IMG/VR virus record: IMGVR_UViG_3300028571_000830 | Span: 32,001 to 96,000 of that record | Reading direction: 5' to 3' (one strand) | Length of the DNA stretch: 64,000 bases | Source: a virus | Shown here: one piece after another, positions 1 through 64,000 of the stretch | Layout of the letters: the number at the start of each line of letters is the position of its first letter | How positions within the stretch are numbered: the stretch's first letter is position 1 | Position numbers and translations under genes: made by a program | The notes under the pieces: model-generated | The model's input: only the letters and a program-made list of their open reading frames with translations | Databases searched by the model: none | What the model was told of the DNA's origin: nothing

Positions 1-3000
1 AAATCATTGTCAAATACAGAAGGTCTTTCTGTGTCATAGAATTCATTAGCCCTAAATCCATCTCCCCAAGCATTTACCATTTTGTAAACAAAATTTTCAT
101 ATTGTTTCTCTCTAAGGACTACAGGATCAGTTTTTAAATCATCATTATACACTTTAACAAATAATCCTCTTTTAATGAAAGAATAGTCTCTTATCTTACG
201 CATTTCCTGTTTTTCTTTCTTACTAAGATTTGCTTCCCAAGTGTATACAATTGCATCTGATTGTGTAGCTCTAGAACGTGTAGATAGTTTTATAAGCTGT
301 GGTATTTGTCCATTTGCAATGGCTGTTTTGATTGTATCTTTAAAAGATACCATTGGCATATTGTAATACCATCTTCCCGAAGCACTTATCCCTCCTCTAG
401 CCTTTTCATGAGGAACAATTGTATTATCAGACCAGTTATTTCTTTGAAGAACATTGAGCTTGTAGTAATCCATTAAGTCAATATCTGTACGTTCTTCTAA
501 ACTATTTATTACATCTCCATATACATCTTGGAAATCTTCATATGGAAGAAGGGATGTAAATGAATAAGGTGTAACTGAAAGCCCTGATTGTAGAATAGAC
601 ACTGCTACAATCTTTTTGTAGGTTTTTAGATCCCCTATAGAAATAAAATAATTTCTCATCTCCCTAAAAGAGTATATGATTTGATCTTGATCATAAATCT
701 TATTGTCTTTATTATCTATAGATAGATTGTTGGCTCTACCTGGTCTATCTGATGATTTTAGTACTAAGATACCTTTCTTACCAACAATATGATTATCATA
801 TAGAGGATGGGTGGGATCTTGTGCTATATCATTTTTTAGATTAGTAATTTGTGTAGGAGCATTGTCATCTGATAATAATATAAGTTTAAGAAATTGATTT
901 CTTTCATCTGTAAGTTGTACTGCCCAATCAAAGAAGTCATTAATAGCTTTTCTTGAAATCTTTAAGAAGTCTCTATCATTAGTAGTCAAAGTGTAAGGGC
1001 TTAATACGTCTTCTAGCACTTGTCTCACTTTACCTCTATCAGATAAGAAAATGGTATCACCTAAAGCACTTCTCATCTTTTCCACCCTATCTACAGTCTT
1101 TCTAATAAAGGAGTTTTCTAATAGAAAATCTGCAGAAGAAATGATAGATTTCTTAGCTCTTTCTAACTGTTCTGATTTTTTAAATACCAAGAAAGGGTCT
1201 CCAAGACTGGCTGTATCATAGTTGGTTCCTTGAGTTACGTAAAGCAACTGTTCAGACATCTTGGCATATTTCAAGAATTCAGTTAAAGCCACTTGTTGAA
1301 CAGCTTTGTCTTCAGGGGTAAATTCCTTGGCACCTACAAGTTCTCCTAGTTTAATAGTACTTGGTAGTTGATTGGGAAGAGGAGTGGAAGTTTTATACTT
1401 CTCTTGAGCTGCTTCTACAAATGAGTCTATAAATAGATATGAATATCCTGCATTTTCAATTTCTTGTAAGTAATCTAAAATGATAGGCTGGTTCATAAAG
1501 AAAGCCACTGTATCTATTGGCACTCCCAACTTAACTAAGAATAAAAACGTAGAAGCTACATTAGGCTTGGCTCCAAGTTGCATGATCCAAGGACCCTTTG
1601 AAATGTCCACATATCCATCAATGAATTGACCAATAATATCAGAAATATGTTGTCCTTTTGGATATTTTTTACTTCTTTCAGCATTTTTAATCATAGATAA
1701 AGTGGGTACTTCCTTACCGTTGATTTTTATCTTATTATATTCAGGAAGTTTAATAGTCATATCTACTGGATTCATAGAGCCTCCTGTCAACCAGAATTTA
1801 TCTTGTTTATCTAAATTTGCAAATCTAGACTCATCAATATAAATAGGTTGTCTTTGATTTAAGGAATGGTTTGTCTGAGCCACAGCCGCAATACCAATTG
1901 CATACTTACCTCTAACAAATGCATGTCTTAAAGTATCCATGAATGTTCTATCCAACATATTACCTACAGCATCACTTTCAAAAGTTTTTTCTCCTAGCTT
2001 TTTAGTAATATTATCTGCAAGATCTTTTAGTTGCTTTGCAGAATTGGGTTTAATTAGTTGTTCATAATTTGCTTCACTCGATACTAAATTCTGAAGAGAT
2101 TGAATGTAAGCATTCTCTAAAGACTTTCTGTACATTCTATCTGCAAGAACATCATAGTCATCCTCAATCTTATCAAGATCTTTATTTCTTTCTCCTAGAA
2201 GAACATATTCAATATCCTCTTTTATAATAAGATCTTTAATCTTTTGTTTAGCCTGATCCCCTATTCCAAAATAAGGAACTATCTTAAGATCTCCTTTAGC
2301 AGTGGTGTAGACATTCTTAAAGTAGATACTCAACTTGTCAATATCAAAGTCAGATCCCACTTTTCTAACAAGGGCAGAAGGAACTACAACAGAATCTCCA
2401 AATTCTTTTGGTAAGAATTGTTTAATTACAAAAGAATCAATTGAGTTTTGTTTCTGTGTAGGAATACGGAATGCAATTCCAGATAAAATCTTTTGTCCTT
2501 CAGGAGTGTTATTTAAGTATTCAAGAAGTTTCTCATCAGACATATTAGTATTAAACCATCTGCCCACCATAATCTCTGCTACACGTTTACCATCTTTCTC
2601 ATAAAACTTCAATACATCAGAAGTGTATCCCTCTTTACCATTGATAGAAGTTTTTTCAGCTCTTATTTCTTCAAGACCTGTAGAAGGAATTTGCACCTTT
2701 AAGCCTCCAGAAATCTTAGGAGAAACAATATACTTATCTACTAATGAGTAAAGAATACTTTTAATTTGGCTGTAAGCAGGGGTGGCTTCTAGTGCAGATT
2801 TGTCACTTAAGAAATCTTTTAAGGCTTGAACAATGTTTGAGTTCACCTCTCTTCTTAAGATTTCATCATTAAGAGCTTTTCCAGCTTTAGACTTATCCAC
2901 TATAACATAGGTGTCATCCTTTTCTTCTATGCCTAATTTGTTAAGAAGAGTTTGATATCCCATCTCTGTCATTTCTTCAAGAAGCATTTGATTATCTTGA

Positions 3001-6000
3001 ATCTCTCTAAACAGTGGGGATGTAGTTCTTCTTTCTTCATTGGACAACTTGCTCCATTCATCATATCCTTTCTCATAATCTATAGGTACTCCTGCATTCA
3101 TGAAGTCCATAGTTACAAGTTTGGTCACCTGAGATCCTCTAGTAACAAAAGGTTCTTCTTTTGAAGGCACATCAGATTGAATACTCATAATTGCAAAAGG
3201 CACTTTTATCTTCCCTTTATATGGAGTTGTATTAAATTTACCATCTGCATCATAGAATGGATTAGGAGATTCTGCTCCCACCTTTCTAGCAGTGTTAAAT
3301 ACAACATAGTCTATATTCTCTAGTTGCATTTTATCATAGAGCTTTAAAAGATTGGAAGAAACTCTTCCACCATTCTTAGCTATCTCTTTCTGCACACGAT
3401 AAGACAGAGGGTATAAAGCAAACTTATCTAAGATGACATCATTGTAAGGTCTGCCATTACCCTTGTTACCAGCAACAATAGGCTTTTGAGCAGTGTAAGT
3501 ACTAGTAACTCCAGGATTTCTTTTTGCTAACAGATCCATCTCTTCTTGAGAGAGAGGGATTTTCCTGTCTCTTTTTTCCCAAGCTACATCATACCTATAC
3601 TGAAGTTCTTCCATATCATTCCAATTACTAGCACGTATTCTTAAATTACGATAAGCTTTCATAGAAATCATACCACCACCATCTCCTTCATCCCAAGGCT
3701 CATAGTCTGGAAGATCAATAACTCCTTGAACATCTTCTAAAGTGGTGGATGTAAAATAATCTTGAGTAAAATCTGTATAACCAATATCTCCAGGCTCATA
3801 TCCTTCATTCCAAACTCTATTCATAACAGAGTTCATTTCACGAGAATTATTAATGATAGCTTGCCTAGGTGACAAGAAGTTCTTGATACGTTTTAACTCC
3901 TCTGAATATTGATATGGATCAGAGTATAATACTTTATGGAATTCAATATTATTAATAATGTAATTAGCAGTGAGTGTAGATAGAGCTAAGTCTAAATTTG
4001 CATTGGAGATTATTCTATTTTGGGCAAATGCCAAACTTTCTACATTATGAGTTTCTCCATCATCTGATTTAGAAATAATACTATACTTCTCTAATACATC
4101 ATATACCTTTTCAGACTCTGTTTTAATAAATTTTTCAACAGCAGAGTCTATTTTAGATTTATACTTATTATAGATTTCTTCTGGTGAAATAGTTTTATCT
4201 GAAAGAACAGTTTTAGATAATTCCTCTCCAAGAATAGCTTGCATAAATCTTAACTCACTATTCTTTCTCTTCTTAGCAACAGGACGTTTTTCTCTTACAA
4301 GATTAATCTCATCAATTAAGTATCCTCTAAATATATTATGAATTTGGGTATAGCCCATTCTCATATCTTCTTTAGTAATAGGATTACCCATGTAAGTCAT
4401 ATATTCTCTAGAGGCATCTCCTGCTACAAGATTGTAGTAGTAGCCATCTAAATTCATATTTATCTCTTGCACCATACGTTCTTTAAAGTTTAAAGAACTA
4501 GAAGCCTTCTTCTTACCCTTACCCTGATCATTCGTACCATCAGCAGCAGCAGGTTTTAATAGTTGATCTACATCTCCTCCAGTTCTTTTTGATCCTGTTT
4601 TTGTTTCTGGATCAATATTGAAAATGGAGTTCAGAAGAACAGAGTTTTGAGCAAAAGAATCTGTATACAAATAACTGTATTGAGGACTATCTTTCAAAGA
4701 CTCATAAGTAGGATATGCAGACAAAGCCTTGTATAAATCAGAACTAGGATTGGTACCAATAAAGGTTTGACTCTTCTCTCCATTAATAGCATAGAAAGTA
4801 CTGGCAAAGTCTGGGTTTTCAATCTTAGCTTTAATAGAAGCTAAAGTGAGAAGTCTGCTGTTAATATCTAAAGCCCTGCTACCAATAGTAGCGATTTTTT
4901 TTCTTTCAGTCATACTGGTTTTAATACCAGTGGTAGCTATATTAAACTTCTCAAACAAACTAGGATTGGTTATCTCTAAGTCTCTAAGATCTGAAGCATC
5001 AAACTCAATACCCAGAGAGGCTAAAAATTTAACCTTTTCTTCCAGAGTATTAATCTTTACACCATTGAAAGCTTTTTCCTTAGCTATATAAGCCTTTTGC
5101 TTAGTGTTGTATTCAAAATAAGGATTTTTAGGATTGTTAAATAATGCCCTCAAACCATTAATAAATCTAGACTCAATTTGTCTAGTAGCAGTGCTTAGGT
5201 TAGAATCCCCCACTTGCACATCTTCGTTTGCTAAAATGTTTAACATTTTAACATCAGGATTTTGTTTGTTAAAGGCAGTACTAAATGCAGCTATTAATTG
5301 TACATCATGTCTTTTTAGTAAAGACCAATCAATCTCATCAGAAGAACTCACCTTCGTCAGCCTTTTAAATAGAGTTTCATAGTTAGGGTCTTCTTTAGCC
5401 ATAGTCCTAAGCTTTTCAAGCATATCATCTGTAGATAATGCATCATGAACATTACTCATTACAGACACCCATGCTTCGCTTAGAGGTATTAGTTGTACAC
5501 CCCCTATAGATGTAGGTTTAGGCTTCCCATCTTGATTAAGTACAGGAAGTGTAGATAATAATAACTTAGTAGCACTATTAAGTTTTCTAAAGTGGTCAAT
5601 CTTATCAGCACCATCATATTCTCCTTTACCAGTTTTATCTGGATCATTAAGGTTTATACTATCATTATCATCAAACTCTACATCATATTTCTTAAGATAG
5701 ATCTCATGGGTTTTTAGAAGTTCTTCCCAATTTAATATAATAGAGTTAAATAAAGATTTGTACTTAGCAGTTTCTTTGTCTGCAGAAGCTTTTTTAGAAG
5801 CTTTTTTAGAAGCATCTTTTTCAGCTTCAGCTTCAGCTTGTGCAATATTAGACAAGCCTTTAATCTTTTCTCTTAAGTTAGCTTGTATTTTACCATACAG
5901 TTCTGTCTTATTAATAGGGGTCACTGCAAAAAGACTTTGATCATCTCTCTGCAAATAACCTAGAGTGAGAAAAGTCATATGCTGCATAATCTCATGTATC

Positions 6001-9000
6001 TGAGAATTAGTAAGTCCAGGTATTTCACTAAGTTCTGAACCTAAAACTATTTCAGCGTTCTCTATGTCAATGATTCCATCTTTAGCAAAAGATAGTGTAG
6101 ACTCCTCAGGGATGAATGTTTTGTAATACCCTGAACCAATTCTCTCAAATAGTTGTTTAGTATTATTAGATGCACTATCTCCAGTGAAGAAGTTCTTAAT
6201 AAAAGCTACAAGTTCTTTGAACAATCTAGAAATCAAAGACTGACCTTCCACCTTTGTGGTGGGAAGAATTCCATTATTAATATATGCTCTAAATTCTTCT
6301 GCTAGTTCTTCTTTAGCTTGTTGAGGAGTGGCTTCAGAATATTTAATTGTCTTACCTAACACTCTATCTACAAAAGAACCAGGACGATTTTTAAACTCTG
6401 AAAGTATAAGAGCCTGTTCTTTTGGATCAGTAAACATTTTCCAAATAGCCTCAAACACTTCATGATAAGCTGTACCCACTTCTGCATTTCTATAAACATA
6501 GATGGCCCCTTGGCTAAACATACCCCAGGCCTGCTTACCATTAGTAGATCTTAAAACATTCTTAACTCTATATACAGGGATGTTTGCTGGCAACACTTTC
6601 TTTAAGAAAGCCTCCACTTTATTCCAATCTTCTCCTTCATACTGATCCATAGTTTTGGAAACCATTTCACGAAGTTCTGGATCATCCGCATTTCCTTCTG
6701 TAGAATCCCAAGCATCATCTAATTGTTGATCTACAGCTGGTGTGATTTCTTCTGTAGTGATTTCTGCTTTAACTTCAGGGGCAGCTTCAATAACTGGAGC
6801 TTGGGCTGCAGCTTCTTGTTTAGCTTGTTCTAAAGCTGCAACATCTTTTGCTATCTCATTGAAAGTGTATTTAATAAGGGCAGCATTAGTTAATGCTTCT
6901 TTAGCTGTTTCCTCAGAAATAGTTTCTTCTCCAGCTCTATCAGAAATGTATTTATCAACAGCCTCTTGAGTTAAAGTTTTTTTGTAATTATCTTTAACCT
7001 TAATATCCACTTCAAAGTCTTTTAAAGTGTCAGGAGTGGCAGGATCATAAACAAATTTAATATTACCATCAAGTTTTGTTAGAGTGATGGTATTTGGAGT
7101 TTCTCCATCTAATACAAATTTTCCTTTAGGAGTTTCTGCTACAGGGGCTTTTTCTACAGGTTTTGCAGGTGTGCCAGGGGTTTGTATAGTGATGGCTTTT
7201 CCTTCAGGAGCTACATCTGTAGCCTGCTTATCAAAGTCTTTAGTATCAATGAAGAAATATATACCTGCCCTATTAGGTTGTCCCTCTTTAACAGGAGCCA
7301 TGTAAGTAGTTAGAGGAATATCTTCTGAAGCTCTATTTAAAGATAGTTTACCAGTGGCATCAGGAGCTTTATTAGACAATAAGTATGTTTGATAGTTTGG
7401 CCATACAACTGACTCATATTGTCCTTCAGAAGTTACAGAAATGATTTGCTCATATCTTTGATTGTAATAAGTGCTATCTGTTAATTTAGAATTTGTATTA
7501 GCATACATTTTCTGTAACAACATAGTGATGGTCCCTTTGTTTGCAGCTAGGTCAGTGGGTGTAAACTCTGAAACAGCCACCTCTTTACCAGACATAAAGA
7601 GTTTAAATCCTTCTGCAGTTTTATCAAACCATAAACTATTGTAGCTAGGATTTTTACCCTCTCTAGGAGTGCCCCAGTGAGTGACAGTTCTTAACCAATC
7701 AATAAGACGCATTGCTTCAGGAGAATCTGAAAGAACGAATTTACCTTTTGTGTTCTCTTCTACAATAACAGTGGCTAAACGCTGTAAGGCATCATAGATA
7801 GCATTAGCTTCTTTATCAGTGTGTTGTCTATTGTTTAAAGGTTGATAAGCATTCTTAAGTCTCAAGAAAGGTCTACCTAAAGCTTTTGAGAAAGATGTTG
7901 AACCTAAAGATATTTTCTCTTCCTGAGTGGGAACATATACCACTGGACTCTGTCTCAAGTCAGAATCTGTAATTAGTCCTGCGTCTTGTGTAGAAACTTT
8001 TGCATCATAGTCTGTTACAAATTTCTTTTTATCATCATCCCATTTTTGTACAAACTCAGGAATACCAAAAGATGCTTGTACATCATATCCTTTTAGAGAT
8101 GAGGAAGCTAGAGCTTCTTCTCTCCATTTAGTATAATTATAAGCACGTTTTATAACAGTCTCTTTGTTTACACTCTCTGAAAATAAGTTTTGTATACTAA
8201 GTGGGAATACCTGAAAAATCCCTTGATTATAAAGTCTCTCTACAAATTCTTCTTGGGATTCTCCTTTTTCTTTTGTTAAAGGCTTACCATTTTCATCCAC
8301 TGGAGTATATGTACCATTCTTGTTTTCAATAGCCATAACAAGAGAAACAGTTGTAGAACTATCCACATCTTCTTTACCTTGTTTTAAAAACTCTGTTAGT
8401 CCAGGAATAATTTCATCTTGGTTTGTAGAATTAACTACCACACCTTTAATTTTATTTCTGTTTGGCAAAGTGTTTAGTTTAATACCAAATTGATTTGCTC
8501 TTGCATGATAAGGAGCTTCTTCTTCCTGAGTTTCTTTAAAAGATCTTTTAGAAGGAACTATAGTGGCTCTATCAACAAGTTGTTCTGGCTTTTTAGCATC
8601 TGGTTCATAAGCCTTATCATATTGAGTATTTTGAGTACCTTGATTCAAGGTGCCCAGTATTTGTTTTACAATAGCTTCATTGTTTTTTATAAGGGCTTCT
8701 TCTGCTAGTTTTTGTTTATAAGCTTTAGCTACTGATTCAAACCTATCTAGAATAAGTTGTTTTGCTACAATCTCTTTCTGTAGTTCTACAGCATCTTTTT
8801 GGATAATATCTAAGTGTTCATTTAAATCTTTAATTCTTTGTTCATTGATAGATATATCTCCATCTTCAACATTAGTAATGAGATCATCTAGTTCAGAAAG
8901 TTCTTCTCTGTAAAGAGGTTTAACTTTTAAGAAATTAGGATTAATCTTTAAGAAATCTACAAATTCCTGTCCCATAATACGTGGAACATTTGGATACTTA

Positions 9001-12000
9001 GCTTCAAACTTACTAATTAAATTTGTTAAAAAATCTACAGCAGAGTCTATTGCTTTTTCTGTTTCCTTAATTAATTTTACTACTACAGAAATTTGGGCTC
9101 CTGTTTTTTCTTGAAGAAGTTCAAGGTCTAACACTTGATTATTTATCTCTTCTAAAAACTCAGAACTTTCTGTAGGGAGCACATCAATATTTTGAGCTAA
9201 GTCTGCTACATAGGCTAAGTTAAATTCAATTTCATCTTTGTCTGAATTTAAAGTTTCCATTTCTCTCTCTAGTTGCGTTTGCATTCTAGAAAGTTTCATA
9301 GCAGAAGAAAGTGCAGTTTTAGTTGCAGATTTAAAACGTACAGTGTTTTTAGATCTTTTATCTATCTCTGCGTTTGCTATTTCCTCCTCTAAAAGAGCTA
9401 AGTCTTTCTTAATTTTTGTAATTTCTTCTTGCTTTTTCTTGATTAAAGAATCTGTTTTTTCTTGATTAGAAGATAGTTCTTCAAATAAATCATTTAGGAT
9501 TTGTAATCTAAACTCTCTCTTTGCTCCAAGTCTATCATCCACTTCAGAAATAAATTCTTCTAGTACGGTCTGTTGTGCAGGAGTTAAGGTTTCTACTGAA
9601 GTGATCATAGCTTGTTTATATCCTTTTTGTGGAACAAACTGATCTCCAGTCACTTCTATAGTTTTTAGTTGTCCTTTTTTGTTGGTATAGACAAATAATA
9701 AAATACGTCCTTTTGGGTCATATTCTAATCTACCTTTAACTTTATTTCCTTTACCAAAGTTAAATTCAAATACAGTGTTTATATTTTTTAAGAAAAAATT
9801 AGCTTTCTTGTTGTTAATAGTGTCAGACACCTTTCCAAGTTTGTAGTCTGCCAATTCTTCTTTGGAGATGTTCTTTAAATTTCCCTCAGGAGTTTTTATT
9901 TGAATTGTACCATCTTCATTTTCACCTATAATAGATATAACAGGAAATCTATACACTGGATTTCCTTCAGCATCATATTTTATAGTTTTACCTAAGAAGT
10001 ATTCTGTACCTATTTCTACATCTTCTACACCATCTGCAGTTTTTAAACTGACAGTGTTTTTTTCCACCTCTCCTGTTTCTGGGTTTATTTGAGGTTCCAC
10101 TTTTACAGGCTCTATCTCCTTAAACTTTTTAGGAGAATTTTTAATATCATTATATTGATTTATAAATTCTTTTCTTAATATAGAAGCTCTTGCTAAATCT
10201 TTTAAATCTTGTAAAGAACTATCAGAATCTATATTTTTACTATCAGTTAATGTAGCTATTGCTTTATTATACTCACTATCATTATCATTTAATAAATCAT
10301 CTATAATAGTATCTGTATTTATTATTCCTGAATTATTAAGACTCATGGAAAGCTGAGGTATACGTACATCATAGTCTGCCACTTTACTTGCAGCATAAAC
10401 CATTTTGTCCATCACCTCAGAAGAATATAATTGTTTACCATCTTTATCTACAAGATTACCATATCTTAGATTTAAAGATTGATATAAAGATTTAACATTT
10501 CCAGCTGTTTGTTCTAAACTAGAAATTCTTTTTAAATATTTTTCTCTAGTATCTTCTTCAAGAACTTTTCCTTCTGATTGTAATTGAGCAAAACCTTCTT
10601 CTGTACTAGCAAGAGCTTTGTAGTCAGCAATATCTGACATTACTAAATCATATCTACCATACTTTATTCTAGGAGATAAGTAATTTATAATGTAATCAGT
10701 TTCTTTATCTTTACTTCCTGCTACATCCCCTTCTTTTAAAAGACCTTCTCTTTCTTCTTGAAGTATAGTTCCTCTATTAACAGAGTCAATAGTTTCTTTG
10801 GTAAAATCTGAAAGTTTAAACTTATTAAATTTTTGAATAGCATCTGCTGTATTTAAGGCTTTTTGTCCAGATTCTCTAAATCTACCCCTAGCTGTCATTA
10901 TAGATCCAGATAATCCACCAATCAAAACATTCTCCATACCCTCATCTGTACCCAGAGTTTGAGTAATTCCTTGGGATAGACTTTCTAAGAAATCTGTAGC
11001 ATCTCCTTTATATTTTTTATCATAATAATCATTCACACCTTTACCAATTGCAAATTGAGATCCTTCTTCAAAAGCCTCTGTTCCTGAGAATGAATATTTT
11101 CTAACTGTATCTAATCCTGATAAAACTTTACCAAAACCTTTCTTAGACACTTGTTCAGCGTATTCTCCTACACCAATTGTAGCTATATCTTTTATTTCTT
11201 TAGATAATGAATTGATAGCTCCTTTTTCTGCTGTATAAGTAGACCCTAATATTTTAGGAAACTGAATATAGTTGGTTGCAGATAGTAGTCCTACGTTAGC
11301 TAAGAAAGAAGCATTACCTACACTATCCGCAGCTTCATTAATTTCAGCTAAATCTGCTCCTTGAGGTTCTTGTCCAAAATTGTTTTCTTTGAACTCTCTA
11401 ATCTTTTGTTCTCTAAATTCATTTAGATTTTGAAAAGCTTCAAACCCTGCTTCTCCTGTAGTAGCTAGTCCTGCTACTAAAGCTCTTCCTCCTGGATTTA
11501 AAACATTATAACTACTTATAAACTTATCAGAAAGAGATCTTATCTTTCCATATGTATCTGCCACTTTACTCACACCTAGCAGTCCTTGTTCTGTAGCAGC
11601 TAAAGCTTCTGCAGCTTTACCCACTGAGAATAATCTAGCAGTGAGAGGAATAGCTTTTAAGCCTGCTGCAAAAGCTCCACCAGATAAGGCAGCTCCTGCT
11701 GCAAAACCTAAGTTCTTAATAATACCATCCCATAAAAAGTTAGCACTAAATAATTTTGTAGGTGAATACCATCTAGCATTCTTTTCTACATCTGTATAAT
11801 AATTAGGGGCAATGTCTTCTGCTTTTTTATTTATATCATCAACCCATCTATTTAAATCATTATCATAAAATGAAGCAGCTCTTCCATCAGCAAAACCTCT
11901 AGCAACACCATTAACTAGACCCACTGTTGATTGTAAGAATGTAGTACCTGTAAGTAATAGTCCTTTACCTACACTGTTAACCATTTTCTCAGTCCATCCT

Positions 12001-12317
12001 TGTCCTTGAGCATAGGCATCCTCATTATTATAATCTCCAGGAACAAAGTTATCATACCTAGGAGAACTAAGTTCTGAAAGACTTCTTTGAATAGATCCTC
12101 CAGTCATTTTTCCATCACTAGGTTTTTTAGAAAATAAAGAATTTTCTATAGCAGTTAATGAAGACACTGGTGCCTCTCTATTACCACTAGTTTTAGGCAT
12201 AGGATTATCTAAACCTCTAAATGCAACATTTGGAAGATCAGGAGAAGCTTGGGGAATATTAACATTATTAAATTGATTCTCTAATGCTGCTCTATCTACT
12301 AAAGGTTCGTCTACCAT
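1..12317 (-). CDS. Giant virion-packaged RNA polymerase polyprotein (>4100 aa, runs off the window's left edge)
   Basis: ATG at 12317 (MVDEPLVDRAALE...). The same frame reads RIPTQKQNSI (~2441-2470) and GSDFDIDKL (DFDID at 2337-2351), the catalytic motif of crAss-like vRNAPs such as phi14:2 gp66. A zincin-like GTAYHEVFEAIW...EELAEEFRAY lies at ~6285-6480. Its absence from the ORF track is consistent with no in-frame stop in the window. Confidence 0.93.
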   Translation of the reverse strand, partial: MVDEPLVDRAALENQFNNVNIPQASPDLPNVAFRGLDNPMPKTSGNREAPVSSLTAIENSLFSKKPSDGKMTGGSIQRSLSELSSPRYDNFVPGDYNNEDAYAQGQGWTEKMVNSVGKGLLLTGTTFLQSTVGLVNGVARGFADGRAASFYDNDLNRWVDDINKKAEDIAPNYYTDVEKNARWYSPTKLFSANFLWDGIIKNLGFAAGAALSGGAFAAGLKAIPLTARLFSVGKAAEALAATEQGLLGVSKVADTYGKIRSLSDKFISSYNVLNPGGRALVAGLATTGEAGFEAFQNLNEFREQKIREFKENNFGQEPQGADLAEINEAADSVGNASFLANVGLLSATNYIQFPKILGSTYTAEKGAINSLSKEIKDIATIGVGEYAEQVSKKGFGKVLSGLDTVRKYSFSGTEAFEEGSQFAIGKGVNDYYDKKYKGDATDFLESLSQGITQTLGTDEGMENVLIGGLSGSIMTARGRFRESGQKALNTADAIQKFNKFKLSDFTKETIDSVNRGTILQEEREGLLKEGDVAGSKDKETDYIINYLSPRIKYGRYDLVMSDIADYKALASTEEGFAQLQSEGKVLEEDTREKYLKRISSLEQTAGNVKSLYQSLNLRYGNLVDKDGKQLYSSEVMDKMVYAASKVADYDVRIPQLSMSLNNSGIINTDTIIDDLLNDNDSEYNKAIATLTDSKNIDSDSSLQDLKDLARASILRKEFINQYNDIKNSPKKFKEIEPVKVEPQINPETGEVEKNTVSLKTADGVEDVEIGTEYFLGKTIKYDAEGNPVYRFPVISIIGENEDGTIQIKTPEGNLKNISKEELADYKLGKVSDTINNKKANFFLKNINTVFEFNFGKGNKVKGRLEYDPKGRILLFVYTNKKGQLKTIEVTGDQFVPQKGYKQAMITSVETLTPAQQTVLEEFISEVDDRLGAKREFRLQILNDLFEELSSNQEKTDSLIKKKQEEITKIKKDLALLEEEIANAEIDKRSKNTVRFKSATKTALSSAMKLSRMQTQLEREMETLNSDKDEIEFNLAYVADLAQNIDVLPTESSEFLEEINNQVLDLELLQEKTGAQISVVVKLIKETEKAIDSAVDFLTNLISKFEAKYPNVPRIMGQEFVDFLKINPNFLKVKPLYREELSELDDLITNVEDGDISINEQRIKDLNEHLDIIQKDAVELQKEIVAKQLILDRFESVAKAYKQKLAEEALIKNNEAIVKQILGTLNQGTQNTQYDKAYEPDAKKPEQLVDRATIVPSKRSFKETQEEEAPYHARANQFGIKLNTLPNRNKIKGVVVNSTNQDEIIPGLTEFLKQGKEDVDSSTTVSLVMAIENKNGTYTPVDENGKPLTKEKGESQEEFVERLYNQGIFQVFPLSIQNLFSESVNKETVIKRAYNYTKWREEALASSSLKGYDVQASFGIPEFVQKWDDDKKKFVTDYDAKVSTQDAGLITDSDLRQSPVVYVPTQEEKISLGSTSFSKALGRPFLRLKNAYQPLNNRQHTDKEANAIYDALQRLATVIVEENTKGKFVLSDSPEAMRLIDWLRTVTHWGTPREGKNPSYNSLWFDKTAEGFKLFMSGKEVAVSEFTPTDLAANKGTITMLLQKMYANTNSKLTDSTYYNQRYEQIISVTSEGQYESVVWPNYQTYLLSNKAPDATGKLSLNRASEDIPLTTYMAPVKEGQPNRAGIYFFIDTKDFDKQATDVAPEGKAITIQTPGTPAKPVEKAPVAETPKGKFVLDGETPNTITLTKLDGNIKFVYDPATPDTLKDFEVDIKVKDNYKKTLTQEAVDKYISDRAGEETISEETAKEALTNAALIKYTFNEIAKDVAALEQAKQEAAAQAPVIEAAPEVKAEITTEEITPAVDQQLDDAWDSTEGNADDPELREMVSKTMDQYEGEDWNKVEAFLKKVLPANIPVYRVKNVLRSTNGKQAWGMFSQGAIYVYRNAEVGTAYHEVFEAIWKMFTDPKEQALILSEFKNRPGSFVDRVLGKTIKYSEATPQQAKEELAEEFRAYINNGILPTTKVEGQSLISRLFKELVAFIKNFFTGDSASNNTKQLFERIGSGYYKTFIPEESTLSFAKDGIIDIENAEIVLGSELSEIPGLTNSQIHEIMQHMTFLTLGYLQRDDQSLFAVTPINKTELYGKIQANLREKIKGLSNIAQAEAEAEKDASKKASKKASADKETAKYKSLFNSIILNWEELLKTHEIYLKKYDVEFDDNDSINLNDPDKTGKGEYDGADKIDHFRKLNSATKLLLSTLPVLNQDGKPKPTSIGGVQLIPLSEAWVSVMSNVHDALSTDDMLEKLRTMAKEDPNYETLFKRLTKVSSSDEIDWSLLKRHDVQLIAAFSTAFNKQNPDVKMLNILANEDVQVGDSNLSTATRQIESRFINGLRALFNNPKNPYFEYNTKQKAYIAKEKAFNGVKINTLEEKVKFLASLGIEFDASDLRDLEITNPSLFEKFNIATTGIKTSMTERKKIATIGSRALDINSRLLTLASIKAKIENPDFASTFYAINGEKSQTFIGTNPSSDLYKALSAYPTYESLKDSPQYSYLYTDSFAQNSVLLNSIFNIDPETKTGSKRTGGDVDQLLKPAAADGTNDQGKGKKKASSSLNFKERMVQEINMNLDGYYYNLVAGDASREYMTYMGNPITKEDMRMGYTQIHNIFRGYLIDEINLVREKRPVAKKRKNSELRFMQAILGEELSKTVLSDKTISPEEIYNKYKSKIDSAVEKFIKTESEKVYDVLEKYSIISKSDDGETHNVESLAFAQNRIISNANLDLALSTLTANYIINNIEFHKVLYSDPYQYSEELKRIKNFLSPRQAIINNSREMNSVMNRVWNEGYEPGDIGYTDFTQDYFTSTTLEDVQGVIDLPDYEPWDEGDGGGMISMKAYRNLRIRASNWNDMEELQYRYDVAWEKRDRKIPLSQEEMDLLAKRNPGVTSTYTAQKPIVAGNKGNGRPYNDVILDKFALYPLSYRVQKEIAKNGGRVSSNLLKLYDKMQLENIDYVVFNTARKVGAESPNPFYDADGKFNTTPYKGKIKVPFAIMSIQSDVPSKEEPFVTRGSQVTKLVTMDFMNAGVPIDYEKGYDEWSKLSNEERRTTSPLFREIQDNQMLLEEMTEMGYQTLLNKLGIEEKDDTYVIVDKSKAGKALNDEILRREVNSNIVQALKDFLSDKSALEATPAYSQIKSILYSLVDKYIVSPKISGGLKVQIPSTGLEEIRAEKTSINGKEGYTSDVLKFYEKDGKRVAEIMVGRWFNTNMSDEKLLEYLNNTPEGQKILSGIAFRIPTQKQNSIDSFVIKQFLPKEFGDSVVVPSALVRKVGSDFDIDKLSIYFKNVYTTAKGDLKIVPYFGIGDQAKQKIKDLIIKEDIEYVLLGERNKDLDKIEDDYDVLADRMYRKSLENAYIQSLQNLVSSEANYEQLIKPNSAKQLKDLADNITKKLGEKTFESDAVGNMLDRTFMDTLRHAFVRGKYAIGIAAVAQTNHSLNQRQPIYIDESRFANLDKQDKFWLTGGSMNPVDMTIKLPEYNKIKINGKEVPTLSMIKNAERSKKYPKGQHISDIIGQFIDGYVDISKGPWIMQLGAKPNVASTFLFLVKLGVPIDTVAFFMNQPIILDYLQEIENAGYSYLFIDSFVEAAQEKYKTSTPLPNQLPSTIKLGELVGAKEFTPEDKAVQQVALTEFLKYAKMSEQLLYVTQGTNYDTASLGDPFLVFKKSEQLERAKKSIISSADFLLENSFIRKTVDRVEKMRSALGDTIFLSDRGKVRQVLEDVLSPYTLTTNDRDFLKISRKAINDFFDWAVQLTDERNQFLKLILLSDDNAPTQITNLKNDIAQDPTHPLYDNHIVGKKGILVLKSSDRPGRANNLSIDNKDNKIYDQDQIIYSFREMRNYFISIGDLKTYKKIVAVSILQSGLSVTPYSFTSLLPYEDFQDVYGDVINSLEERTDIDLMDYYKLNVLQRNNWSDNTIVPHEKARGGISASGRWYYNMPMVSFKDTIKTAIANGQIPQLIKLSTRSRATQSDAIVYTWEANLSKKEKQEMRKIRDYSFIKRGLFVKVYNDDLKTDPVVLREKQYENFVYKMVNAWGDGFRANEFYDTERPSVFDND

Positions 12318-12328
12318 TATATATTATT

Positions 12329-14944
12329 TTAAAAAGGTTTTTTAGATGCATTCTTCACTCTGTTTAAATCTGCAGAGGTGGGAGCTTTATCATTGATTAA
12401 TTCATACATAGCAGCATCATTTAAGTTAATTAATGCTTCTGCTATTCTGTCTTCACTTAAAAGACCTGTACGTGGGTATGCAAGATTATCTTGCCATTGT
12501 TTTGTTTCAGGATCAAAGCCACTAACTCTAATAGAATATCCTCCATTATATTGTACTATGTTTGCTTTAACTCCATATATACTTACACTTGGAAAATCTA
12601 TAGAATTTAAAAAAGCGTTTGTATGAGAAGATTGTCCTGGAGAATATGCAGTACTATTACCTCCCATTTTTCTCATTTGTTCAAGATAGGGTTTTACCAT
12701 TTGTATTGCAGGAGAAGAATCAAACCTATTACCAAACATGGCTTTTTTTTGTTCAGGAGTCATTCTAACTTTTGTAGAACCATCCTTTCCTGTATAACTC
12801 AATTCATACATTGAAGGCTCTATTTCAGATCCCTCTACCACTTTTATAGATCCTGTTAAATTAGGATCTAAAGCTATATCTCTTGCAATACCTGGATCAA
12901 ATCCAGGAGAATTAGCAATACCTCCTTTTTGAGATTCTGCTAAGTCAGCAAATCTAGTTAAGGATGTAGCAAAACTACTTCTCTGAGCTCCAGTTCCTGT
13001 AGGAATTTCGTAATCCATAGCTTGAGAAGCTGTAAGTCTTTTTGTTACTTCTTGAGCTGTAAAATTATTTATAGCTGTTAGTTTTTCACGATAAGGTTGA
13101 TTTACAGTTTTAAAGTAATTATCTGCATTGTTTACTATTATTTTTTCATATTCAGATAAAGGTTTACTTTGTTGTTTCTTTTTATATATATTATATAAAT
13201 ATAACTCTTTATCTGATAACTCTGATTTAGCTTTATCATCATCAAAAAACAAAGACCCACTTCCTCCTGGTCCTGCTGGACCTAAATACTTACTGTATTT
13301 ATTAAAAGTTTGATTGAAGTCAACAAAATCTTTAGGAGAAAAAGAATAAGATACATTAGACATTTTTACATTAATGTTAGGAGCATTTCTAGGAATTAAA
13401 TCTGTAATGCTACCATAAGGTCTTCCTGTTTTTGGATCTATTTGTTGAGAAGCTAGTTTATTGATATCTCCAACCATAATCTTATTAGCATCTAATCTTC
13501 TTCTTTGGTTTTCTGTATTATTAAAATGTGCAGCAATACCTGGATCAACACCATTAGGATTTTTATCCCAAGCTACTTTCTGTAAGTCTAACCAGTTTTG
13601 ATCTTTACCTTCTTGTTGTAAAAAAGATCTATCTGAATTAACTATAGCTTTTTCTCCTTGCTCAATCTCTACTACCACTCTACCTAAGTTGTATTGAGGA
13701 ACATCTGAAACATCTCTACCCCCTGGCAATCCTCCATATCCAGCATCTCCTTCTGCTTTTAATCTATTAGCCTCCACCTTAGTGCCAATGTCTAACATTT
13801 GCAGTTCACGATCTTGCCTCATCTTTCTCTCATCTTGCTCAAGATTCATAACAGCTATTTTCCAAGTCTGTTCTTTAACCTCTCTTTGCATTTGCATATC
13901 TGCTAGTTCACTCTTTTCATAAGTCTTAGAAGTCTCAGTAAAAGAAAAAGCTTTTGAAAAACCATTTATGAAATTAATTGTTTCAAGTTTTGCTTTTGCA
14001 GATTCTACATCTCCCTTAGCAAATGTACTTGTTACATTTTCATATTCACTTTTCATGCTAGCCAACATTTTATCTATAGAATCTACTTGAGCTTTTAAGG
14101 TATTTTTTTCAACGTTTGAGCTAGTCTGAGAAATGGCTGCTAAGATTTCTTCTTTTTGAGCCATGAAAGATGTTTCTTTAGATTTATAAGAATTCTCAAT
14201 ACTTTGAATAAACTTATCATCAGGAATATTGGCATAGTTATACCTACCATCTATTTCCATTTGTTTAAAGTCTGCAGGGCTAAGTCCAACCATTAATGCT
14301 TGTTGAATTCTTTCTGGAGATATACCAGCCATTTTTTGACGAACAACAGCATCTGCAATTACAAGATTTCCTTTTTCATCCATTTTAAATGCATTCTCTG
14401 TAATTGTAGAATCTCCTGTTAATTGTTTAATTACTTCTAAAGCATTCTTTTTATTATTTGTATATGGAGTGTAAGAACCAGAAAAAGAAGCGTTAACATC
14501 TTCATTATTTAACCACTTACTTGCATCTTGTTTAAATATTGCATCATTAGAGGGAGAAGATTTACCTTCCTTCTGAGCATTCTGCATATCTGCCATACCT
14601 CTTCTATAAACATTTGTAGAAGACACAGCACTTTGAATAGTAGTATCTTTACCAATTTGTTTTGCCATCCCCCCTACAGAATTAACTAATTGATAATTAG
14701 AGAAATCTCCAGCAGCAACTGTTTTAAGTTTAGATCCTAGTTGATTGAGTTTAGATTGAAGATATGCTTTGTCTACATCTCTAACAACATCAAGTCCTGC
14801 AACATTATCAATGCTAGTTTGAATCTTTTCGACACCCTCATCATAGCGTTTTTGTTTTTCCATACCAACTTGAACCATTGCCTCTATAGGCAATTGTTGG
14901 ATGTATGGATTAAACTTTGGGGCAATATCTGTATATGAAGCCAT
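12329..14944 (-). CDS. Internal virion/ejection (cargo) protein preceding vRNAP
   Basis: 871 aa; helical N-terminus (FNPYIQQLPIEAMVQVGMEKQKRYD); conserved position between cargo protein and vRNAP in crAss-like phages. Confidence 0.65.
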   Translation of the reverse strand: MASYTDIAPKFNPYIQQLPIEAMVQVGMEKQKRYDEGVEKIQTSIDNVAGLDVVRDVDKAYLQSKLNQLGSKLKTVAAGDFSNYQLVNSVGGMAKQIGKDTTIQSAVSSTNVYRRGMADMQNAQKEGKSSPSNDAIFKQDASKWLNNEDVNASFSGSYTPYTNNKKNALEVIKQLTGDSTITENAFKMDEKGNLVIADAVVRQKMAGISPERIQQALMVGLSPADFKQMEIDGRYNYANIPDDKFIQSIENSYKSKETSFMAQKEEILAAISQTSSNVEKNTLKAQVDSIDKMLASMKSEYENVTSTFAKGDVESAKAKLETINFINGFSKAFSFTETSKTYEKSELADMQMQREVKEQTWKIAVMNLEQDERKMRQDRELQMLDIGTKVEANRLKAEGDAGYGGLPGGRDVSDVPQYNLGRVVVEIEQGEKAIVNSDRSFLQQEGKDQNWLDLQKVAWDKNPNGVDPGIAAHFNNTENQRRRLDANKIMVGDINKLASQQIDPKTGRPYGSITDLIPRNAPNINVKMSNVSYSFSPKDFVDFNQTFNKYSKYLGPAGPGGSGSLFFDDDKAKSELSDKELYLYNIYKKKQQSKPLSEYEKIIVNNADNYFKTVNQPYREKLTAINNFTAQEVTKRLTASQAMDYEIPTGTGAQRSSFATSLTRFADLAESQKGGIANSPGFDPGIARDIALDPNLTGSIKVVEGSEIEPSMYELSYTGKDGSTKVRMTPEQKKAMFGNRFDSSPAIQMVKPYLEQMRKMGGNSTAYSPGQSSHTNAFLNSIDFPSVSIYGVKANIVQYNGGYSIRVSGFDPETKQWQDNLAYPRTGLLSEDRIAEALINLNDAAMYELINDKAPTSADLNRVKNASKKPF

Positions 14945-14960
14945 AGTCTTTAGGGATGAG

Positions 14961-14992
14961 CAAATTTAACTTAAAGTATTATATCTTACAAG
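14961..14992 (-). promoter_or_regulatory. Bacteroidota sigma-A-type promoter (TTG-N20-TAAATTTG)
   Basis: Minus strand cTTG-taagatataatactttaagt-TAAATTTG matches the -33/-7 (TTG / TAnnTTTG) consensus, 16 nt upstream of the 14944 start. Confidence 0.6.
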
Positions 14993-15032
14993 TATAATAA
15001 CTGTTTTAGGTAATTTGCTATAATTGAATTAA

Positions 15033-18000
15033 TTATAAATTTTTAATTGCTTTGACAATTGAACCATTTCTACTCTTAACATTTTTAGCAGATTTTGCTT
15101 TTTTCTCTTGTGCTTCTTTAATAGTAGCCATTGCTTCTAGTTCTTTTGGTGTCATTGACTGTATATCTAAATCAAATTGAGCCAAAGGATTCATGTTAAT
15201 TGCTCTTCCAGATTTATCGTATCTGTAATTGTATAGATTTTCCATAACACCTAATTGTCTGTTCTCAAGTTTGTTTTGAGCATACTTAGAAGCAATAGAA
15301 TTTAAAGCTTCTTGTGTTGTAGCTTTTGTAGCACTCTTTGCTGCTTCTTGTCTTTGTTGTTGAGTATCGTATATTTGCAAGTTTTGCAACTTAGCTTGGT
15401 TTAATGCATCTATATTACCAGCATATGTTTGTGCTCTTTGTCCTTGGTTGATTCTCATTTGTTCTCCTAAGATTTGATTCTTAGCCATAGTAGCTTGTCC
15501 ATATATAGCAGCTAATGCTTCTGGATTATTTCCAGCAAGTCTTTCAGCTTGTCTAGTTTGAGCAGTGATTTCATTTAACTGATCTTGAAGAGATATATCA
15601 TATGGGGTTTGTAGTTGTGGTTGGAATGTTTGTGCTTGCACTGGTTCTAACTGATTATTAGATAGTGCATACATCTCACCCATCAACTGTCTAGGATCCA
15701 ATTGTTCAGCATCAGTGGGTCTTAAGAATGGAAGCACTTGATTAAAGGCACCTATTCCTTGTTCCAACCAAGAAGACTTTGGTGCTTCTCTTTCTTTTAA
15801 ATCTTTCATATTAGCTAGGAGAGTTTTTAACTGCTCATCTTGAGTACGTTTAGTTAACTTAGCATAATTATCATTAGAAGGAAGTGATCCAGGCTTAAGA
15901 GGTGTACCATAATCTAAAGGATTTGCTTGATACAAAAAGTCTTTAACATTATATGCAGCTCCTAACATATCATCAATCTTAACATCCTCAGTTCCATAAA
16001 GTTCTTTATTTTTAGATTTTATTAGGGCAGCTCTTTTAGGATCTTTTAGTAAGAACTCTTGAAATTCTTTGTTTCCTTTTCCAGTAAAACCTAAAGACTT
16101 TGCAATATTATCCAATTGCTCTGCATTATATGCAGATTTGGTTTTTTGTCCAAGAGCATCTTTATTACCCTCCCAAGGTTTTAAACCATACTTGCTAGTA
16201 TATCCCTTTTGAGCCATAGGAATAGAAGCACCAAGTTTAGCTTTCTTTATCTTACCTTGTGCAAGATCATCAGCAACTAAATTGTATTCTTCTGCTGTAT
16301 CATTAATAGCACTTTGTAAATCAGCTGCATCTTGTTTCTTTCCAGCAATATCTTTAAGTTTCATATTACCACCCATTAAGTTTGCTTGAAGAGCAGACAT
16401 CTTTAATTTATCAAATGAACTATTAACATCAAGATTGTCTAACATATCTGTAGAATTATCTATAAGCTTATTTTGTTTAGCTTCAATTTTAGATAAATCA
16501 TTTACATAGTTTTTAAACTTCTGATTCTTTAGTTTAGGATTTCCTAATATGTTAGCACCTTCTTTATTAATCTTAAGATTACCAAATACAACCATATTAT
16601 CTTCTCCAGATCCACCATCTCTTAGTTTAACAGCAGGTTCACCACCTTCCACTTCTACAGGACTTTGTCCATAAGATATAGGCATACCACCATTCTCATG
16701 AGAAGGTCCTCTAAACATTACAGTTTCTCCTCCATCTGGAAGATATGGATTATTTGATATTGGTTCTGCTTCTCCTCTATACACTTGTAACTCTCCACCC
16801 ATAGCATAGGTTTGCATAGCTCTTTCACTAGGAGGTGTATAACTTTTTAGATGTCCACCAGCTCTTAACATATCTGCATCAGCAGGAGGGTGCAATAAAT
16901 CTTTTACATCATACTCTCCAAATTTAGCAATCACTTGTGGCTGCCAATCATTGCTCACCCATCCACCATCTTCCATTACATTACCAAACTGTTGAGGAAT
17001 ATAGTTACCCATCATTCCTGCTATATTACGATTAGATATGTCATCATATTTTTCTATGTTCCTACCACTTTGATCTATAAGACTTCCAATAGCTTGTCCT
17101 GCAAATTTACCTACAGCAGCTCCAACAGGACCTCCAAAGTATGTACCTGCTGCTGCACCCACTCCACCACCTATTTTAGAACCAGCACTAGGACCTCTTC
17201 CTTTATTAATAAGCATGTTACTAATATTTCCAAGAGCTTCACTTCCACCTTGATTGTTCATAGCATTACCAAATCCTCCTTGATTGATGGCTGTAGAGAA
17301 TCCTGAAGCAGCCATAGGTATTCTACCACCATGATAGAAAGCTTTAATCTGATCACTATCATTTAAAGGCTCATATCCTAGATCATCATACAGAGTGTTA
17401 GGAGCATATGTATTTTGTATCTCTGCACCATATTGTGCAATTATATTTCCTCCATCTTCTCTAGTAGGAACTGCTTTATATCCTTTACTAAAATCTTGTG
17501 CAAAGTTAGTAGCACCTTTTACCACTTTACTTGTTCCTTTCTTTATGGCTGTATTTGTTTTTCCTGCTAGTGGACCAATCATTTTATTAAGAAGAAGATT
17601 GGTTACAGCATCAGATGCTTGTACTGCTGTATTCATTCCCCTGTCTGGATTACCAGCTCTAGTAGCCATTAATTGTTCATCAGTGGTATATGGAATAAAT
17701 CCCATAGAATTTTCATTAAGCCAATCTGCGGCTCTAGGACTAACTCCTTTTACAGCATCTCCTATAGCACTTCCTCCAAACGTTGATACTGCATTTAAAA
17801 GTCTTGTGTTAAGATCTGTAGCCCAATTAGGAACAACTTTTCCATTTTGTGCAGAAAGAATATTAGTTCCTACACCATAAGAAGGAGACAGTTGATCAGG
17901 TTGAATGATTGTATCTTCTGGTCTAGTATAATAATTTTTTAATGGTTGTCTTCTTTGACTAGCAGCTGCATCAGCTTGCACTCCTGTTAACAAAGAATTT

Positions 18001-18395
18001 TGTTTAGCTTCTTTAACAGCTTTGTTCTGATCTTTAATCATAGACACTCCTTCTACAACATCCATTCCTGCTTGAATATAACCAGCAGCTCCTCCTCCTC
18101 CTTTAATACCAGGAACTTTATAAGCATCTAATGTAGCTGGGGTTTTAGGCATTCCTCCCATAGTATTTGTAGCACCAATAGTTTTAGCTAAAGGTATAAC
18201 TTCTCCTCTTTGTGCAATAGGTGGATTACCAAAATCACTTAACTGATGAAGTTGTTTTTTCACCATAGAAGCACCCATAGCAGCTTTCTTAAAAGCTTTA
18301 CCATGCATCTTCATAAATGCTTCTTCTGTTGGGAATTTTTTGTAAAAGCTCTTCTCATCTTTTACACCTGCTAGTTTTAAAATTTCACTCTTCAT
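15033..18395 (-). CDS. Capsid cargo protein (crAss001 gp45-like)
   Basis: 1120 aa; Gly/Ala-rich hydrophobic segments (GGGVGAAAGTYFGGPVGAAVG), GPSHENGG...VEVEGGE block, coiled-coil C-terminus; gene order. Confidence 0.65.
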   Translation of the reverse strand: MKSEILKLAGVKDEKSFYKKFPTEEAFMKMHGKAFKKAAMGASMVKKQLHQLSDFGNPPIAQRGEVIPLAKTIGATNTMGGMPKTPATLDAYKVPGIKGGGGAAGYIQAGMDVVEGVSMIKDQNKAVKEAKQNSLLTGVQADAAASQRRQPLKNYYTRPEDTIIQPDQLSPSYGVGTNILSAQNGKVVPNWATDLNTRLLNAVSTFGGSAIGDAVKGVSPRAADWLNENSMGFIPYTTDEQLMATRAGNPDRGMNTAVQASDAVTNLLLNKMIGPLAGKTNTAIKKGTSKVVKGATNFAQDFSKGYKAVPTREDGGNIIAQYGAEIQNTYAPNTLYDDLGYEPLNDSDQIKAFYHGGRIPMAASGFSTAINQGGFGNAMNNQGGSEALGNISNMLINKGRGPSAGSKIGGGVGAAAGTYFGGPVGAAVGKFAGQAIGSLIDQSGRNIEKYDDISNRNIAGMMGNYIPQQFGNVMEDGGWVSNDWQPQVIAKFGEYDVKDLLHPPADADMLRAGGHLKSYTPPSERAMQTYAMGGELQVYRGEAEPISNNPYLPDGGETVMFRGPSHENGGMPISYGQSPVEVEGGEPAVKLRDGGSGEDNMVVFGNLKINKEGANILGNPKLKNQKFKNYVNDLSKIEAKQNKLIDNSTDMLDNLDVNSSFDKLKMSALQANLMGGNMKLKDIAGKKQDAADLQSAINDTAEEYNLVADDLAQGKIKKAKLGASIPMAQKGYTSKYGLKPWEGNKDALGQKTKSAYNAEQLDNIAKSLGFTGKGNKEFQEFLLKDPKRAALIKSKNKELYGTEDVKIDDMLGAAYNVKDFLYQANPLDYGTPLKPGSLPSNDNYAKLTKRTQDEQLKTLLANMKDLKEREAPKSSWLEQGIGAFNQVLPFLRPTDAEQLDPRQLMGEMYALSNNQLEPVQAQTFQPQLQTPYDISLQDQLNEITAQTRQAERLAGNNPEALAAIYGQATMAKNQILGEQMRINQGQRAQTYAGNIDALNQAKLQNLQIYDTQQQRQEAAKSATKATTQEALNSIASKYAQNKLENRQLGVMENLYNYRYDKSGRAINMNPLAQFDLDIQSMTPKELEAMATIKEAQEKKAKSAKNVKSRNGSIVKAIKNL

Positions 18396-18401
18396 AATGT
18401 T

Positions 18402-19883
18402 TTAATTGTATTTGGATAACCAACCACCATTTTTCTTCATAGGATACTCTGTAACAGACTTTCCTTTAAACTTGTATTCTTGACCAGGTTGCATCATTTG
18501 CGTGTCTCCTGTGTCACTTATACCCAGTACGTTGTAAGGAACTCCCTGCATAGTTATTTGGTTGGAGTTTATCTTAGTTATCTCTCCTGGGTATTTTAAT
18601 TGTCCTCTATCATCTTCAATAATTACTCCCTCTTCATATTTATTTAACCATCCTCCATCCTTAAATTTACTAGTTGCTACACTATCCACATAATTCCTAA
18701 ACGCTTTGTTTTCATCTGACATTAGAATTTCTTTTTCTTTAGCCACTTTATTTGGATAGTCAGGATCCCCATAATTATACCCCCTAATAAATGTTCCTTT
18801 TTTAGTCTTATCATTTATAGTTTTCATTTCTCCTTGAAATGGGTATTGTAATATAGAATCATAATATTTTTTAGCCTTATTATACACTCTTGCTGGTACT
18901 TCATTACCAATAGTCCCTAAGTCTTCCCTATTCAAACCCTGATTCATAAGCTCCCAATTTGAAAAGATAGAACTTGGCCTAGTTTCTTCTACTCTAGCCT
19001 TATTATGTATTCTTCTATCACTATAATAACCTATTCCAGTTTCTCTTTGAGCAATAGCTAAAGCTGTATAAGGGTCTATTTTACTCTTAACAGCAGCTTT
19101 GACTATATCATCTAATATAGCAGTATTCACTCTTTGATTATGTCTTGTGTTATATTTTGTATCTTTAATATTTATAAATTTTTTATTTGCAGAATATTTC
19201 ATCTTGGCATCCCTCTCTGCATCATTATATGTATTTTGAAGCTGATCAAATTCTTTACGAGAGTAGGGTAAATTGCTATTACCTGTCAACTTAATATTTA
19301 TATTTCTTTGATTTGTAATTGTATCTAAAGGATTAGCACTAGATAATTGCTGAAGATTAGTATTTACAACTGTGTTATCCTGTTTAGAATTAAAGTTTTC
19401 TTTTAATAAACTAGGTAAACTGAATTTTTTATATTCTCCTTTTACAGTTTTAGCTGTTTGAGCTTTACTTAATTTTCCACCATCCCTACTAATGTTCTTT
19501 GGTTTCCAATCTAGTCCCTCTTGGTAGAACTTCATCTCTTGTCCATTCTGTGCAGAAGCTTTTGTCTTCTTAGCATAAGGACCATTACTAGGAGCAGGAT
19601 CTTGTGTACGTGCGTATGTGAATCCTACAGAACCAGGAAGACTTCCTCCCATTGCCATTGTTCCCCCCCATGCACCATTGTAATTGAAACCTTTGTCTGT
19701 TAATCCAGCCATAGTTCCTTCTATACCATTCTGTGCTTCAGGAGCATCAAACTTATCTAACCATCCACCATCTTTCATAGAATTATCTTTACCACATTGA
19801 TGGCAAATATACATATCCTTCTTACTGGAATCTGATTTATTCCATGACCAGCCACATGTACATTTAACTTTACTGCTCATCAT
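18402..19883 (-). CDS. Virion protein with N-terminal Zn ribbon and lysozyme/transglycosylase-like segment
   Basis: CTC...CHQC; DPYTALAIAQRETG resembles the SLT catalytic-Glu motif; GGWLxK repeated three times. Confidence 0.5.
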   Translation of the reverse strand: MMSSKVKCTCGWSWNKSDSSKKDMYICHQCGKDNSMKDGGWLDKFDAPEAQNGIEGTMAGLTDKGFNYNGAWGGTMAMGGSLPGSVGFTYARTQDPAPSNGPYAKKTKASAQNGQEMKFYQEGLDWKPKNISRDGGKLSKAQTAKTVKGEYKKFSLPSLLKENFNSKQDNTVVNTNLQQLSSANPLDTITNQRNINIKLTGNSNLPYSRKEFDQLQNTYNDAERDAKMKYSANKKFINIKDTKYNTRHNQRVNTAILDDIVKAAVKSKIDPYTALAIAQRETGIGYYSDRRIHNKARVEETRPSSIFSNWELMNQGLNREDLGTIGNEVPARVYNKAKKYYDSILQYPFQGEMKTINDKTKKGTFIRGYNYGDPDYPNKVAKEKEILMSDENKAFRNYVDSVATSKFKDGGWLNKYEEGVIIEDDRGQLKYPGEITKINSNQITMQGVPYNVLGISDTGDTQMMQPGQEYKFKGKSVTEYPMKKNGGWLSKYN

Positions 19884-20746
19884 TTGAAAGAGATTTGAGA
19901 TGGAACAACTATGAATTGGCTCACTATATGTATCTCAGAATTGTTATCTAATATATGTCTTATCTTTAAATCTTTAGCCCTAAATGTATCTTTCTTGAAT
20001 GACATGGTTGTGTAATTCATATTGGCTTGATTTATAATTTTATCTATAGATAGAGATTCACAACTTCTTACAAACAAGGGAACACTCTTATCTTTAACCA
20101 AAGACCAAAATGTATTGTATTGATAGAAGTTATCACTCTTAGTATATGTAATAGTTTTACTATCTGTGTTATATATTGGATATTTTAAATATGCACTTAA
20201 GTTATTAATTGGTTTAGGTACAAGTTCTAATATTCCTGAAGATTGTTGATCGTTGTACACTAGAGCTTTATTAAACCAAAAGTTATATACAGCTATTTTA
20301 TCACATTCGTCAGAAACAAAATCAACATCACGAAGATATCTATACACTTTGGAATAATCTTTTACATTTTGTAATATCTCATCTTGATATTGATATGCAA
20401 AAGGGTATTCAATAATATAAGGTTCTATGTTATTATAGAAATAATTGTATACAACAGGATTTTTTAAATGTCTCCATATGCATGCATTACTACTAGGAAC
20501 AAATTTTGTACTAGCAATTTCACTCGGATAAACAGTACCAACAGGAAAGTTGCGTTTATTCTTACATTTTCCTAAAGATTCAATAGATATAATAGTTACA
20601 TCATTTTCCACTGAATATCCCATACCTGCTATTAATTCATTCTTACTAACAAGAGCATCTATAACATCTCCATTCTGAGCATTAGTCACTTTGAATGGAC
20701 CCGCTTTAATAGAAGAAGAAATAAGTTTTATAAATATAGTTTTCAT
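19880..20746 (-). CDS. C-terminal part of muzzle/tail stabilization protein with an added small beta-domain
   Basis: IWRH...YNYFY...PYIIEYPF...FNKALVYNDQQSSG resembles the muzzle C-terminus; TAATG overlap with the upstream gene. Confidence 0.55.
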   Translation of the reverse strand: MKTIFIKLISSSIKAGPFKVTNAQNGDVIDALVSKNELIAGMGYSVENDVTIISIESLGKCKNKRNFPVGTVYPSEIASTKFVPSSNACIWRHLKNPVVYNYFYNNIEPYIIEYPFAYQYQDEILQNVKDYSKVYRYLRDVDFVSDECDKIAVYNFWFNKALVYNDQQSSGILELVPKPINNLSAYLKYPIYNTDSKTITYTKSDNFYQYNTFWSLVKDKSVPLFVRSCESLSIDKIINQANMNYTTMSFKKDTFRAKDLKIRHILDNNSEIHIVSQFIVVPSQISFK

Positions 20747-23700
20747 TAATATGTCGTTACATTTATTGTATTTGTAGCTCTTGTATATACAAATGTGAGT
20801 ATTAAATTACCAACACTTGTTCCAACAGTGCCATTAGCTCCAGATATAACATTAGAACTCCATGGTGTAGGTGTAGGCCCTCCTGCTGGAGTAACCGATG
20901 GAATATAGCTTCCCAATGATCCTGTCATTGTCATTGTTTGATTTGGAAATTTTAATGAATATTCACCTGAAACAGCAGCAGAACTTGCAGCTCTACCTCT
21001 TACTTGTAGTGTAAAAGTAGGATAGGTCGTTTGGTTTGGGTATTCAAAATGCAATCTATTAATGTTCCATTCAAATCTTCTTGTTAAAGAAGGACTGGGA
21101 ACTATATTATCTGAAGATAAAAGATAAGCATTAGCAGCAGCATCTCCTGGTACATAAAAATTCAAAGCTCCCACAGCTGAAACAATATTACTTGATGGTG
21201 TCACTCCCAAAGTATCTATATAAGCACACACATCTAAAGAAGTATTATCATACATATCTACAACTAATATAGATATCTGTGTAGGGCTTTGTGTTGTAGT
21301 GGTGGTTGTAGTGGGTTCAATTGTTGTTGTAGTGGTGGTTGTAGTGGGTTCAATTGTTGTTGTAGTGGTGGTTGTGGTAGGTTCTAATGTTGTTGTAGTG
21401 GTGGTTGTGGTAGGTGCTACAGTTGTAGTGGTGGTTGTAGTTGGTGTAGGAACTTCTTCTGCTGTTCCACCTAAATCACAATATAACACTGTTGTAGTGG
21501 TAGTGGTGGTTGCAGGAAGTTCTGCTGTTCCTGCTAATTCACAATTATAAGCCACCACTGTTCCTGCTAAACGACAATCTATAGCAATGGTGGTAGTTGT
21601 AGTGGTGGTGGGTTGTGGAACCAATTCACCTACAATAGCATCAATTTCACTACAGCAATCATTAAGTCCTGAATAGAAGAAGTTATTTTCAGCTACATAC
21701 CAATTAGGTAAATAACTATGGAATGAAATCCAACTCTTTGTATTAAAGTTAAATGAAACTGACCAAGACTTATTACAGAAGTAATCAAGATCTGTAAGAT
21801 ACACTTGTGTTAATATCTCCACATCATTCACTATTTCTTTTACATAGTATTCTTTTGTAATTGAATCATATATAATGTTATTTGTTTTTGGAATATAGTC
21901 AAGCTTTGTAATGATTATTCTATCATACTTGCTATCAAATACACCATGTAATCCTACACCAGTGAAATGATTATCTGTATCCACTTCTGGAAAGTATTTT
22001 ATAATCTCAAAAGCTAAATGATCTGTAAACCATCTATTCATACCAGAACCAAAACCTGTTAAATCTGTAGCTTGGTTACCAGCAATTAAGAACACTTGTC
22101 CTCTCTTAGCATCTATTGTTATTTGTCCTTGTGGAATCTTTAACAACATCTTGTTTTGAGAACCTACATATCCAAGATCTGTTTCTGCAAAATCAATAGC
22201 AGGGGAAGATTCAAATAGTCTACTATTACCTACGTAAGCAGCTTGGGGATTACTTGTATTGATTGTTAATAAAGTGTTATATAATAAACTCTTATTATCA
22301 AATCTAGCAAGAACAGCTTTGTTCTCAATACCATCTAATGATGTAAGATTACCATAATTCTGAGGAAAATCAAAATAAGAAACAGCTCTATAAATTAACC
22401 AATTATTTACTATATTACCTACAGTGCTTATCTGAGGATCAGAATAAATTGCTCTAAATGGAAACACTGTTTTACATAAGTCAGGAGTCCAGTTAATAGG
22501 AAGATGACTAAAGAAGTTTTCTGTATTTTGTTTAGAGAATGTAGTGTTATAGTAATATGTATTATCTTGAGCAATTGTTACATTGCTTTCTTGTACCCAA
22601 TCATCAGGTATATCTGTGCTAACATGAGGCCAGAAATCTCCTTCTTTATTATTAAAGGCTTGACGTAAGTCTACATTATATCCTGATTCACAATAGAAAT
22701 AAGGAATACCATAAGCAAACAAATACATCTTACCATCATAGAAAGTTCTTCCTGGATTAGTTTCAGGAGTTTGACTGTTAGGACAATCTAGATTGTGAGC
22801 TTTAATTGATATAAAGTTTCTTAGATTTATACCATCTACAGAAACATCACTAAGAACAGATCTTGCTGAAAACCAATACTCAGGATATGCAACATTTCCT
22901 ATCTCATCATAATATATATCAGAATCATCAGGAGCTCCCACTCTATTATCTATAAAGAAAGGAAGTTTAGTTTTAAAAGCAAACTTACTAATAAATGTAT
23001 CACCACCAAACACTGTATCATACACTGGTGCAAGGATGGGTGTAATATCTCTTTGGAATCCAGTATCTATTGTATCATATGAATAGATTTGTCCCCATTG
23101 ATTTACAAATTGATTCTTTAATGAAGCGTAATAAGAAACAACAGAAGTGGAAGATATTTCTTCAGGTTTACTACAATCTTTTTCAGATAGAACAAATCTT
23201 GAATCATCTGTAACCATAGGTATTCCACTAGGAGCTATAGATGGTGTTTTATCTGGAAATGGTAATGGTGGTTTAGCATCATCAGTTTTTAAATAAACTG
23301 AAGATTCTCTTTGCCAGTTGTTTATATTTTTATCATCACCAACACTCTGTACACCAGGAATTAAATACTGAGCAATATCAAGAGTTCTTTGTTTAATACC
23401 TAATACACCATCTGCACTAGTAGCTGCATTATCAATATACCCACTATAGTCATAACTACCTATTGAGTTAAATGAATAAGCATAGTTACGTCTAGTTATA
23501 CCATTGATATAAATAGTTAGATATGATTGATATGCTGCAAATAAAACAGAAGCATCTAATGATCCTGTTATAGAAGCAATATCAGTGGAGCTCTTTAATG
23601 CATCTTCTTGAGCTTCTCTACTAATCATTTTATAAAGAGCATTCTTTCTCACTTGAACAAAATGAGCCCTACCAGCTCCAAACATTACATTTTCAAGTTT

Positions 23701-26202
23701 AAGAATATCTCCTAAGAATGGTTGACCAAAAGAAGTTTCTGGAGAGTTGAATACATGTCTATATTTAGAACCATCTGTATTAAATCCATCTAAGTTTTTA
23801 GGAACACAGATATCATAACCAACAGATCCCACTTCAACAATAGTATAATTCTTAGCTCCTCCTACTACCCATTCAGGAATAACTAAAGAATTAACTCTAG
23901 TGGCTCCTGTCACTCCTATTAAAGTTTTATTAGGAGGTTGTGTACAACAATCCACTGATGGGGCAGCATCTATACTGCAATAAGCACAAAGAGAAGGATA
24001 AGGTGCAGGACTTCCACAAGTAAAGCCAGGTTTTTCCCCTATAGTGGGAAAGTGTATATTAAAACTTGCAGAAAAAGAACCAACAGGAAGGATTTCATAT
24101 ATCTTATATGTATGACATTCAAAGCATCCCTTACCACTAATAATTTTTGGAGAAGGAAAATCAAGACAACAGAAGTTTAAAGTTTCTCCTACAGATGTAG
24201 CTTGTTTTGTAACGATTGTATTTGTATAACAATCTATATATTCAACTGTGAATATACCAGCACTGAGTTCTGTAACAGTTACACTAAAGTTTCTACATAT
24301 GGCATTACCACCATCTTTTGCATTTGCTGTATAGGCATTGTTTTGAGCTAGTAAGAATGGATCTATAGAAAGATCATTATAAGGATAGTTAGGATAGTAG
24401 TATTCTGTTCCTTCTCTATCATACTTACCAACATTTCTAAGAATACCTTTTGCAACAATAGATCTGTTTGTATTTCTATTACCTCTTACAATCTTAAAGC
24501 CTTCTATATTATCTTTTTCAGTTTGTGAAAGACCTGATTGACCAATCAATGCTGTTATTTGTGATAAGTCTACACTTACACCAATAGGATATATAGCATC
24601 CTTTTGTACAGTCATTGCTCCTGGAGAGGAGAATATAGCTGACTCATAAATAGGACTTATAAGAGCATCTGGAAACTTATGATGTCTAATTGGTTGGTTT
24701 GATAAGTCTCCCCAAACTAATTCATTACATGGATAGGTTTCTGTTGATTCCCAATAAGCAAATTCACCATATTGGTAATTACCTTTATAGCTAGTTGATG
24801 TGTTATACTCTGGAGAAAATCCTGTTACAGTGGCACTGTTATATATCTTCCACCAAGGACTAGTTCCTGTAAGAGGATCTGGTTCTCCTATAAAATCATT
24901 GTTGGTAGGAGATACAGGAGATAAGTCATTACCATTTGCACTTCTGCCTGGAATATGAAAACCATCAGTTTGTTTACCATTTTTTAATAAGAATACAATT
25001 TCAAATGCATACACCTCATCACGCATGTACCCACGAAGGTTAGTTGCGTTAAGTCCATCAGCATAAGTTTCTGTATTAGGAATTCTATATGATTGCCATT
25101 GAAGAGTTATTTGATTTGCTATTCTTTGGTAATTAACTTTATCTATAGATGTTAATTGATCCCACACAAGAATGTCTCTCACCGTTGTAACATCTTGAGC
25201 TATTTCATAATATGGAAACTTCTCAAAAATGTCTTGTAGCGTTAGTCTTATTTGTTCTTGATTTTGTCCAGTGTAAGTTATCACTGTTGAAACTTCATCA
25301 ATAAAATATGTACCAATTAATTCTACAGATGTAATAGCGTTAATAGTCTTTATAACAGCTAAGTTATAATATTGCCATTGTCCTGTTACATCTAGATTAG
25401 ATATAGTGAGGTCAATAGATCTACCCACTGGATAATTAAAATTAGGAGTGGTGAGTTGTGGATCAGAAATAGGTGTGGGATTGGTTACTGAATAATAAGA
25501 AGAATAACCAAATCCTATAGCATCTGAATATTGAATAGCAAATTGATATGTACCAGCAATTAAGTCTCCACCACTATTGATGTCAGTGATCTCTAACTGA
25601 GGAATAGAAAAATTAGGTTGAAGTAATAATTGATTACAGTCAAGTTCTTCAGTAAATTGTGGATCACATAAATCTGAAAAATAAGTTTGAATGTAAGGAA
25701 TATTATCTATATCTAGATATCTTCTAGGATTTAATCCATCAGTCCAATAAATTTCTGTAGTACAGTTTGTTATCTTGTGTACTGATTTATGAATAGGATT
25801 GTTAATATTAAAGTTTAAACATTTAGCATTAACAAGAGTGCGATATACACAATCATTGTTATCCATATATCCTATTTCAGAATCTTCTGTTTCAGGATTT
25901 ACAATAAAGAATATATGTTTATTTTTTTCAAATATAGAATGAGTACCAATCAGTTGATATCCTTCAGGAAAATTAAAGCAAAGCTCATTCCCTGGTTCAT
26001 TTTGATAATTAACAGAATTTGCATCAAAGTTTTCTACAGCAGCATTTAAAGCATACGTAAGACTGCCTTTGTTAATCTGATTAATAGATTGATCTAAATT
26101 TAATCCAACAGTGGCACTGTTATATTCTTGATTAACAGAACTACTATCAGGACTAACTAAATTCTTTATTTTGCTAACTATATTATTGTTATCTTCTGCC
26201 AT
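20746..26202 (-). CDS. Tail muzzle/stabilization protein with Cys-rich and poly-Thr insertions
   Basis: 1818 aa; YWTDGLNPRR, YMRDEVYAFEIVF, FGGDTFIS, SWISFHSYLP blocks typical of crAss muzzle proteins; adjacent to the tail tubular gene. Confidence 0.75.
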   Translation of the reverse strand: MAEDNNNIVSKIKNLVSPDSSSVNQEYNSATVGLNLDQSINQINKGSLTYALNAAVENFDANSVNYQNEPGNELCFNFPEGYQLIGTHSIFEKNKHIFFIVNPETEDSEIGYMDNNDCVYRTLVNAKCLNFNINNPIHKSVHKITNCTTEIYWTDGLNPRRYLDIDNIPYIQTYFSDLCDPQFTEELDCNQLLLQPNFSIPQLEITDINSGGDLIAGTYQFAIQYSDAIGFGYSSYYSVTNPTPISDPQLTTPNFNYPVGRSIDLTISNLDVTGQWQYYNLAVIKTINAITSVELIGTYFIDEVSTVITYTGQNQEQIRLTLQDIFEKFPYYEIAQDVTTVRDILVWDQLTSIDKVNYQRIANQITLQWQSYRIPNTETYADGLNATNLRGYMRDEVYAFEIVFLLKNGKQTDGFHIPGRSANGNDLSPVSPTNNDFIGEPDPLTGTSPWWKIYNSATVTGFSPEYNTSTSYKGNYQYGEFAYWESTETYPCNELVWGDLSNQPIRHHKFPDALISPIYESAIFSSPGAMTVQKDAIYPIGVSVDLSQITALIGQSGLSQTEKDNIEGFKIVRGNRNTNRSIVAKGILRNVGKYDREGTEYYYPNYPYNDLSIDPFLLAQNNAYTANAKDGGNAICRNFSVTVTELSAGIFTVEYIDCYTNTIVTKQATSVGETLNFCCLDFPSPKIISGKGCFECHTYKIYEILPVGSFSASFNIHFPTIGEKPGFTCGSPAPYPSLCAYCSIDAAPSVDCCTQPPNKTLIGVTGATRVNSLVIPEWVVGGAKNYTIVEVGSVGYDICVPKNLDGFNTDGSKYRHVFNSPETSFGQPFLGDILKLENVMFGAGRAHFVQVRKNALYKMISREAQEDALKSSTDIASITGSLDASVLFAAYQSYLTIYINGITRRNYAYSFNSIGSYDYSGYIDNAATSADGVLGIKQRTLDIAQYLIPGVQSVGDDKNINNWQRESSVYLKTDDAKPPLPFPDKTPSIAPSGIPMVTDDSRFVLSEKDCSKPEEISSTSVVSYYASLKNQFVNQWGQIYSYDTIDTGFQRDITPILAPVYDTVFGGDTFISKFAFKTKLPFFIDNRVGAPDDSDIYYDEIGNVAYPEYWFSARSVLSDVSVDGINLRNFISIKAHNLDCPNSQTPETNPGRTFYDGKMYLFAYGIPYFYCESGYNVDLRQAFNNKEGDFWPHVSTDIPDDWVQESNVTIAQDNTYYYNTTFSKQNTENFFSHLPINWTPDLCKTVFPFRAIYSDPQISTVGNIVNNWLIYRAVSYFDFPQNYGNLTSLDGIENKAVLARFDNKSLLYNTLLTINTSNPQAAYVGNSRLFESSPAIDFAETDLGYVGSQNKMLLKIPQGQITIDAKRGQVFLIAGNQATDLTGFGSGMNRWFTDHLAFEIIKYFPEVDTDNHFTGVGLHGVFDSKYDRIIITKLDYIPKTNNIIYDSITKEYYVKEIVNDVEILTQVYLTDLDYFCNKSWSVSFNFNTKSWISFHSYLPNWYVAENNFFYSGLNDCCSEIDAIVGELVPQPTTTTTTTIAIDCRLAGTVVAYNCELAGTAELPATTTTTTTVLYCDLGGTAEEVPTPTTTTTTTVAPTTTTTTTTLEPTTTTTTTTIEPTTTTTTTTIEPTTTTTTTQSPTQISILVVDMYDNTSLDVCAYIDTLGVTPSSNIVSAVGALNFYVPGDAAANAYLLSSDNIVPSPSLTRRFEWNINRLHFEYPNQTTYPTFTLQVRGRAASSAAVSGEYSLKFPNQTMTMTGSLGSYIPSVTPAGGPTPTPWSSNVISGANGTVGTSVGNLILTFVYTRATNTINVTTY
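21290..21620 (-). repeat. Poly-Thr coding repeats (33-bp unit encoding IEPTTTTTTTT and variants)
   Basis: ttcaattgttgttgtagtggtggttgt repeated at 33-nt spacing (21316, 21349) plus degenerate copies. Confidence 0.9.
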
Positions 26203-26210
26203 GGTTAATT

Positions 26211-27185
26211 TTAGTTATTTCTTCTTCCGAATCTATTAGTTCTATTAGGAAGTTCATACATATTAAACCTATTCAGATCATTTTTAATTCTTCTCTGTTT
26301 AGTCCAAGCATCTTGTTTCTTTATTTCAATATCAGCCATGATGAATGCCTCATCACAAAGTTGTTTATAATAAAGCATCTTTTGCTGTATCTGATTAAAT
26401 GTTTCATCATTGATTTGGTTAGATAAAGTTTCAAAAACTTTATACTTAATAAATGCCTCAACAAATTCTCTAATACGATAGTTATCAGGAATCATTTGAT
26501 TACCTCCACTATCATATTCTGTAGCATACATAATTAAATGTACAATACCATTTCTAAAATTAGTTACAAACTTATTATCTCTAACATCAAATGAATCATA
26601 ACTAGAAGATCCTGGAGTAAAGTTTCTATTATTAGTAGATGTATTTTCTGTAAGTGCCCAAGCATTTGTGTACTCTACACTACAGTTTTGTCTTGCAGAA
26701 ATATTACCTGGTTTTAATAAATATTGTCTTTGATAAGATCTTGGAGTAGAACTATTAGTCTTGTAAACAGCTTGAATAAGTTCAGGCATACAATTGCCAT
26801 CGCACTCAGGATTACGACATGATGGACTGTTACAAGGTGTACCTCCTATAGTTAAAGGAGCCACTTGAATAGTGGTGAGTGAAGCAGCTTGAGAATAAAA
26901 TGAACTAGCATCTTGATAAGGTCTCATAGAGATTTCAGCACACATCCAAGCTTCTCTAACAGCAAAAAAGTTATCTGGTAGTCTAGCTTCAAAATCTTCA
27001 ATTACTAAAGCTTGTTCACTTATAACATAAGTGGCTCTTCCTAGTTTTCTAAGACACTTATCAAGATAGGTGGGAAACATTAAGTCATCCACAGCACCTG
27101 TATCCATATATGACTTAAGTTCTTCTTTTACTATACTATATACAGGTTCAGGAGAAACAAAATTATATTTATAATAGTAACTCAT
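26211..27185 (-). CDS. Tail tubular/ring protein (head-tail connector)
   Basis: 324 aa; TNFRNGIVHLIMY...MIPD block; position immediately before the muzzle gene. Confidence 0.65.
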   Translation of the reverse strand: MSYYYKYNFVSPEPVYSIVKEELKSYMDTGAVDDLMFPTYLDKCLRKLGRATYVISEQALVIEDFEARLPDNFFAVREAWMCAEISMRPYQDASSFYSQAASLTTIQVAPLTIGGTPCNSPSCRNPECDGNCMPELIQAVYKTNSSTPRSYQRQYLLKPGNISARQNCSVEYTNAWALTENTSTNNRNFTPGSSSYDSFDVRDNKFVTNFRNGIVHLIMYATEYDSGGNQMIPDNYRIREFVEAFIKYKVFETLSNQINDETFNQIQQKMLYYKQLCDEAFIMADIEIKKQDAWTKQRRIKNDLNRFNMYELPNRTNRFGRRNN

Positions 27186-27194
27186 AATATTAAA

Positions 27195-27671
27195 TTATTT
27201 TTTCCACTCTTGATAGAGATATTGATATTTATCCTCAATTTTAAGGAAATGTGATAGTAGTCTTGATGTAGCTCTTGAAGGTTTAAAGTACCATAGTTCT
27301 AGATGTTTGAATCTAGCTGTATCTTTAAACCACATCCATCCAAAGAAGTAGCCTTCTGTATGGTAGTTGAAGTTATAAATTACTTTACCCTTCTCTTTAG
27401 TCTTTTGCCAATCTATAGGAAGATTGATAAACTCTTTACCGTTTATACCTTTAATTTTTTTTCTTTTCTTTTTGTTAATGGAGAATTCTCCAAATCCAAA
27501 AGGAAGTTTTGCTCTTTCACCAGTTTCTAGAATGTATTCTTTATAAGATTCATTAAATGCATATATTATAACTTTCCATTCATCAAATGATATCTTTATA
27601 GAACTATGTTTCTTACAAAAGTTGTTATAATTATCTTTGCTAGAACTTCTCCAATCAACTCTCGTTCTCAA
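27195..27671 (-). CDS. HU/IHF-like protein of the crAss tail module
   Basis: AKLPFGFGEFSINKKK, PIDWQKT, FNYHTEGY; basic. Confidence 0.65.
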   Translation of the reverse strand: MRTRVDWRSSSKDNYNNFCKKHSSIKISFDEWKVIIYAFNESYKEYILETGERAKLPFGFGEFSINKKKRKKIKGINGKEFINLPIDWQKTKEKGKVIYNFNYHTEGYFFGWMWFKDTARFKHLELWYFKPSRATSRLLSHFLKIEDKYQYLYQEWKK

Positions 27672-27677
27672 GTTATA

Positions 27678-28406
27678 TTATCTTGTTGGTGGTACATTGG
27701 CAGCCTGACCATCTAGATTATCTGATGTAATGTCAGTTTTTAATTGGAAGTAGGTGGACAAGAGCTTTTGTGATGTTAACTCTAACACTTGCTTCTCTAG
27801 ATATCCTGGAAGAGAAAATGGTTTATCCAATGGATTCATACACCAATCTTCATCAGATGGTCCACAACCCCCACATCCAGTTTCAGGATACATAAGTTCA
27901 TTAGGAACTTCTTGTTCAAAACAAGCAGCAAGTCTAATTGCTTGAAGCAATGGGTTATTTACATATAGATAATCATTTAATATCCAATAGTATTCTTCCT
28001 TCTTTATAATTGGAAGCTTTATCAGATTTGTATATCTGTTGATAGTTATCTCTTTTAGTTTAGTTCCTGTGCCTCCCATAGCATTAATAGAATAAACTCC
28101 TTGAATAAGATATTGATAATTTCCTTCAGATATACGAGGAATTTTGTATTTAGTTCTAGCAACGTTACAAGGATCTTGATAATCACAACATTCAGAAATA
28201 GGAACTTCAATCATTTCAAGACATGGGATAGTAGTGAATAGAGTACTAGTAGCCCAAAGTTTTCTAAGATTAGTCTCTCTCTTAATCAATAAGATACTAT
28301 TATTACGTATCTCAGAAGCAATAGCTCTATCTGTCAGTAAACTATCTGTTGATAGGATTTTATGCATAGAACGTACATCTGAAACTAACTTTCTTAATGT
28401 TGCCAT
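27678..28406 (-). CDS. Tail ring protein
   Basis: 242 aa; IPCLEMIEV, YLYV, terminal DITSD; gene order. Confidence 0.55.
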   Translation of the reverse strand: MATLRKLVSDVRSMHKILSTDSLLTDRAIASEIRNNSILLIKRETNLRKLWATSTLFTTIPCLEMIEVPISECCDYQDPCNVARTKYKIPRISEGNYQYLIQGVYSINAMGGTGTKLKEITINRYTNLIKLPIIKKEEYYWILNDYLYVNNPLLQAIRLAACFEQEVPNELMYPETGCGGCGPSDEDWCMNPLDKPFSLPGYLEKQVLELTSQKLLSTYFQLKTDITSDNLDGQAANVPPTR

Positions 28407-28409
28407 TAT

Positions 28410-29609
28410 TTACAATCTAAATTCAAATTCACTTATTTTTCCTAAAGTTTTATCATAAACTAAAGCTAACCCAGCTCTAATTGAATGTACAAAATTATTA
28501 TCTAAATGCCATCTATCAGTTCCTGAAAGACTAGGCATTTGTTGTATTCTCACTCCTTTAACTTCTTTAGCCATATAGTGATGTTTATCTCCTGTATGCA
28601 CTTCTCTATATTTAGCATTACCAAAATCTTGGCTATATTGAGGATGTGTTGCAAATAGTAGAGGAAGATCTTCCACTTTACAATTACCATGATGATAACC
28701 AATAAAAGTGTTTCCTAATACAACAGTTTTAACTACACTATGTTCTCTATCAAAATAAATATTATCATCTTGAGCGAAATAAACTTGGAGGGCGTGTGCT
28801 AAATAATATGATTTAGTTCTATCATGATTACCTTGAACTAATACAATGTGCAGTTTACTACACACCTTTTTCATCATAGTGATTGTATCTACAAGTAGAG
28901 CAAATCCCAATTCATACTCATCAGCATAATTAACAATAGTATCTTGTGGAGTACCATTAGTAGTTTGGTTTTGGTAGTTATCTGTGTGAAAGAAATCATT
29001 AGACACTGGAAATACAATTGTATCTATATCATAAACTGCTTTTACATCATAGACTAATGTTGTAGCTGCTGAAAAATATCTATTACATCTTGTAGTCATA
29101 GAATTATCCCCATCTACATGACTTTTAGCCAAATGATAATCAGACAAAGATATTTCAACATCAACTGTTCTATCAATAAAATTAAGTTTAGGTTGTATTT
29201 GTTCTTTGTAATTAGACTTATAATTTTCTAAAAACTTTGCAAAATCTTCAGGAGTATAATCGTTTGGTTTTTTAAGTTTGGAAAATACTGAAGATGTAAA
29301 TTTTCCATTGGGAAGTAATTTAGACCAATAGTTTGTAATGATATATTTATCTAAATTAATCTTATGTAATCTAGCTAACTCAATATCATTTTTAGGTTCA
29401 TAACTTAGTATTAATGTACTTTCTATTGTTCCTGTTTCATTGTTCACTTTACGAGTTGATTGATAATCTACATTATTGTTTTTCAACTGGTTAAGTAAAT
29501 TATTAACTTCCATCTCACTAATTCCAAGCTTTTTGGCATAAAAACTTTTACTTCCTTTTTGCTTCAACAGTCTTTTTAACTGATATAGAAGCTCTTGGTT
29601 TTCAGACAT
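28410..29609 (-). CDS. Calcineurin-like metallophosphoesterase with N-terminal HTH
   Basis: SDYH, NDFFH, GNHD, YHHG and HTGDKHH motifs. Confidence 0.85.
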   Translation of the reverse strand: MSENQELLYQLKRLLKQKGSKSFYAKKLGISEMEVNNLLNQLKNNNVDYQSTRKVNNETGTIESTLILSYEPKNDIELARLHKINLDKYIITNYWSKLLPNGKFTSSVFSKLKKPNDYTPEDFAKFLENYKSNYKEQIQPKLNFIDRTVDVEISLSDYHLAKSHVDGDNSMTTRCNRYFSAATTLVYDVKAVYDIDTIVFPVSNDFFHTDNYQNQTTNGTPQDTIVNYADEYELGFALLVDTITMMKKVCSKLHIVLVQGNHDRTKSYYLAHALQVYFAQDDNIYFDREHSVVKTVVLGNTFIGYHHGNCKVEDLPLLFATHPQYSQDFGNAKYREVHTGDKHHYMAKEVKGVRIQQMPSLSGTDRWHLDNNFVHSIRAGLALVYDKTLGKISEFEFRL

Positions 29610-29637
29610 ATATAGTCGAGTTTAGATAAAAATTTAG

Positions 29638-29670
29638 TAAAGATACAAAATAGTTTTTTAAAATACCAAA
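29638..29670 (-). promoter_or_regulatory. Putative Bacteroidota-type promoter (TTTG-N21-TATCTTTA)
   Basis: One mismatch to TAnnTTTG with correct spacing, upstream of 29609. Confidence 0.4.
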
Positions 29671-29736
29671 TAATTTAAACCAACTACGTTATTGTCTATA
29701 ATCAAATTAGTTATAAAATAAAAAACTCCTGAGAAA

Positions 29737-30351
29737 TTAAATAATTTGTATTTTTTCTATATATGCTTTTTTTATAAATTTTTGTATAGAGTTATAATAT
29801 TCTACACAAATAGGGTGAGAAAATTTATTTCTTTTTTTAACATTTTCAGATGCAGGTAACAGTTGAAGATTGCTTAAGCTATTAATTAAGTAAACAGGAG
29901 TTTCTTTAATAAACCAAGACACAGGTACTTTATGATCTATATGATAATTTTCTGGAATATTTCCAAATTTAATAACAAAGCAAGACTTAGTCCATCCTAA
30001 ATAATCTTTAGATAATTTAAGTTTAGATTCATTTTTATAATTTAAAGTTCTCCAAACAAGATTATTAATAGATTTAATTTCTTTAGTATTATTAGTTGTT
30101 CTTTCTATTTTAGGTTTTATTGTATAATATTTATGTTGATTTTTTATATTGTACTCTTTTAAATATTGTTTACGACTAGGAGTAATAATTCTTTTATAGG
30201 ATGATTGGTATAGTTTTCTATTATAGTTTTTACTTTTGTAATACTCTTGTCTACAAAGTTTACAATAACAATCTAAACCATCTTTACTGTTTTTCCTTTT
30301 ACCAAAGTCAAGGTTAGGTTTAAGAGTTTTACATTTTATACAATTTTTCAT
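29737..30351 (-). CDS. Free-standing HNH homing endonuclease
   Basis: CxxC...CxxC N-terminus; YHIDHKVP...NLQLLPASENVKKRNK. Confidence 0.85.
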   Translation of the reverse strand: MKNCIKCKTLKPNLDFGKRKNSKDGLDCYCKLCRQEYYKSKNYNRKLYQSSYKRIITPSRKQYLKEYNIKNQHKYYTIKPKIERTTNNTKEIKSINNLVWRTLNYKNESKLKLSKDYLGWTKSCFVIKFGNIPENYHIDHKVPVSWFIKETPVYLINSLSNLQLLPASENVKKRNKFSHPICVEYYNSIQKFIKKAYIEKIQII

Positions 30352-30361
30352 TTTATGTTAA

Positions 30362-30399
30362 AATAATAAGCCCCCAGTAATTTTCATACTAAGGGGCTT
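30362..30399 (-). terminator. Intrinsic terminator-like hairpin
   Basis: AAGCCCC(30368-74)/GGGGCTT(30393-99) stem followed by T-rich sequence on the minus strand. Confidence 0.55.
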
Positions 30400-30469
30400 G
30401 ATTTAGTAAGAAAACCAACAAACTTACTAAATAATTACTGTAAAACCAACAAAACAGGATTTTTGTATT

Positions 30470-31075
30470 TTAAAAACAATCTGTTTGACCTGATATTACT
30501 AATGTATTACTATAATATGCTGTATATAAATCAGTTGGATTTGACCCTAATGAATACGATAGGTATTTATTATATGCTGCTGTATCATCAAATGGAACTA
30601 ATAGACTACTATCATTAAAGAATTGTGTCACTCCTAAAGAAGTAGTAGATACTGCATACACTGCTAATTGTGGAGATCCATATGAAACCCAACCTGACCC
30701 TGATTGATTACAAGCCTCTCCTGAAATGTCACCATATCCATATAATCCATATAAAGTTCCCTCTACTGGTAGAGTAGTTGTTGTAGTTGTAGTGCTAGTG
30801 GATGTTGTACTAGATGTTGTACTAGATGTTGTACTAGATGTTGTAGTGGTGGTAGTGCCACCAACAATTAAATCAATGTAATTAGTACATATAGAATCAG
30901 ATTTCACTCTTATCACTATAGTTCCATTTGGAACTAAAGAAGAAGTGTATCCTGATACTAAAGAAGCTTTAGGTACATTATTTTCAAAAGGAACTACAAA
31001 TCCATCTACATCTGAATACAAATCAAATGGTCCTGTATCAGAACCTGCTATTGTTAATGTTATTAATACTGTCAT
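30470..31075 (-). CDS. Virion decoration/fibre protein: beta-domain, Thr/Ser linker, distal domain
   Basis: GPFDLYS domain and a ~30-aa T/S tract (12-bp repeats at 30801-30846). Confidence 0.55.
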   Translation of the reverse strand: MTVLITLTIAGSDTGPFDLYSDVDGFVVPFENNVPKASLVSGYTSSLVPNGTIVIRVKSDSICTNYIDLIVGGTTTTTTSSTTSSTTSSTTSTSTTTTTTTLPVEGTLYGLYGYGDISGEACNQSGSGWVSYGSPQLAVYAVSTTSLGVTQFFNDSSLLVPFDDTAAYNKYLSYSLGSNPTDLYTAYYSNTLVISGQTDCF

Positions 31076-31108
31076 AATTTTTTATTTTTAGTTTTAATTA
31101 AAAACTTC

Positions 31109-31615
31109 TTATTGCTCTACTTCTTGTGCAACACCCGCTAAATTACAAGATAGCACTGTTGTGGTGGTAGTGGTTGTAGGTGTTTGAGTAGTGGTGGTGG
31201 TAGTTGTGCTTGTACTTGATGTAGTAGTTGTAGTTGGTGCTACAGTAGTTGTGGTAGTAGTAGTTGTTGGTGCTATTGTAGTTGTTGTAGTAGTTGTGCT
31301 ACTAGTGGAAGAAGATGTTGTTGTTGTAGTAGGTGTAATAGAACAAGAAGCTACTAATTGACAAAAGTATGCCTGAAGAAGAGGAGTGTTCTCAATTGTA
31401 TCTATAATATGTGCTATAAATTCATCAGAGCACATTCTATTATCTATCTTTTGTAAAGCCACCTCTAGATTATCTTTTGATTGAATTCCTGTACAAGGTA
31501 AATTTGGACCATTGTATATAATTTGAAAACTAGATATACAAGGATCATTACATGCAAATGGAAATGCAATTCTATAAGCATCATTGTAACAAGGCATTCC
31601 TGGTAAACAAGACAT
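31109..31615 (-). CDS. Cys-rich structural protein with long poly-Thr/Ser tail
   Basis: N-domain (YNGPNLPCTGIQSKD) paralogous to the next gene (YTGIDVPVLGIQTGD); ~60-aa T/S/P tract. Confidence 0.6.
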   Translation of the reverse strand: MSCLPGMPCYNDAYRIAFPFACNDPCISSFQIIYNGPNLPCTGIQSKDNLEVALQKIDNRMCSDEFIAHIIDTIENTPLLQAYFCQLVASCSITPTTTTTSSSTSSTTTTTTTIAPTTTTTTTTVAPTTTTTSSTSTTTTTTTQTPTTTTTTTVLSCNLAGVAQEVEQ

Positions 31616-31624
31616 AGTATAAAT

Positions 31625-32749
31625 TTAAGGAAGGTATATAATATAATTAGTTGCCCATGCTGGCTGAAAATTTGGATGTGATAAACCACCACCTGCATTC
31701 TGTATATTTACAGATACACCATCTTGTGCAGAACTACTTTTACCTAAAGTTGGTGTTATAGTAGATAACATCATCTCATAATCTAAATCTGATCCAGGAA
31801 CAGCTCTAGCTCTTGCAACATTATTTGTAGCATTCACTACTTGTCCAATAGTTGAATTTACATCTGTAGTATACATGAAGTGTGTATGAGGAGTGACTGT
31901 TACAGTGTTTGTATGTGTGTGTGCAGGAATTTGTGTTGTAGTTAAAAGTACATTGTTTGTGCCATTCACTGAGTTTAATGTATACGTAGGATTACCAAAT
32001 GCTGGATCCACTGCAGCAGACATTGCTCCTCCAGGAACACCTGTTGTTACACCTACACCCACTCTACCCCTTTTATCAGGAGTACCATTAGATCCATTAC
32101 ATATATAAATCTTATCCCATCCCAATCCTGCAATACCTGCTCCAGAACCATCAAAATTAGATAATGGACCATAGTATTCCACTGCAGTGAATGGAACCAT
32201 TTTAGCATTCTGCTGAGTGATTGGAGATATTGAATTTAGATAGGCTTGTATTAATGCATCTAGATCAGCAAGTTTAACATAGTTTGTATCTACGTCTACA
32301 GCAAGAGCTACTAATGCAGCATCTACATCACAAAGTTTTGTAATTACAGCTTGTAGAATATCATGTGTACCACTTGTAGCAGATACGCCTGTTAAACAAT
32401 CAACATCATAATTTCCTTCAAGAGCTGCAAGTTCTGCAACAATTACATCTATTTGAGCTTGTAAATCACAGGCTGCTTCAATCAATGCTGTGAAAAGGTT
32501 TAATGCATTTAAGTCTTCACAATCAGGAAGATATTGATTAACCACCTCACAAATAATTGCAGGATCTATAGTTAGTTTAATTCCTGTACCATCTAATGTA
32601 GATGTAAGAAATTCAATAAGAGCCTGTTCTACATAAGACAGAGAGTCTCCTGTTTGTATTCCCAAAACAGGAACATCTATTCCTGTGTATCTAACACACT
32701 TATCTGAGACAATCTCAGTACATCCATTATAGCAATTTGAACAAGACAT
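31625..32749 (-). CDS. Tail fibre protein with C-terminal tail-collar (MdpB/gp12-like) domain
   Basis: ICNGSNGTPDKRGR, IPAHTH, HPNFQPAWATNYII; coiled-coil middle. Confidence 0.7.
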   Translation of the reverse strand: MSCSNCYNGCTEIVSDKCVRYTGIDVPVLGIQTGDSLSYVEQALIEFLTSTLDGTGIKLTIDPAIICEVVNQYLPDCEDLNALNLFTALIEAACDLQAQIDVIVAELAALEGNYDVDCLTGVSATSGTHDILQAVITKLCDVDAALVALAVDVDTNYVKLADLDALIQAYLNSISPITQQNAKMVPFTAVEYYGPLSNFDGSGAGIAGLGWDKIYICNGSNGTPDKRGRVGVGVTTGVPGGAMSAAVDPAFGNPTYTLNSVNGTNNVLLTTTQIPAHTHTNTVTVTPHTHFMYTTDVNSTIGQVVNATNNVARARAVPGSDLDYEMMLSTITPTLGKSSSAQDGVSVNIQNAGGGLSHPNFQPAWATNYIIYLP

Positions 32750-32771
32750 GTTTATTTATATTTTAAAAGTT

Positions 32772-33371
32772 TTACCCTATTAAATTTGATTTTTTAATAT
32801 TATCTAACCACCACAAAGGTTGTAGATTAGTGTAATGACATAATTTAATTATTTCTTCTTCAGTGTTAGCTGAAGATATTGGAATAATATGGTCAATATG
32901 ATATCCATATTGTCCAAATTCAGCTAAAGAAGTATTAGGAGGAGATTTAGATAAAATATATAATTTAAATTCTTCTATAGTACATCCTAAAATTATTTCA
33001 GACTTTAAGGACTTGTAATACTTAACTCTACTTCTTTTAAAAGAATGGTATATAAGAGCTCGTACATTATTTTTAAATCTCAAAATAGGATTTATTTTTC
33101 GTAGTTGCTTAGAGTTATAATTTTTTCTATACAGTAATATCTTTTCTTTATTATTATCTCTCCAAACTTTATTTTTTATACGTAGGCTTTCTCTGTTTTT
33201 AGTATTATAAATTTTTCTATTTTCCTTTAATTTTTCTGTATTAATTACATCCCATTGTTTTTTATAATCCCTAAGTTGCTCTCTTTTAAGATTTCGTAAT
33301 ACACTTTGCTGTATTCTTCTTGCAGCAATTCTCTCTTCTTCAGTTTGATACTTTTTAGGTCTTCCTGCCAT
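32772..33371 (-). CDS. Free-standing HNH homing endonuclease
   Basis: LGCTIEEFK, YHIDHIIP, HYTNLQPLWWLDNIKKSN; basic N-terminus. Confidence 0.9.
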   Translation of the reverse strand: MAGRPKKYQTEEERIAARRIQQSVLRNLKREQLRDYKKQWDVINTEKLKENRKIYNTKNRESLRIKNKVWRDNNKEKILLYRKNYNSKQLRKINPILRFKNNVRALIYHSFKRSRVKYYKSLKSEIILGCTIEEFKLYILSKSPPNTSLAEFGQYGYHIDHIIPISSANTEEEIIKLCHYTNLQPLWWLDNIKKSNLIG

Positions 33372-33637
33372 TATTTATATTTCAATAACTTAACCCTACT
33401 AGCAATCATCTCAACAGTGAATGGTTCAGCATAATCTGAATTACAAAATTTATACATTAGTATTCTTTTATAATTCAAAAGATCCATTATAGCTTCTGCT
33501 GGTACAGGTTGGTTTAATGAATAGATAAGATTATTATATAGAGTGCTTGCTAATTCTGTTAGTCTACAATCTATATCAATTAAAAGTGCTGTCACTGTAG
33601 CACATGCTGGATAAGTGGTTAGTCTAGGAGTTAACAT
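33371..33637 (-). CDS. Small structural protein (tail-hub-like)
   Basis: 88 aa, in the structural operon. Confidence 0.45.
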   Translation of the reverse strand: MLTPRLTTYPACATVTALLIDIDCRLTELASTLYNNLIYSLNQPVPAEAIMDLLNYKRILMYKFCNSDYAEPFTVEMIASRVKLLKYK

Positions 33638-33749
33638 ATTCTATAACTTGTTTAAGCTTTGTAGCAGCTGCACGACACATTGCACAAAGACCATTAACTA
33701 ATTGACATCCACATCCAAAATTTGCTTTACATCCTCTACAAGTAGCCAT
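33624..33749 (-). CDS. 41-aa Cys-rich miniprotein (not in ORF track)
   Basis: MATCRGCKANFGCGCQLVNGLCAMCRAAATKLKQVIEYVNS*; fills the gap between neighbours. Confidence 0.7.
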   Translation of the reverse strand: MATCRGCKANFGCGCQLVNGLCAMCRAAATKLKQVIEYVNS

Positions 33750-33750
33750 A

Positions 33751-34317
33751 TTATCTAAAGTTTACAACATAGTTATTACCAGAACAATAACAGTTATTTC
33801 TAATAAAATTATCTAGCATATTATTTGCTTGAGTGTATAATCTATTAGATTCAGTTATTGCACAATTATTTGCAGCAGCTATAGATCCTTGAATAAAGAA
33901 ATATATACTCGTAAGATTAACTTTCTGTTGAGTCTTTATAGCTCTATCACATTCCATCATGTCAAGTTTCATAAATGCTTCATCAAACTTCTCTTGTATT
34001 TTATCCACTCTCATAATACTTCTTTCAACAAAGTTTTCGTATGCAGGAGCAATAGTGTATCTAAGAGTGTAAACTCCATCAGGAAGAGGTAGTAAAGGCT
34101 CTCCAATAACAGTGAGTCCTAATGAAGCAGATGTAAATATATTAAAATCATTAGGTGTAAAAGGAAGAATTACAACTCCTAATGATGGAACAGTTATCTC
34201 AATTGTAGGAGCTGTTACAATAGGAGGGGTGGTAGGATATGTTGATGCATCAGCTACACCTAACGTTAACGTACTGTATGTAGGTACTACTATTATATCT
34301 AGATTTAAAGCTGGCAT
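33751..34317 (-). CDS. Tail hub-like structural protein (start reassigned to MPALNLD)
   Basis: LPDGVYTLRY motif; the track's upstream extension overlaps a terminator hairpin. Confidence 0.55.
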   Translation of the reverse strand: MPALNLDIIVVPTYSTLTLGVADASTYPTTPPIVTAPTIEITVPSLGVVILPFTPNDFNIFTSASLGLTVIGEPLLPLPDGVYTLRYTIAPAYENFVERSIMRVDKIQEKFDEAFMKLDMMECDRAIKTQQKVNLTSIYFFIQGSIAAANNCAITESNRLYTQANNMLDNFIRNNCYCSGNNYVVNFR

Positions 34318-34332
34318 AATTAGTTTAAATAA

Positions 34333-34372
34333 ATATGCCAGAGGATCTGAGAGTCCTCTCACCTCTGGCATA
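34333..34372 (-). terminator. Hairpin after the auxiliary capsid gene
   Basis: ATGCCAGAGG/CCTCTGGCAT inverted repeat followed by T-rich sequence on the minus strand. Confidence 0.65.
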
Positions 34373-34404
34373 GGTTATGTAATATTTAATTTACAACTAT
34401 CCAA

Positions 34405-35580
34405 TTATGGAATTAAAGTGGAAGTGGTTGTAGTAGTAGGCCAAATTGTAGTGGTGGTAGAAGTGGTTGTAACACAAGTGTTATCATTAGTCACAGTACC
34501 AAGAGCAGCCTCTAATACAGTTTCAATAGCAGCAGCAATTCCACTTACAGTTGAATTAGGAGCAGCAATAATCACCATAGAATCTTCCATGATATAATCA
34601 CCCCACTGATAAGCAGATTTGTTATACTCATTGAACTTGATGTAGTAAGTATCATAAGTCACTCCTGAAGATACCCAAGACTCAAAGTTCTCATTGTATC
34701 CAGCCATTCTGTAAAGATGCTTTAAGTATCCTGCTTGGTAGCTGTAGAAATTTTTCTCTAGTTGAGCAATTTCAGCAGATTGACCTGAAGCATAAGAAGA
34801 ACGTTGAATGATGATTGGATCAGCAACAATGTCACAATTGTCAGCAACAATAAAGTCAGCAGTGGTAGCAGGACCATTATATACAAATGTACGGAAATAC
34901 ATTCTGTCATATTCAAAAGGGAATGCAGCAACATCACATGGTTGACCATATATAGTTAGAGGCTTTCCAGTGATACGAAGGATGGCAGAAGCATCATTTC
35001 CTAAACGTTGGAATGTGTAGAATGTATTGAAACTGATGTTATCAGGATTGTTACCTGGAGCTTCTTGTTGTAATTTAGCAATAACGCTATCAATGAATTG
35101 AGGAATATCAACTGAATCACAAGGATTAGCATCACAAGCACAGCAAGGAGCTTGAACAGTTACTGAACGAGTGAAACCATTGAAATACAATGTGTCAATG
35201 TAAGAAGAATGTGCACGAAGAGTTAATGTAACTACATCACCACACTGTACATTCCAATTAGTTACATCAGTAACTTGAGTTGCAGCAGTGGGACATCCTT
35301 TTACTGTGTACCATTCAGTCACATTAGAATTACAACCAGAACCTGATGGACATCCTTTAATCTTATCAGAACGTTTAGATCCTTGTAGATAAGTGTTTGT
35401 TCTACCTTGAGCTATGTAAAAATAAGGAGAAGCAGCAATATTACCAGCTGTTGCTATGGTATAATCACTTCTAAAAATACCCACTTGACCTGCAGTGAGA
35501 TCTTGGGTTGAACCAGAGCTAGGAAGAGCAGTCTGTCCTACTGGAACCACGAATAACGTGGTTAATGAAAAATCAGCCAT
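34405..35580 (-). CDS. Auxiliary capsid protein-like, with poly-Thr C-terminus
   Basis: 391 aa beta-rich; position after ring protein; ends TTTSTTTTIWPTTTTTST. Confidence 0.55.
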   Translation of the reverse strand: MADFSLTTLFVVPVGQTALPSSGSTQDLTAGQVGIFRSDYTIATAGNIAASPYFYIAQGRTNTYLQGSKRSDKIKGCPSGSGCNSNVTEWYTVKGCPTAATQVTDVTNWNVQCGDVVTLTLRAHSSYIDTLYFNGFTRSVTVQAPCCACDANPCDSVDIPQFIDSVIAKLQQEAPGNNPDNISFNTFYTFQRLGNDASAILRITGKPLTIYGQPCDVAAFPFEYDRMYFRTFVYNGPATTADFIVADNCDIVADPIIIQRSSYASGQSAEIAQLEKNFYSYQAGYLKHLYRMAGYNENFESWVSSGVTYDTYYIKFNEYNKSAYQWGDYIMEDSMVIIAAPNSTVSGIAAAIETVLEAALGTVTNDNTCVTTTSTTTTIWPTTTTTSTLIP

Positions 35581-35609
35581 TTTTTATATTAATTTAATTG
35601 TTTAAAATT

Positions 35610-36341
35610 TTATTCATTTGTTTGTATCCTGTATGTTGCACTTTGTACAGCAGATTGATTCTCAGTATACATTGCGAGATTTTGAACTGTAAGATCTAGA
35701 AGTTCATCTTCAAGATATAATTCAAGCTCACAATCTCTATCTACTGATGGATTTCCATCAAATCCAATATATCCTGATTTATCAATGTATACAGGATATC
35801 GCATATACATTATGTTAATAGATGTTGGTGTAAACGTACCATCTGTAAATATGCTCATCTCATCAGTGGCAAGATAATTGAATGTTTCTTGATACTCAAA
35901 TGATGGTTTATAGTGAACATTATTTAAAAGAAACTGTAAGTCACCATGTTTAGTTAAATCATTGTTTATCCAAATCTTTCTGTTCTTACATCTACCCTTA
36001 TCTGCTAATACATAGCAATCTAAGTAGAACATGTATTTTGGCACTAGATTGGTTACATCTGCTTTCCATTGATTTAATTGTGCATCTTCTAATGTCAAAG
36101 CAAGTGGTTGATGATTATAATCTTCAACTAAACTTTGTAAATCTTCATAACGTTTCTTGAAAGAATCAAGTCCCATTCCACTAGATGTACTAAATCCATC
36201 AACCTTTTGCTTAATTAACTTAATCTGAGCTTCATTTAATGCTAAAATTTTATCTTCAAGATTAATTTGCTGATGTTCGTTTGTGGATAGCTTATTTAGT
36301 TTTTGATCTATTTTATATAATAAACTATCTACTGGTATCAT
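35610..36341 (-). CDS. Tail ring protein
   Basis: LNEAQ, FKKRYEDLQSLV, YMRYP, DCEL blocks; gene order. Confidence 0.6.
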   Translation of the reverse strand: MIPVDSLLYKIDQKLNKLSTNEHQQINLEDKILALNEAQIKLIKQKVDGFSTSSGMGLDSFKKRYEDLQSLVEDYNHQPLALTLEDAQLNQWKADVTNLVPKYMFYLDCYVLADKGRCKNRKIWINNDLTKHGDLQFLLNNVHYKPSFEYQETFNYLATDEMSIFTDGTFTPTSINIMYMRYPVYIDKSGYIGFDGNPSVDRDCELELYLEDELLDLTVQNLAMYTENQSAVQSATYRIQTNE

Positions 36342-37306
36342 ACAGATGCTAATTTTTTAGATTTAACTTTTTGTTCAAGAGTGATTAACTCATCTTGATT
36401 ATCATCATCAGCAAGGAATTTGATTAAATCTTCTTCATCCTTTGCCACTTCAAACTCTCCTTCGTACACTTTACCATTAGCTTTTAATCTATATACGGAA
36501 TGGATAATTGCTTGTTTTACAAGATCTTTAATATGGAGCAAGTTTTCTTTCATGTCAGCAAATCTGCCAAACACTTCAACAGGATTCAATCCTTGGAATT
36601 TACCATTAGCAAATTCTGTTTGTTTAAGAACATTATCCACTAAGTTATATACCACTTCTTCTTTAGTATCATCTGTAACAGGTAATCCTAATAATCGTGC
36701 CACTTTCCTTTTCTTTTCAGGACTCATTGAGTCAAATTTGACAATAGCCTTATTGATCAATTGTTTCTTCTTATAGATGACAGCATTCTCTATTTCATCA
36801 TCAGCTACATAAAATTGTGTGTCAGCTGAATATTCTCCACGTTCCCAAGCTTGGTAACTAGAAGCAATAGTAGGGTGAACACGTAACCAAGAAAAAGCTA
36901 ATTCCTGAAAGGGATTACTTAAATCGAAATAGTTATCACCATCTAGTAACTTAACAGCTTGTACGTGTAGTACGTCATCTGCAGAAGTTGATAAACCATA
37001 GTTCCAAAAAGAAGAACGTGGTCCTAAATCAACACTACCTAACGCTTCTTCAAGTTTTATTTTGAGAGCTTTAACACGTTCAGTTTCTAATTCTCTTTCT
37101 AGTGGATCTTGAATTCTGCGAATGTACGCAGCATTAACATCTAGTCCTGTTCTATACTGACCATCCAATTCCTTATAAGGATATTTGAATACACCTGTAC
37201 CAGGAATTCTTGTCAAACCTTTTGCAGAAAGTCCTCCTTGCATTGTTTGTAATTGAGAGTTATTGTAATCTCTTTTAAGTGTGGCGATTTTTCCTATCTT
37301 GCCCAT
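36338..37306 (-). CDS. Conserved crAss-like protein downstream of MCP
   Basis: 322 aa; YRTGLD, FDLSNP; gene order. Confidence 0.55.
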   Translation of the reverse strand: MGKIGKIATLKRDYNNSQLQTMQGGLSAKGLTRIPGTGVFKYPYKELDGQYRTGLDVNAAYIRRIQDPLERELETERVKALKIKLEEALGSVDLGPRSSFWNYGLSTSADDVLHVQAVKLLDGDNYFDLSNPFQELAFSWLRVHPTIASSYQAWERGEYSADTQFYVADDEIENAVIYKKKQLINKAIVKFDSMSPEKKRKVARLLGLPVTDDTKEEVVYNLVDNVLKQTEFANGKFQGLNPVEVFGRFADMKENLLHIKDLVKQAIIHSVYRLKANGKVYEGEFEVAKDEEDLIKFLADDDNQDELITLEQKVKSKKLASV

Positions 37307-37550
37307 AATGTAGTTTAATTTATTTGGTTTTTGTAAAATGAATCAAGTGCTGTTCTTATGGGAAGCAAATGATTACTATTGCAGAGTGTTTCCATTGAAG
37401 GAAATGCAAAGAGACATATAATCTCAGTCATCACTCTGAAAAGAGAACGTAGGCTCCCACAGGTGGGAGGATGTAAGGAGCCTACTTCTCAGAGACAGCT
37501 CATCTTAAGCGACCAGTTCTTATGAGATGGCAGAGGGGCGTATTATTGTA

Positions 37551-39104
37551 TTAGAATTGTGGTATTTCTTCAATCAAGACTGTACGAGACAAATCTTCAA
37601 TAAAGATATCACAACGATCCTTCATCCAGATTTCATATCCTGGGAATTTGTTAGCAGAGCTCATACCTTGAGATTTTGCAAATCCTAAGTGATGACGAGT
37701 TCCATCAATATATCCCCAAGTCATAGAAGGTGCACCCTTCATTCTCACTTCTCTCATATTGTTAATCATAGAACCATCAGACATTGGAGATACATCAAAT
37801 ACCATAAATACTGGTGTGCTCTTTTTGTTCTGACCAAATTCTAGATTTGATTGTGGTAAATCTAATTCTTTCAAGTGAATAAGTTCAACACGACCAGTCT
37901 CACGAGTTACCATTGAATCAAACGCAAAGTTGTAAGTGATGTGTTGTCCTTCTCCTTGTAGATATCTGTTTCCAGAATCAGCCATGAAAGTTAAGCCAGA
38001 ATTTAAAGCATCATTCTTTAGAGCCTGCTGGAATACATCGAATCCTGCCTCATTGGTGTACATCTTTACACGTCTGTCTTTAACATCAACACGTCTGTAG
38101 AAAAGATCTCCAAATACTGAACGAATCAAGTTAGCAGAGAATTCTCCACGATTGTATTGTACTAAGTTACCATTGTTACGCATTCTGTGGTATACACCTG
38201 CAGAGGTACGCTTAAGTTCTTGTTTAGAACCATTGGTCTTCACTGTACCTGGCTTAGACCAAATCATACGCTTCACCTTAAGTTCAAGCATAGACTTACG
38301 CATCCAGAATTCAATGAATGGCTCCCACTTAACATCATTACGTGTAAGAGGTAATTGATTACGTCTCTGTGGAGCATATACTAGAATATCTAGAGCTTTA
38401 CCAGAAGCATCAACCATCATTTTGTCATCAGCCCATTCAGTGATCTTGTGCTCATAACCATATGCAGAACCTAAAGATTCAAACATAGTGATCTTCTCAC
38501 CTAAGCGAGGCAATCCTAATAAGTCTTGATCAAATTCACCAATAGCAGCATCAACTAATTCTAGCTCAATACCAGTCTTTAGGAAAGTGGAACTTACGAA
38601 ATCCACTGTTGGGTTATCAGTGACTAATGTGAAAGAATACAAATATCCCATATTCCAAGGAATAGGATCTTTGATCACGTAGAAACGTGGACCATATTGA
38701 CGAGATCCTACAGAGATGATAGCATTCTTAGAGAATTCGTTAGTATCTATTACTAATGAAAACTCTTGACCATCAATACCTGGTTTGCTCAACTCTAACG
38801 TTGATGCAGGAATGTCAATGATTTTAGGAAATTTGTAAGGAACTTGTACATCCCATTTCCAAGCATCACTGTTATTATCAATGTAATAAGGTGTGCTCTT
38901 GTTGATCATGTCCAAGAAATCATTACTGTACAATGAACTCTGGGTGTAAAGACTGATGATTTTCTTATCATAATCTGCAGGTTCAGTTGAGTGAAAAGAC
39001 TCTAAGTGATTAGAATCAGTGAGCTTACCAACAGCACGTTTGTCCATTGAAGCCACTCTCGCATAAGTAAAACCAGTTAAACCTGGAATTGTTTGAATTG
39101 CCAT
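37551..39104 (-). CDS. Major capsid protein
   Basis: 517 aa; WKWDV, YTNEAG, position after portal and acidic scaffold, highly-expressed codon usage (CGT, TTC, ATC). Confidence 0.85.
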   Translation of the reverse strand: MAIQTIPGLTGFTYARVASMDKRAVGKLTDSNHLESFHSTEPADYDKKIISLYTQSSLYSNDFLDMINKSTPYYIDNNSDAWKWDVQVPYKFPKIIDIPASTLELSKPGIDGQEFSLVIDTNEFSKNAIISVGSRQYGPRFYVIKDPIPWNMGYLYSFTLVTDNPTVDFVSSTFLKTGIELELVDAAIGEFDQDLLGLPRLGEKITMFESLGSAYGYEHKITEWADDKMMVDASGKALDILVYAPQRRNQLPLTRNDVKWEPFIEFWMRKSMLELKVKRMIWSKPGTVKTNGSKQELKRTSAGVYHRMRNNGNLVQYNRGEFSANLIRSVFGDLFYRRVDVKDRRVKMYTNEAGFDVFQQALKNDALNSGLTFMADSGNRYLQGEGQHITYNFAFDSMVTRETGRVELIHLKELDLPQSNLEFGQNKKSTPVFMVFDVSPMSDGSMINNMREVRMKGAPSMTWGYIDGTRHHLGFAKSQGMSSANKFPGYEIWMKDRCDIFIEDLSRTVLIEEIPQF

Positions 39105-39135
39105 TTTTTTATTATTTTAAATTATTATTGATATA

Positions 39136-40398
39136 TTATAAAAACCATGAATCTGATTTTTCTGATTTATTCCCTTTCACTACACCCTTCTGTACTTGTC
39201 TTGCCACTTCACCAAATAAGTCATTTGATTTTTTAGTAATGCCTGTTTTTTGTATAGTTGATAATGTAGGATCTTTTTCTAGAATCTTTAACAATAATGC
39301 CACCTTCACTTTCATTTGGTGATTTTCAGGTCTTTTCATTTCTAGAATAGTGCGATCAAAATCAGTAAGTGTTTCACCAGATGTTGTCTTATACTTATCT
39401 ACCAATAAGAAATCCTGTAGTTCACTTGCTAGTTTAGGGTTTAATGGAATACCATCAAACTCTTTTGTTTTCAGCTTATCTTGAAGGATAGCCTGAACAT
39501 TACTTATATATTGATTCTTAATACTTGCTTTTTGTTGCAATTCTCTTTCTGAGTTTTGCTCTAGTTGTTGAAGTTTTTGTCCTTCTTTTTTAACTAACAC
39601 CTTGTGATGTTTAGTAGCAACAGTTTCAAGATCACCATAGTTCTGTAATCTTTCCACTTCAGTTTCTACATCTTCTGGTTCAAATCCTTGATCAGTTAAT
39701 GCTTGTTTAATCACTGCTATCTGATTTTTTTCCTGTGAAAGGTCCATATCAGAAAAATTAGCTATAGTGTTAAATGTATCAAAATACTCTTTAGGATTAA
39801 CTCCTTTAACAAATATGGCATCAAATGCTTGTTGGTAATCTTCACCAAATTGTCCAATGAAATTATTAACAACTTCAATAGCCCCTTTCTTTTTCTCTAC
39901 TTGAAACTTTTCTAAGAATTCTTCAGGAGTGTTTATTTCTACATCCTCATCACCATCTTCTTTGGTAAATACACCTAGTTTAAATAAATCATTAGCAAGT
40001 GCTCCAAATCTAGTTACTTCTGGTTCATTATCGTCACCATCATCATCTTCTGATGTTTTCTTTACAACAGGAGCTTTGATTTCTTTTTTCTCATCATCAT
40101 CCTCTTCATCATCACCATCATCTCCTCCTGATAAGAAATCACTTATACTAGCTTTAGTTTCTTCGTCTTTATCTTCAGTGTTCACAACATCATCTCCTAT
40201 ACTTTTTATAGGAGCAGGTTTAGTTTTTGCAGGAGCAGGATCTTCCACTTCTTTTACAATTTTCTGAAGACCATCAGGACTACTTGTAGAAGTTTCTGGT
40301 TCAAATAAATCACTTAGTAATTCAGAGTTTCCCATGCCCATTTCCATAGTGTTTTCAATACTAAATTCGAAAGAAGGGCTATTTAAATTATCAGCCAT
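39136..40398 (-). CDS. Acidic scaffolding-like protein
   Basis: D/E-rich N-half and coiled coil; lies between portal and MCP. Confidence 0.6.
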   Translation of the reverse strand: MADNLNSPSFEFSIENTMEMGMGNSELLSDLFEPETSTSSPDGLQKIVKEVEDPAPAKTKPAPIKSIGDDVVNTEDKDEETKASISDFLSGGDDGDDEEDDDEKKEIKAPVVKKTSEDDDGDDNEPEVTRFGALANDLFKLGVFTKEDGDEDVEINTPEEFLEKFQVEKKKGAIEVVNNFIGQFGEDYQQAFDAIFVKGVNPKEYFDTFNTIANFSDMDLSQEKNQIAVIKQALTDQGFEPEDVETEVERLQNYGDLETVATKHHKVLVKKEGQKLQQLEQNSERELQQKASIKNQYISNVQAILQDKLKTKEFDGIPLNPKLASELQDFLLVDKYKTTSGETLTDFDRTILEMKRPENHQMKVKVALLLKILEKDPTLSTIQKTGITKKSNDLFGEVARQVQKGVVKGNKSEKSDSWFL

Positions 40399-40536
40399 AT
40401 GTAGTTTTTTATTATGTTTGGTTTATTGACGTAAAATTATACAACATCTATGAAAATACAAAGACTTATATCACTATATACCAACTTATTCAAGATAATA
40501 TAGCATTAAAGTTTTTGTATTTCTAATCAAAAATGT

Positions 40537-43116
40537 TTACTTTTTCTTTGCTCTCCCTTTAGCGTTCTCTTTAGCCACTGCTAAATCGTTTGCTTGATTC
40601 TCTCTAGCCACTTGTAGTTTCTCTCTTTCAAGTTGTAGTTTTTGAGAAGCTTGTTTGTTTTGAGAATTGATTTGAGCCATTTTCATTTCGTAATCCTTTA
40701 GTGCTTTAGTTTGGTCATTAGCAAGTTTACCAATCTCTAATACATCTGGAACACCACTAACGTCTACATCAGATAGTGGTCCAGCTTTAGATTCAGCAGC
40801 AATCAAGGCAATCTCTTTCTTATTGATTCTATCTAATTCATTTTGATAGTTGTCATTAGCAATTTCTTCATCTTTCATTTGTTGAACTTGAGCAATTTGA
40901 GCTTGAGCAATTTGTCCTTGCTGTTCCACCTTCTGTTGTTCAAGTTGTGCTTTTTGTTGCTCCATTGCTTCTTGTTTATCTTTAAGTGTCTTAAACACCT
41001 TCTTCATCTGTCTTACAGATTTAGTAGAATACAATTCAATAACATCATATAAAGATCCACCATTCTGCATTAATGGTTGAGCAAGTTGTCTAAGTTCATC
41101 AAACATCTTATTATCTTCAGGACGATTTGTTAAGAACACCTTCAAGTCTCTGAATTTCAAATCAGATCCATTCACTTGTACAAATGCAGATTCTCCTTCA
41201 GATGTAACATATGATAATGTACTCTGTGGTTTAGCACTTTCAATATAAAGAGCTGCATCAATAATAGATTGATACACTTGACCCATAACATACTCATGAG
41301 CAACAAACAGAGGCTCTGTCTGCGAATAACTTTGTTGCATGGCAGTGTTAGTACCTGTAGCAGATTCAGAGGCTGATATAGAGCCCATACGCTGTCTAGA
41401 CATACCTACAAGTTCCCAACATTCATTCTTAATTTGTTGAGCTAATGTATATCGTGCTTGTATCTCTTGTGTACGTGTTAAATCAAGAGATGTAAATTGA
41501 TTGAATGAACTAGGACTCTTTAAGTTTTCAGGAGAGTCATCTATAAACACCACTCCTCTGTTACGAGCTTCCATTTCCCAGATGTCAAGAGCGTCCTGTG
41601 CATCTCCATCTTTAGGAATAGGAATATGTCTAATAGACATAAGTTGCACCTTACCCACTTCTTTTTCAAGAAGCTTATATAACTGGTTCATACAAACATT
41701 ATATATCACTTGGAAAGGCTTCATCAAATCCACTAATGATTTTGATTCAGTGTTCTTCACTTCATAGGTGATTCCTATAATAGGACAATAACTAAGTAGC
41801 TTGTAAGGTTTTATGTGATAAATGTCTGGACCAATTTTAGTTCCTTGATACCATTGATTAATCCATCCCCATTCTAAAGAGATTTGTGTAGGGATGGTTC
41901 CACTCTTATAGTTTTCATCAACAAGTGTAGATTGTTCATTACCCATTTCATCTGTATAGATGAGCTTACCAATCTTTTTCTTAGATATCCAATAACATCT
42001 CACTACAACATATTTATAACCAAATGAAGATACGTTAGATGTAAGTCCTAAGAAGTCTTTTAGTCCATCGTTATTTTCTTTCATCTCACTCTCAATCATC
42101 ATTCTTGTTTGTAACACTAATGGATCGTATGTGTCATATGTAACAGAATCAATACCAGGAGAAACATTAGGATTACCTAGATTAGAGTCTCTAACATTTA
42201 TCAGTCCATAATCTTGCAATGAACTACGTAAGTGATCTATTTCTTCTTTAGTCAAATCTGGAATAGATTCAATTATCTCAGATAGTTCCATCACTTGCAC
42301 TGTACCTGCAGCATATGCTCCTTGTGCTCTTCCTGTAGGATCTGATATGTATTTTCTATCTGGTGTAGTGAGGAACCAAGTGTTCTTTGGATTAGACACT
42401 TCTACATTAAAACCAAGCTTGCTATTATCTTCGTATATATGATAGAACTCTCTACCAGAAATAAGCATGTCTCTAAAGGCATCCTCACTCTTTTCTTTCA
42501 TATTAAACTCAGCTTTCTGACATGTAAGAATGTGGTTAGCCCATTTCTCTGCAACAGATGTATAACTATCCAGCTCATCCTTCACTTCACTCATTGTCAT
42601 TTGCTGAAGTTGTTCTTCATCAATCTCTTCTCCTTCTAGAGTCACCTTTTCAAGAATTTGCTTCTTAGCTTCCTGCAATACATATTCTTGAAGAATGCCT
42701 GTTTTGAATTCAAGTTCTTCTGATTTAGAATCATCATCAAATGCTTTCACCCTAAATGTATCAGGACGTTTTGATATCTCTCCCACTAGTTCATTCACTG
42801 GTGTGGTGATGATGGAATACATCTTTACATAAGCTGGTAAACCAAGATCTGCTGTAAGCATATCTGTAAAGCTCTTCACTTGTTCTTCTTGATAGAAATC
42901 TTCCATACGAAGAATTCCTTTCATCAAATCATAGTTCTTAACAAATGTATCTCTGTTCTTTATATACTCAGAATATGCTTTGTTTGCAAAATAATCCATT
43001 GTGTTCTTAATCCAACTCTCATCCTGCTTTTCTTTGTCAGTTTTGAATTGGTCAGGAAATATGTTTAAATATGCATACCTGATGGTAGCATCTTTAGTAT
43101 ATCTTATTATTGCCAT
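40537..43116 (-). CDS. Portal protein
   Basis: 859 aa; WGWINQWYQGTKIG, SLVDLMKPFQ, GMSRQRMG; C-terminal coiled coil; follows terminase. Confidence 0.88.
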   Translation of the reverse strand: MAIIRYTKDATIRYAYLNIFPDQFKTDKEKQDESWIKNTMDYFANKAYSEYIKNRDTFVKNYDLMKGILRMEDFYQEEQVKSFTDMLTADLGLPAYVKMYSIITTPVNELVGEISKRPDTFRVKAFDDDSKSEELEFKTGILQEYVLQEAKKQILEKVTLEGEEIDEEQLQQMTMSEVKDELDSYTSVAEKWANHILTCQKAEFNMKEKSEDAFRDMLISGREFYHIYEDNSKLGFNVEVSNPKNTWFLTTPDRKYISDPTGRAQGAYAAGTVQVMELSEIIESIPDLTKEEIDHLRSSLQDYGLINVRDSNLGNPNVSPGIDSVTYDTYDPLVLQTRMMIESEMKENNDGLKDFLGLTSNVSSFGYKYVVVRCYWISKKKIGKLIYTDEMGNEQSTLVDENYKSGTIPTQISLEWGWINQWYQGTKIGPDIYHIKPYKLLSYCPIIGITYEVKNTESKSLVDLMKPFQVIYNVCMNQLYKLLEKEVGKVQLMSIRHIPIPKDGDAQDALDIWEMEARNRGVVFIDDSPENLKSPSSFNQFTSLDLTRTQEIQARYTLAQQIKNECWELVGMSRQRMGSISASESATGTNTAMQQSYSQTEPLFVAHEYVMGQVYQSIIDAALYIESAKPQSTLSYVTSEGESAFVQVNGSDLKFRDLKVFLTNRPEDNKMFDELRQLAQPLMQNGGSLYDVIELYSTKSVRQMKKVFKTLKDKQEAMEQQKAQLEQQKVEQQGQIAQAQIAQVQQMKDEEIANDNYQNELDRINKKEIALIAAESKAGPLSDVDVSGVPDVLEIGKLANDQTKALKDYEMKMAQINSQNKQASQKLQLEREKLQVARENQANDLAVAKENAKGRAKKK

Positions 43117-43268
43117 CTTACTATTTTTTTAAATCTGTTAATTATTTTTTGAAGAAGAGTTTCTTTATATAAAAAGTTATATACATCTTTTGAACCATAC
43201 TTCTGTTGAACTTCTCTATCTAACATAGATGAATCATCTTCATTTAAAAAATCATCTATTATTGCCAT
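43107..43268 (-). CDS. 53-aa hypothetical between terL and portal (not in ORF track)
   Basis: MAIIDDFLNEDD...RFKKIVRWQ*; TAATG-coupled to the terL stop. Confidence 0.55.
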   Translation of the reverse strand: MAIIDDFLNEDDSSMLDREVQQKYGSKDVYNFLYKETLLQKIINRFKKIVRWQ

Positions 43269-46200
43269 TATATAAAAAGTTTATTTTTTCGTTTAGGAAA
43301 CATTCCTCTACTCTCTGTGAATAATCTATTTTTTTGTTTTGTGTTAAACATTGATTGAATTCTACCATCTCCTGCTGATCCAATTTTTCCCATAATAGGA
43401 TCCATTTTCATAGCTAATGCTACAGCTAACTCTGCAGCAATGATTCTATCAAAGTTACCCATCTCATTATATTGTATCATTTCTTCTAATAGAACAGGAT
43501 CAAATATCTTCACCATACCCTTTGTTTCAGAAATGATATTACCATCATCATCTTTCTCAACATGTAATACATCTTCTGTGTATTTCTTTAAACATCCATG
43601 CAGAAAACTTCTAATCTTATCAGCAGATCTATGTATACCATAATCACGTCTCACTGTTGTATTAGGTACTATTTCTTTTAACCAATCTGGTTGACGTTCT
43701 AAATAATGAGCATCTCCTTTAGCTATCATGTAATCTATAAAGGATATTTCATCGTTTTCACATAGAGCCCTTGCATTGTAATACTTAATAAGGAGTCTAG
43801 CTTGTTCTTCCCAGATTTCTTTTTTATCTGGTCTAGCTGTATAAGATGCTACAAACATATCTTGATACTTCTCACCAGATATAGCATGCATACGTTTATA
43901 TATGTATACAGATCCTAATGAACTAGAATATGCAGACTTACCTTGTCTATATGGATCCACTCCTGCAACATATAGTCCATAAGGAGGGGCTTCCATAGGA
44001 AACTCATATATAACTACAGGAGCATCTTTATCATCTGAATTTTTTAAAGGAAAGTTAGATATAGGAAGTTTATCTGTAAACTCGTGTTTGATATTTCCAT
44101 CATCACTAAATAATACAACAGGTGTTCCTGTTCTTTCATTTTGTAATAGTCTGGTTTTTTGTCTTTTAGCAGCTTCTATATCAAATATATTTGTATCTTC
44201 ATTCAAGAATATATCATCCACTTCAATTGGATAATACATTTTTTCTTTTAGATAGGCCATTCTATCTCCTGCTTTCTTTAGTCTTTCTAAATTAGATGTA
44301 ACAATTTCTGTAGCTTTTTCTTCATTAGAAACAAGCATAGTTACATTGTGTAAATCACTTTTAGCATCAGCATTTAAATACTCACCTAATGAAGAATCTT
44401 CTTTGGCTTCCATTCTATATTTATTAGAAATGAATAAGCCATGTATTCTTGTTGAGTCTTTATCGTTATTGTATTCTAAGAAGTTGAAATTGTTTACATC
44501 AAACATTAAACTCTTGGCATCCATGAATTTCTTCATATCACCTCCTGTACCTGTAAGAATAGGACTACATCCCCAACCAAATGGTGTTGTAAATCCTGGA
44601 GTGGCAGCTTGTAGTCCTCTTAAGAAAGATCCTTTACCTATCTCATCAATGATGAGTTTTCTAGGTTTTGTACCTGCAATAGCTTCCTCATTGTTTCCCT
44701 CATCTAAGTTACGTATAATGATTTGTGAGAAAGGGATTCTCTCTCCTCCTCTGGTCTTGATACCAAGTGTCACTTGATTCTTCCAGTTATCTTCAATTCT
44801 TTGCCATCTCCATGCTTCAGGGATGAAATTGAGTCCTTTATCTATCTTATCTGTAATAAGCTTTATATCTGGGGCATTCAGTCCAGCAATAATATTTTGT
44901 GAGTTCTCATCAAACGTAGCTCCCCAAGCAATATAAGAGCTTTCAATAACTGAGTTATGCGTCACAGTGTAATTTGTAGTTAAAAATAATTTATCTTCAT
45001 TATCTACTGTTATACACGTTGATTCTGCCAACTCATCTATTTCTATACTCTTTATAGTAGTCCAGTTAATCTTAAATTGTTTTCCTTTATTACCTATTTT
45101 AATATTATCTAATTTTCTCTGCAATCTAAATATTGGCTTTTCTGTAAAAATAGTAAATAACCAACCTGCACCACATTCTTTTCCATATAATTTAGGTGTA
45201 AATTCTTTTTTAGTTAAATTAATTCCAAGACTTCTGCATAATGAATAAAAATCATCCGATAATCTTTTATCAGTTGTTGTAAAGGAAATAGTTCCATTAG
45301 AATAAACTGTACCATCACTATCCATTAACCCTTGCAATAAAGACATTCTTTGTTCTTCGTTTCCTTCCAAGTAATTTAAAGGTATATGTTTATTTTTAAA
45401 TAAACATAGTTCATTAAACCAATTAGTTAATATATTGTATTTTAAAGTACCTCCTTTTATTCCTGAAGTAATAAAATACGTATCCGAATCCACTCTAACT
45501 TGTAAATCTAAATCAGTAGCGTATTTATAAATAAAAGCTACTGTTTGAGGATCTATAGTAGTTATACCTAAATTTCTAGAGTTACCGTCTCCTAACCATT
45601 GTCCTAAAAAATAAGGATCTATTGTTTGTTCTTTTTTAGAGTAATGAATTACATCATTATTAGGAATAGCAAAAAAACACTCTTCTTTATTTCTTGTAAC
45701 ACCGTCTTTATACCCATTATGTATTCTTGGTTTTTTATATATAGGTAATAAATCTTTTAAAGGAATGTCTTTTATTTTATTATATCTTTTATCTTTAACT
45801 CTCCATATATGATTCTCACAACAATAGATTTCTCTATTATCTTGAAGGGTCATTTTATAAGTTTGAATTTTACCTTGATGATATACTCCTGTTATTGTAG
45901 CTAAGTTTCCTGTATGATCAAATATTCTGTCACCTACACTAGCTTTTCCTATTTGTATATTTCCAGATTCTGTATATAATAATTCATCATTTCTTAAAGC
46001 TTTAGCTAAACGTCTAATGCCTAGAATAACTAAGCCTTTCTTTTCATTTTGAGCTCTATCTATTTCATTAGTTATCACCCATTCATTATCTCTAAGAAGA
46101 GGATTGGCATATTTTTGTGATATTCTTCCCCTATCATCTATAATATCCACCTCTGTGTGCCATATATTTAAATGCCAATAGAGAAATGGGTTTATATAAA

Positions 46201-46339
46201 CACCATCCATCATACATCCATTCAGACATATTTCTTTATGAAATTCATAGAAAGCATTATACTCTTGACTAGTTTTATCAGGAAGTCTTTTCTGATTTAT
46301 AAACCAGTCATTATAATCAATGCTAATTAAATCTGTCAT
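43268..46339 (-). CDS. terL: Terminase large subunit, intein-containing
   Basis: Walker A RRLAK|S, Walker B LIIDEIG, TGTGG, nuclease AGVDPY...NFDR. Confidence 0.92.
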   Translation of the reverse strand: MTDLISIDYNDWFINQKRLPDKTSQEYNAFYEFHKEICLNGCMMDGVYINPFLYWHLNIWHTEVDIIDDRGRISQKYANPLLRDNEWVITNEIDRAQNEKKGLVILGIRRLAKALRNDELLYTESGNIQIGKASVGDRIFDHTGNLATITGVYHQGKIQTYKMTLQDNREIYCCENHIWRVKDKRYNKIKDIPLKDLLPIYKKPRIHNGYKDGVTRNKEECFFAIPNNDVIHYSKKEQTIDPYFLGQWLGDGNSRNLGITTIDPQTVAFIYKYATDLDLQVRVDSDTYFITSGIKGGTLKYNILTNWFNELCLFKNKHIPLNYLEGNEEQRMSLLQGLMDSDGTVYSNGTISFTTTDKRLSDDFYSLCRSLGINLTKKEFTPKLYGKECGAGWLFTIFTEKPIFRLQRKLDNIKIGNKGKQFKINWTTIKSIEIDELAESTCITVDNEDKLFLTTNYTVTHNSVIESSYIAWGATFDENSQNIIAGLNAPDIKLITDKIDKGLNFIPEAWRWQRIEDNWKNQVTLGIKTRGGERIPFSQIIIRNLDEGNNEEAIAGTKPRKLIIDEIGKGSFLRGLQAATPGFTTPFGWGCSPILTGTGGDMKKFMDAKSLMFDVNNFNFLEYNNDKDSTRIHGLFISNKYRMEAKEDSSLGEYLNADAKSDLHNVTMLVSNEEKATEIVTSNLERLKKAGDRMAYLKEKMYYPIEVDDIFLNEDTNIFDIEAAKRQKTRLLQNERTGTPVVLFSDDGNIKHEFTDKLPISNFPLKNSDDKDAPVVIYEFPMEAPPYGLYVAGVDPYRQGKSAYSSSLGSVYIYKRMHAISGEKYQDMFVASYTARPDKKEIWEEQARLLIKYYNARALCENDEISFIDYMIAKGDAHYLERQPDWLKEIVPNTTVRRDYGIHRSADKIRSFLHGCLKKYTEDVLHVEKDDDGNIISETKGMVKIFDPVLLEEMIQYNEMGNFDRIIAAELAVALAMKMDPIMGKIGSAGDGRIQSMFNTKQKNRLFTESRGMFPKRKNKLFI
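44954..46000 (-). mobile_element. 349-aa intein with LAGLIDADG endonuclease in terL Walker A
   Basis: Starts ALRNDELL, block B CCENHIW, LGQWLGDG and LQGLMDSDG, block F STCITVD, ends VTHN|S. Confidence 0.93.
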
Positions 46340-46668
46340 TTTCTATTCTTTAACCAATTTTCAGCCATTGTAGACATCTCACCATTACCCCTCACTTCCA
46401 CTTTTGCTTCTTCCACTTTACGTAGTTTATCTACCACTTCTAATAAGGCTAGATAATTTTTCATGGTTTCTTGAATAAATTTTCCTTGAGATTCAATGGA
46501 TGCAATCACCATAGGCATTGTTCCACCTCTAGCTGTAGGCTTCCACTCAATCCTATCTTTAATAAGATTTAGAGGATTGGCATCAACATAAGCTTTCCAT
46601 GAACTAAGCTGTTCTTCAGCCCAATCAAGCTCTGTATTAATGTATGTAGTTTTAGTAGCTTTCGCCAT
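46336..46668 (-). CDS. Conserved protein upstream of terL (possible small terminase)
   Basis: 110 aa helical; overlaps the terL start. Confidence 0.4.
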   Translation of the reverse strand: MAKATKTTYINTELDWAEEQLSSWKAYVDANPLNLIKDRIEWKPTARGGTMPMVIASIESQGKFIQETMKNYLALLEVVDKLRKVEEAKVEVRGNGEMSTMAENWLKNRK

Positions 46669-46936
46669 TATCTTCTTCTTCTAATAAGATGTCATTTAAA
46701 TTCATTCCATCTCTAATAATATCTTCAATATCATTAGAATGTTGCACATCTAGTTCTAATTCAGTTTTGTATTTTGTAAGAATGTATAACAATTCTTTAT
46801 CTGATATTCCCCATGCATCTCCTTCCCCATCAAGGGCTGTTGACAAATGCTTTCCTAAATTATATGTAGGAAAACTATTGTGCATCTCATTGAGCAAATC
46901 TATTATCTGTGTATAATAGTTTGTTTTGATTCTCAT
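46652..46936 (-). CDS. Hypothetical protein
   Basis: Tightly coupled ORF in the operon. Confidence 0.6.
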   Translation of the reverse strand: MRIKTNYYTQIIDLLNEMHNSFPTYNLGKHLSTALDGEGDAWGISDKELLYILTKYKTELELDVQHSNDIEDIIRDGMNLNDILLEEEDNGESY

Positions 46937-46941
46937 GTTAT

Positions 46942-47169
46942 TTATATTAATTGATTTAAATCTTCATCAGATAAATTGTTTTCTTCTTCTTCTTCATCCA
47001 TCATATATTCTTCACGAACATATATAGAAATTACATCTTGACTATCATTAGATGTTCCTGTAACATCTATATAATCAGCTCCTTTGTTATATAGATCAGC
47101 CAGTATTTCCATTAGACTTTCCAATGGAATTTTTTGGAGTGTTAGTGTCTTGTTGTTCTTCTTTTCCAT
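46942..47169 (-). CDS. Hypothetical acidic protein
   Basis: GADYID motif; coupled ORF. Confidence 0.55.
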   Translation of the reverse strand: MEKKNNKTLTLQKIPLESLMEILADLYNKGADYIDVTGTSNDSQDVISIYVREEYMMDEEEEENNLSDEDLNQLI

Positions 47170-47449
47170 ATCCTTTAAGCATCTTTTGTTCTTCTTTTAA
47201 ACTAACCAATCCCATCCATTCACCTATTGGACACTCACAAGATAGACATTTTGTTTTAGCATCTATATTACATCCACAATGTGTGCAATGATCATCTGGT
47301 CTTATTGGTGTATTGTGATGTTTTGAATGTAAAGGACATTCATTACATATCAATGTTCTCTCCAGAGATGTCTTTTGTATTAATTCTTTCAGGGATGCTG
47401 GTGGAAGAAGCTTGTTTCTCCATCCCTCATATATCTGACTCATTTTCAT
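47096..47449 (-). CDS. Cys-rich Zn-finger protein
   Basis: RxxICxxC...CTHCGC...KTKCLSCECPIGEW. Confidence 0.65.
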   Translation of the reverse strand: MKMSQIYEGWRNKLLPPASLKELIQKTSLERTLICNECPLHSKHHNTPIRPDDHCTHCGCNIDAKTKCLSCECPIGEWMGLVSLKEEQKMLKGYGKEEQQDTNTPKNSIGKSNGNTG

Positions 47450-47798
47450 TGTTGGTTTCTATTTTTGGTTTTAATACACTTATGTTCAATGTAACACTTT
47501 CATATTTCAGTCTTGCATTGTTACGTCTTTGTTCAGACAAAGAATCATCATTCATTAGTCTTTCAAACAATGCTTTTTGTGAAAGAAGTTTTTTCATCTT
47601 CTTAACAGCTTTCTTATCATTAAATACAAACTTACCAAATCCAGAAATCTCTACACTCTTAGTAGATGCCATAGCTTGATTAGCAGACTGAAACTGATGT
47701 GAAATAATAGCATCTATTGTAAACTCAGGAATCAACATCCTTACAGACATTTTCCTAATAAGAAAGTCTTTAATTGTTAAACTCTTAGGCCTCTCCAT
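47427..47798 (-). CDS. HU/IHF-like DNA-binding protein
   Basis: SVEISGFGKF. Confidence 0.65.
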   Translation of the reverse strand: MERPKSLTIKDFLIRKMSVRMLIPEFTIDAIISHQFQSANQAMASTKSVEISGFGKFVFNDKKAVKKMKKLLSQKALFERLMNDDSLSEQRRNNARLKYESVTLNISVLKPKIETNNENESDI

Positions 47799-48150
47799 GA
47801 AATAGTTTAACTTCTAATATAACATCATCATTACTAAAATTCAAAAGAATAACAGGATTCACTTTAATTTTACTCCCATTCTTCACTAATACACCCATTT
47901 TCTTTAATTTAGAAATAATGTTATTAATCGTAGCACTTGTTGTGTCATACTTCTTACAAAAATCTTCTCGTATATACTTATAAGACATATTACCACTAAT
48001 AGCTGTAAAAGCTATCAATTGTATTTCTCTTTGTGTAAGCTTTAAATCGTTAATTGCTGAAAGAATAGCATAATACTTTTCTGCTAATAAAAAACTATCA
48101 TTTTTTATCAATTTAAGCTTTTGAACAATTGTTTTTTTGGTTTGTTCCAT
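47785..48150 (-). CDS. Winged-HTH DNA-binding protein
   Basis: LTQREIQL...TINNIISKLKKMGVLVK. Confidence 0.7.
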   Translation of the reverse strand: MEQTKKTIVQKLKLIKNDSFLLAEKYYAILSAINDLKLTQREIQLIAFTAISGNMSYKYIREDFCKKYDTTSATINNIISKLKKMGVLVKNGSKIKVNPVILLNFSNDDVILEVKLFHGEA

Positions 48151-48226
48151 AATCTATTACGTAATTAATACAAAGATGGGAACATTATGTAACATAATCA
48201 AATACATAATTCGATGAATAGCTATA

Positions 48227-48523
48227 TTATGCATTAATATCTTTATGAAACAATACAGTAAAATTCACTAACACTAATCCAATTACCAATCTATCTATAC
48301 ACTGATATCCATTTTCATACATCCTATTATATGATACACCTAGATTATAATAAGGACTATCTAACACATTAATCTCCACTAATACTTCCATCCTCATATT
48401 CCCATATGTTCCATAATATAAAGAAATAATAACCAACAATAACGAAACACTTAACAATAACTCAATTCCTGTCATCATATACAGATGTGTGTGAGTACTA
48501 TATGACCCACCCTCCACCCTCAA
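48227..48523 (-). CDS. Hypothetical membrane protein (true start probably near MMTG)
   Basis: Hydrophobic LLLSVSLLLVIISLYY. Confidence 0.45.
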   Translation of the reverse strand: MRVEGGSYSTHTHLYMMTGIELLLSVSLLLVIISLYYGTYGNMRMEVLVEINVLDSPYYNLGVSYNRMYENGYQCIDRLVIGLVLVNFTVLFHKDINA

Positions 48524-48697
48524 AGGTCTACATGTTAAACGACATAACCAAATTTATTTTAAAAATAATTTTTTTTCAAAATATAAGGGGTCTATATTAG
48601 TGAGAGAGTTGACCACTTCCAATTACAACCCCTCCTACAAATTATCGAATTGGGGATACTCCCCATAGTATTAACAAACAATTAAACAACAAAAAAA

Positions 48698-49060
48698 ATG
48701 AAAAAGGAATTAAATTTAAAAGGAAGAGATGTATTAAAAATTAAGGCATTGCCAGGCGAACTTGACTACGACAAAGAAAGTAAGATGAAAGGCAAAAAGT
48801 ACAGAAGATTTGCCTACGATAATGCAGTGTTTGTTGCCAATACAGAAGATTCCTTTTGTAAACAGTTCGATGAAGATAAGTTGTACAGTGTTGATCTACT
48901 TTGGGAACAAAATGGGGACAAATCACAACTTAGTTTAATGAACAACACAAGTATTGATCGTGAGATTAACATGGCAAGGGCAGAAGCCACCTTGACCAGC
49001 ATTATGCACAATGTTAAGGCAGAAGCTATTGATGAGGCATTGCTTGATGCTATTAGCTAA
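48698..49060 (+). CDS. First gene of the rightward (early) arm, unknown function
   Basis: 120 aa; A-rich leader; followed by its own terminator. Confidence 0.75.
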   Translation: MKKELNLKGRDVLKIKALPGELDYDKESKMKGKKYRRFAYDNAVFVANTEDSFCKQFDEDKLYSVDLLWEQNGDKSQLSLMNNTSIDREINMARAEATLTSIMHNVKAEAIDEALLDAIS

Positions 49061-49061
49061 T

Positions 49062-49084
49062 AAAAGGGGCTTTGCCCCTTTTTT
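49062..49084 (+). terminator. Intrinsic terminator (possibly bidirectional)
   Basis: AAAAGGGGC-TTT-GCCCCTTTTTT. Confidence 0.85.
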
Positions 49085-49294
49085 CATATAAAGGGTGGGA
49101 GAATTGTGCCCAATTGGGTGGGATATTAAATCCTACTCATTAACCCTTTATTTATTACATAATTAACTATTAATTAGATAGTTATGTGTGTAAAAGAATA
49201 GATGTGTAACCCTCTCAGACATATAACATGCTCTTCTCAACATCATTAAATCAATACACTAATTAATATACATATAGCTTTAAACATAGAAATC

Positions 49295-49492
49295 ATGATA
49301 ACAATAAGTGAACTTATAGAATATGCATACAATAGATGTGCAATAGAAATAGATATTCTAATAGAAAAGAAACATTTAATACAAGAACAATTTAATAATG
49401 GATTGATTGATTATATGGATTATTCTTTTCTTATAGAAGATGTTCAGAATGATATAGATATTATATGTCCTATAGATATTAGTTTTATTTAA
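49295..49492 (+). CDS. Hypothetical protein
   Basis: ORF with AAACAnAGAAATCATG leader. Confidence 0.55.
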   Translation: MITISELIEYAYNRCAIEIDILIEKKHLIQEQFNNGLIDYMDYSFLIEDVQNDIDIICPIDISFI

Positions 49493-49509
49493 ACCTCTTT
49501 ATATATATT

Positions 49510-49734
49510 ATGGAAACACGTATTTTAGGTATTGTAGGGAACACTCTATATATACAAGGATTTTATGCTGGTGATTATTCTCATCAGCTTATTATTCCTA
49601 AACATGAATTAGATGCATTTATAGATTCTGGAATTCCTGTATATGATAATATTAATTATATAGAATGTCAAGAACATGGAATGACATATGATCAATATAT
49701 GGAATATTTAGAACAATATAATAAAGAATATTAA
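49510..49734 (+). CDS. Hypothetical protein
   Basis: ORF track; collinear with the early arm. Confidence 0.55.
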   Translation: METRILGIVGNTLYIQGFYAGDYSHQLIIPKHELDAFIDSGIPVYDNINYIECQEHGMTYDQYMEYLEQYNKEY

Positions 49735-49739
49735 GTTAT

Positions 49740-49948
49740 TTCCTTTTGCACACACATCATTTAAGACTGATTAATTGACTATTATTATATCTGGATAATC
49801 CTTTGGGTAAAGATGTGATATTGCCAGTCAGCGTTTTAATCAGTCTTCCAAGAATGAGACAGTTGTAATGAACAAGACCAAGTTGAGGTTAACGTGACCT
49901 TGTAAAAATCGCTTGTGAGGTTTGTTACAACTGAGTGTGTAAAGGGAA
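49740..49948 (+). ncRNA. Structured RNA, copy 1 of a repeated motif
   Basis: 14-bp closing stem 49740-53/49935-48; stems 49763-74/49836-47 and 49860-73/49920-33; core shared with 51175-51462; strand inferred from G-U pairs. Confidence 0.65.
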
Positions 49949-50032
49949 TTGTTGCATATTACATACATAACTATGGAGATATGTATTGTAGGGAACACAT
50001 GCTTCTTATTATAATTATCACCCAATATACAG

Positions 50033-50114
50033 TTATATAAAGTTGTAATGTGTGTAGAGAGAAGGATATTCCCTTAGTATTCTTTTATTCATGACACATT
50101 ACAGCTTTATATAA
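50033..50114 (+). repeat. 21-bp inverted repeat/long hairpin
   Basis: TTATATAAAGTTGTAATGTGT / ACACATTACAGCTTTATATAA, one G-U pair. Confidence 0.8.
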
Positions 50115-50132
50115 AATTAAAAAAACAAATCT

Positions 50133-50519
50133 ATGATTATATATAAATTTGCCTTATACACATTATTATTAAGTTATAATCCATGTGATGTATTCACTTA
50201 TTATAATGTTACAGAAATGCATGGATTAAATTTAAAAGATTGTCAAGCATATAATAATACATCTCAAGATGCTTATTTTGCTGGTTGGTCTAATTATATA
50301 CCTAATTCTAAAGGGTATAAAAAAGATGATGCAAAATTTGTATTTATTAATCTCAATAGATGTAATAGTGATGTTGAAACATTTGCTTTAGTAATGCACG
50401 AATTAATGCATCAATCATTTGATATTCACAAGAATAAAATTAACAAAGAAGAAGAAATAATAACATGGGCAGAAAAAGAAGCACATTTAGTAATTAAAAT
50501 AATAAATCTAAACAAATGA
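50133..50519 (+). CDS. Small zincin-like metallopeptidase
   Basis: MHELMH plus downstream EEEI. Confidence 0.6.
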   Translation: MIIYKFALYTLLLSYNPCDVFTYYNVTEMHGLNLKDCQAYNNTSQDAYFAGWSNYIPNSKGYKKDDAKFVFINLNRCNSDVETFALVMHELMHQSFDIHKNKINKEEEIITWAEKEAHLVIKIINLNK

Positions 50520-50836
50520 AAACAATAGAAATACAAATATTAGCACAAGATGTTAATAATGCAGGAAACTTTTTAGATAGTAATAATTGTATTTTAGCTA
50601 CAGCTATTAAAAGACAATTTAATGTAACAGCTGTTATTGAAGATATATTGTATTCATATATTATTAATGTTAGATATAATCATGATACATATGGTGTTAA
50701 TCAATACGAAGAAGACATCAGATTAGCAAGAGGTGTTCCTGATGATACATTAATTAGAACTATTAATTTACAACTATATAAGAAAGATGGCTGGATTAGA
50801 AAAGTAATTGATAAATTTAGGTCTTATTGGTACTAA
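50516..50836 (+). CDS. Hypothetical protein
   Basis: NCILATAIKR; ATGA overlap with the previous gene. Confidence 0.6.
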   Translation: MKTIEIQILAQDVNNAGNFLDSNNCILATAIKRQFNVTAVIEDILYSYIINVRYNHDTYGVNQYEEDIRLARGVPDDTLIRTINLQLYKKDGWIRKVIDKFRSYWY

Positions 50837-50944
50837 TACACAAACCCACTGTATTAATTGTGATAAAATACACATAAAAGATAGTAAAGTTTGGTCAAAA
50901 CATATCAGAACTAACAGAAATATTAAATCAAAAATCAAAACAAA

Positions 50945-51091
50945 ATGAAAAAACACAGAACTAAAACATTCTATCTACACTGTAAGACAGAGAGTAGATA
51001 CCAATTGATTAAAGAATATTTAATGACTAAATACTCTGTATATACAGCAGTATTTGAGAATGGCTATGGTCATTTTAGAATAGTGTATTAA
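50945..51091 (+). CDS. 48-aa hypothetical (not in ORF track)
   Basis: MKKHRTKTFYLHC...FRIVY* with A-rich leader. Confidence 0.45.
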   Translation: MKKHRTKTFYLHCKTESRYQLIKEYLMTKYSVYTAVFENGYGHFRIVY

Positions 51092-51174
51092 AGCATAGCC
51101 CAAATTTAACTGATTATTAGGCTATAAACATTAGAATCAGTCCTTAGAGTGGTGGTTGATAGGAATATCATAAA

Positions 51175-51462
51175 CTCTGTAATGCACCATTCTCATGTGG
51201 ATATAAAGACTTCTTAGTACGATGTAGAGCAAGATAGTAGTTGCAGGCTAAGATGTGAAACCACACTGATTAAGTTTGAAAATAATACTACAGATTATGC
51301 ATGTAGTTCTTAATCAGTCTCCCAAGGATGAGCAGTTGTAAAATGGAATAGCTGACCAGCTACGTGTGACAGCTCTGATATCTGACTCTTAACTGAGAGG
51401 ATATTATTCAAGTGTCTATTCACGCAATAACAAGTACTGGTACAACTTGAGTGCAGAGGGAA
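51175..51462 (+). ncRNA. Structured RNA, copy 2, with twister-ribozyme-like core
   Basis: TAA-TGCA-CC ... CTCAT ... TCCCAAGG-ATGAG ... TGCA-GAG-GG; stems 51265-74/51309-18 and 51334-40/51441-47. Confidence 0.6.
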
Positions 51463-51578
51463 AACATTAACCAATTAAACAAATGCATGCGTATTAACTA
51501 TTCATGGTTTTTTTTAATCAAACGTATGTGTTTGTTTTTTTGGTTATATTTACACACACAATTTAAACACAAAATATT

Positions 51579-51767
51579 ATGATTAATTTTTTATGGATGC
51601 TATATATAGCATTGATGTTGTTTGCTACAGTTTCGACAATTATTGATATTGTTGATGTAAGAGCATCTGATAATAAGTATATTTTTAATGATAAAGACTA
51701 TTTTATACCTGGAATTGTTATCACTTGTCTATTATGGGCAAGTTTTATTGTTTATTATTTAAATTAA
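51579..51767 (+). CDS. Small two-TM membrane protein
   Basis: Two hydrophobic helices. Confidence 0.6.
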   Translation: MINFLWMLYIALMLFATVSTIIDIVDVRASDNKYIFNDKDYFIPGIVITCLLWASFIVYYLN

Positions 51768-51774
51768 AATCATT

Positions 51775-51996
51775 ATGAAAACATTATTATTGTTAGCAAT
51801 ATACATTGCTTCATTTGTTATTATTTTCTTTATTGTATCATTTCCTCCATGTATATTTGTTGGATCTTACAAAGCTGTTATTTATAATAGCACCTGGCAA
51901 TTGATGTATTCATTCTTTATTGGATGGTGGATGGCATCATTTCCAGCAAGAGAGTATTATTTATTGCATAAAGAGTATTTTGATAAAATATTTTAA
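51775..51996 (+). CDS. Small membrane protein
   Basis: Hydrophobic N-terminus and aromatic second helix. Confidence 0.6.
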   Translation: MKTLLLLAIYIASFVIIFFIVSFPPCIFVGSYKAVIYNSTWQLMYSFFIGWWMASFPAREYYLLHKEYFDKIF

Positions 51997-52007
51997 ATTA
52001 AATCATT

Positions 52008-52088
52008 ATGAAAAGATCAGCAGAACAAAATATTAAATTATTTTTAGCCATGATATTGTTCATGGCTATTCTATCAGTATTAGTTTAA
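52008..52088 (+). CDS. 26-aa membrane peptide (not in ORF track)
   Basis: MKRSAEQNIKLFLAMILFMAILSVLV*; same AATCATTATG leader as 51775. Confidence 0.45.
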   Translation: MKRSAEQNIKLFLAMILFMAILSVLV

Positions 52089-52156
52089 AACAGAATAATA
52101 ACATTAATAAGCAATGTGTATATAATAATGCACATTGCTTATTTTATTATATTAAT

Positions 52157-52363
52157 ATGATAACTAAAGAACAATTAGAATCAATTAATTTTAGAACCAA
52201 AGATGGAACATTATATCATGATTATTATAGATTTGAGTTTGAATACAATATTAAATCACAGGATCTATATAGTTTTAATGATGTAAATGGAAAAACAAAC
52301 TATCTTTGTCCTGTAATAGACATTAATCAATTAAAGGAATTAACAGAATATTATATTAAATAA
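52157..52363 (+). CDS. Hypothetical protein
   Basis: ORF track. Confidence 0.55.
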   Translation: MITKEQLESINFRTKDGTLYHDYYRFEFEYNIKSQDLYSFNDVNGKTNYLCPVIDINQLKELTEYYIK

Positions 52364-52393
52364 AGTGGAGGGGAGTCAGTAACAAATTAAAAT

Positions 52394-52563
52394 AGTCAGG
52401 TGGCGGAATTGGTAGACGCACACATTAACTCGCAAGGTTGATATTGTATGATAGACGTTAGCGGACATCATACAGGAGTGGCAAAACGCTGGTGGTACGA
52501 TTGCAATCGTAAATGGAAGAGAAAACCACAAATGGCCTACAGGTTCGAATCCTGTCCTGACTA
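52394..52563 (+). ncRNA. tRNA-like RNA (Leu-type D arm, T arm, acceptor stem) with 118-nt structured insert
   Basis: AGTCAGG/CCTGACT, GCGGAATTGGTAGACGC, ACAGG-TTCGAAT-CCTGT, A73. Confidence 0.8.
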
Positions 52564-52585
52564 CAAATAAACTTAAATTTAAACT

Positions 52586-52786
52586 ATGAAAGCAAAAGAA
52601 AAATTAAAAAAGAAAGACATTTGTTATTGTGATAAATGTTCATCTCCAATAGGGAGTAAACAAAAAATCTACAAAATTGAAAAATTGTATGCTGGAGAAA
52701 TTGTTAATGTATTAGTTTGTAATGATTGTAGTAACGAACATCAAGCTCAATTAACATGGTCTATAAATGCTCAAACACAAATTTAA
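52586..52786 (+). CDS. Small Zn-ribbon protein
   Basis: CDKC...CNDC. Confidence 0.6.
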   Translation: MKAKEKLKKKDICYCDKCSSPIGSKQKIYKIEKLYAGEIVNVLVCNDCSNEHQAQLTWSINAQTQI

Positions 52787-52799
52787 AAAAAAAATAACT

Positions 52800-52907
52800 A
52801 TGAAAAAGATTATAACGAATGTATTAGGAGTTTGTTTAGGAATTTTAGCAATCAGTTTTATAATAATAGGTATAATTGATGCAATATTATATTTATTAGT
52901 CGATTGA
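52800..52907 (+). CDS. 35-aa membrane peptide (not in ORF track)
   Basis: MKKIITNVLGVCLGILAISFIIIGIIDAILYLLVD*. Confidence 0.45.
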   Translation: MKKIITNVLGVCLGILAISFIIIGIIDAILYLLVD

Positions 52908-52965
52908 TATAAATTTAGTAACCAATTTTATAATGTATAATTATGTATTTAGAAGCAGAATTAGT

Positions 52966-53325
52966 ATGCGAATAGAAGTGTCAAATGGAGAGATAGTGGA
53001 TAAGTACACTATCCTCCAAATTAAAGCTCTAATGATTAAAGATGAAGCTAAATTAATTAACATTAATAAAGAACTATATTATTTAACACCTATTGTAGAA
53101 GAATTAAAAATAGATGACTCTAAAAGAAAAGCTTTAATGAAAGTGAATCTTTCTTTATGGATGGTGGAAAATGAAATTAGAGAATGTGAAGCTTCATCAA
53201 GATTTGATGATTATTTTGTTGCTCTTGCAATACAGGTGTATAAACTTAATGATGAACGTGCTGCAATTAAAAAACAAATTAACATTGAAACAAATTCAAA
53301 CCTAATAGAAGAAAAATCATATTAA
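52966..53325 (+). CDS. DUF6165-like protein (start reassigned)
   Basis: MRIEVSNGEIVDKYTILQIK...NDERAAIKKQIN...EEKSY. Confidence 0.7.
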   Translation: MRIEVSNGEIVDKYTILQIKALMIKDEAKLININKELYYLTPIVEELKIDDSKRKALMKVNLSLWMVENEIRECEASSRFDDYFVALAIQVYKLNDERAAIKKQINIETNSNLIEEKSY

Positions 53326-53326
53326 C

Positions 53327-53770
53327 ATGTATGTAGAAGCAGAATTAGTATTAAAGAGCTATAAGCCTCTTAAACTAGAAGAAGGAATGTTGTTTATTAA
53401 TAAAATAGCAAGAACAGATGCTGTTGAACTATTTATTCTTGAAGAACTTCCAGATGATGAAGAAAAGTTTGTAGTGACACATGGTTATCCTGTAGAACCA
53501 TACATCATCCAGCATGAATTATTAAATAATGTAGAAACACCTATTATTCTTGCTATACCAGAACAAATTGGTTGGTGGGATGATGGTGATGATGTAGATG
53601 AATTAAGAGAAATGTCTATAGAAGAGATTAATAATGTTATTAGTCAATTCACTGGATTATTGGAAATATATCTGGAAGATGATGAAATAGGTGATCCACT
53701 ATTAATAGAAGATAGAGTGATGCTTAGATATCTTACAGATGAAGAAGATTGGGAAGACAATGAAGACTAG
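53327..53770 (+). CDS. Acidic hypothetical protein
   Basis: 147 aa; PEQIGWWD. Confidence 0.65.
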   Translation: MYVEAELVLKSYKPLKLEEGMLFINKIARTDAVELFILEELPDDEEKFVVTHGYPVEPYIIQHELLNNVETPIILAIPEQIGWWDDGDDVDELREMSIEEINNVISQFTGLLEIYLEDDEIGDPLLIEDRVMLRYLTDEEDWEDNED

Positions 53771-53793
53771 TGTGTGATGTGAGAGGGAGATGT

Positions 53794-53817
53794 GCAGAAA
53801 TGCCTCTCCCTTTTTTT
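53794..53817 (+). terminator. Intrinsic terminator
   Basis: GGGAGA...TCTCCC followed by T7. Confidence 0.65.
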
Positions 53818-53856
53818 ATTATTAAACAAAGAAATCAAATTTTAAACAAAGAAATC

Positions 53857-54465
53857 ATGAAAGTGCAATTTAATCATGATCATGCCTTGGCTAAAGATGA
53901 TACAAGATGGTATCTGTTAGAACAAATGGAAGATCTTCATAAGTATAAACCTAAACTACTCACACTACCAGCAAATAATTTTCTGTTTGAACACTTAGTA
54001 TCCTCTAGATACCATAGTGCTTCAATAGATTGTGTAGAGTATAACAAGGCTGTTTATGAAAAAGCTAAAACTCATAAACTTAATAAATATAACTATGAGT
54101 ACTTAGATGTATTTGATAAAGCACATGCAAATCCAGGAGTGTATGATCTTATATGGATAGATTTATGTGGTAATCTATCTTTATCTAATATGAACAATCT
54201 TATTAGTGTTATACAAAATACTTTAAAATCTCATTCTATACTAGCATTTACATTTACAGCTGGTAGAGAGTTTGGATTAAATAAGATAATGGAAGTTTAT
54301 GGATGTAAAGAACCTAAAGAATTTAGATTTGAGTTCTTTCCTAATTTATTAGTTAGATTAGGTAAACTATCTCATCCCAAATTCAGACTAGACAATCTTA
54401 TTAAGTATAAAAACAATAAAAACAATTCTACACCAATGTGTATGTTCGTATTTAAAACCTATTAA
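53857..54465 (+). CDS. Class I SAM-methyltransferase-like fold protein (start reassigned)
   Basis: IDCVEYN, YDLIWIDLCG; the track's extension crosses a terminator. Confidence 0.45.
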   Translation: MKVQFNHDHALAKDDTRWYLLEQMEDLHKYKPKLLTLPANNFLFEHLVSSRYHSASIDCVEYNKAVYEKAKTHKLNKYNYEYLDVFDKAHANPGVYDLIWIDLCGNLSLSNMNNLISVIQNTLKSHSILAFTFTAGREFGLNKIMEVYGCKEPKEFRFEFFPNLLVRLGKLSHPKFRLDNLIKYKNNKNNSTPMCMFVFKTY

Positions 54466-54497
54466 TTAACTCAATTAAAAATTAAAACACAGAAATC

Positions 54498-55097
54498 ATG
54501 AAAAGCATTAAAGATCAAATTACAGAAAAAGAAAAAGAAAATTTAATTAAAGACATTAAATCTGGTAATTATACAATTAAGGATTTAGCTAATAAGTATA
54601 GATATCCTTCAAGTGCCAGTTTACATGGTTTAATTCACTGGTGGAAAAAACAAGGACTTTTGGATAAATCTGATGCATTAAAGAAGCTTGGTGATAAAAA
54701 GGAACATAAAGTTCATCTTTCTAAAGATCAAAAAATGGAATTGTATAAAGATCATACATCTAAAAAATATAGTAATATAGAGCTTGCAAAAATGTATGAC
54801 CTTCCAGACAGTGGATCAGTTAGTGGTATATTAACTAGATTTAAAAAAAGTAGAAATTTTAGTACAATTTCAAGTGTTATTGATGTTCCTGTAAAAGTGT
54901 CTCGTCTTAAAGATTCAAATAATACTGTTTCTTCTCCTAAACCTAACATCCCTGTAAAAACTATTGTTACACCTAAAGGTGAGATATTAACAATCAGAAC
55001 TATCAACTTCCCAGATGGATTCTCTATACAAATAGAGAAAGCATTTATTAGTGGAGTGTTGATTCATGAGAATGGTAATATCACAATCATTAAATAA
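54498..55097 (+). CDS. Tandem-HTH DNA-binding protein
   Basis: YTIKDLANKY and YSNIELAKMY repeats. Confidence 0.6.
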   Translation: MKSIKDQITEKEKENLIKDIKSGNYTIKDLANKYRYPSSASLHGLIHWWKKQGLLDKSDALKKLGDKKEHKVHLSKDQKMELYKDHTSKKYSNIELAKMYDLPDSGSVSGILTRFKKSRNFSTISSVIDVPVKVSRLKDSNNTVSSPKPNIPVKTIVTPKGEILTIRTINFPDGFSIQIEKAFISGVLIHENGNITIIK

Positions 55098-55111
55098 ATA
55101 ATTTAAATAAT

Positions 55112-55145
55112 AAGGAGAGATGTGTGTAAATGTCTCTCCTTTTTT
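55112..55145 (+). terminator. Intrinsic terminator
   Basis: AAGGAGAGA...TCTCTCCTT plus T-tract; similar to the 53794 terminator. Confidence 0.75.
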
Positions 55146-55158
55146 AATTTAATTAATT

Positions 55159-55672
55159 ATGCCTACAATAGAAATTCCAGATAAAATATGTCCTCATTGT
55201 GGTAGTACAAGATGGAGTGTTTATAAAAAAAAAAGACTGGAGATCAGAAAAATTATATAAAACTATTAACTATTATACTAATTATTCTTGTGCTAGTATA
55301 TCTGATACAGGTTGTTCAAAGATAAGACGTAAAAAATATTATGTGGCTAATCCAAGAATTAAAGTTTCAGAAGAACATACTAAAAAAAGAGTAAATGAAT
55401 ATCACAAAAATAATAAACACAAATGGATAAGTCAGTCAAAAGAAATTCATAGAGAAAGATTAAAACTTTATTATAACACTAATCCTAAATACAAAGAACG
55501 TATTCAAACTCATGAAAGAAAAGATAGACAATTACTTAATGACGCTTATGTTAAAAAAGTAATTATTGCTCATAATACAGGTTTAATATGTTCAGATATA
55601 CCTCAAGAATTAATAGAATTAAAAAGAAAACAATTATTATTAACTAGAATAATTAGAAACAATGGGAACTAA
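55159..55672 (+). CDS. Zn-finger/basic protein apparently frameshifted at an A10 tract
   Basis: MPTIEIPDKICPHCGST from 55159 stops at 55260; the +1 frame continues to LNDAYVK...IPQELIELKR. Confidence 0.55.
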
Positions 55673-55895
55673 ACCAAAAACAAAGAAAGTGTTTGTAACA
55701 AATAATATTACAGATGTTTGTAGAGCAGTGCAAGATATTGGTGATACATTAAATGAAGTATTTTATCACACTGGAGATTTAAAGGTGGCTCAAGGAGCTG
55801 TTCAAGCTTATTCAGCAGCAATTAATGCTGCTAAAACTCAGCTCATCTATAAGAAACTCACTGGCACTCCTATAGAGATTGATTTCTTAAAATAA
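55662..55895 (+). CDS. Small helical partner protein
   Basis: Overlaps the previous gene; INAAKTQLIY...IDFL. Confidence 0.6.
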   Translation: MGTKPKTKKVFVTNNITDVCRAVQDIGDTLNEVFYHTGDLKVAQGAVQAYSAAINAAKTQLIYKKLTGTPIEIDFLK

Positions 55896-55952
55896 TCAAA
55901 TTTTAATTATATTTGTATAAAGGGCTTCAATAGAGCTCTTTATACACTTTAT

Positions 55953-56057
55953 TGTAAGGTGGTGGAATCTGGCAGACACGCATACTTGTCTCGTATGTTT
56001 GTCCAGTTTATTTTTAAAAAAACTGGACAATTGGAGGTTCGAATCCTTCTCTTACAG
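55953..56057 (+). tRNA. Non-canonical tRNA, anticodon GTC (Asp), very long variable arm
   Basis: TGTAAGG/TCTTACA, D arm GTG...CAC, CATAC-TTGTCTC-GTATG, GGAGG-TTCGAAT-CCTTC, G73; CCA not encoded. Confidence 0.75.
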
Positions 56058-56073
56058 CTAAACATTTAAACAT

Positions 56074-56382
56074 ATGGAAGAAGAACAAGAACAAACAATT
56101 GATAGACTCATAGAGATCGTTTGTGAGGTGTTGAAAGTGGACTATGATGATCTCATATCAATCAGTAAAAAACGAGAGCACACAGAGGCTAGAATGATTG
56201 TTACAGATCTAATATTAGATAGATTTAGTAGATATACATTGAAAAGAGTGGGAATAAGACTTGGAGGAAGAACTCATTCAACAATGTGTAACAACATGCG
56301 TAATTATAGAGATTTATATAAAGTGGATAAAGAGTTTAGAGGAAAAGTGTTAAACATAAAATATTATACAAATGGAATATAG
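56074..56382 (+). CDS. DnaA C-terminal-like HTH protein
   Basis: KREHTEARMI...TLKRVGIRLGGRTHSTM. Confidence 0.75.
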   Translation: MEEEQEQTIDRLIEIVCEVLKVDYDDLISISKKREHTEARMIVTDLILDRFSRYTLKRVGIRLGGRTHSTMCNNMRNYRDLYKVDKEFRGKVLNIKYYTNGI

Positions 56383-56701
56383 AGTGATGAATAGCAGCAC
56401 AGAAGTGGCTGAGTTTAAAATTGTTGTTACAGAAAATGGAAAATACTGGACAAAATATGAATTAATACCTATAGGTGTAGAATGGAGTGATGAAATTAAA
56501 AATCATCCAATATTAACAATAATTAATGATGGAAATGGTTATATTATTGATAAAATTGGTAAACATCTAAATTATCATAAAGCTGCTTATTTATTTATAT
56601 TATTAAACTTTATGAATAAACATGAAGCTGATGATGAATATGCTGGTGTGTTTGCAGGAAGAATAGAAAGAATTGAAATAGAAACAATTTTAAAAATGTA
56701 A
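56372..56701 (+). CDS. Hypothetical protein
   Basis: Coupled ORF. Confidence 0.6.
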   Translation: MEYRVMNSSTEVAEFKIVVTENGKYWTKYELIPIGVEWSDEIKNHPILTIINDGNGYIIDKIGKHLNYHKAAYLFILLNFMNKHEADDEYAGVFAGRIERIEIETILKM

Positions 56702-56705
56702 AATT

Positions 56706-56948
56706 ATGAAAATATTTAAAAGAAGAAATCGTAACTATATTAATAATCCAATTGAGAAATGTGTAAGCTGTGGTGAAAACACTGCATACAGATTTAATGA
56801 TGACGTTGATACACGTACAAGTTATGTTGAAGGATGTGGTCAATTTTGTTATATGTGTTATACTAATAAAGAAATAATTAATTATTGTCCACCAATTAAA
56901 AAAAGAGATTGGACAAATCGTTTATTAAATGTTTTACAAATTCGATAA
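56706..56948 (+). CDS. Small Zn-finger protein
   Basis: CVSCG...YVEGCGQFCYMC. Confidence 0.65.
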   Translation: MKIFKRRNRNYINNPIEKCVSCGENTAYRFNDDVDTRTSYVEGCGQFCYMCYTNKEIINYCPPIKKRDWTNRLLNVLQIR

Positions 56949-56951
56949 ATT

Positions 56952-57386
56952 ATGAAAAAACTTATATTATCACTTCTCCTGTTATTAGTTATAGCAGGAG
57001 AACTAAAGAATGGTGTAGTGAAGATTATTCCTCAATATTATTTATTCTCAAAGGAAAATATGATAAGATTGATAACTGAATTAAATATTGCTCATCCAGA
57101 TATAGTTATAGCACAAGCTATGATTGAATCAGGAAATTTCAAATCAAACATATTCAAAGAGAACCATAACTTATTTGGTATGAAAATGCCTAAATACAGA
57201 AAAACTACAGCTATGGGAACAAATAGAGGACATGCTGTATATTCATCCTGGAGACAATCTGTTATTGATTATGCATTATGGCAAGGAAAACGTGCTAAAC
57301 ATCAATCCAGTTCTCAATATCTTAGTAGATTAAAATCTTATGCCACTGATCCTAATTACATTAATAAAATAAAACAAATATTATAA
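56952..57386 (+). CDS. GH73/glucosaminidase-like peptidoglycan hydrolase with signal anchor
   Basis: AQAMIESG, NLFGMK, YATDPNY; hydrophobic N-terminus. Confidence 0.8.
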   Translation: MKKLILSLLLLLVIAGELKNGVVKIIPQYYLFSKENMIRLITELNIAHPDIVIAQAMIESGNFKSNIFKENHNLFGMKMPKYRKTTAMGTNRGHAVYSSWRQSVIDYALWQGKRAKHQSSSQYLSRLKSYATDPNYINKIKQIL

Positions 57387-57645
57387 GAAAAGAAATTAAA
57401 CTATGAATTACAACGACATTACTTAATTGGGCATTTTGTTAGCTGCCGTTTTTCGTCAGCCTATAACTTGACAAATTGATTAAAAAAGTAAACCTATAAG
57501 TTGATAAAAAATGAAACTATGGATTACAGCGATATTAATTAATTGGGCATATAAGATATGTCCTAATGGAGAATTTAAAACTTTATTTACTGTTTTCATA
57601 TATAATAATATAATGAAGTTATAATTAAACAAAAAAATAAAAATT

Positions 57646-58005
57646 ATGAAAAACATTTTAGGAACAACAGAGAATTTAGAATTATTTGATAAAGCAGGTA
57701 AAAGAGTTTATGAGTTTTGCAAAGGAGTAAATGGGTATGTCTGTGAATGTACTTACGATTCAAATGGTAGGATATTAACCTTTAAAAATTCATATGGATA
57801 TAGTCATGAATATACCTATGATTCAAATGGGAATATATTAACCTACAAAGATTCAAAAGGATATAGCTATGAATATACTTACGATTTACGTGGGAATATA
57901 TTAACCTTTAAAGATCAAAATGGAATAACACGAGGTGCTGACATTCCCGAATACACAATGGAGGAATTGGTAGAGAAGTTAGGAAACTTTAAGATTAAAA
58001 AATAG
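57646..58005 (+). CDS. YD-repeat-like protein
   Basis: Three copies of ExTYDxxGxILTxKxxxG. Confidence 0.7.
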   Translation: MKNILGTTENLELFDKAGKRVYEFCKGVNGYVCECTYDSNGRILTFKNSYGYSHEYTYDSNGNILTYKDSKGYSYEYTYDLRGNILTFKDQNGITRGADIPEYTMEELVEKLGNFKIKK

Positions 58006-58012
58006 AAAAATT

Positions 58013-58231
58013 ATGAAACAGACATCAGTAGAATGGTTAATAAATGAAATTGATATGCAATATCCTGAAATTAATGTAAGAAGAAAAGAATGGATGGTTG
58101 ACCAAGCAAAAGAAATGGAAAAGCAACAGATTGTTGATGCTTTTGGTGTTGGTTGCCAAGTTGAATCAACAAGACTAATAGGATATCACAAAATGGCCGA
58201 ACAATACTACAACGAAACCTATGGAAAATAA
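58013..58231 (+). CDS. Hypothetical (MKQTxVEWL family)
   Basis: AKEMEKQQIVDAF...EQYYNETY pattern seen in Bacteroidota phages. Confidence 0.65.
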   Translation: MKQTSVEWLINEIDMQYPEINVRRKEWMVDQAKEMEKQQIVDAFGVGCQVESTRLIGYHKMAEQYYNETYGK

Positions 58232-58616
58232 ACACACACAACAAGTAGACCTCAGCAATCCAAATGCTGATAAAATAACTTCTACATCAACTACATCTAT
58301 TAAACAAGAAACACTTGAAGAAACTGCTGAAAGATTATATCCTATATCTAAAGAAGGTTCAATGTGGATGCCATCGGCAGATGATTGCAATAAAGCAAAT
58401 AAACAAGAAGGATTTATAGAAGGTGCTAAATACCAAGCTGAAAGAATGTATAGTGAGGAAGATATGTTTACATTTTCTCAATGGATTTCTCATGAAGATT
58501 GGGTTTATTTACCAAGTAAAGATTATTGGGTAAATGAAGAACAAGAAGAATTAGAACAGAAATTAAGCTCAAAGGAAATATTGAACCTATGGTTTGAACA
58601 ATTCAAAAAGAAATAA
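58221..58616 (+). CDS. Hypothetical (KQETLEE family)
   Basis: KQETLEE, GFIEGAKYQAERMYSEED, WFEQFKKK. Confidence 0.65.
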   Translation: MENKHTQQVDLSNPNADKITSTSTTSIKQETLEETAERLYPISKEGSMWMPSADDCNKANKQEGFIEGAKYQAERMYSEEDMFTFSQWISHEDWVYLPSKDYWVNEEQEELEQKLSSKEILNLWFEQFKKK

Positions 58617-58619
58617 CTA

Positions 58620-59173
<554 letters not shown>

Positions 59174-59177
<4 letters not shown>

Positions 59178-59470
59178 AAGAACTCCTACAAAAACTCGCA
59201 GAACTCAACGACAAGTACCTGGAGCTAAAATCAGAGAATGAAAGTATTAAAGGGGAAATATTTAAACTGCAAATGGCATTAATAATTGAAAGGCAAAAGA
59301 AAATATTAGAAAAATCACACAATGAACTGATAGTCTGTCCTGAATGTAAGCATGAATGTAATGCTACTGTAATTCATACAGTCCCATTTTTCACGTACAT
59401 TCATGATTGCCATAATTGTCATTATGTAATTACTGAAAGCGATTGGGAATTAGTTAATATAAAATCATGA
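59174..59470 (+). CDS. Coiled-coil plus Zn-ribbon protein
   Basis: CPEC...CHNC. Confidence 0.6.
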
Positions 59471-59582
59471 TCCTCACCGCCTTTATATTCATCACTCTGA
59501 CAATTTACATAACCCTCTCCGTTTTGGTTTGGGGATGTAGATTGGTTTGGGGGTTTATCAGCACTAAATTAATTTAAAAACG

Positions 59583-59795
59583 ATGTACAAATCTTTTCAA
59601 AACAAAAAGTATTATTTAGCGTTTAACAAGTTTCCTAAAACTGCCAAAAAAGTAGAGGGTGTGCATAAAGCATATTCAACAGGATTTAGAAAATGGAAGT
59701 CTGATGATATGATTACCTACGCAATAGTTGTCGGGACATTCAGGATTATGTTTGGAATTAAAACGCCAAATTATACTTGTGATGCAGGATGTTAG
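59583..59795 (+). CDS. Hypothetical protein
   Basis: ORF track. Confidence 0.5.
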   Translation: MYKSFQNKKYYLAFNKFPKTAKKVEGVHKAYSTGFRKWKSDDMITYAIVVGTFRIMFGIKTPNYTCDAGC

Positions 59796-59878
59796 CCTTG
59801 CACATAACTCCCCACTAACCGAAAGTTTATTTCGCATTACAAATTAGTTTGTGAATTAATTAAATCAAAATAAATAAA

Positions 59879-60166
59879 ATGAGAAGTTACAAAAAAGAAT
59901 TAGAATTAATCGCCAACGATTTGTTAAATCAAAATGCTGATGCAAAAGGTAATGAGAATAAGCCAAATTATTCCAAAAGAGATTTTATAAACGCTACAAT
60001 TATTTTTCAAACCGCATTGATGGATAAGATGTATGATAATCAAGATTACGATAAAATGGATATTGATGATAGAATGAAGATGGCTGAAAGTTGTGGTTTT
60101 GCATTAAGAAGTTTAATCCATACCTATACTGGCTTAGATACCCATAAGATTGAGGAGTTTATTTAG
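59879..60166 (+). CDS. Hypothetical protein
   Basis: ORF track; A-rich leader. Confidence 0.6.
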   Translation: MRSYKKELELIANDLLNQNADAKGNENKPNYSKRDFINATIIFQTALMDKMYDNQDYDKMDIDDRMKMAESCGFALRSLIHTYTGLDTHKIEEFI

Positions 60167-60286
60167 CATTACCAATAACGCTTTTTGCCGTCTGGTGCAA
60201 GAAATTTCAACTGGGTAGTGGCACTAACCACTGCACTAACATATAAAACACATCATTTTTGCAATTTTATATTTGATTGCATATAA

Positions 60287-60321
60287 TGTGAAAAACACTT
60301 ATTATTTGTGAAAAACACTTA
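60287..60321. repeat. 15-bp direct repeat upstream of polB
   Basis: TGTGAAAAACACTTA at 60287 and 60307 (20-nt period). Confidence 0.8.
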
Positions 60322-60402
60322 CAGAGTCTTATAATCATGCTTATTTATTCAACTCTTATACTTATCTAAAATATACTAAAAATAATAATTATTTTAAATT
60401 AA

Positions 60403-62370
60403 ATGGAAAATGAATTAAAAATATTAGTGTTTGATATAGAAACTATGGCAGAAATGTTCTTAGTTGGTATATACAATCCAGAAACAGATATGTATTTTGA
60501 GTTTGAAGTGAGTGCATATACACATCAATTAGATTCTTTTATAAGATTTACAGAAGTTCATCAAGATTATCATTGGGTAGGTTATAATAACCTACGCTTT
60601 GATAGTCAAGTGGTAGAATGGATCATTAAGAATTATGAATCATGGCATGAATATTCTGCATTGGAAATATGTACAAAGATTTCAGTTAAAGCTCAAGATG
60701 TTATACATGATGCAAATTATGATGTGTTTCCTGAATACAGAGAAGATCAATTATCATTAAAACAAATAGATTTATTCAAGATTCATCATTACGATAATAA
60801 GAATCGAATGGTCTCTTTGAAAAGACTTGAGTTTGAGATGGATCTTGAGAACATTGAAGAAATGCCTATTCATTATGCTAAGAAAGACCTAACACAACAC
60901 GATTGTTCTCTTACTAGAGAGTATTGTAAGAATGATGTAATGGCTACTTATGAGTTCTATAAGATTACTACAGGCAATACAGAACATCCTTTATACAAAG
61001 AAAATAATCAAATAGAGCTTAGACAAGATATAGAAACAGAGTTTGGTATTCCATGTCTTAACTATTCAGATAGTAAAATAGGTGATGAGATGATTAAAAA
61101 ATATTATTGCCAGGAGAAGAATATCAAATACAATGAACTTCCAAAGAAAGGAATGTTTAGAAGCAATATAAGTGTAAAAAACTGCATAGCTAAATATGTA
61201 ACATTTATAACACCTGAACTTAAAGCTTTCTTAAATAGAATAAAAAAAATGTCATTATCAATATCTGATGATTTTAAGGAGGAAATACATTTCTATGATA
61301 ATACATATTCATTCATGAAGGGTGGATTGCATACAGAGAATAAACCTAAAATATTTGAAGCTGATGAAGAATACGAAATTATTGATTGGGATGTTAGTTC
61401 TTATTATCCAGCTATTATTATTAATAATGGTCGTTATCCTGCTCACTTAGGTAAAGAATTTCTACGTGGTTATAAGCAAATGTTTGATAAAAGACTTGAA
61501 CTTAAACCTCTAGCTAAAACAGATAAGAAAATAGCTGGTATTGTAGGAGCACTAAAACTTGCTGTAAACTCTGTTTATGGTAAATCAAGTGATATGTTGA
61601 ACTGGATATATGATAGACAACTAACTATGTTCACAACTATTACAGGTGAACTAAGTTTAATGATGCTTATTGAACAATATGAACTGAGAGGTATTCATGT
61701 CATTAGTGCTAATACAGATGGTGTCACTGTTAGAATAAAGAAAACAGATCTGGAAGTAATGAAAGCTATTAATACTTGGTGGATGGAACTCACTACCTAT
61801 GAGCTAGAACGTACTGACTATTCAAAGATTATATTCTCTACAGTGAATGACTATTTAGCTATTAAGACAAATGGAGAAATAAAGAAGAAAGGTGATTTCC
61901 TTACAGATTTTGAATTACACAAGAACAAGAGTGCCAGGATTGTACCTATTGCTTTAGAACAATGGTTTATTAACGGTGTGCCTGTAGAAGAAACAATAAA
62001 AAATCACAAGAATATTTATGATTTTGCTCTTCGACAAAAAGCTAGTAGAAACTTCCACTATGAGGGACACAGCAAAGAAGGAGGAAAACATCTTTACAAT
62101 AAGTTAATTCGTTATTATGTTTCTAATAAAGGAGAGAAAATACTAAAAATAAAGAATCCTGAATGTGAAACTAATGCTGCTGCTGTAAGTCAAGTGGAAG
62201 CAGGTGAATGGTTATGTACAGTGTGCAATTATTTACCAAAAGATCATCCTCTTGATAATATCAATCATAGTTATTATATAGATAAAGCAGAAAGAATTAT
62301 CAATAAAATACAATTAGGTGGTAAAATACGTAAAATAATAGTGATACCTAATCAAATTAGTATGTTTTAA
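60403..62370 (+). CDS. polB: Family B DNA polymerase
   Basis: ExoI FDIE, ExoII YNNLRFD, ExoIII YCKND; motif A DVSSYYP, B KLAVNSVYGK, C NTDG. Confidence 0.93.
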   Translation: MENELKILVFDIETMAEMFLVGIYNPETDMYFEFEVSAYTHQLDSFIRFTEVHQDYHWVGYNNLRFDSQVVEWIIKNYESWHEYSALEICTKISVKAQDVIHDANYDVFPEYREDQLSLKQIDLFKIHHYDNKNRMVSLKRLEFEMDLENIEEMPIHYAKKDLTQHDCSLTREYCKNDVMATYEFYKITTGNTEHPLYKENNQIELRQDIETEFGIPCLNYSDSKIGDEMIKKYYCQEKNIKYNELPKKGMFRSNISVKNCIAKYVTFITPELKAFLNRIKKMSLSISDDFKEEIHFYDNTYSFMKGGLHTENKPKIFEADEEYEIIDWDVSSYYPAIIINNGRYPAHLGKEFLRGYKQMFDKRLELKPLAKTDKKIAGIVGALKLAVNSVYGKSSDMLNWIYDRQLTMFTTITGELSLMMLIEQYELRGIHVISANTDGVTVRIKKTDLEVMKAINTWWMELTTYELERTDYSKIIFSTVNDYLAIKTNGEIKKKGDFLTDFELHKNKSARIVPIALEQWFINGVPVEETIKNHKNIYDFALRQKASRNFHYEGHSKEGGKHLYNKLIRYYVSNKGEKILKIKNPECETNAAAVSQVEAGEWLCTVCNYLPKDHPLDNINHSYYIDKAERIINKIQLGGKIRKIIVIPNQISMF

Positions 62371-62380
62371 TTAATGAATT

Positions 62381-62635
62381 ATGAAGAAAAAAATTAACAG
62401 AACGACAATCACTGATCATTTAATAGAATATCAACTTAAAATGATTGGTATGAATGTAGAAGATGCTCTTAAGGACCCAGAGTGGTATAACAATTGGACA
62501 ATGACATCTGAACAACATGATGAATTTAAAGCATATGCAATTCCTTTATTAAAAAAGGTGTTTAAATTTAATACAACAAAAGCAAATTCTACATTTTCTT
62601 ATTTCAATCTACAATTTGGACTTAGAATATTATAA
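62381..62635 (+). CDS. Hypothetical protein
   Basis: ORF following polB. Confidence 0.65.
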   Translation: MKKKINRTTITDHLIEYQLKMIGMNVEDALKDPEWYNNWTMTSEQHDEFKAYAIPLLKKVFKFNTTKANSTFSYFNLQFGLRIL

Positions 62636-62659
62636 CTTTAATCAAATCAATTATTAACA

Positions 62660-62685
62660 GGGCTCTCACAAGGAGCCTTTTTTTT
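62660..62685 (+). terminator. Intrinsic terminator
   Basis: GGGCTCT...GGAGCCT plus T-tract. Confidence 0.7.
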
Positions 62686-62707
62686 ATTTACACTAACTAA
62701 ATTAATT

Positions 62708-62905
62708 ATGGGACACACAAAAGACTTATTAGAAGAAGATTGGGAGAGAGAACATCTCAAAGATTCCTTATATTTGTTAGAAGAAAAAATGAGAATTGAA
62801 GCTGAATATTATAGCTCAATAAATAGAAAACCTGCCAAGATTATAGTGGTGATAAAAGAAAAGAAAGAAGAATATGAAATTAAACATAACACCCTTCCAT
62901 TTTGA
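62708..62905 (+). CDS. Hypothetical protein
   Basis: ORF track. Confidence 0.55.
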   Translation: MGHTKDLLEEDWEREHLKDSLYLLEEKMRIEAEYYSSINRKPAKIIVVIKEKKEEYEIKHNTLPF

Positions 62906-63497
62906 AGAACTAATTAAGAAAGGATATACATTAGACATGATCTATATATTATCTCTTATAGATGCTGAATATGATGTAAGTCCATTGTGTGAAAGTAGTA
63001 TGAAAATTAGTGGTGTTTACAATTCATTAATTCGTAGAGGATTGATAACAGAAAATGATAAAATCACCACTATAGGTGTTGGATTGTTAGAATACATTAA
63101 ATCTGATACAAAGCTAAAGATTATCAAAAGAAAGCCTGCTACAGAAGAATTTGAACAATGGTGGAAATCATATCCAGGTACAGACACTTTCACTCATAAG
63201 GGAAAGAAGTTTAGTGGATCTAGAACACTTAGGTTGAATAGAGATGAATGTAGACTTGCTTTTGATAAGATATTGATTGAAGGAGAATATCCTGCATCTA
63301 CACTAATTAATGCATTGTTGTATGATGTAGCACAAAAGAAAGAAATGTCTGTAAAGACAGGAAACAATAAACTATCTTATATGCAGAATAGCTTAACGTA
63401 TTTAAATCAACGTAGCTATGAGCCCTTTATAGAACTAATGAATGAAGGTGTTGTCATACAAGAATCAAACAATGTACAACATGGAACAGATATTTAA
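62874..63497 (+). CDS. Replication-associated wHTH protein
   Basis: LIRRGLI wing, FEQWWKSYP, SLTYLNQ (phage replisome-organiser-like C-terminus). Confidence 0.5.
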   Translation: MKLNITPFHFEELIKKGYTLDMIYILSLIDAEYDVSPLCESSMKISGVYNSLIRRGLITENDKITTIGVGLLEYIKSDTKLKIIKRKPATEEFEQWWKSYPGTDTFTHKGKKFSGSRTLRLNRDECRLAFDKILIEGEYPASTLINALLYDVAQKKEMSVKTGNNKLSYMQNSLTYLNQRSYEPFIELMNEGVVIQESNNVQHGTDI

Positions 63498-63789
63498 AGA
63501 ATTAAAAAAACTTGGTTACAAACATTATACAGAGTATACTGTTGAAGAATTAGATGATTTACCATTAAATAGTGCTGAAAGAGTTTCAGAACAAGCTTTG
63601 GTTTTTAGATGGTTTAGAGAGAAGTATGAATTAACAAGTTGGATTTACAATAGTCATATGGACAAGTTTTATTACACTATACTACAAAATGGAAAAATAG
63701 TAAAATCACATAATTCAACAATTACTTACGAAGAAGCAGAACTTGCTTGTGTGGTCAAGTTGATAGAAATTGTAAAAGAGAAATTATGA
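63442..63789 (+). CDS. Hypothetical protein (start probably 63481)
   Basis: VFRWFREKY, TYEEAELAC. Confidence 0.6.
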   Translation: MKVLSYKNQTMYNMEQIFKELKKLGYKHYTEYTVEELDDLPLNSAERVSEQALVFRWFREKYELTSWIYNSHMDKFYYTILQNGKIVKSHNSTITYEEAELACVVKLIEIVKEKL

Positions 63790-64000
63790 AAACAAAAGAA
63801 GAACAAAAACAACATCTCATTGACATGATGAAAGATGATGAAGAATTAGGATTGTATGAAGAACCTAAACAAGAAACCACTCTTGAAGAAAATTTGAATG
63901 ACCCACAATGGTTTTGGGATGAAAATGGCAAACCAAACTATAACTTTAAATTAAAATATAAAATGGAAGAAGAAATTAAACAAGAAACAACTGAATCAGA
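63786..64000 (+). CDS. Partial hypothetical protein
   Basis: MKTKEEQKQHLIDMM... open to the window end. Confidence 0.55.
   Translation, partial: MKTKEEQKQHLIDMMKDDEELGLYEEPKQETTLEENLNDPQWFWDENGKPNYNFKLKYKMEEEIKQETTES

Follow-up and report, generated by a model that had tools for sequence, protein, structure and literature searches.

Do two similar stretches in a block of small phage genes encode a self-cleaving RNA and, if so, of which kind? The stretches, copy 1 and copy 2, lie in a 64,000-nucleotide window (positions 32,001 to 96,000 of IMG/VR record IMGVR_UViG_3300028571_000830). A sequence-only reading had put them forward as an expanded variant of the twister ribozyme or as a non-coding RNA family derived from it. 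Twister is among the best-studied small ribozymes, while its biological role is still open. The class paper is said to be that of Roth and colleagues from 2014.

Two related elements in the window

Copies 1 and 2 had been described as sharing an ordered series of short blocks, and when the letters were re-read every listed block was found in its place. Two instances of the 23-nt core TTAATCAGTCTYCCAAGRATGAG were located, at window positions 49836 and 51310 and each on the + strand, as compared with an expectation of 0.00 matches in shuffled sequence; there is no further occurrence in the whole 116,917-bp record. A model built from minimal relatives (R1) scored copy 2 at 34.5 bits and copy 1 at 31.3 bits, with no other credible match across the record; three more matches at E ≤ 1 (13.9–15.7 bits) are noise. 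One of the three is the P5 palindrome in reverse reading.

Minus-strand open reading frames at 49840-50025 and 51310-51474 were rejected as genes because conservation follows base pairs rather than codons. G-U pairs are common in P1 and in pseudoknot T2; read from the opposite strand they would become A-C mismatches, and the RNA is therefore read on the + strand. The best explanation for both copies is that they are RNA genes on the + strand, set in a rightward block of small phage genes. Comparison with relatives supports their probable membership in a large, phage-only branch of the known twister self-cutting RNA.

Predicted architecture of copy 2

Copy 2 has all of the twister elements in order (Table 1), and these match feature by feature the architecture given in the accessible part of PMC5408937. 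Copy 2 is predicted to be a type-P1 twister-class self-cleaving ribozyme, a reading to which we assign a probability of about 0.8; cleavage, its site and any effect on the message are part of the prediction. G51456, directly 3' of P2, is the predicted active-site guanine, and GGG at 51458-51460 is the T1 partner of CCC at 51321-51323. L4 ends in CCCAAGG, and the pair closing P4 is U-A. The U^AA feature and the active-site G are used here as defined in the accessible text of PMC5408937.

Table 1. Elements and predicted structural features of copies 1 and 2, in window coordinates
Feature	Position	Strand	Support
Copy 1	49740-49948	+	
Copy 1, 5' strand of 14-bp closing stem, UUCCUUUUGCACAC; replaces P1, L1 and P2; no UAA	49740..49753	+	
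Copy 1, P4-like helix UCAUU/AAUGA around one arm hairpin (GACUGAUUAA/UUAAUCAGUC) and L4 remnant UUCCAAG	49757..49857	+	fold z = -4.95
Copy 1, P5 CAGUUGUAA/UUACAACUG, 56-nt insert	49860..49933	+	fold z = -3.58
Copy 1, 3' strand of closing stem, GUGUGUAAAGGGAA; AAG at the place of twister GAG	49935..49948	+	
Copy 2, twister layout	51180-51460	+	
Copy 2, upstream strand CUCUGUA, able to pair with UGCAGAG 51452-51458	51175..51181	+	in minimum-energy fold
Copy 2, U^AA, 5' strand of L1; predicted scissile bond U51180-A51181	51180..51182	+	UAA in 97/103 unique family elements
Copy 2, P2 5' strand UGCA, partner 51452-51455	51183..51186	+	4/4 P2 pairs with two-sided changes, 100% of cells paired, n = 32 arm-bearing
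Copy 2, L2 dinucleotide CC, 5' half of T2, partner GG 51326-51327	51187..51188	+	T2 pair counts in relatives
Copy 2, P4 5' strand CUCAU, partner AUGAG 51328-51332	51192..51196	+	5/5 P4 pairs with two-sided changes, 100% paired, n = 69
Copy 2, arm helix P4a: outer GUGG/CCAC, conserved internal loop AUAUAAAG/GAAA, inner helix ACUUCUUAG/CUAAGAUGU, variable tip	51197..51264	+	
Copy 2, arm helix P4b: CUGAUUAAG/CUUAAUCAG, variable tip	51266..51317	+	covariation in 21 sequences
Copy 2, L4 strand UCUCCCAAGG: CCC 51321-51323 to T1, GG 51326-51327 to T2	51318..51327	+	T1 100% paired, n = 32
Copy 2, P4 3' strand AUGAG	51328-51332	+	
Copy 2, P5: base CAGUUGUA/UACAACU(U)G, one bulged U, 100-nt variable insert	51333..51449	+	
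Copy 2, P2 3' strand UGCA (51452-51455), then GAGGG (51456-51460), 3' strand of L1	51452..51460	+	GAGGG in 101/103 elements, partly pattern-fixed

Several observations count against the ribozyme reading. P1 had been called poor, and it is: the flanks are unpaired in the family register, with at most 1/6 pairs as judged by eye from the flank letters. As a whole, copy 2 is not more stable than shuffled sequence (z = -0.9; 16/100 shuffles fold as well), and its minimum-energy fold contains a competing helix, CUCUGUA/UGCAGAG, that would bury both the cleavage site and the active-site G. The case for copy 2 as a real structure consequently rests on comparative evidence and not on energy. P5 of copy 2 folded alone did not give the expected base helix, and the arm in isolation has a minimum-energy fold with the same P4a structure. 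The relative L001 has other letters where copy 2 has CUCUGUA. According to the portions of the literature available, twister is active without P1, which is dispensable (PMC5408937), P0 and P5 are optional in type P1 (PMC5408937, PMC11662667), and many insertions and imperfections are tolerated (PMC11662667). Many relatives have a hairpin upstream, at the place of P0.

Covariation among relatives

At least 120 stretches in viral contigs belong to the family. Counts refer to 103 unique elements; 27 of the 143 pattern matches were unparsable and were left out, the apparent insertions of L050 and L074 were excluded as parser artefacts, and L142, which has a reduced arm, was kept out of alignments A4 and A5. 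Because the letters of the P5 base, of GCAGAGG or of CCAAG were set by the search patterns, their invariance is not evidence.

In 69 minimal relatives 91.4% of cells pair, a level reached by 0/500 shuffles; the figure was 84.9% after shuffling and 31–46% when the partners were slid. P4 is fully paired with changes on both sides of every pair (Table 1), and its closing pair is CG in 53 elements, AU in 7, UA in 7 and UG in 2. P1 pairs in 58.9% of cells, with double changes at 6/6 pairs. T2 is 99.3% paired in this set, its outer pair being CG in 64, UG in 4 and UA in 1; among the 32 arm-bearing elements the outer pair is CG in 21, UG in 6 and unpaired in 5. The arm-bearing set also showed T1 to be 100% paired, with CG in 29, UA in 2 and AU in 1 at the third pair; these variants came from a search that left L4 and the 3' strand unfixed. 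P2 pairs without exception in the same set (Table 1). The P5 base is 98.8% paired (n = 69), but its sequence was fixed by the search patterns; it is also conserved in elements found without fixing it.

The arm was analysed in 21 sequences. The outer helix of P4a is 100% paired, with exchanges between GC and AU in 8 and a change from UA to CG in 1, while P4b is paired in 94% of cells and has two-sided changes at 7/9 pairs. The arm module occurs only in twister contexts (21/21 stretches). Taken together, covariation supports the predicted P1, P2, P4, arm helices and both pseudoknots. Two details singled out by the sequence-only reading in copy 2 are borne out by these data: the CC/GG pseudoknot is the norm in the family and covaries, and the two extra helices in the P4 loop form a conserved, covarying module.

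Comparison with Rfam and known ribozymes

Rfam models miss this twister branch. At the gathering cut-offs the window gave 0 matches and 16 related loci gave tRNAs only. At E ≤ 10, the segment 49600-51600 gave 14 weak matches, none to a ribozyme. Searching the genome of the window and five related genomes with RF03160 returned nothing at the elements and one 11.9-bit match elsewhere. Three relatives were tested as short stretches; two of them (L051, L102) had no twister match in Rfam. For the third, a compact relative searched against 4227 Rfam families, the only correct match was twister-P1 at 18.8 bits (cut-off 67.2; E = 0.057; model positions 1-68), in which UAA, P2, GAGGG and P1 are aligned. 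This compact relative also aligns to the Rfam consensus as far as that is printed, ccuuUAAcgCcGC...gGcgGAGGGaagg. The suggestion that the RNA was new is weakened, at low score and indirectly, by this match to a named family, while for the window itself no match was obtained.

The family and type P1 twister (RF03160) have in common the order P1-U^AA-P2-L2-P4-L4-P4'-P5-P2'-GAGGG-P1', a 4-bp P2, a T1 of three C-G pairs between L4 and L1, a T2 joining two bases of L2 to two of L4, an A immediately following the scissile bond and a G following P2'. They differ at other points. T2 of the family is CC/GG instead of the conserved GC/GC, and the conserved GC of L2 is absent. The closing pair of P4 is C-G, U-A or A-U, whereas the accessible part of PMC5408937 describes an "essentially invariant" G-C. 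L4 of the family has one extra base before CCCAAGG, and the P5 base is conserved in sequence, in contrast to ordinary twister P5, for which the available text of PMC11662667 gives no consensus. Scores of family members against RF03160 are far under the Rfam cut-off or absent. Both halves of the proposal, an expanded twister variant and a twister-derived non-coding RNA family, are supported by the architecture and the covariation.

Twister-sister (RF02681), as far as the accessible part of PMC5660989 describes it, resembles the family in that a rod of P1, L1 and P2 ends at a three- or four-way junction carrying stem-loops and that L1 and a hairpin loop contain conserved bases. It has no pseudoknots and cleaves the other L1 strand, as stated in the available portion of PMC5408937, whereas here both pseudoknots covary. 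A search at E ≤ 10 with RF02681 gave no match in the window segment or in the short stretches of the three relatives. The two supported pseudoknots and this lack of a match speak against a twister-sister identity.

Our literature search found no link between twister and crAss-like phages and no tested precedent for the L4 insertion; the supplementary alignments of PMC11662667 and PMC10085705 could contain members.

Copy 1, a zipped twin

Copy 1 had been described as lacking UAA and as zipped into a stem, which the letters and the fold confirm. Its outer strands, UUCCUUUUGCACAC (49740-49753) and GUGUGUAAAGGGAA (49935-49948), pair to form a 14-bp stem into which P2 is merged. The place of UAA is taken by a paired UUU, an A aligns with the active-site G (AAGGG), and the GGG pairs with the 5' strand instead of forming T1. 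The L4 remnant, UUCCAAG, has one T1 cytosine fewer than CCCAAGG. The folding energy of copy 1 is -74.7 kcal/mol (z = -7.1), and 0/200 shuffles were as stable. Judged by these letters, copy 1 is almost certainly a derivative of the same RNA that is unable to cut itself. With Watson-Crick pairs in place of the active site, it would not be cut and would persist as a stable three-way-junction structure.

Copy 1 could instead be a decaying twister pseudogene with no function of its own, given that cleavage site, active-site G and one T1 cytosine are all gone from it and that its arm, present in the window, is missing in the close relative L062. We regard this as rather unlikely. Changes accumulating at random would open up the fold; what is seen is that the three L1 positions of either strand now pair to give the 14-bp stem at z = -7.1. 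L062 (at two places) and L058 share this zipped 5' strand, and the wider zipped class retains G-U-containing stems and tetraloop-capped hairpins.

Exchange of modules between elements

One element of L001 consists of the 5' half of copy 2 and the 3' half of copy 1, joined in the shared core, and the flanking genes are rearranged to match the hybrid; the P5 insert of copy 1 recurs there behind a copy-2-type 5' half. L062 differs from the window by whole modules at both elements. Its counterpart of copy 2 has a zipped, non-cleaving-type 5' strand, and its counterpart of copy 1 lacks the arm hairpin. As the counterpart of copy 2 is zipped, cutting at this place would be dispensable, at least in L062. 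Judging from the L001 junction, there is recombination within the shared core.

Distribution and genomic context

P5 inserts range from 14 to 240 nt across the family, and a two-helix arm of 70–290 nt is present in L4 of 22/103 elements, about one in five. Five related genomes have one or two copies each; up to four are clustered in L150. Family members sit between co-oriented small open reading frames: the nearest upstream frame is on the strand of the element in 76/88 cases and the nearest downstream frame in 84/91, while 88/103 elements do not overlap any frame of 60 aa or more. A tRNA neighbourhood was rejected as the general context, with 2/103 elements within 500 nt of a tRNA predicted by ARAGORN. 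In 46300-54000, neither promoter nor terminator scans did better than they did on shuffled sequence, and ACACAATTTAAAC, a motif downstream of copy 2, recurs in the window no more often than chance predicts.

Scanning genome contigs with a pattern of 18 fixed bases gave 19 stretches, against roughly 17 that chance alone would yield. With R1, elements were confirmed in 8 of these 19 loci, all of them on MAG contigs with assorted phylum labels, which are probably mis-binned phage DNA. The other 11 stretches were dropped, including those on contigs labelled Scytonema, Thermincola and Mucilaginibacter. Pattern CAGTCNNCCAAGNATGAG matched 41 stretches, of which L001 was the sole relative; the others, apparently fortuitous hits within genes, were dropped.

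No match was obtained by blastn of the 2.2-kb region against the phage collection or of the minimal element against 50,697 GenBank phage records. The sequence-only reading had looked to Crassvirales, a placement that is loosely supported: the phage portal is 26–28% identical to those of crAss-like phages, but the only match of the capsid in the phage collection is a Leptolyngbya phage (25.8%). As far as seen, the branch is confined to environmental crAss-like phage contigs. Bacterial twisters and hammerheads have been located near phage genes, as described in the accessible parts of PMC6765202 and PMC10085705.

Proposed mechanism and alternatives

During transcription, L4 of copy 2 would dock on L1 through T1 (CCC with GGG) and on L2 through T2 (GG with CC). 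Docking would bring A51181 and G51456 to the bond between U51180 and A51181, and internal transesterification would cut it. The upstream message, with the reading frames at 50133-51091, would end in a 2',3'-cyclic phosphate, while the downstream message, with the frames from 51579, would start with a 5'-OH and have the whole folded ribozyme as a cap-like 5' structure. This would allow the two halves of the polycistron to have different stability and translation. The 121-nt arm of P4a and P4b would be an accessory domain off the 5' side of L4.

An extension of this mechanism, which we consider decidedly unlikely, is a natural allosteric twister. The arm would be a sensor whose invariant internal loop (AUAUAAAG/GAAA and a conserved U-U) binds a small molecule or a factor from phage or host, and it would gate T1 and T2; the zipped twins would be alleles kept "always off" by selection, with sites toggled by swapping the 5' strand through core recombination.

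Alternatively, the family might be a structured non-coding RNA that shares the ancestry or shape of twister with no member cutting, that binds protein, stabilises messages or carries the P5 insert, and that keeps the "catalytic" letters for folding. Non-cleaving forms are indeed common and look maintained. At least 12/113 unique model matches lack UAA or L4, 18 stretches fit the zipped-type pattern with the P4 hairpin capped by stable tetraloops, and L062 has a zipped version at the place of copy 2. Even where the search left the P5 base unfixed, its sequence is conserved, unlike that of ordinary twister P5 as described in the available text of PMC11662667. On the other side, UAA is kept in 97/103 and GAGGG in 101/103 elements, and T1 and T2 stay paired by compensatory changes, a pattern that an active site predicts and that goes beyond the needs of a scaffold. 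The zipped forms differ exactly at the catalytic positions, which suggests that the other elements keep these for catalysis. We hold this alternative to be highly unlikely.

The repeats can scarcely be cassettes that act as DNA, in recombination or regulation, to shuffle small early genes and whose RNA fold is incidental, a reading likened to the promoter-stem-loop cassettes of T4-type phages and favored by the L001 hybrid with its rearranged flanking genes and by the whole-module differences of L062, since G-U pairs and compensatory changes, including those in long-range pseudoknots, are unexplained by a DNA function and recombination at a conserved 30–50-nt core is an expected by-product of such repeats.

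Implications

Genome annotation misses this branch because it is invisible to the standard catalogue. As a predicted set of twisters, the family offers natural experiments. In one, the pseudoknot loop of a twister bears a structured insertion of 70–290 nt. In another, the swapped T2 letters and the variable closing pair of P4 test what the true requirements are. In a third, matched cleaving-type and non-cleaving-type versions occupy the same genomic place in phages that are 90–98% identical. These matched allele pairs make the question of what cutting does for the phage directly testable.

Genomic setting of the two elements

The virus record is 116,917 bp long, and the window covers its bases 32001-96000. 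Its portal protein shows 26-28% identity to crAss-like phage portals, and the single match of its capsid protein in the 'phages' collection is to a Leptolyngbya phage (25.8%). Judged from these two proteins, the phage appears to be a distant, uncultured crAss-like phage. Leftward genes, among them capsid, portal and terminase, extend up to 46.3 kb. From about 47 kb they are followed by small rightward ORFs without a PHROG match. Both copies are located in this rightward group and share its strand. The sequence-only reading had described two dispersed copies of a structured RNA with a twister-like core; when its letters were checked, every block that it named was found in place. Exactly two occurrences of the shared core were counted in the window, and no more than these two in the whole record, against 0.00 expected by chance.

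Positions of the elements and neighboring features (window coordinates unless preceded by an L handle, which denotes a related locus)
Feature	Position	Strand	Remarks
Copy 1	49740-49948	+	derivative without UAA
Copy 2	51180-51460	+	type-P1 twister layout
Competing helix of copy 2	51175-81 with 51452-58	+	CUCUGUA with UGCAGAG
Imperfect hairpin	50035-50114		80 nt, in the gap between copy 1 and the following ORF
Terminase ORF	43268-46339	-	1023 aa
Segment lacking in L058	44958-46001		about 1,044 bp, inside the terminase ORF
Hybrid element	L001:10900-11700	-	one element
Window region compared with the hybrid	49836-51341		two elements and three intervening ORFs
Most compact relative	L080:261-325
Element beside tRNA-Gln	L153:1917-2081	-	tRNA gene begins 6 nt past ribozyme 3' end
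Mixed cluster	L150:4900-6167	-	three non-cleaving-type elements, then one intact-type, within 1.3 kb
Tandem cluster	L054:9874-10483		three intact-type elements back to back; GAGGG of one abuts UAA of the next
L4-less sub-type	L103:630-824; L122:11051-11215; L238; others		NAA-UGCA and GAGGG kept

Two neighboring features were also noted. For the imperfect hairpin Rfam gave only weak, miRNA-precursor-like matches; the best scored 26.4 bits (E = 0.0044) against a cut-off of 110, and such matches signify a long hairpin and no more. The hairpin is retained in the related locus L062, inside a block of 98.6% identity. Two separate parts of the terminase match terminase profiles, and the close relative L058 lacks exactly the tabulated segment, a pattern that would fit an intein.

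Family size and distribution

Scanning viral contigs with a pattern running from L4 through P4' into the beginning of P5 identified 20 stretches, all with the same architecture, and a 3'-strand pattern identified at least 120. Among the 3'-strand matches listed, 116 elements (103 unique) were parsed; 27 further pattern matches were unparsable and were left out. The majority of the parsed elements among these matches have the compact layout U^AA-UGCA-CC-AYW-P4-UUCCCAAGG-P4'-P5-AG-UGCA-GAGGG-P1', many with an upstream hairpin, and 22 of the 103 unique elements carry a two-helix arm (P4a and P4b) as in copy 2.

With R1, a covariance model built from 69 compact members, copy 2 scored 34.5 bits and copy 1 scored 31.3 bits. 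No further credible match to R1 was found in the whole record, where three others at E <= 1 scored 13.9-15.7 bits. The model gave 120 matches in 100 related loci, and 1-2 elements per genome, clustered in every case, in five related 100-124-kb genomes. A search of 50,697 GenBank phage records with a minimal element found nothing, and prokaryote genome collections yielded eight true family matches, all on MAG contigs. The labels of these contigs (among L193-L211) include Pseudomonadota, Roizmanbacteria, Saccharibacteria, Neisseriaceae and Bacteroidia; the contigs probably belong to phages and were placed in the bins of unrelated genomes.

Fold and covariation

In the 69-member compact alignment, P4 is 100% paired with both-side changes at each of its five pairs, P1 shows covariation at 6/6 pairs with 59% of cells paired, and pseudoknot T2 is 99% paired. 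Over the whole structure 91.4% of cells pair, compared with 84.9% in shuffles, none of 500 attaining the observed value; slid partners, as a control, pair in 31-46% of cells. The 32-member arm-bearing alignment showed 100% pairing of P2, with double changes at 4/4 pairs, and of pseudoknot T1. C-G makes up the third T1 pair in 29 members, U-A in two and A-U in one, the variants coming from an arm-only search that made no selection on L4 or the 3' strand. That search found the arm module in a twister context at 21/21 stretches and nowhere else. In an alignment of the arm from 21 members, the outer helix of P4a is 100% paired, with G-C replaced by A-U in eight, its inner helix holds a conserved U-U in 19, and P4b has double changes at 7/9 pairs. 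Invariance of the P5 base, GCAGAGG and CCAAG is no proof of constraint, because the search patterns fixed those letters; P5 varies in divergent members retrieved by R1.

Comparison with twister

In the review PMC5408937, twister is defined by stems P1, P2 and P4, with P0, P3 and P5 optional; T1 joins L4 to L1, and T2 joins two L4 bases to the conserved GC of L2. Further defining features are a U-A scissile step with a conserved A, and an active-site G; P1 is reported to be dispensable. Every feature so defined is present in copy 2 except P1, with T2 kept as a pairing in which CC takes the place of the conserved GC. The family differs from twister in four ways: T2 pairs CC with GG in place of GC with GC, the G-C pair under L4 described as 'essentially invariant' varies, L4 is one base longer, and the arm is inserted at its 5' side. 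Owing to these four differences the Rfam models fail on the family. The single informative match was on the most compact relative, which scored 18.8 bits against twister-P1 (E = 0.057, cut-off 67.2). Twister-P1 was the only family aligned over its full model on this relative, with UAA, P2, GAGGG and P1 in register. The family was therefore filed as a variant branch, with predicted twister-like cleavage and a shared fold, and not as a catalogued member. The literature search found no paper on this branch; supplements or the original class paper could include members.

Predicted activity of copy 2

The catalytic and pseudoknot letters of copy 2 are all intact, and its arm folds in isolation exactly as in the comparative structure. 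P1 is missing, the bulged P5 base is not formed when P5 is folded alone, and the minimum-energy fold contains the competing helix, which would bury the cleavage site and G51456. Together the missing P1, the competing helix and the bulged P5 base are predicted to lower the odds of efficient cutting.

Copy 1 and related zipped forms

The L1 positions of copy 1 are zipped up: UUU stands in place of UAA and AAG in place of GAG, and these letters now pair with each other. UUCCAAG replaces CCCAAGG, and the partner of GGG is the 5' CC. The outcome is a three-way junction closed by a 14-bp stem (z = -7.1). Related zipped forms occur once in L058 and twice in L062. A wider class has UAACC-tetraloop-GGUGAG in place of the P4/L4 hairpin; 18 stretches, with G-U pairs in their stems, match a dedicated pattern. 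Zipped forms often lie immediately upstream of an intact element. Simple decay would be an alternative origin, but the changes create pairs instead of destroying them, which argues for a retained structure.

In the L4-less sub-type, CCC or CUC just 5' of AA pairs with GGG, so that the T1 helix is formed in cis by the 5' flank and a 2x2 AA/GA internal loop remains. Such elements may have a rewired active site or may be dead forms.

Recombination and possible function

The L001 hybrid combines the 5' half of copy 2 with P5 and the 3' half of copy 1, the junction falling inside the shared core. Its arrangement relative to the window indicates gain or loss of a gene cassette through recombination within the core of the ribozyme. 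The window and L062 are collinear and 90-98% identical; in L062 the arm hairpin is missing from the copy 1 counterpart, and the copy 2 counterpart has a zipped 5' strand. From the hybrid and these module differences, the conserved core is a recombination point as well, and the predicted cleaving or non-cleaving state varies between near-identical phages.

The elements are intergenic and oriented as the neighboring ORFs; an ARAGORN tRNA lies within 500 nt of only two of the 103 elements among the matches listed, the L153 element being one. Many relatives have a hairpin abutting the cleavage site, sometimes with a U-tract, at the position of the optional P0 of twister as described in PMC11662667. 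A hairpin resembling a terminator, its tail rich in U, lies within the 25 nt preceding UAA in L077, L129, L046, L088, L108, L112 and others; it directly adjoins the cleavage site, and the U-tract also serves as the 5' strand of P1. Transcripts that read through would be cut a few bases past such a hairpin. Bacterial and phage ribozymes have been proposed (PMC6765202) to process polycistronic messages into segments whose fates differ, and the most economical reading is that this family may do the same.
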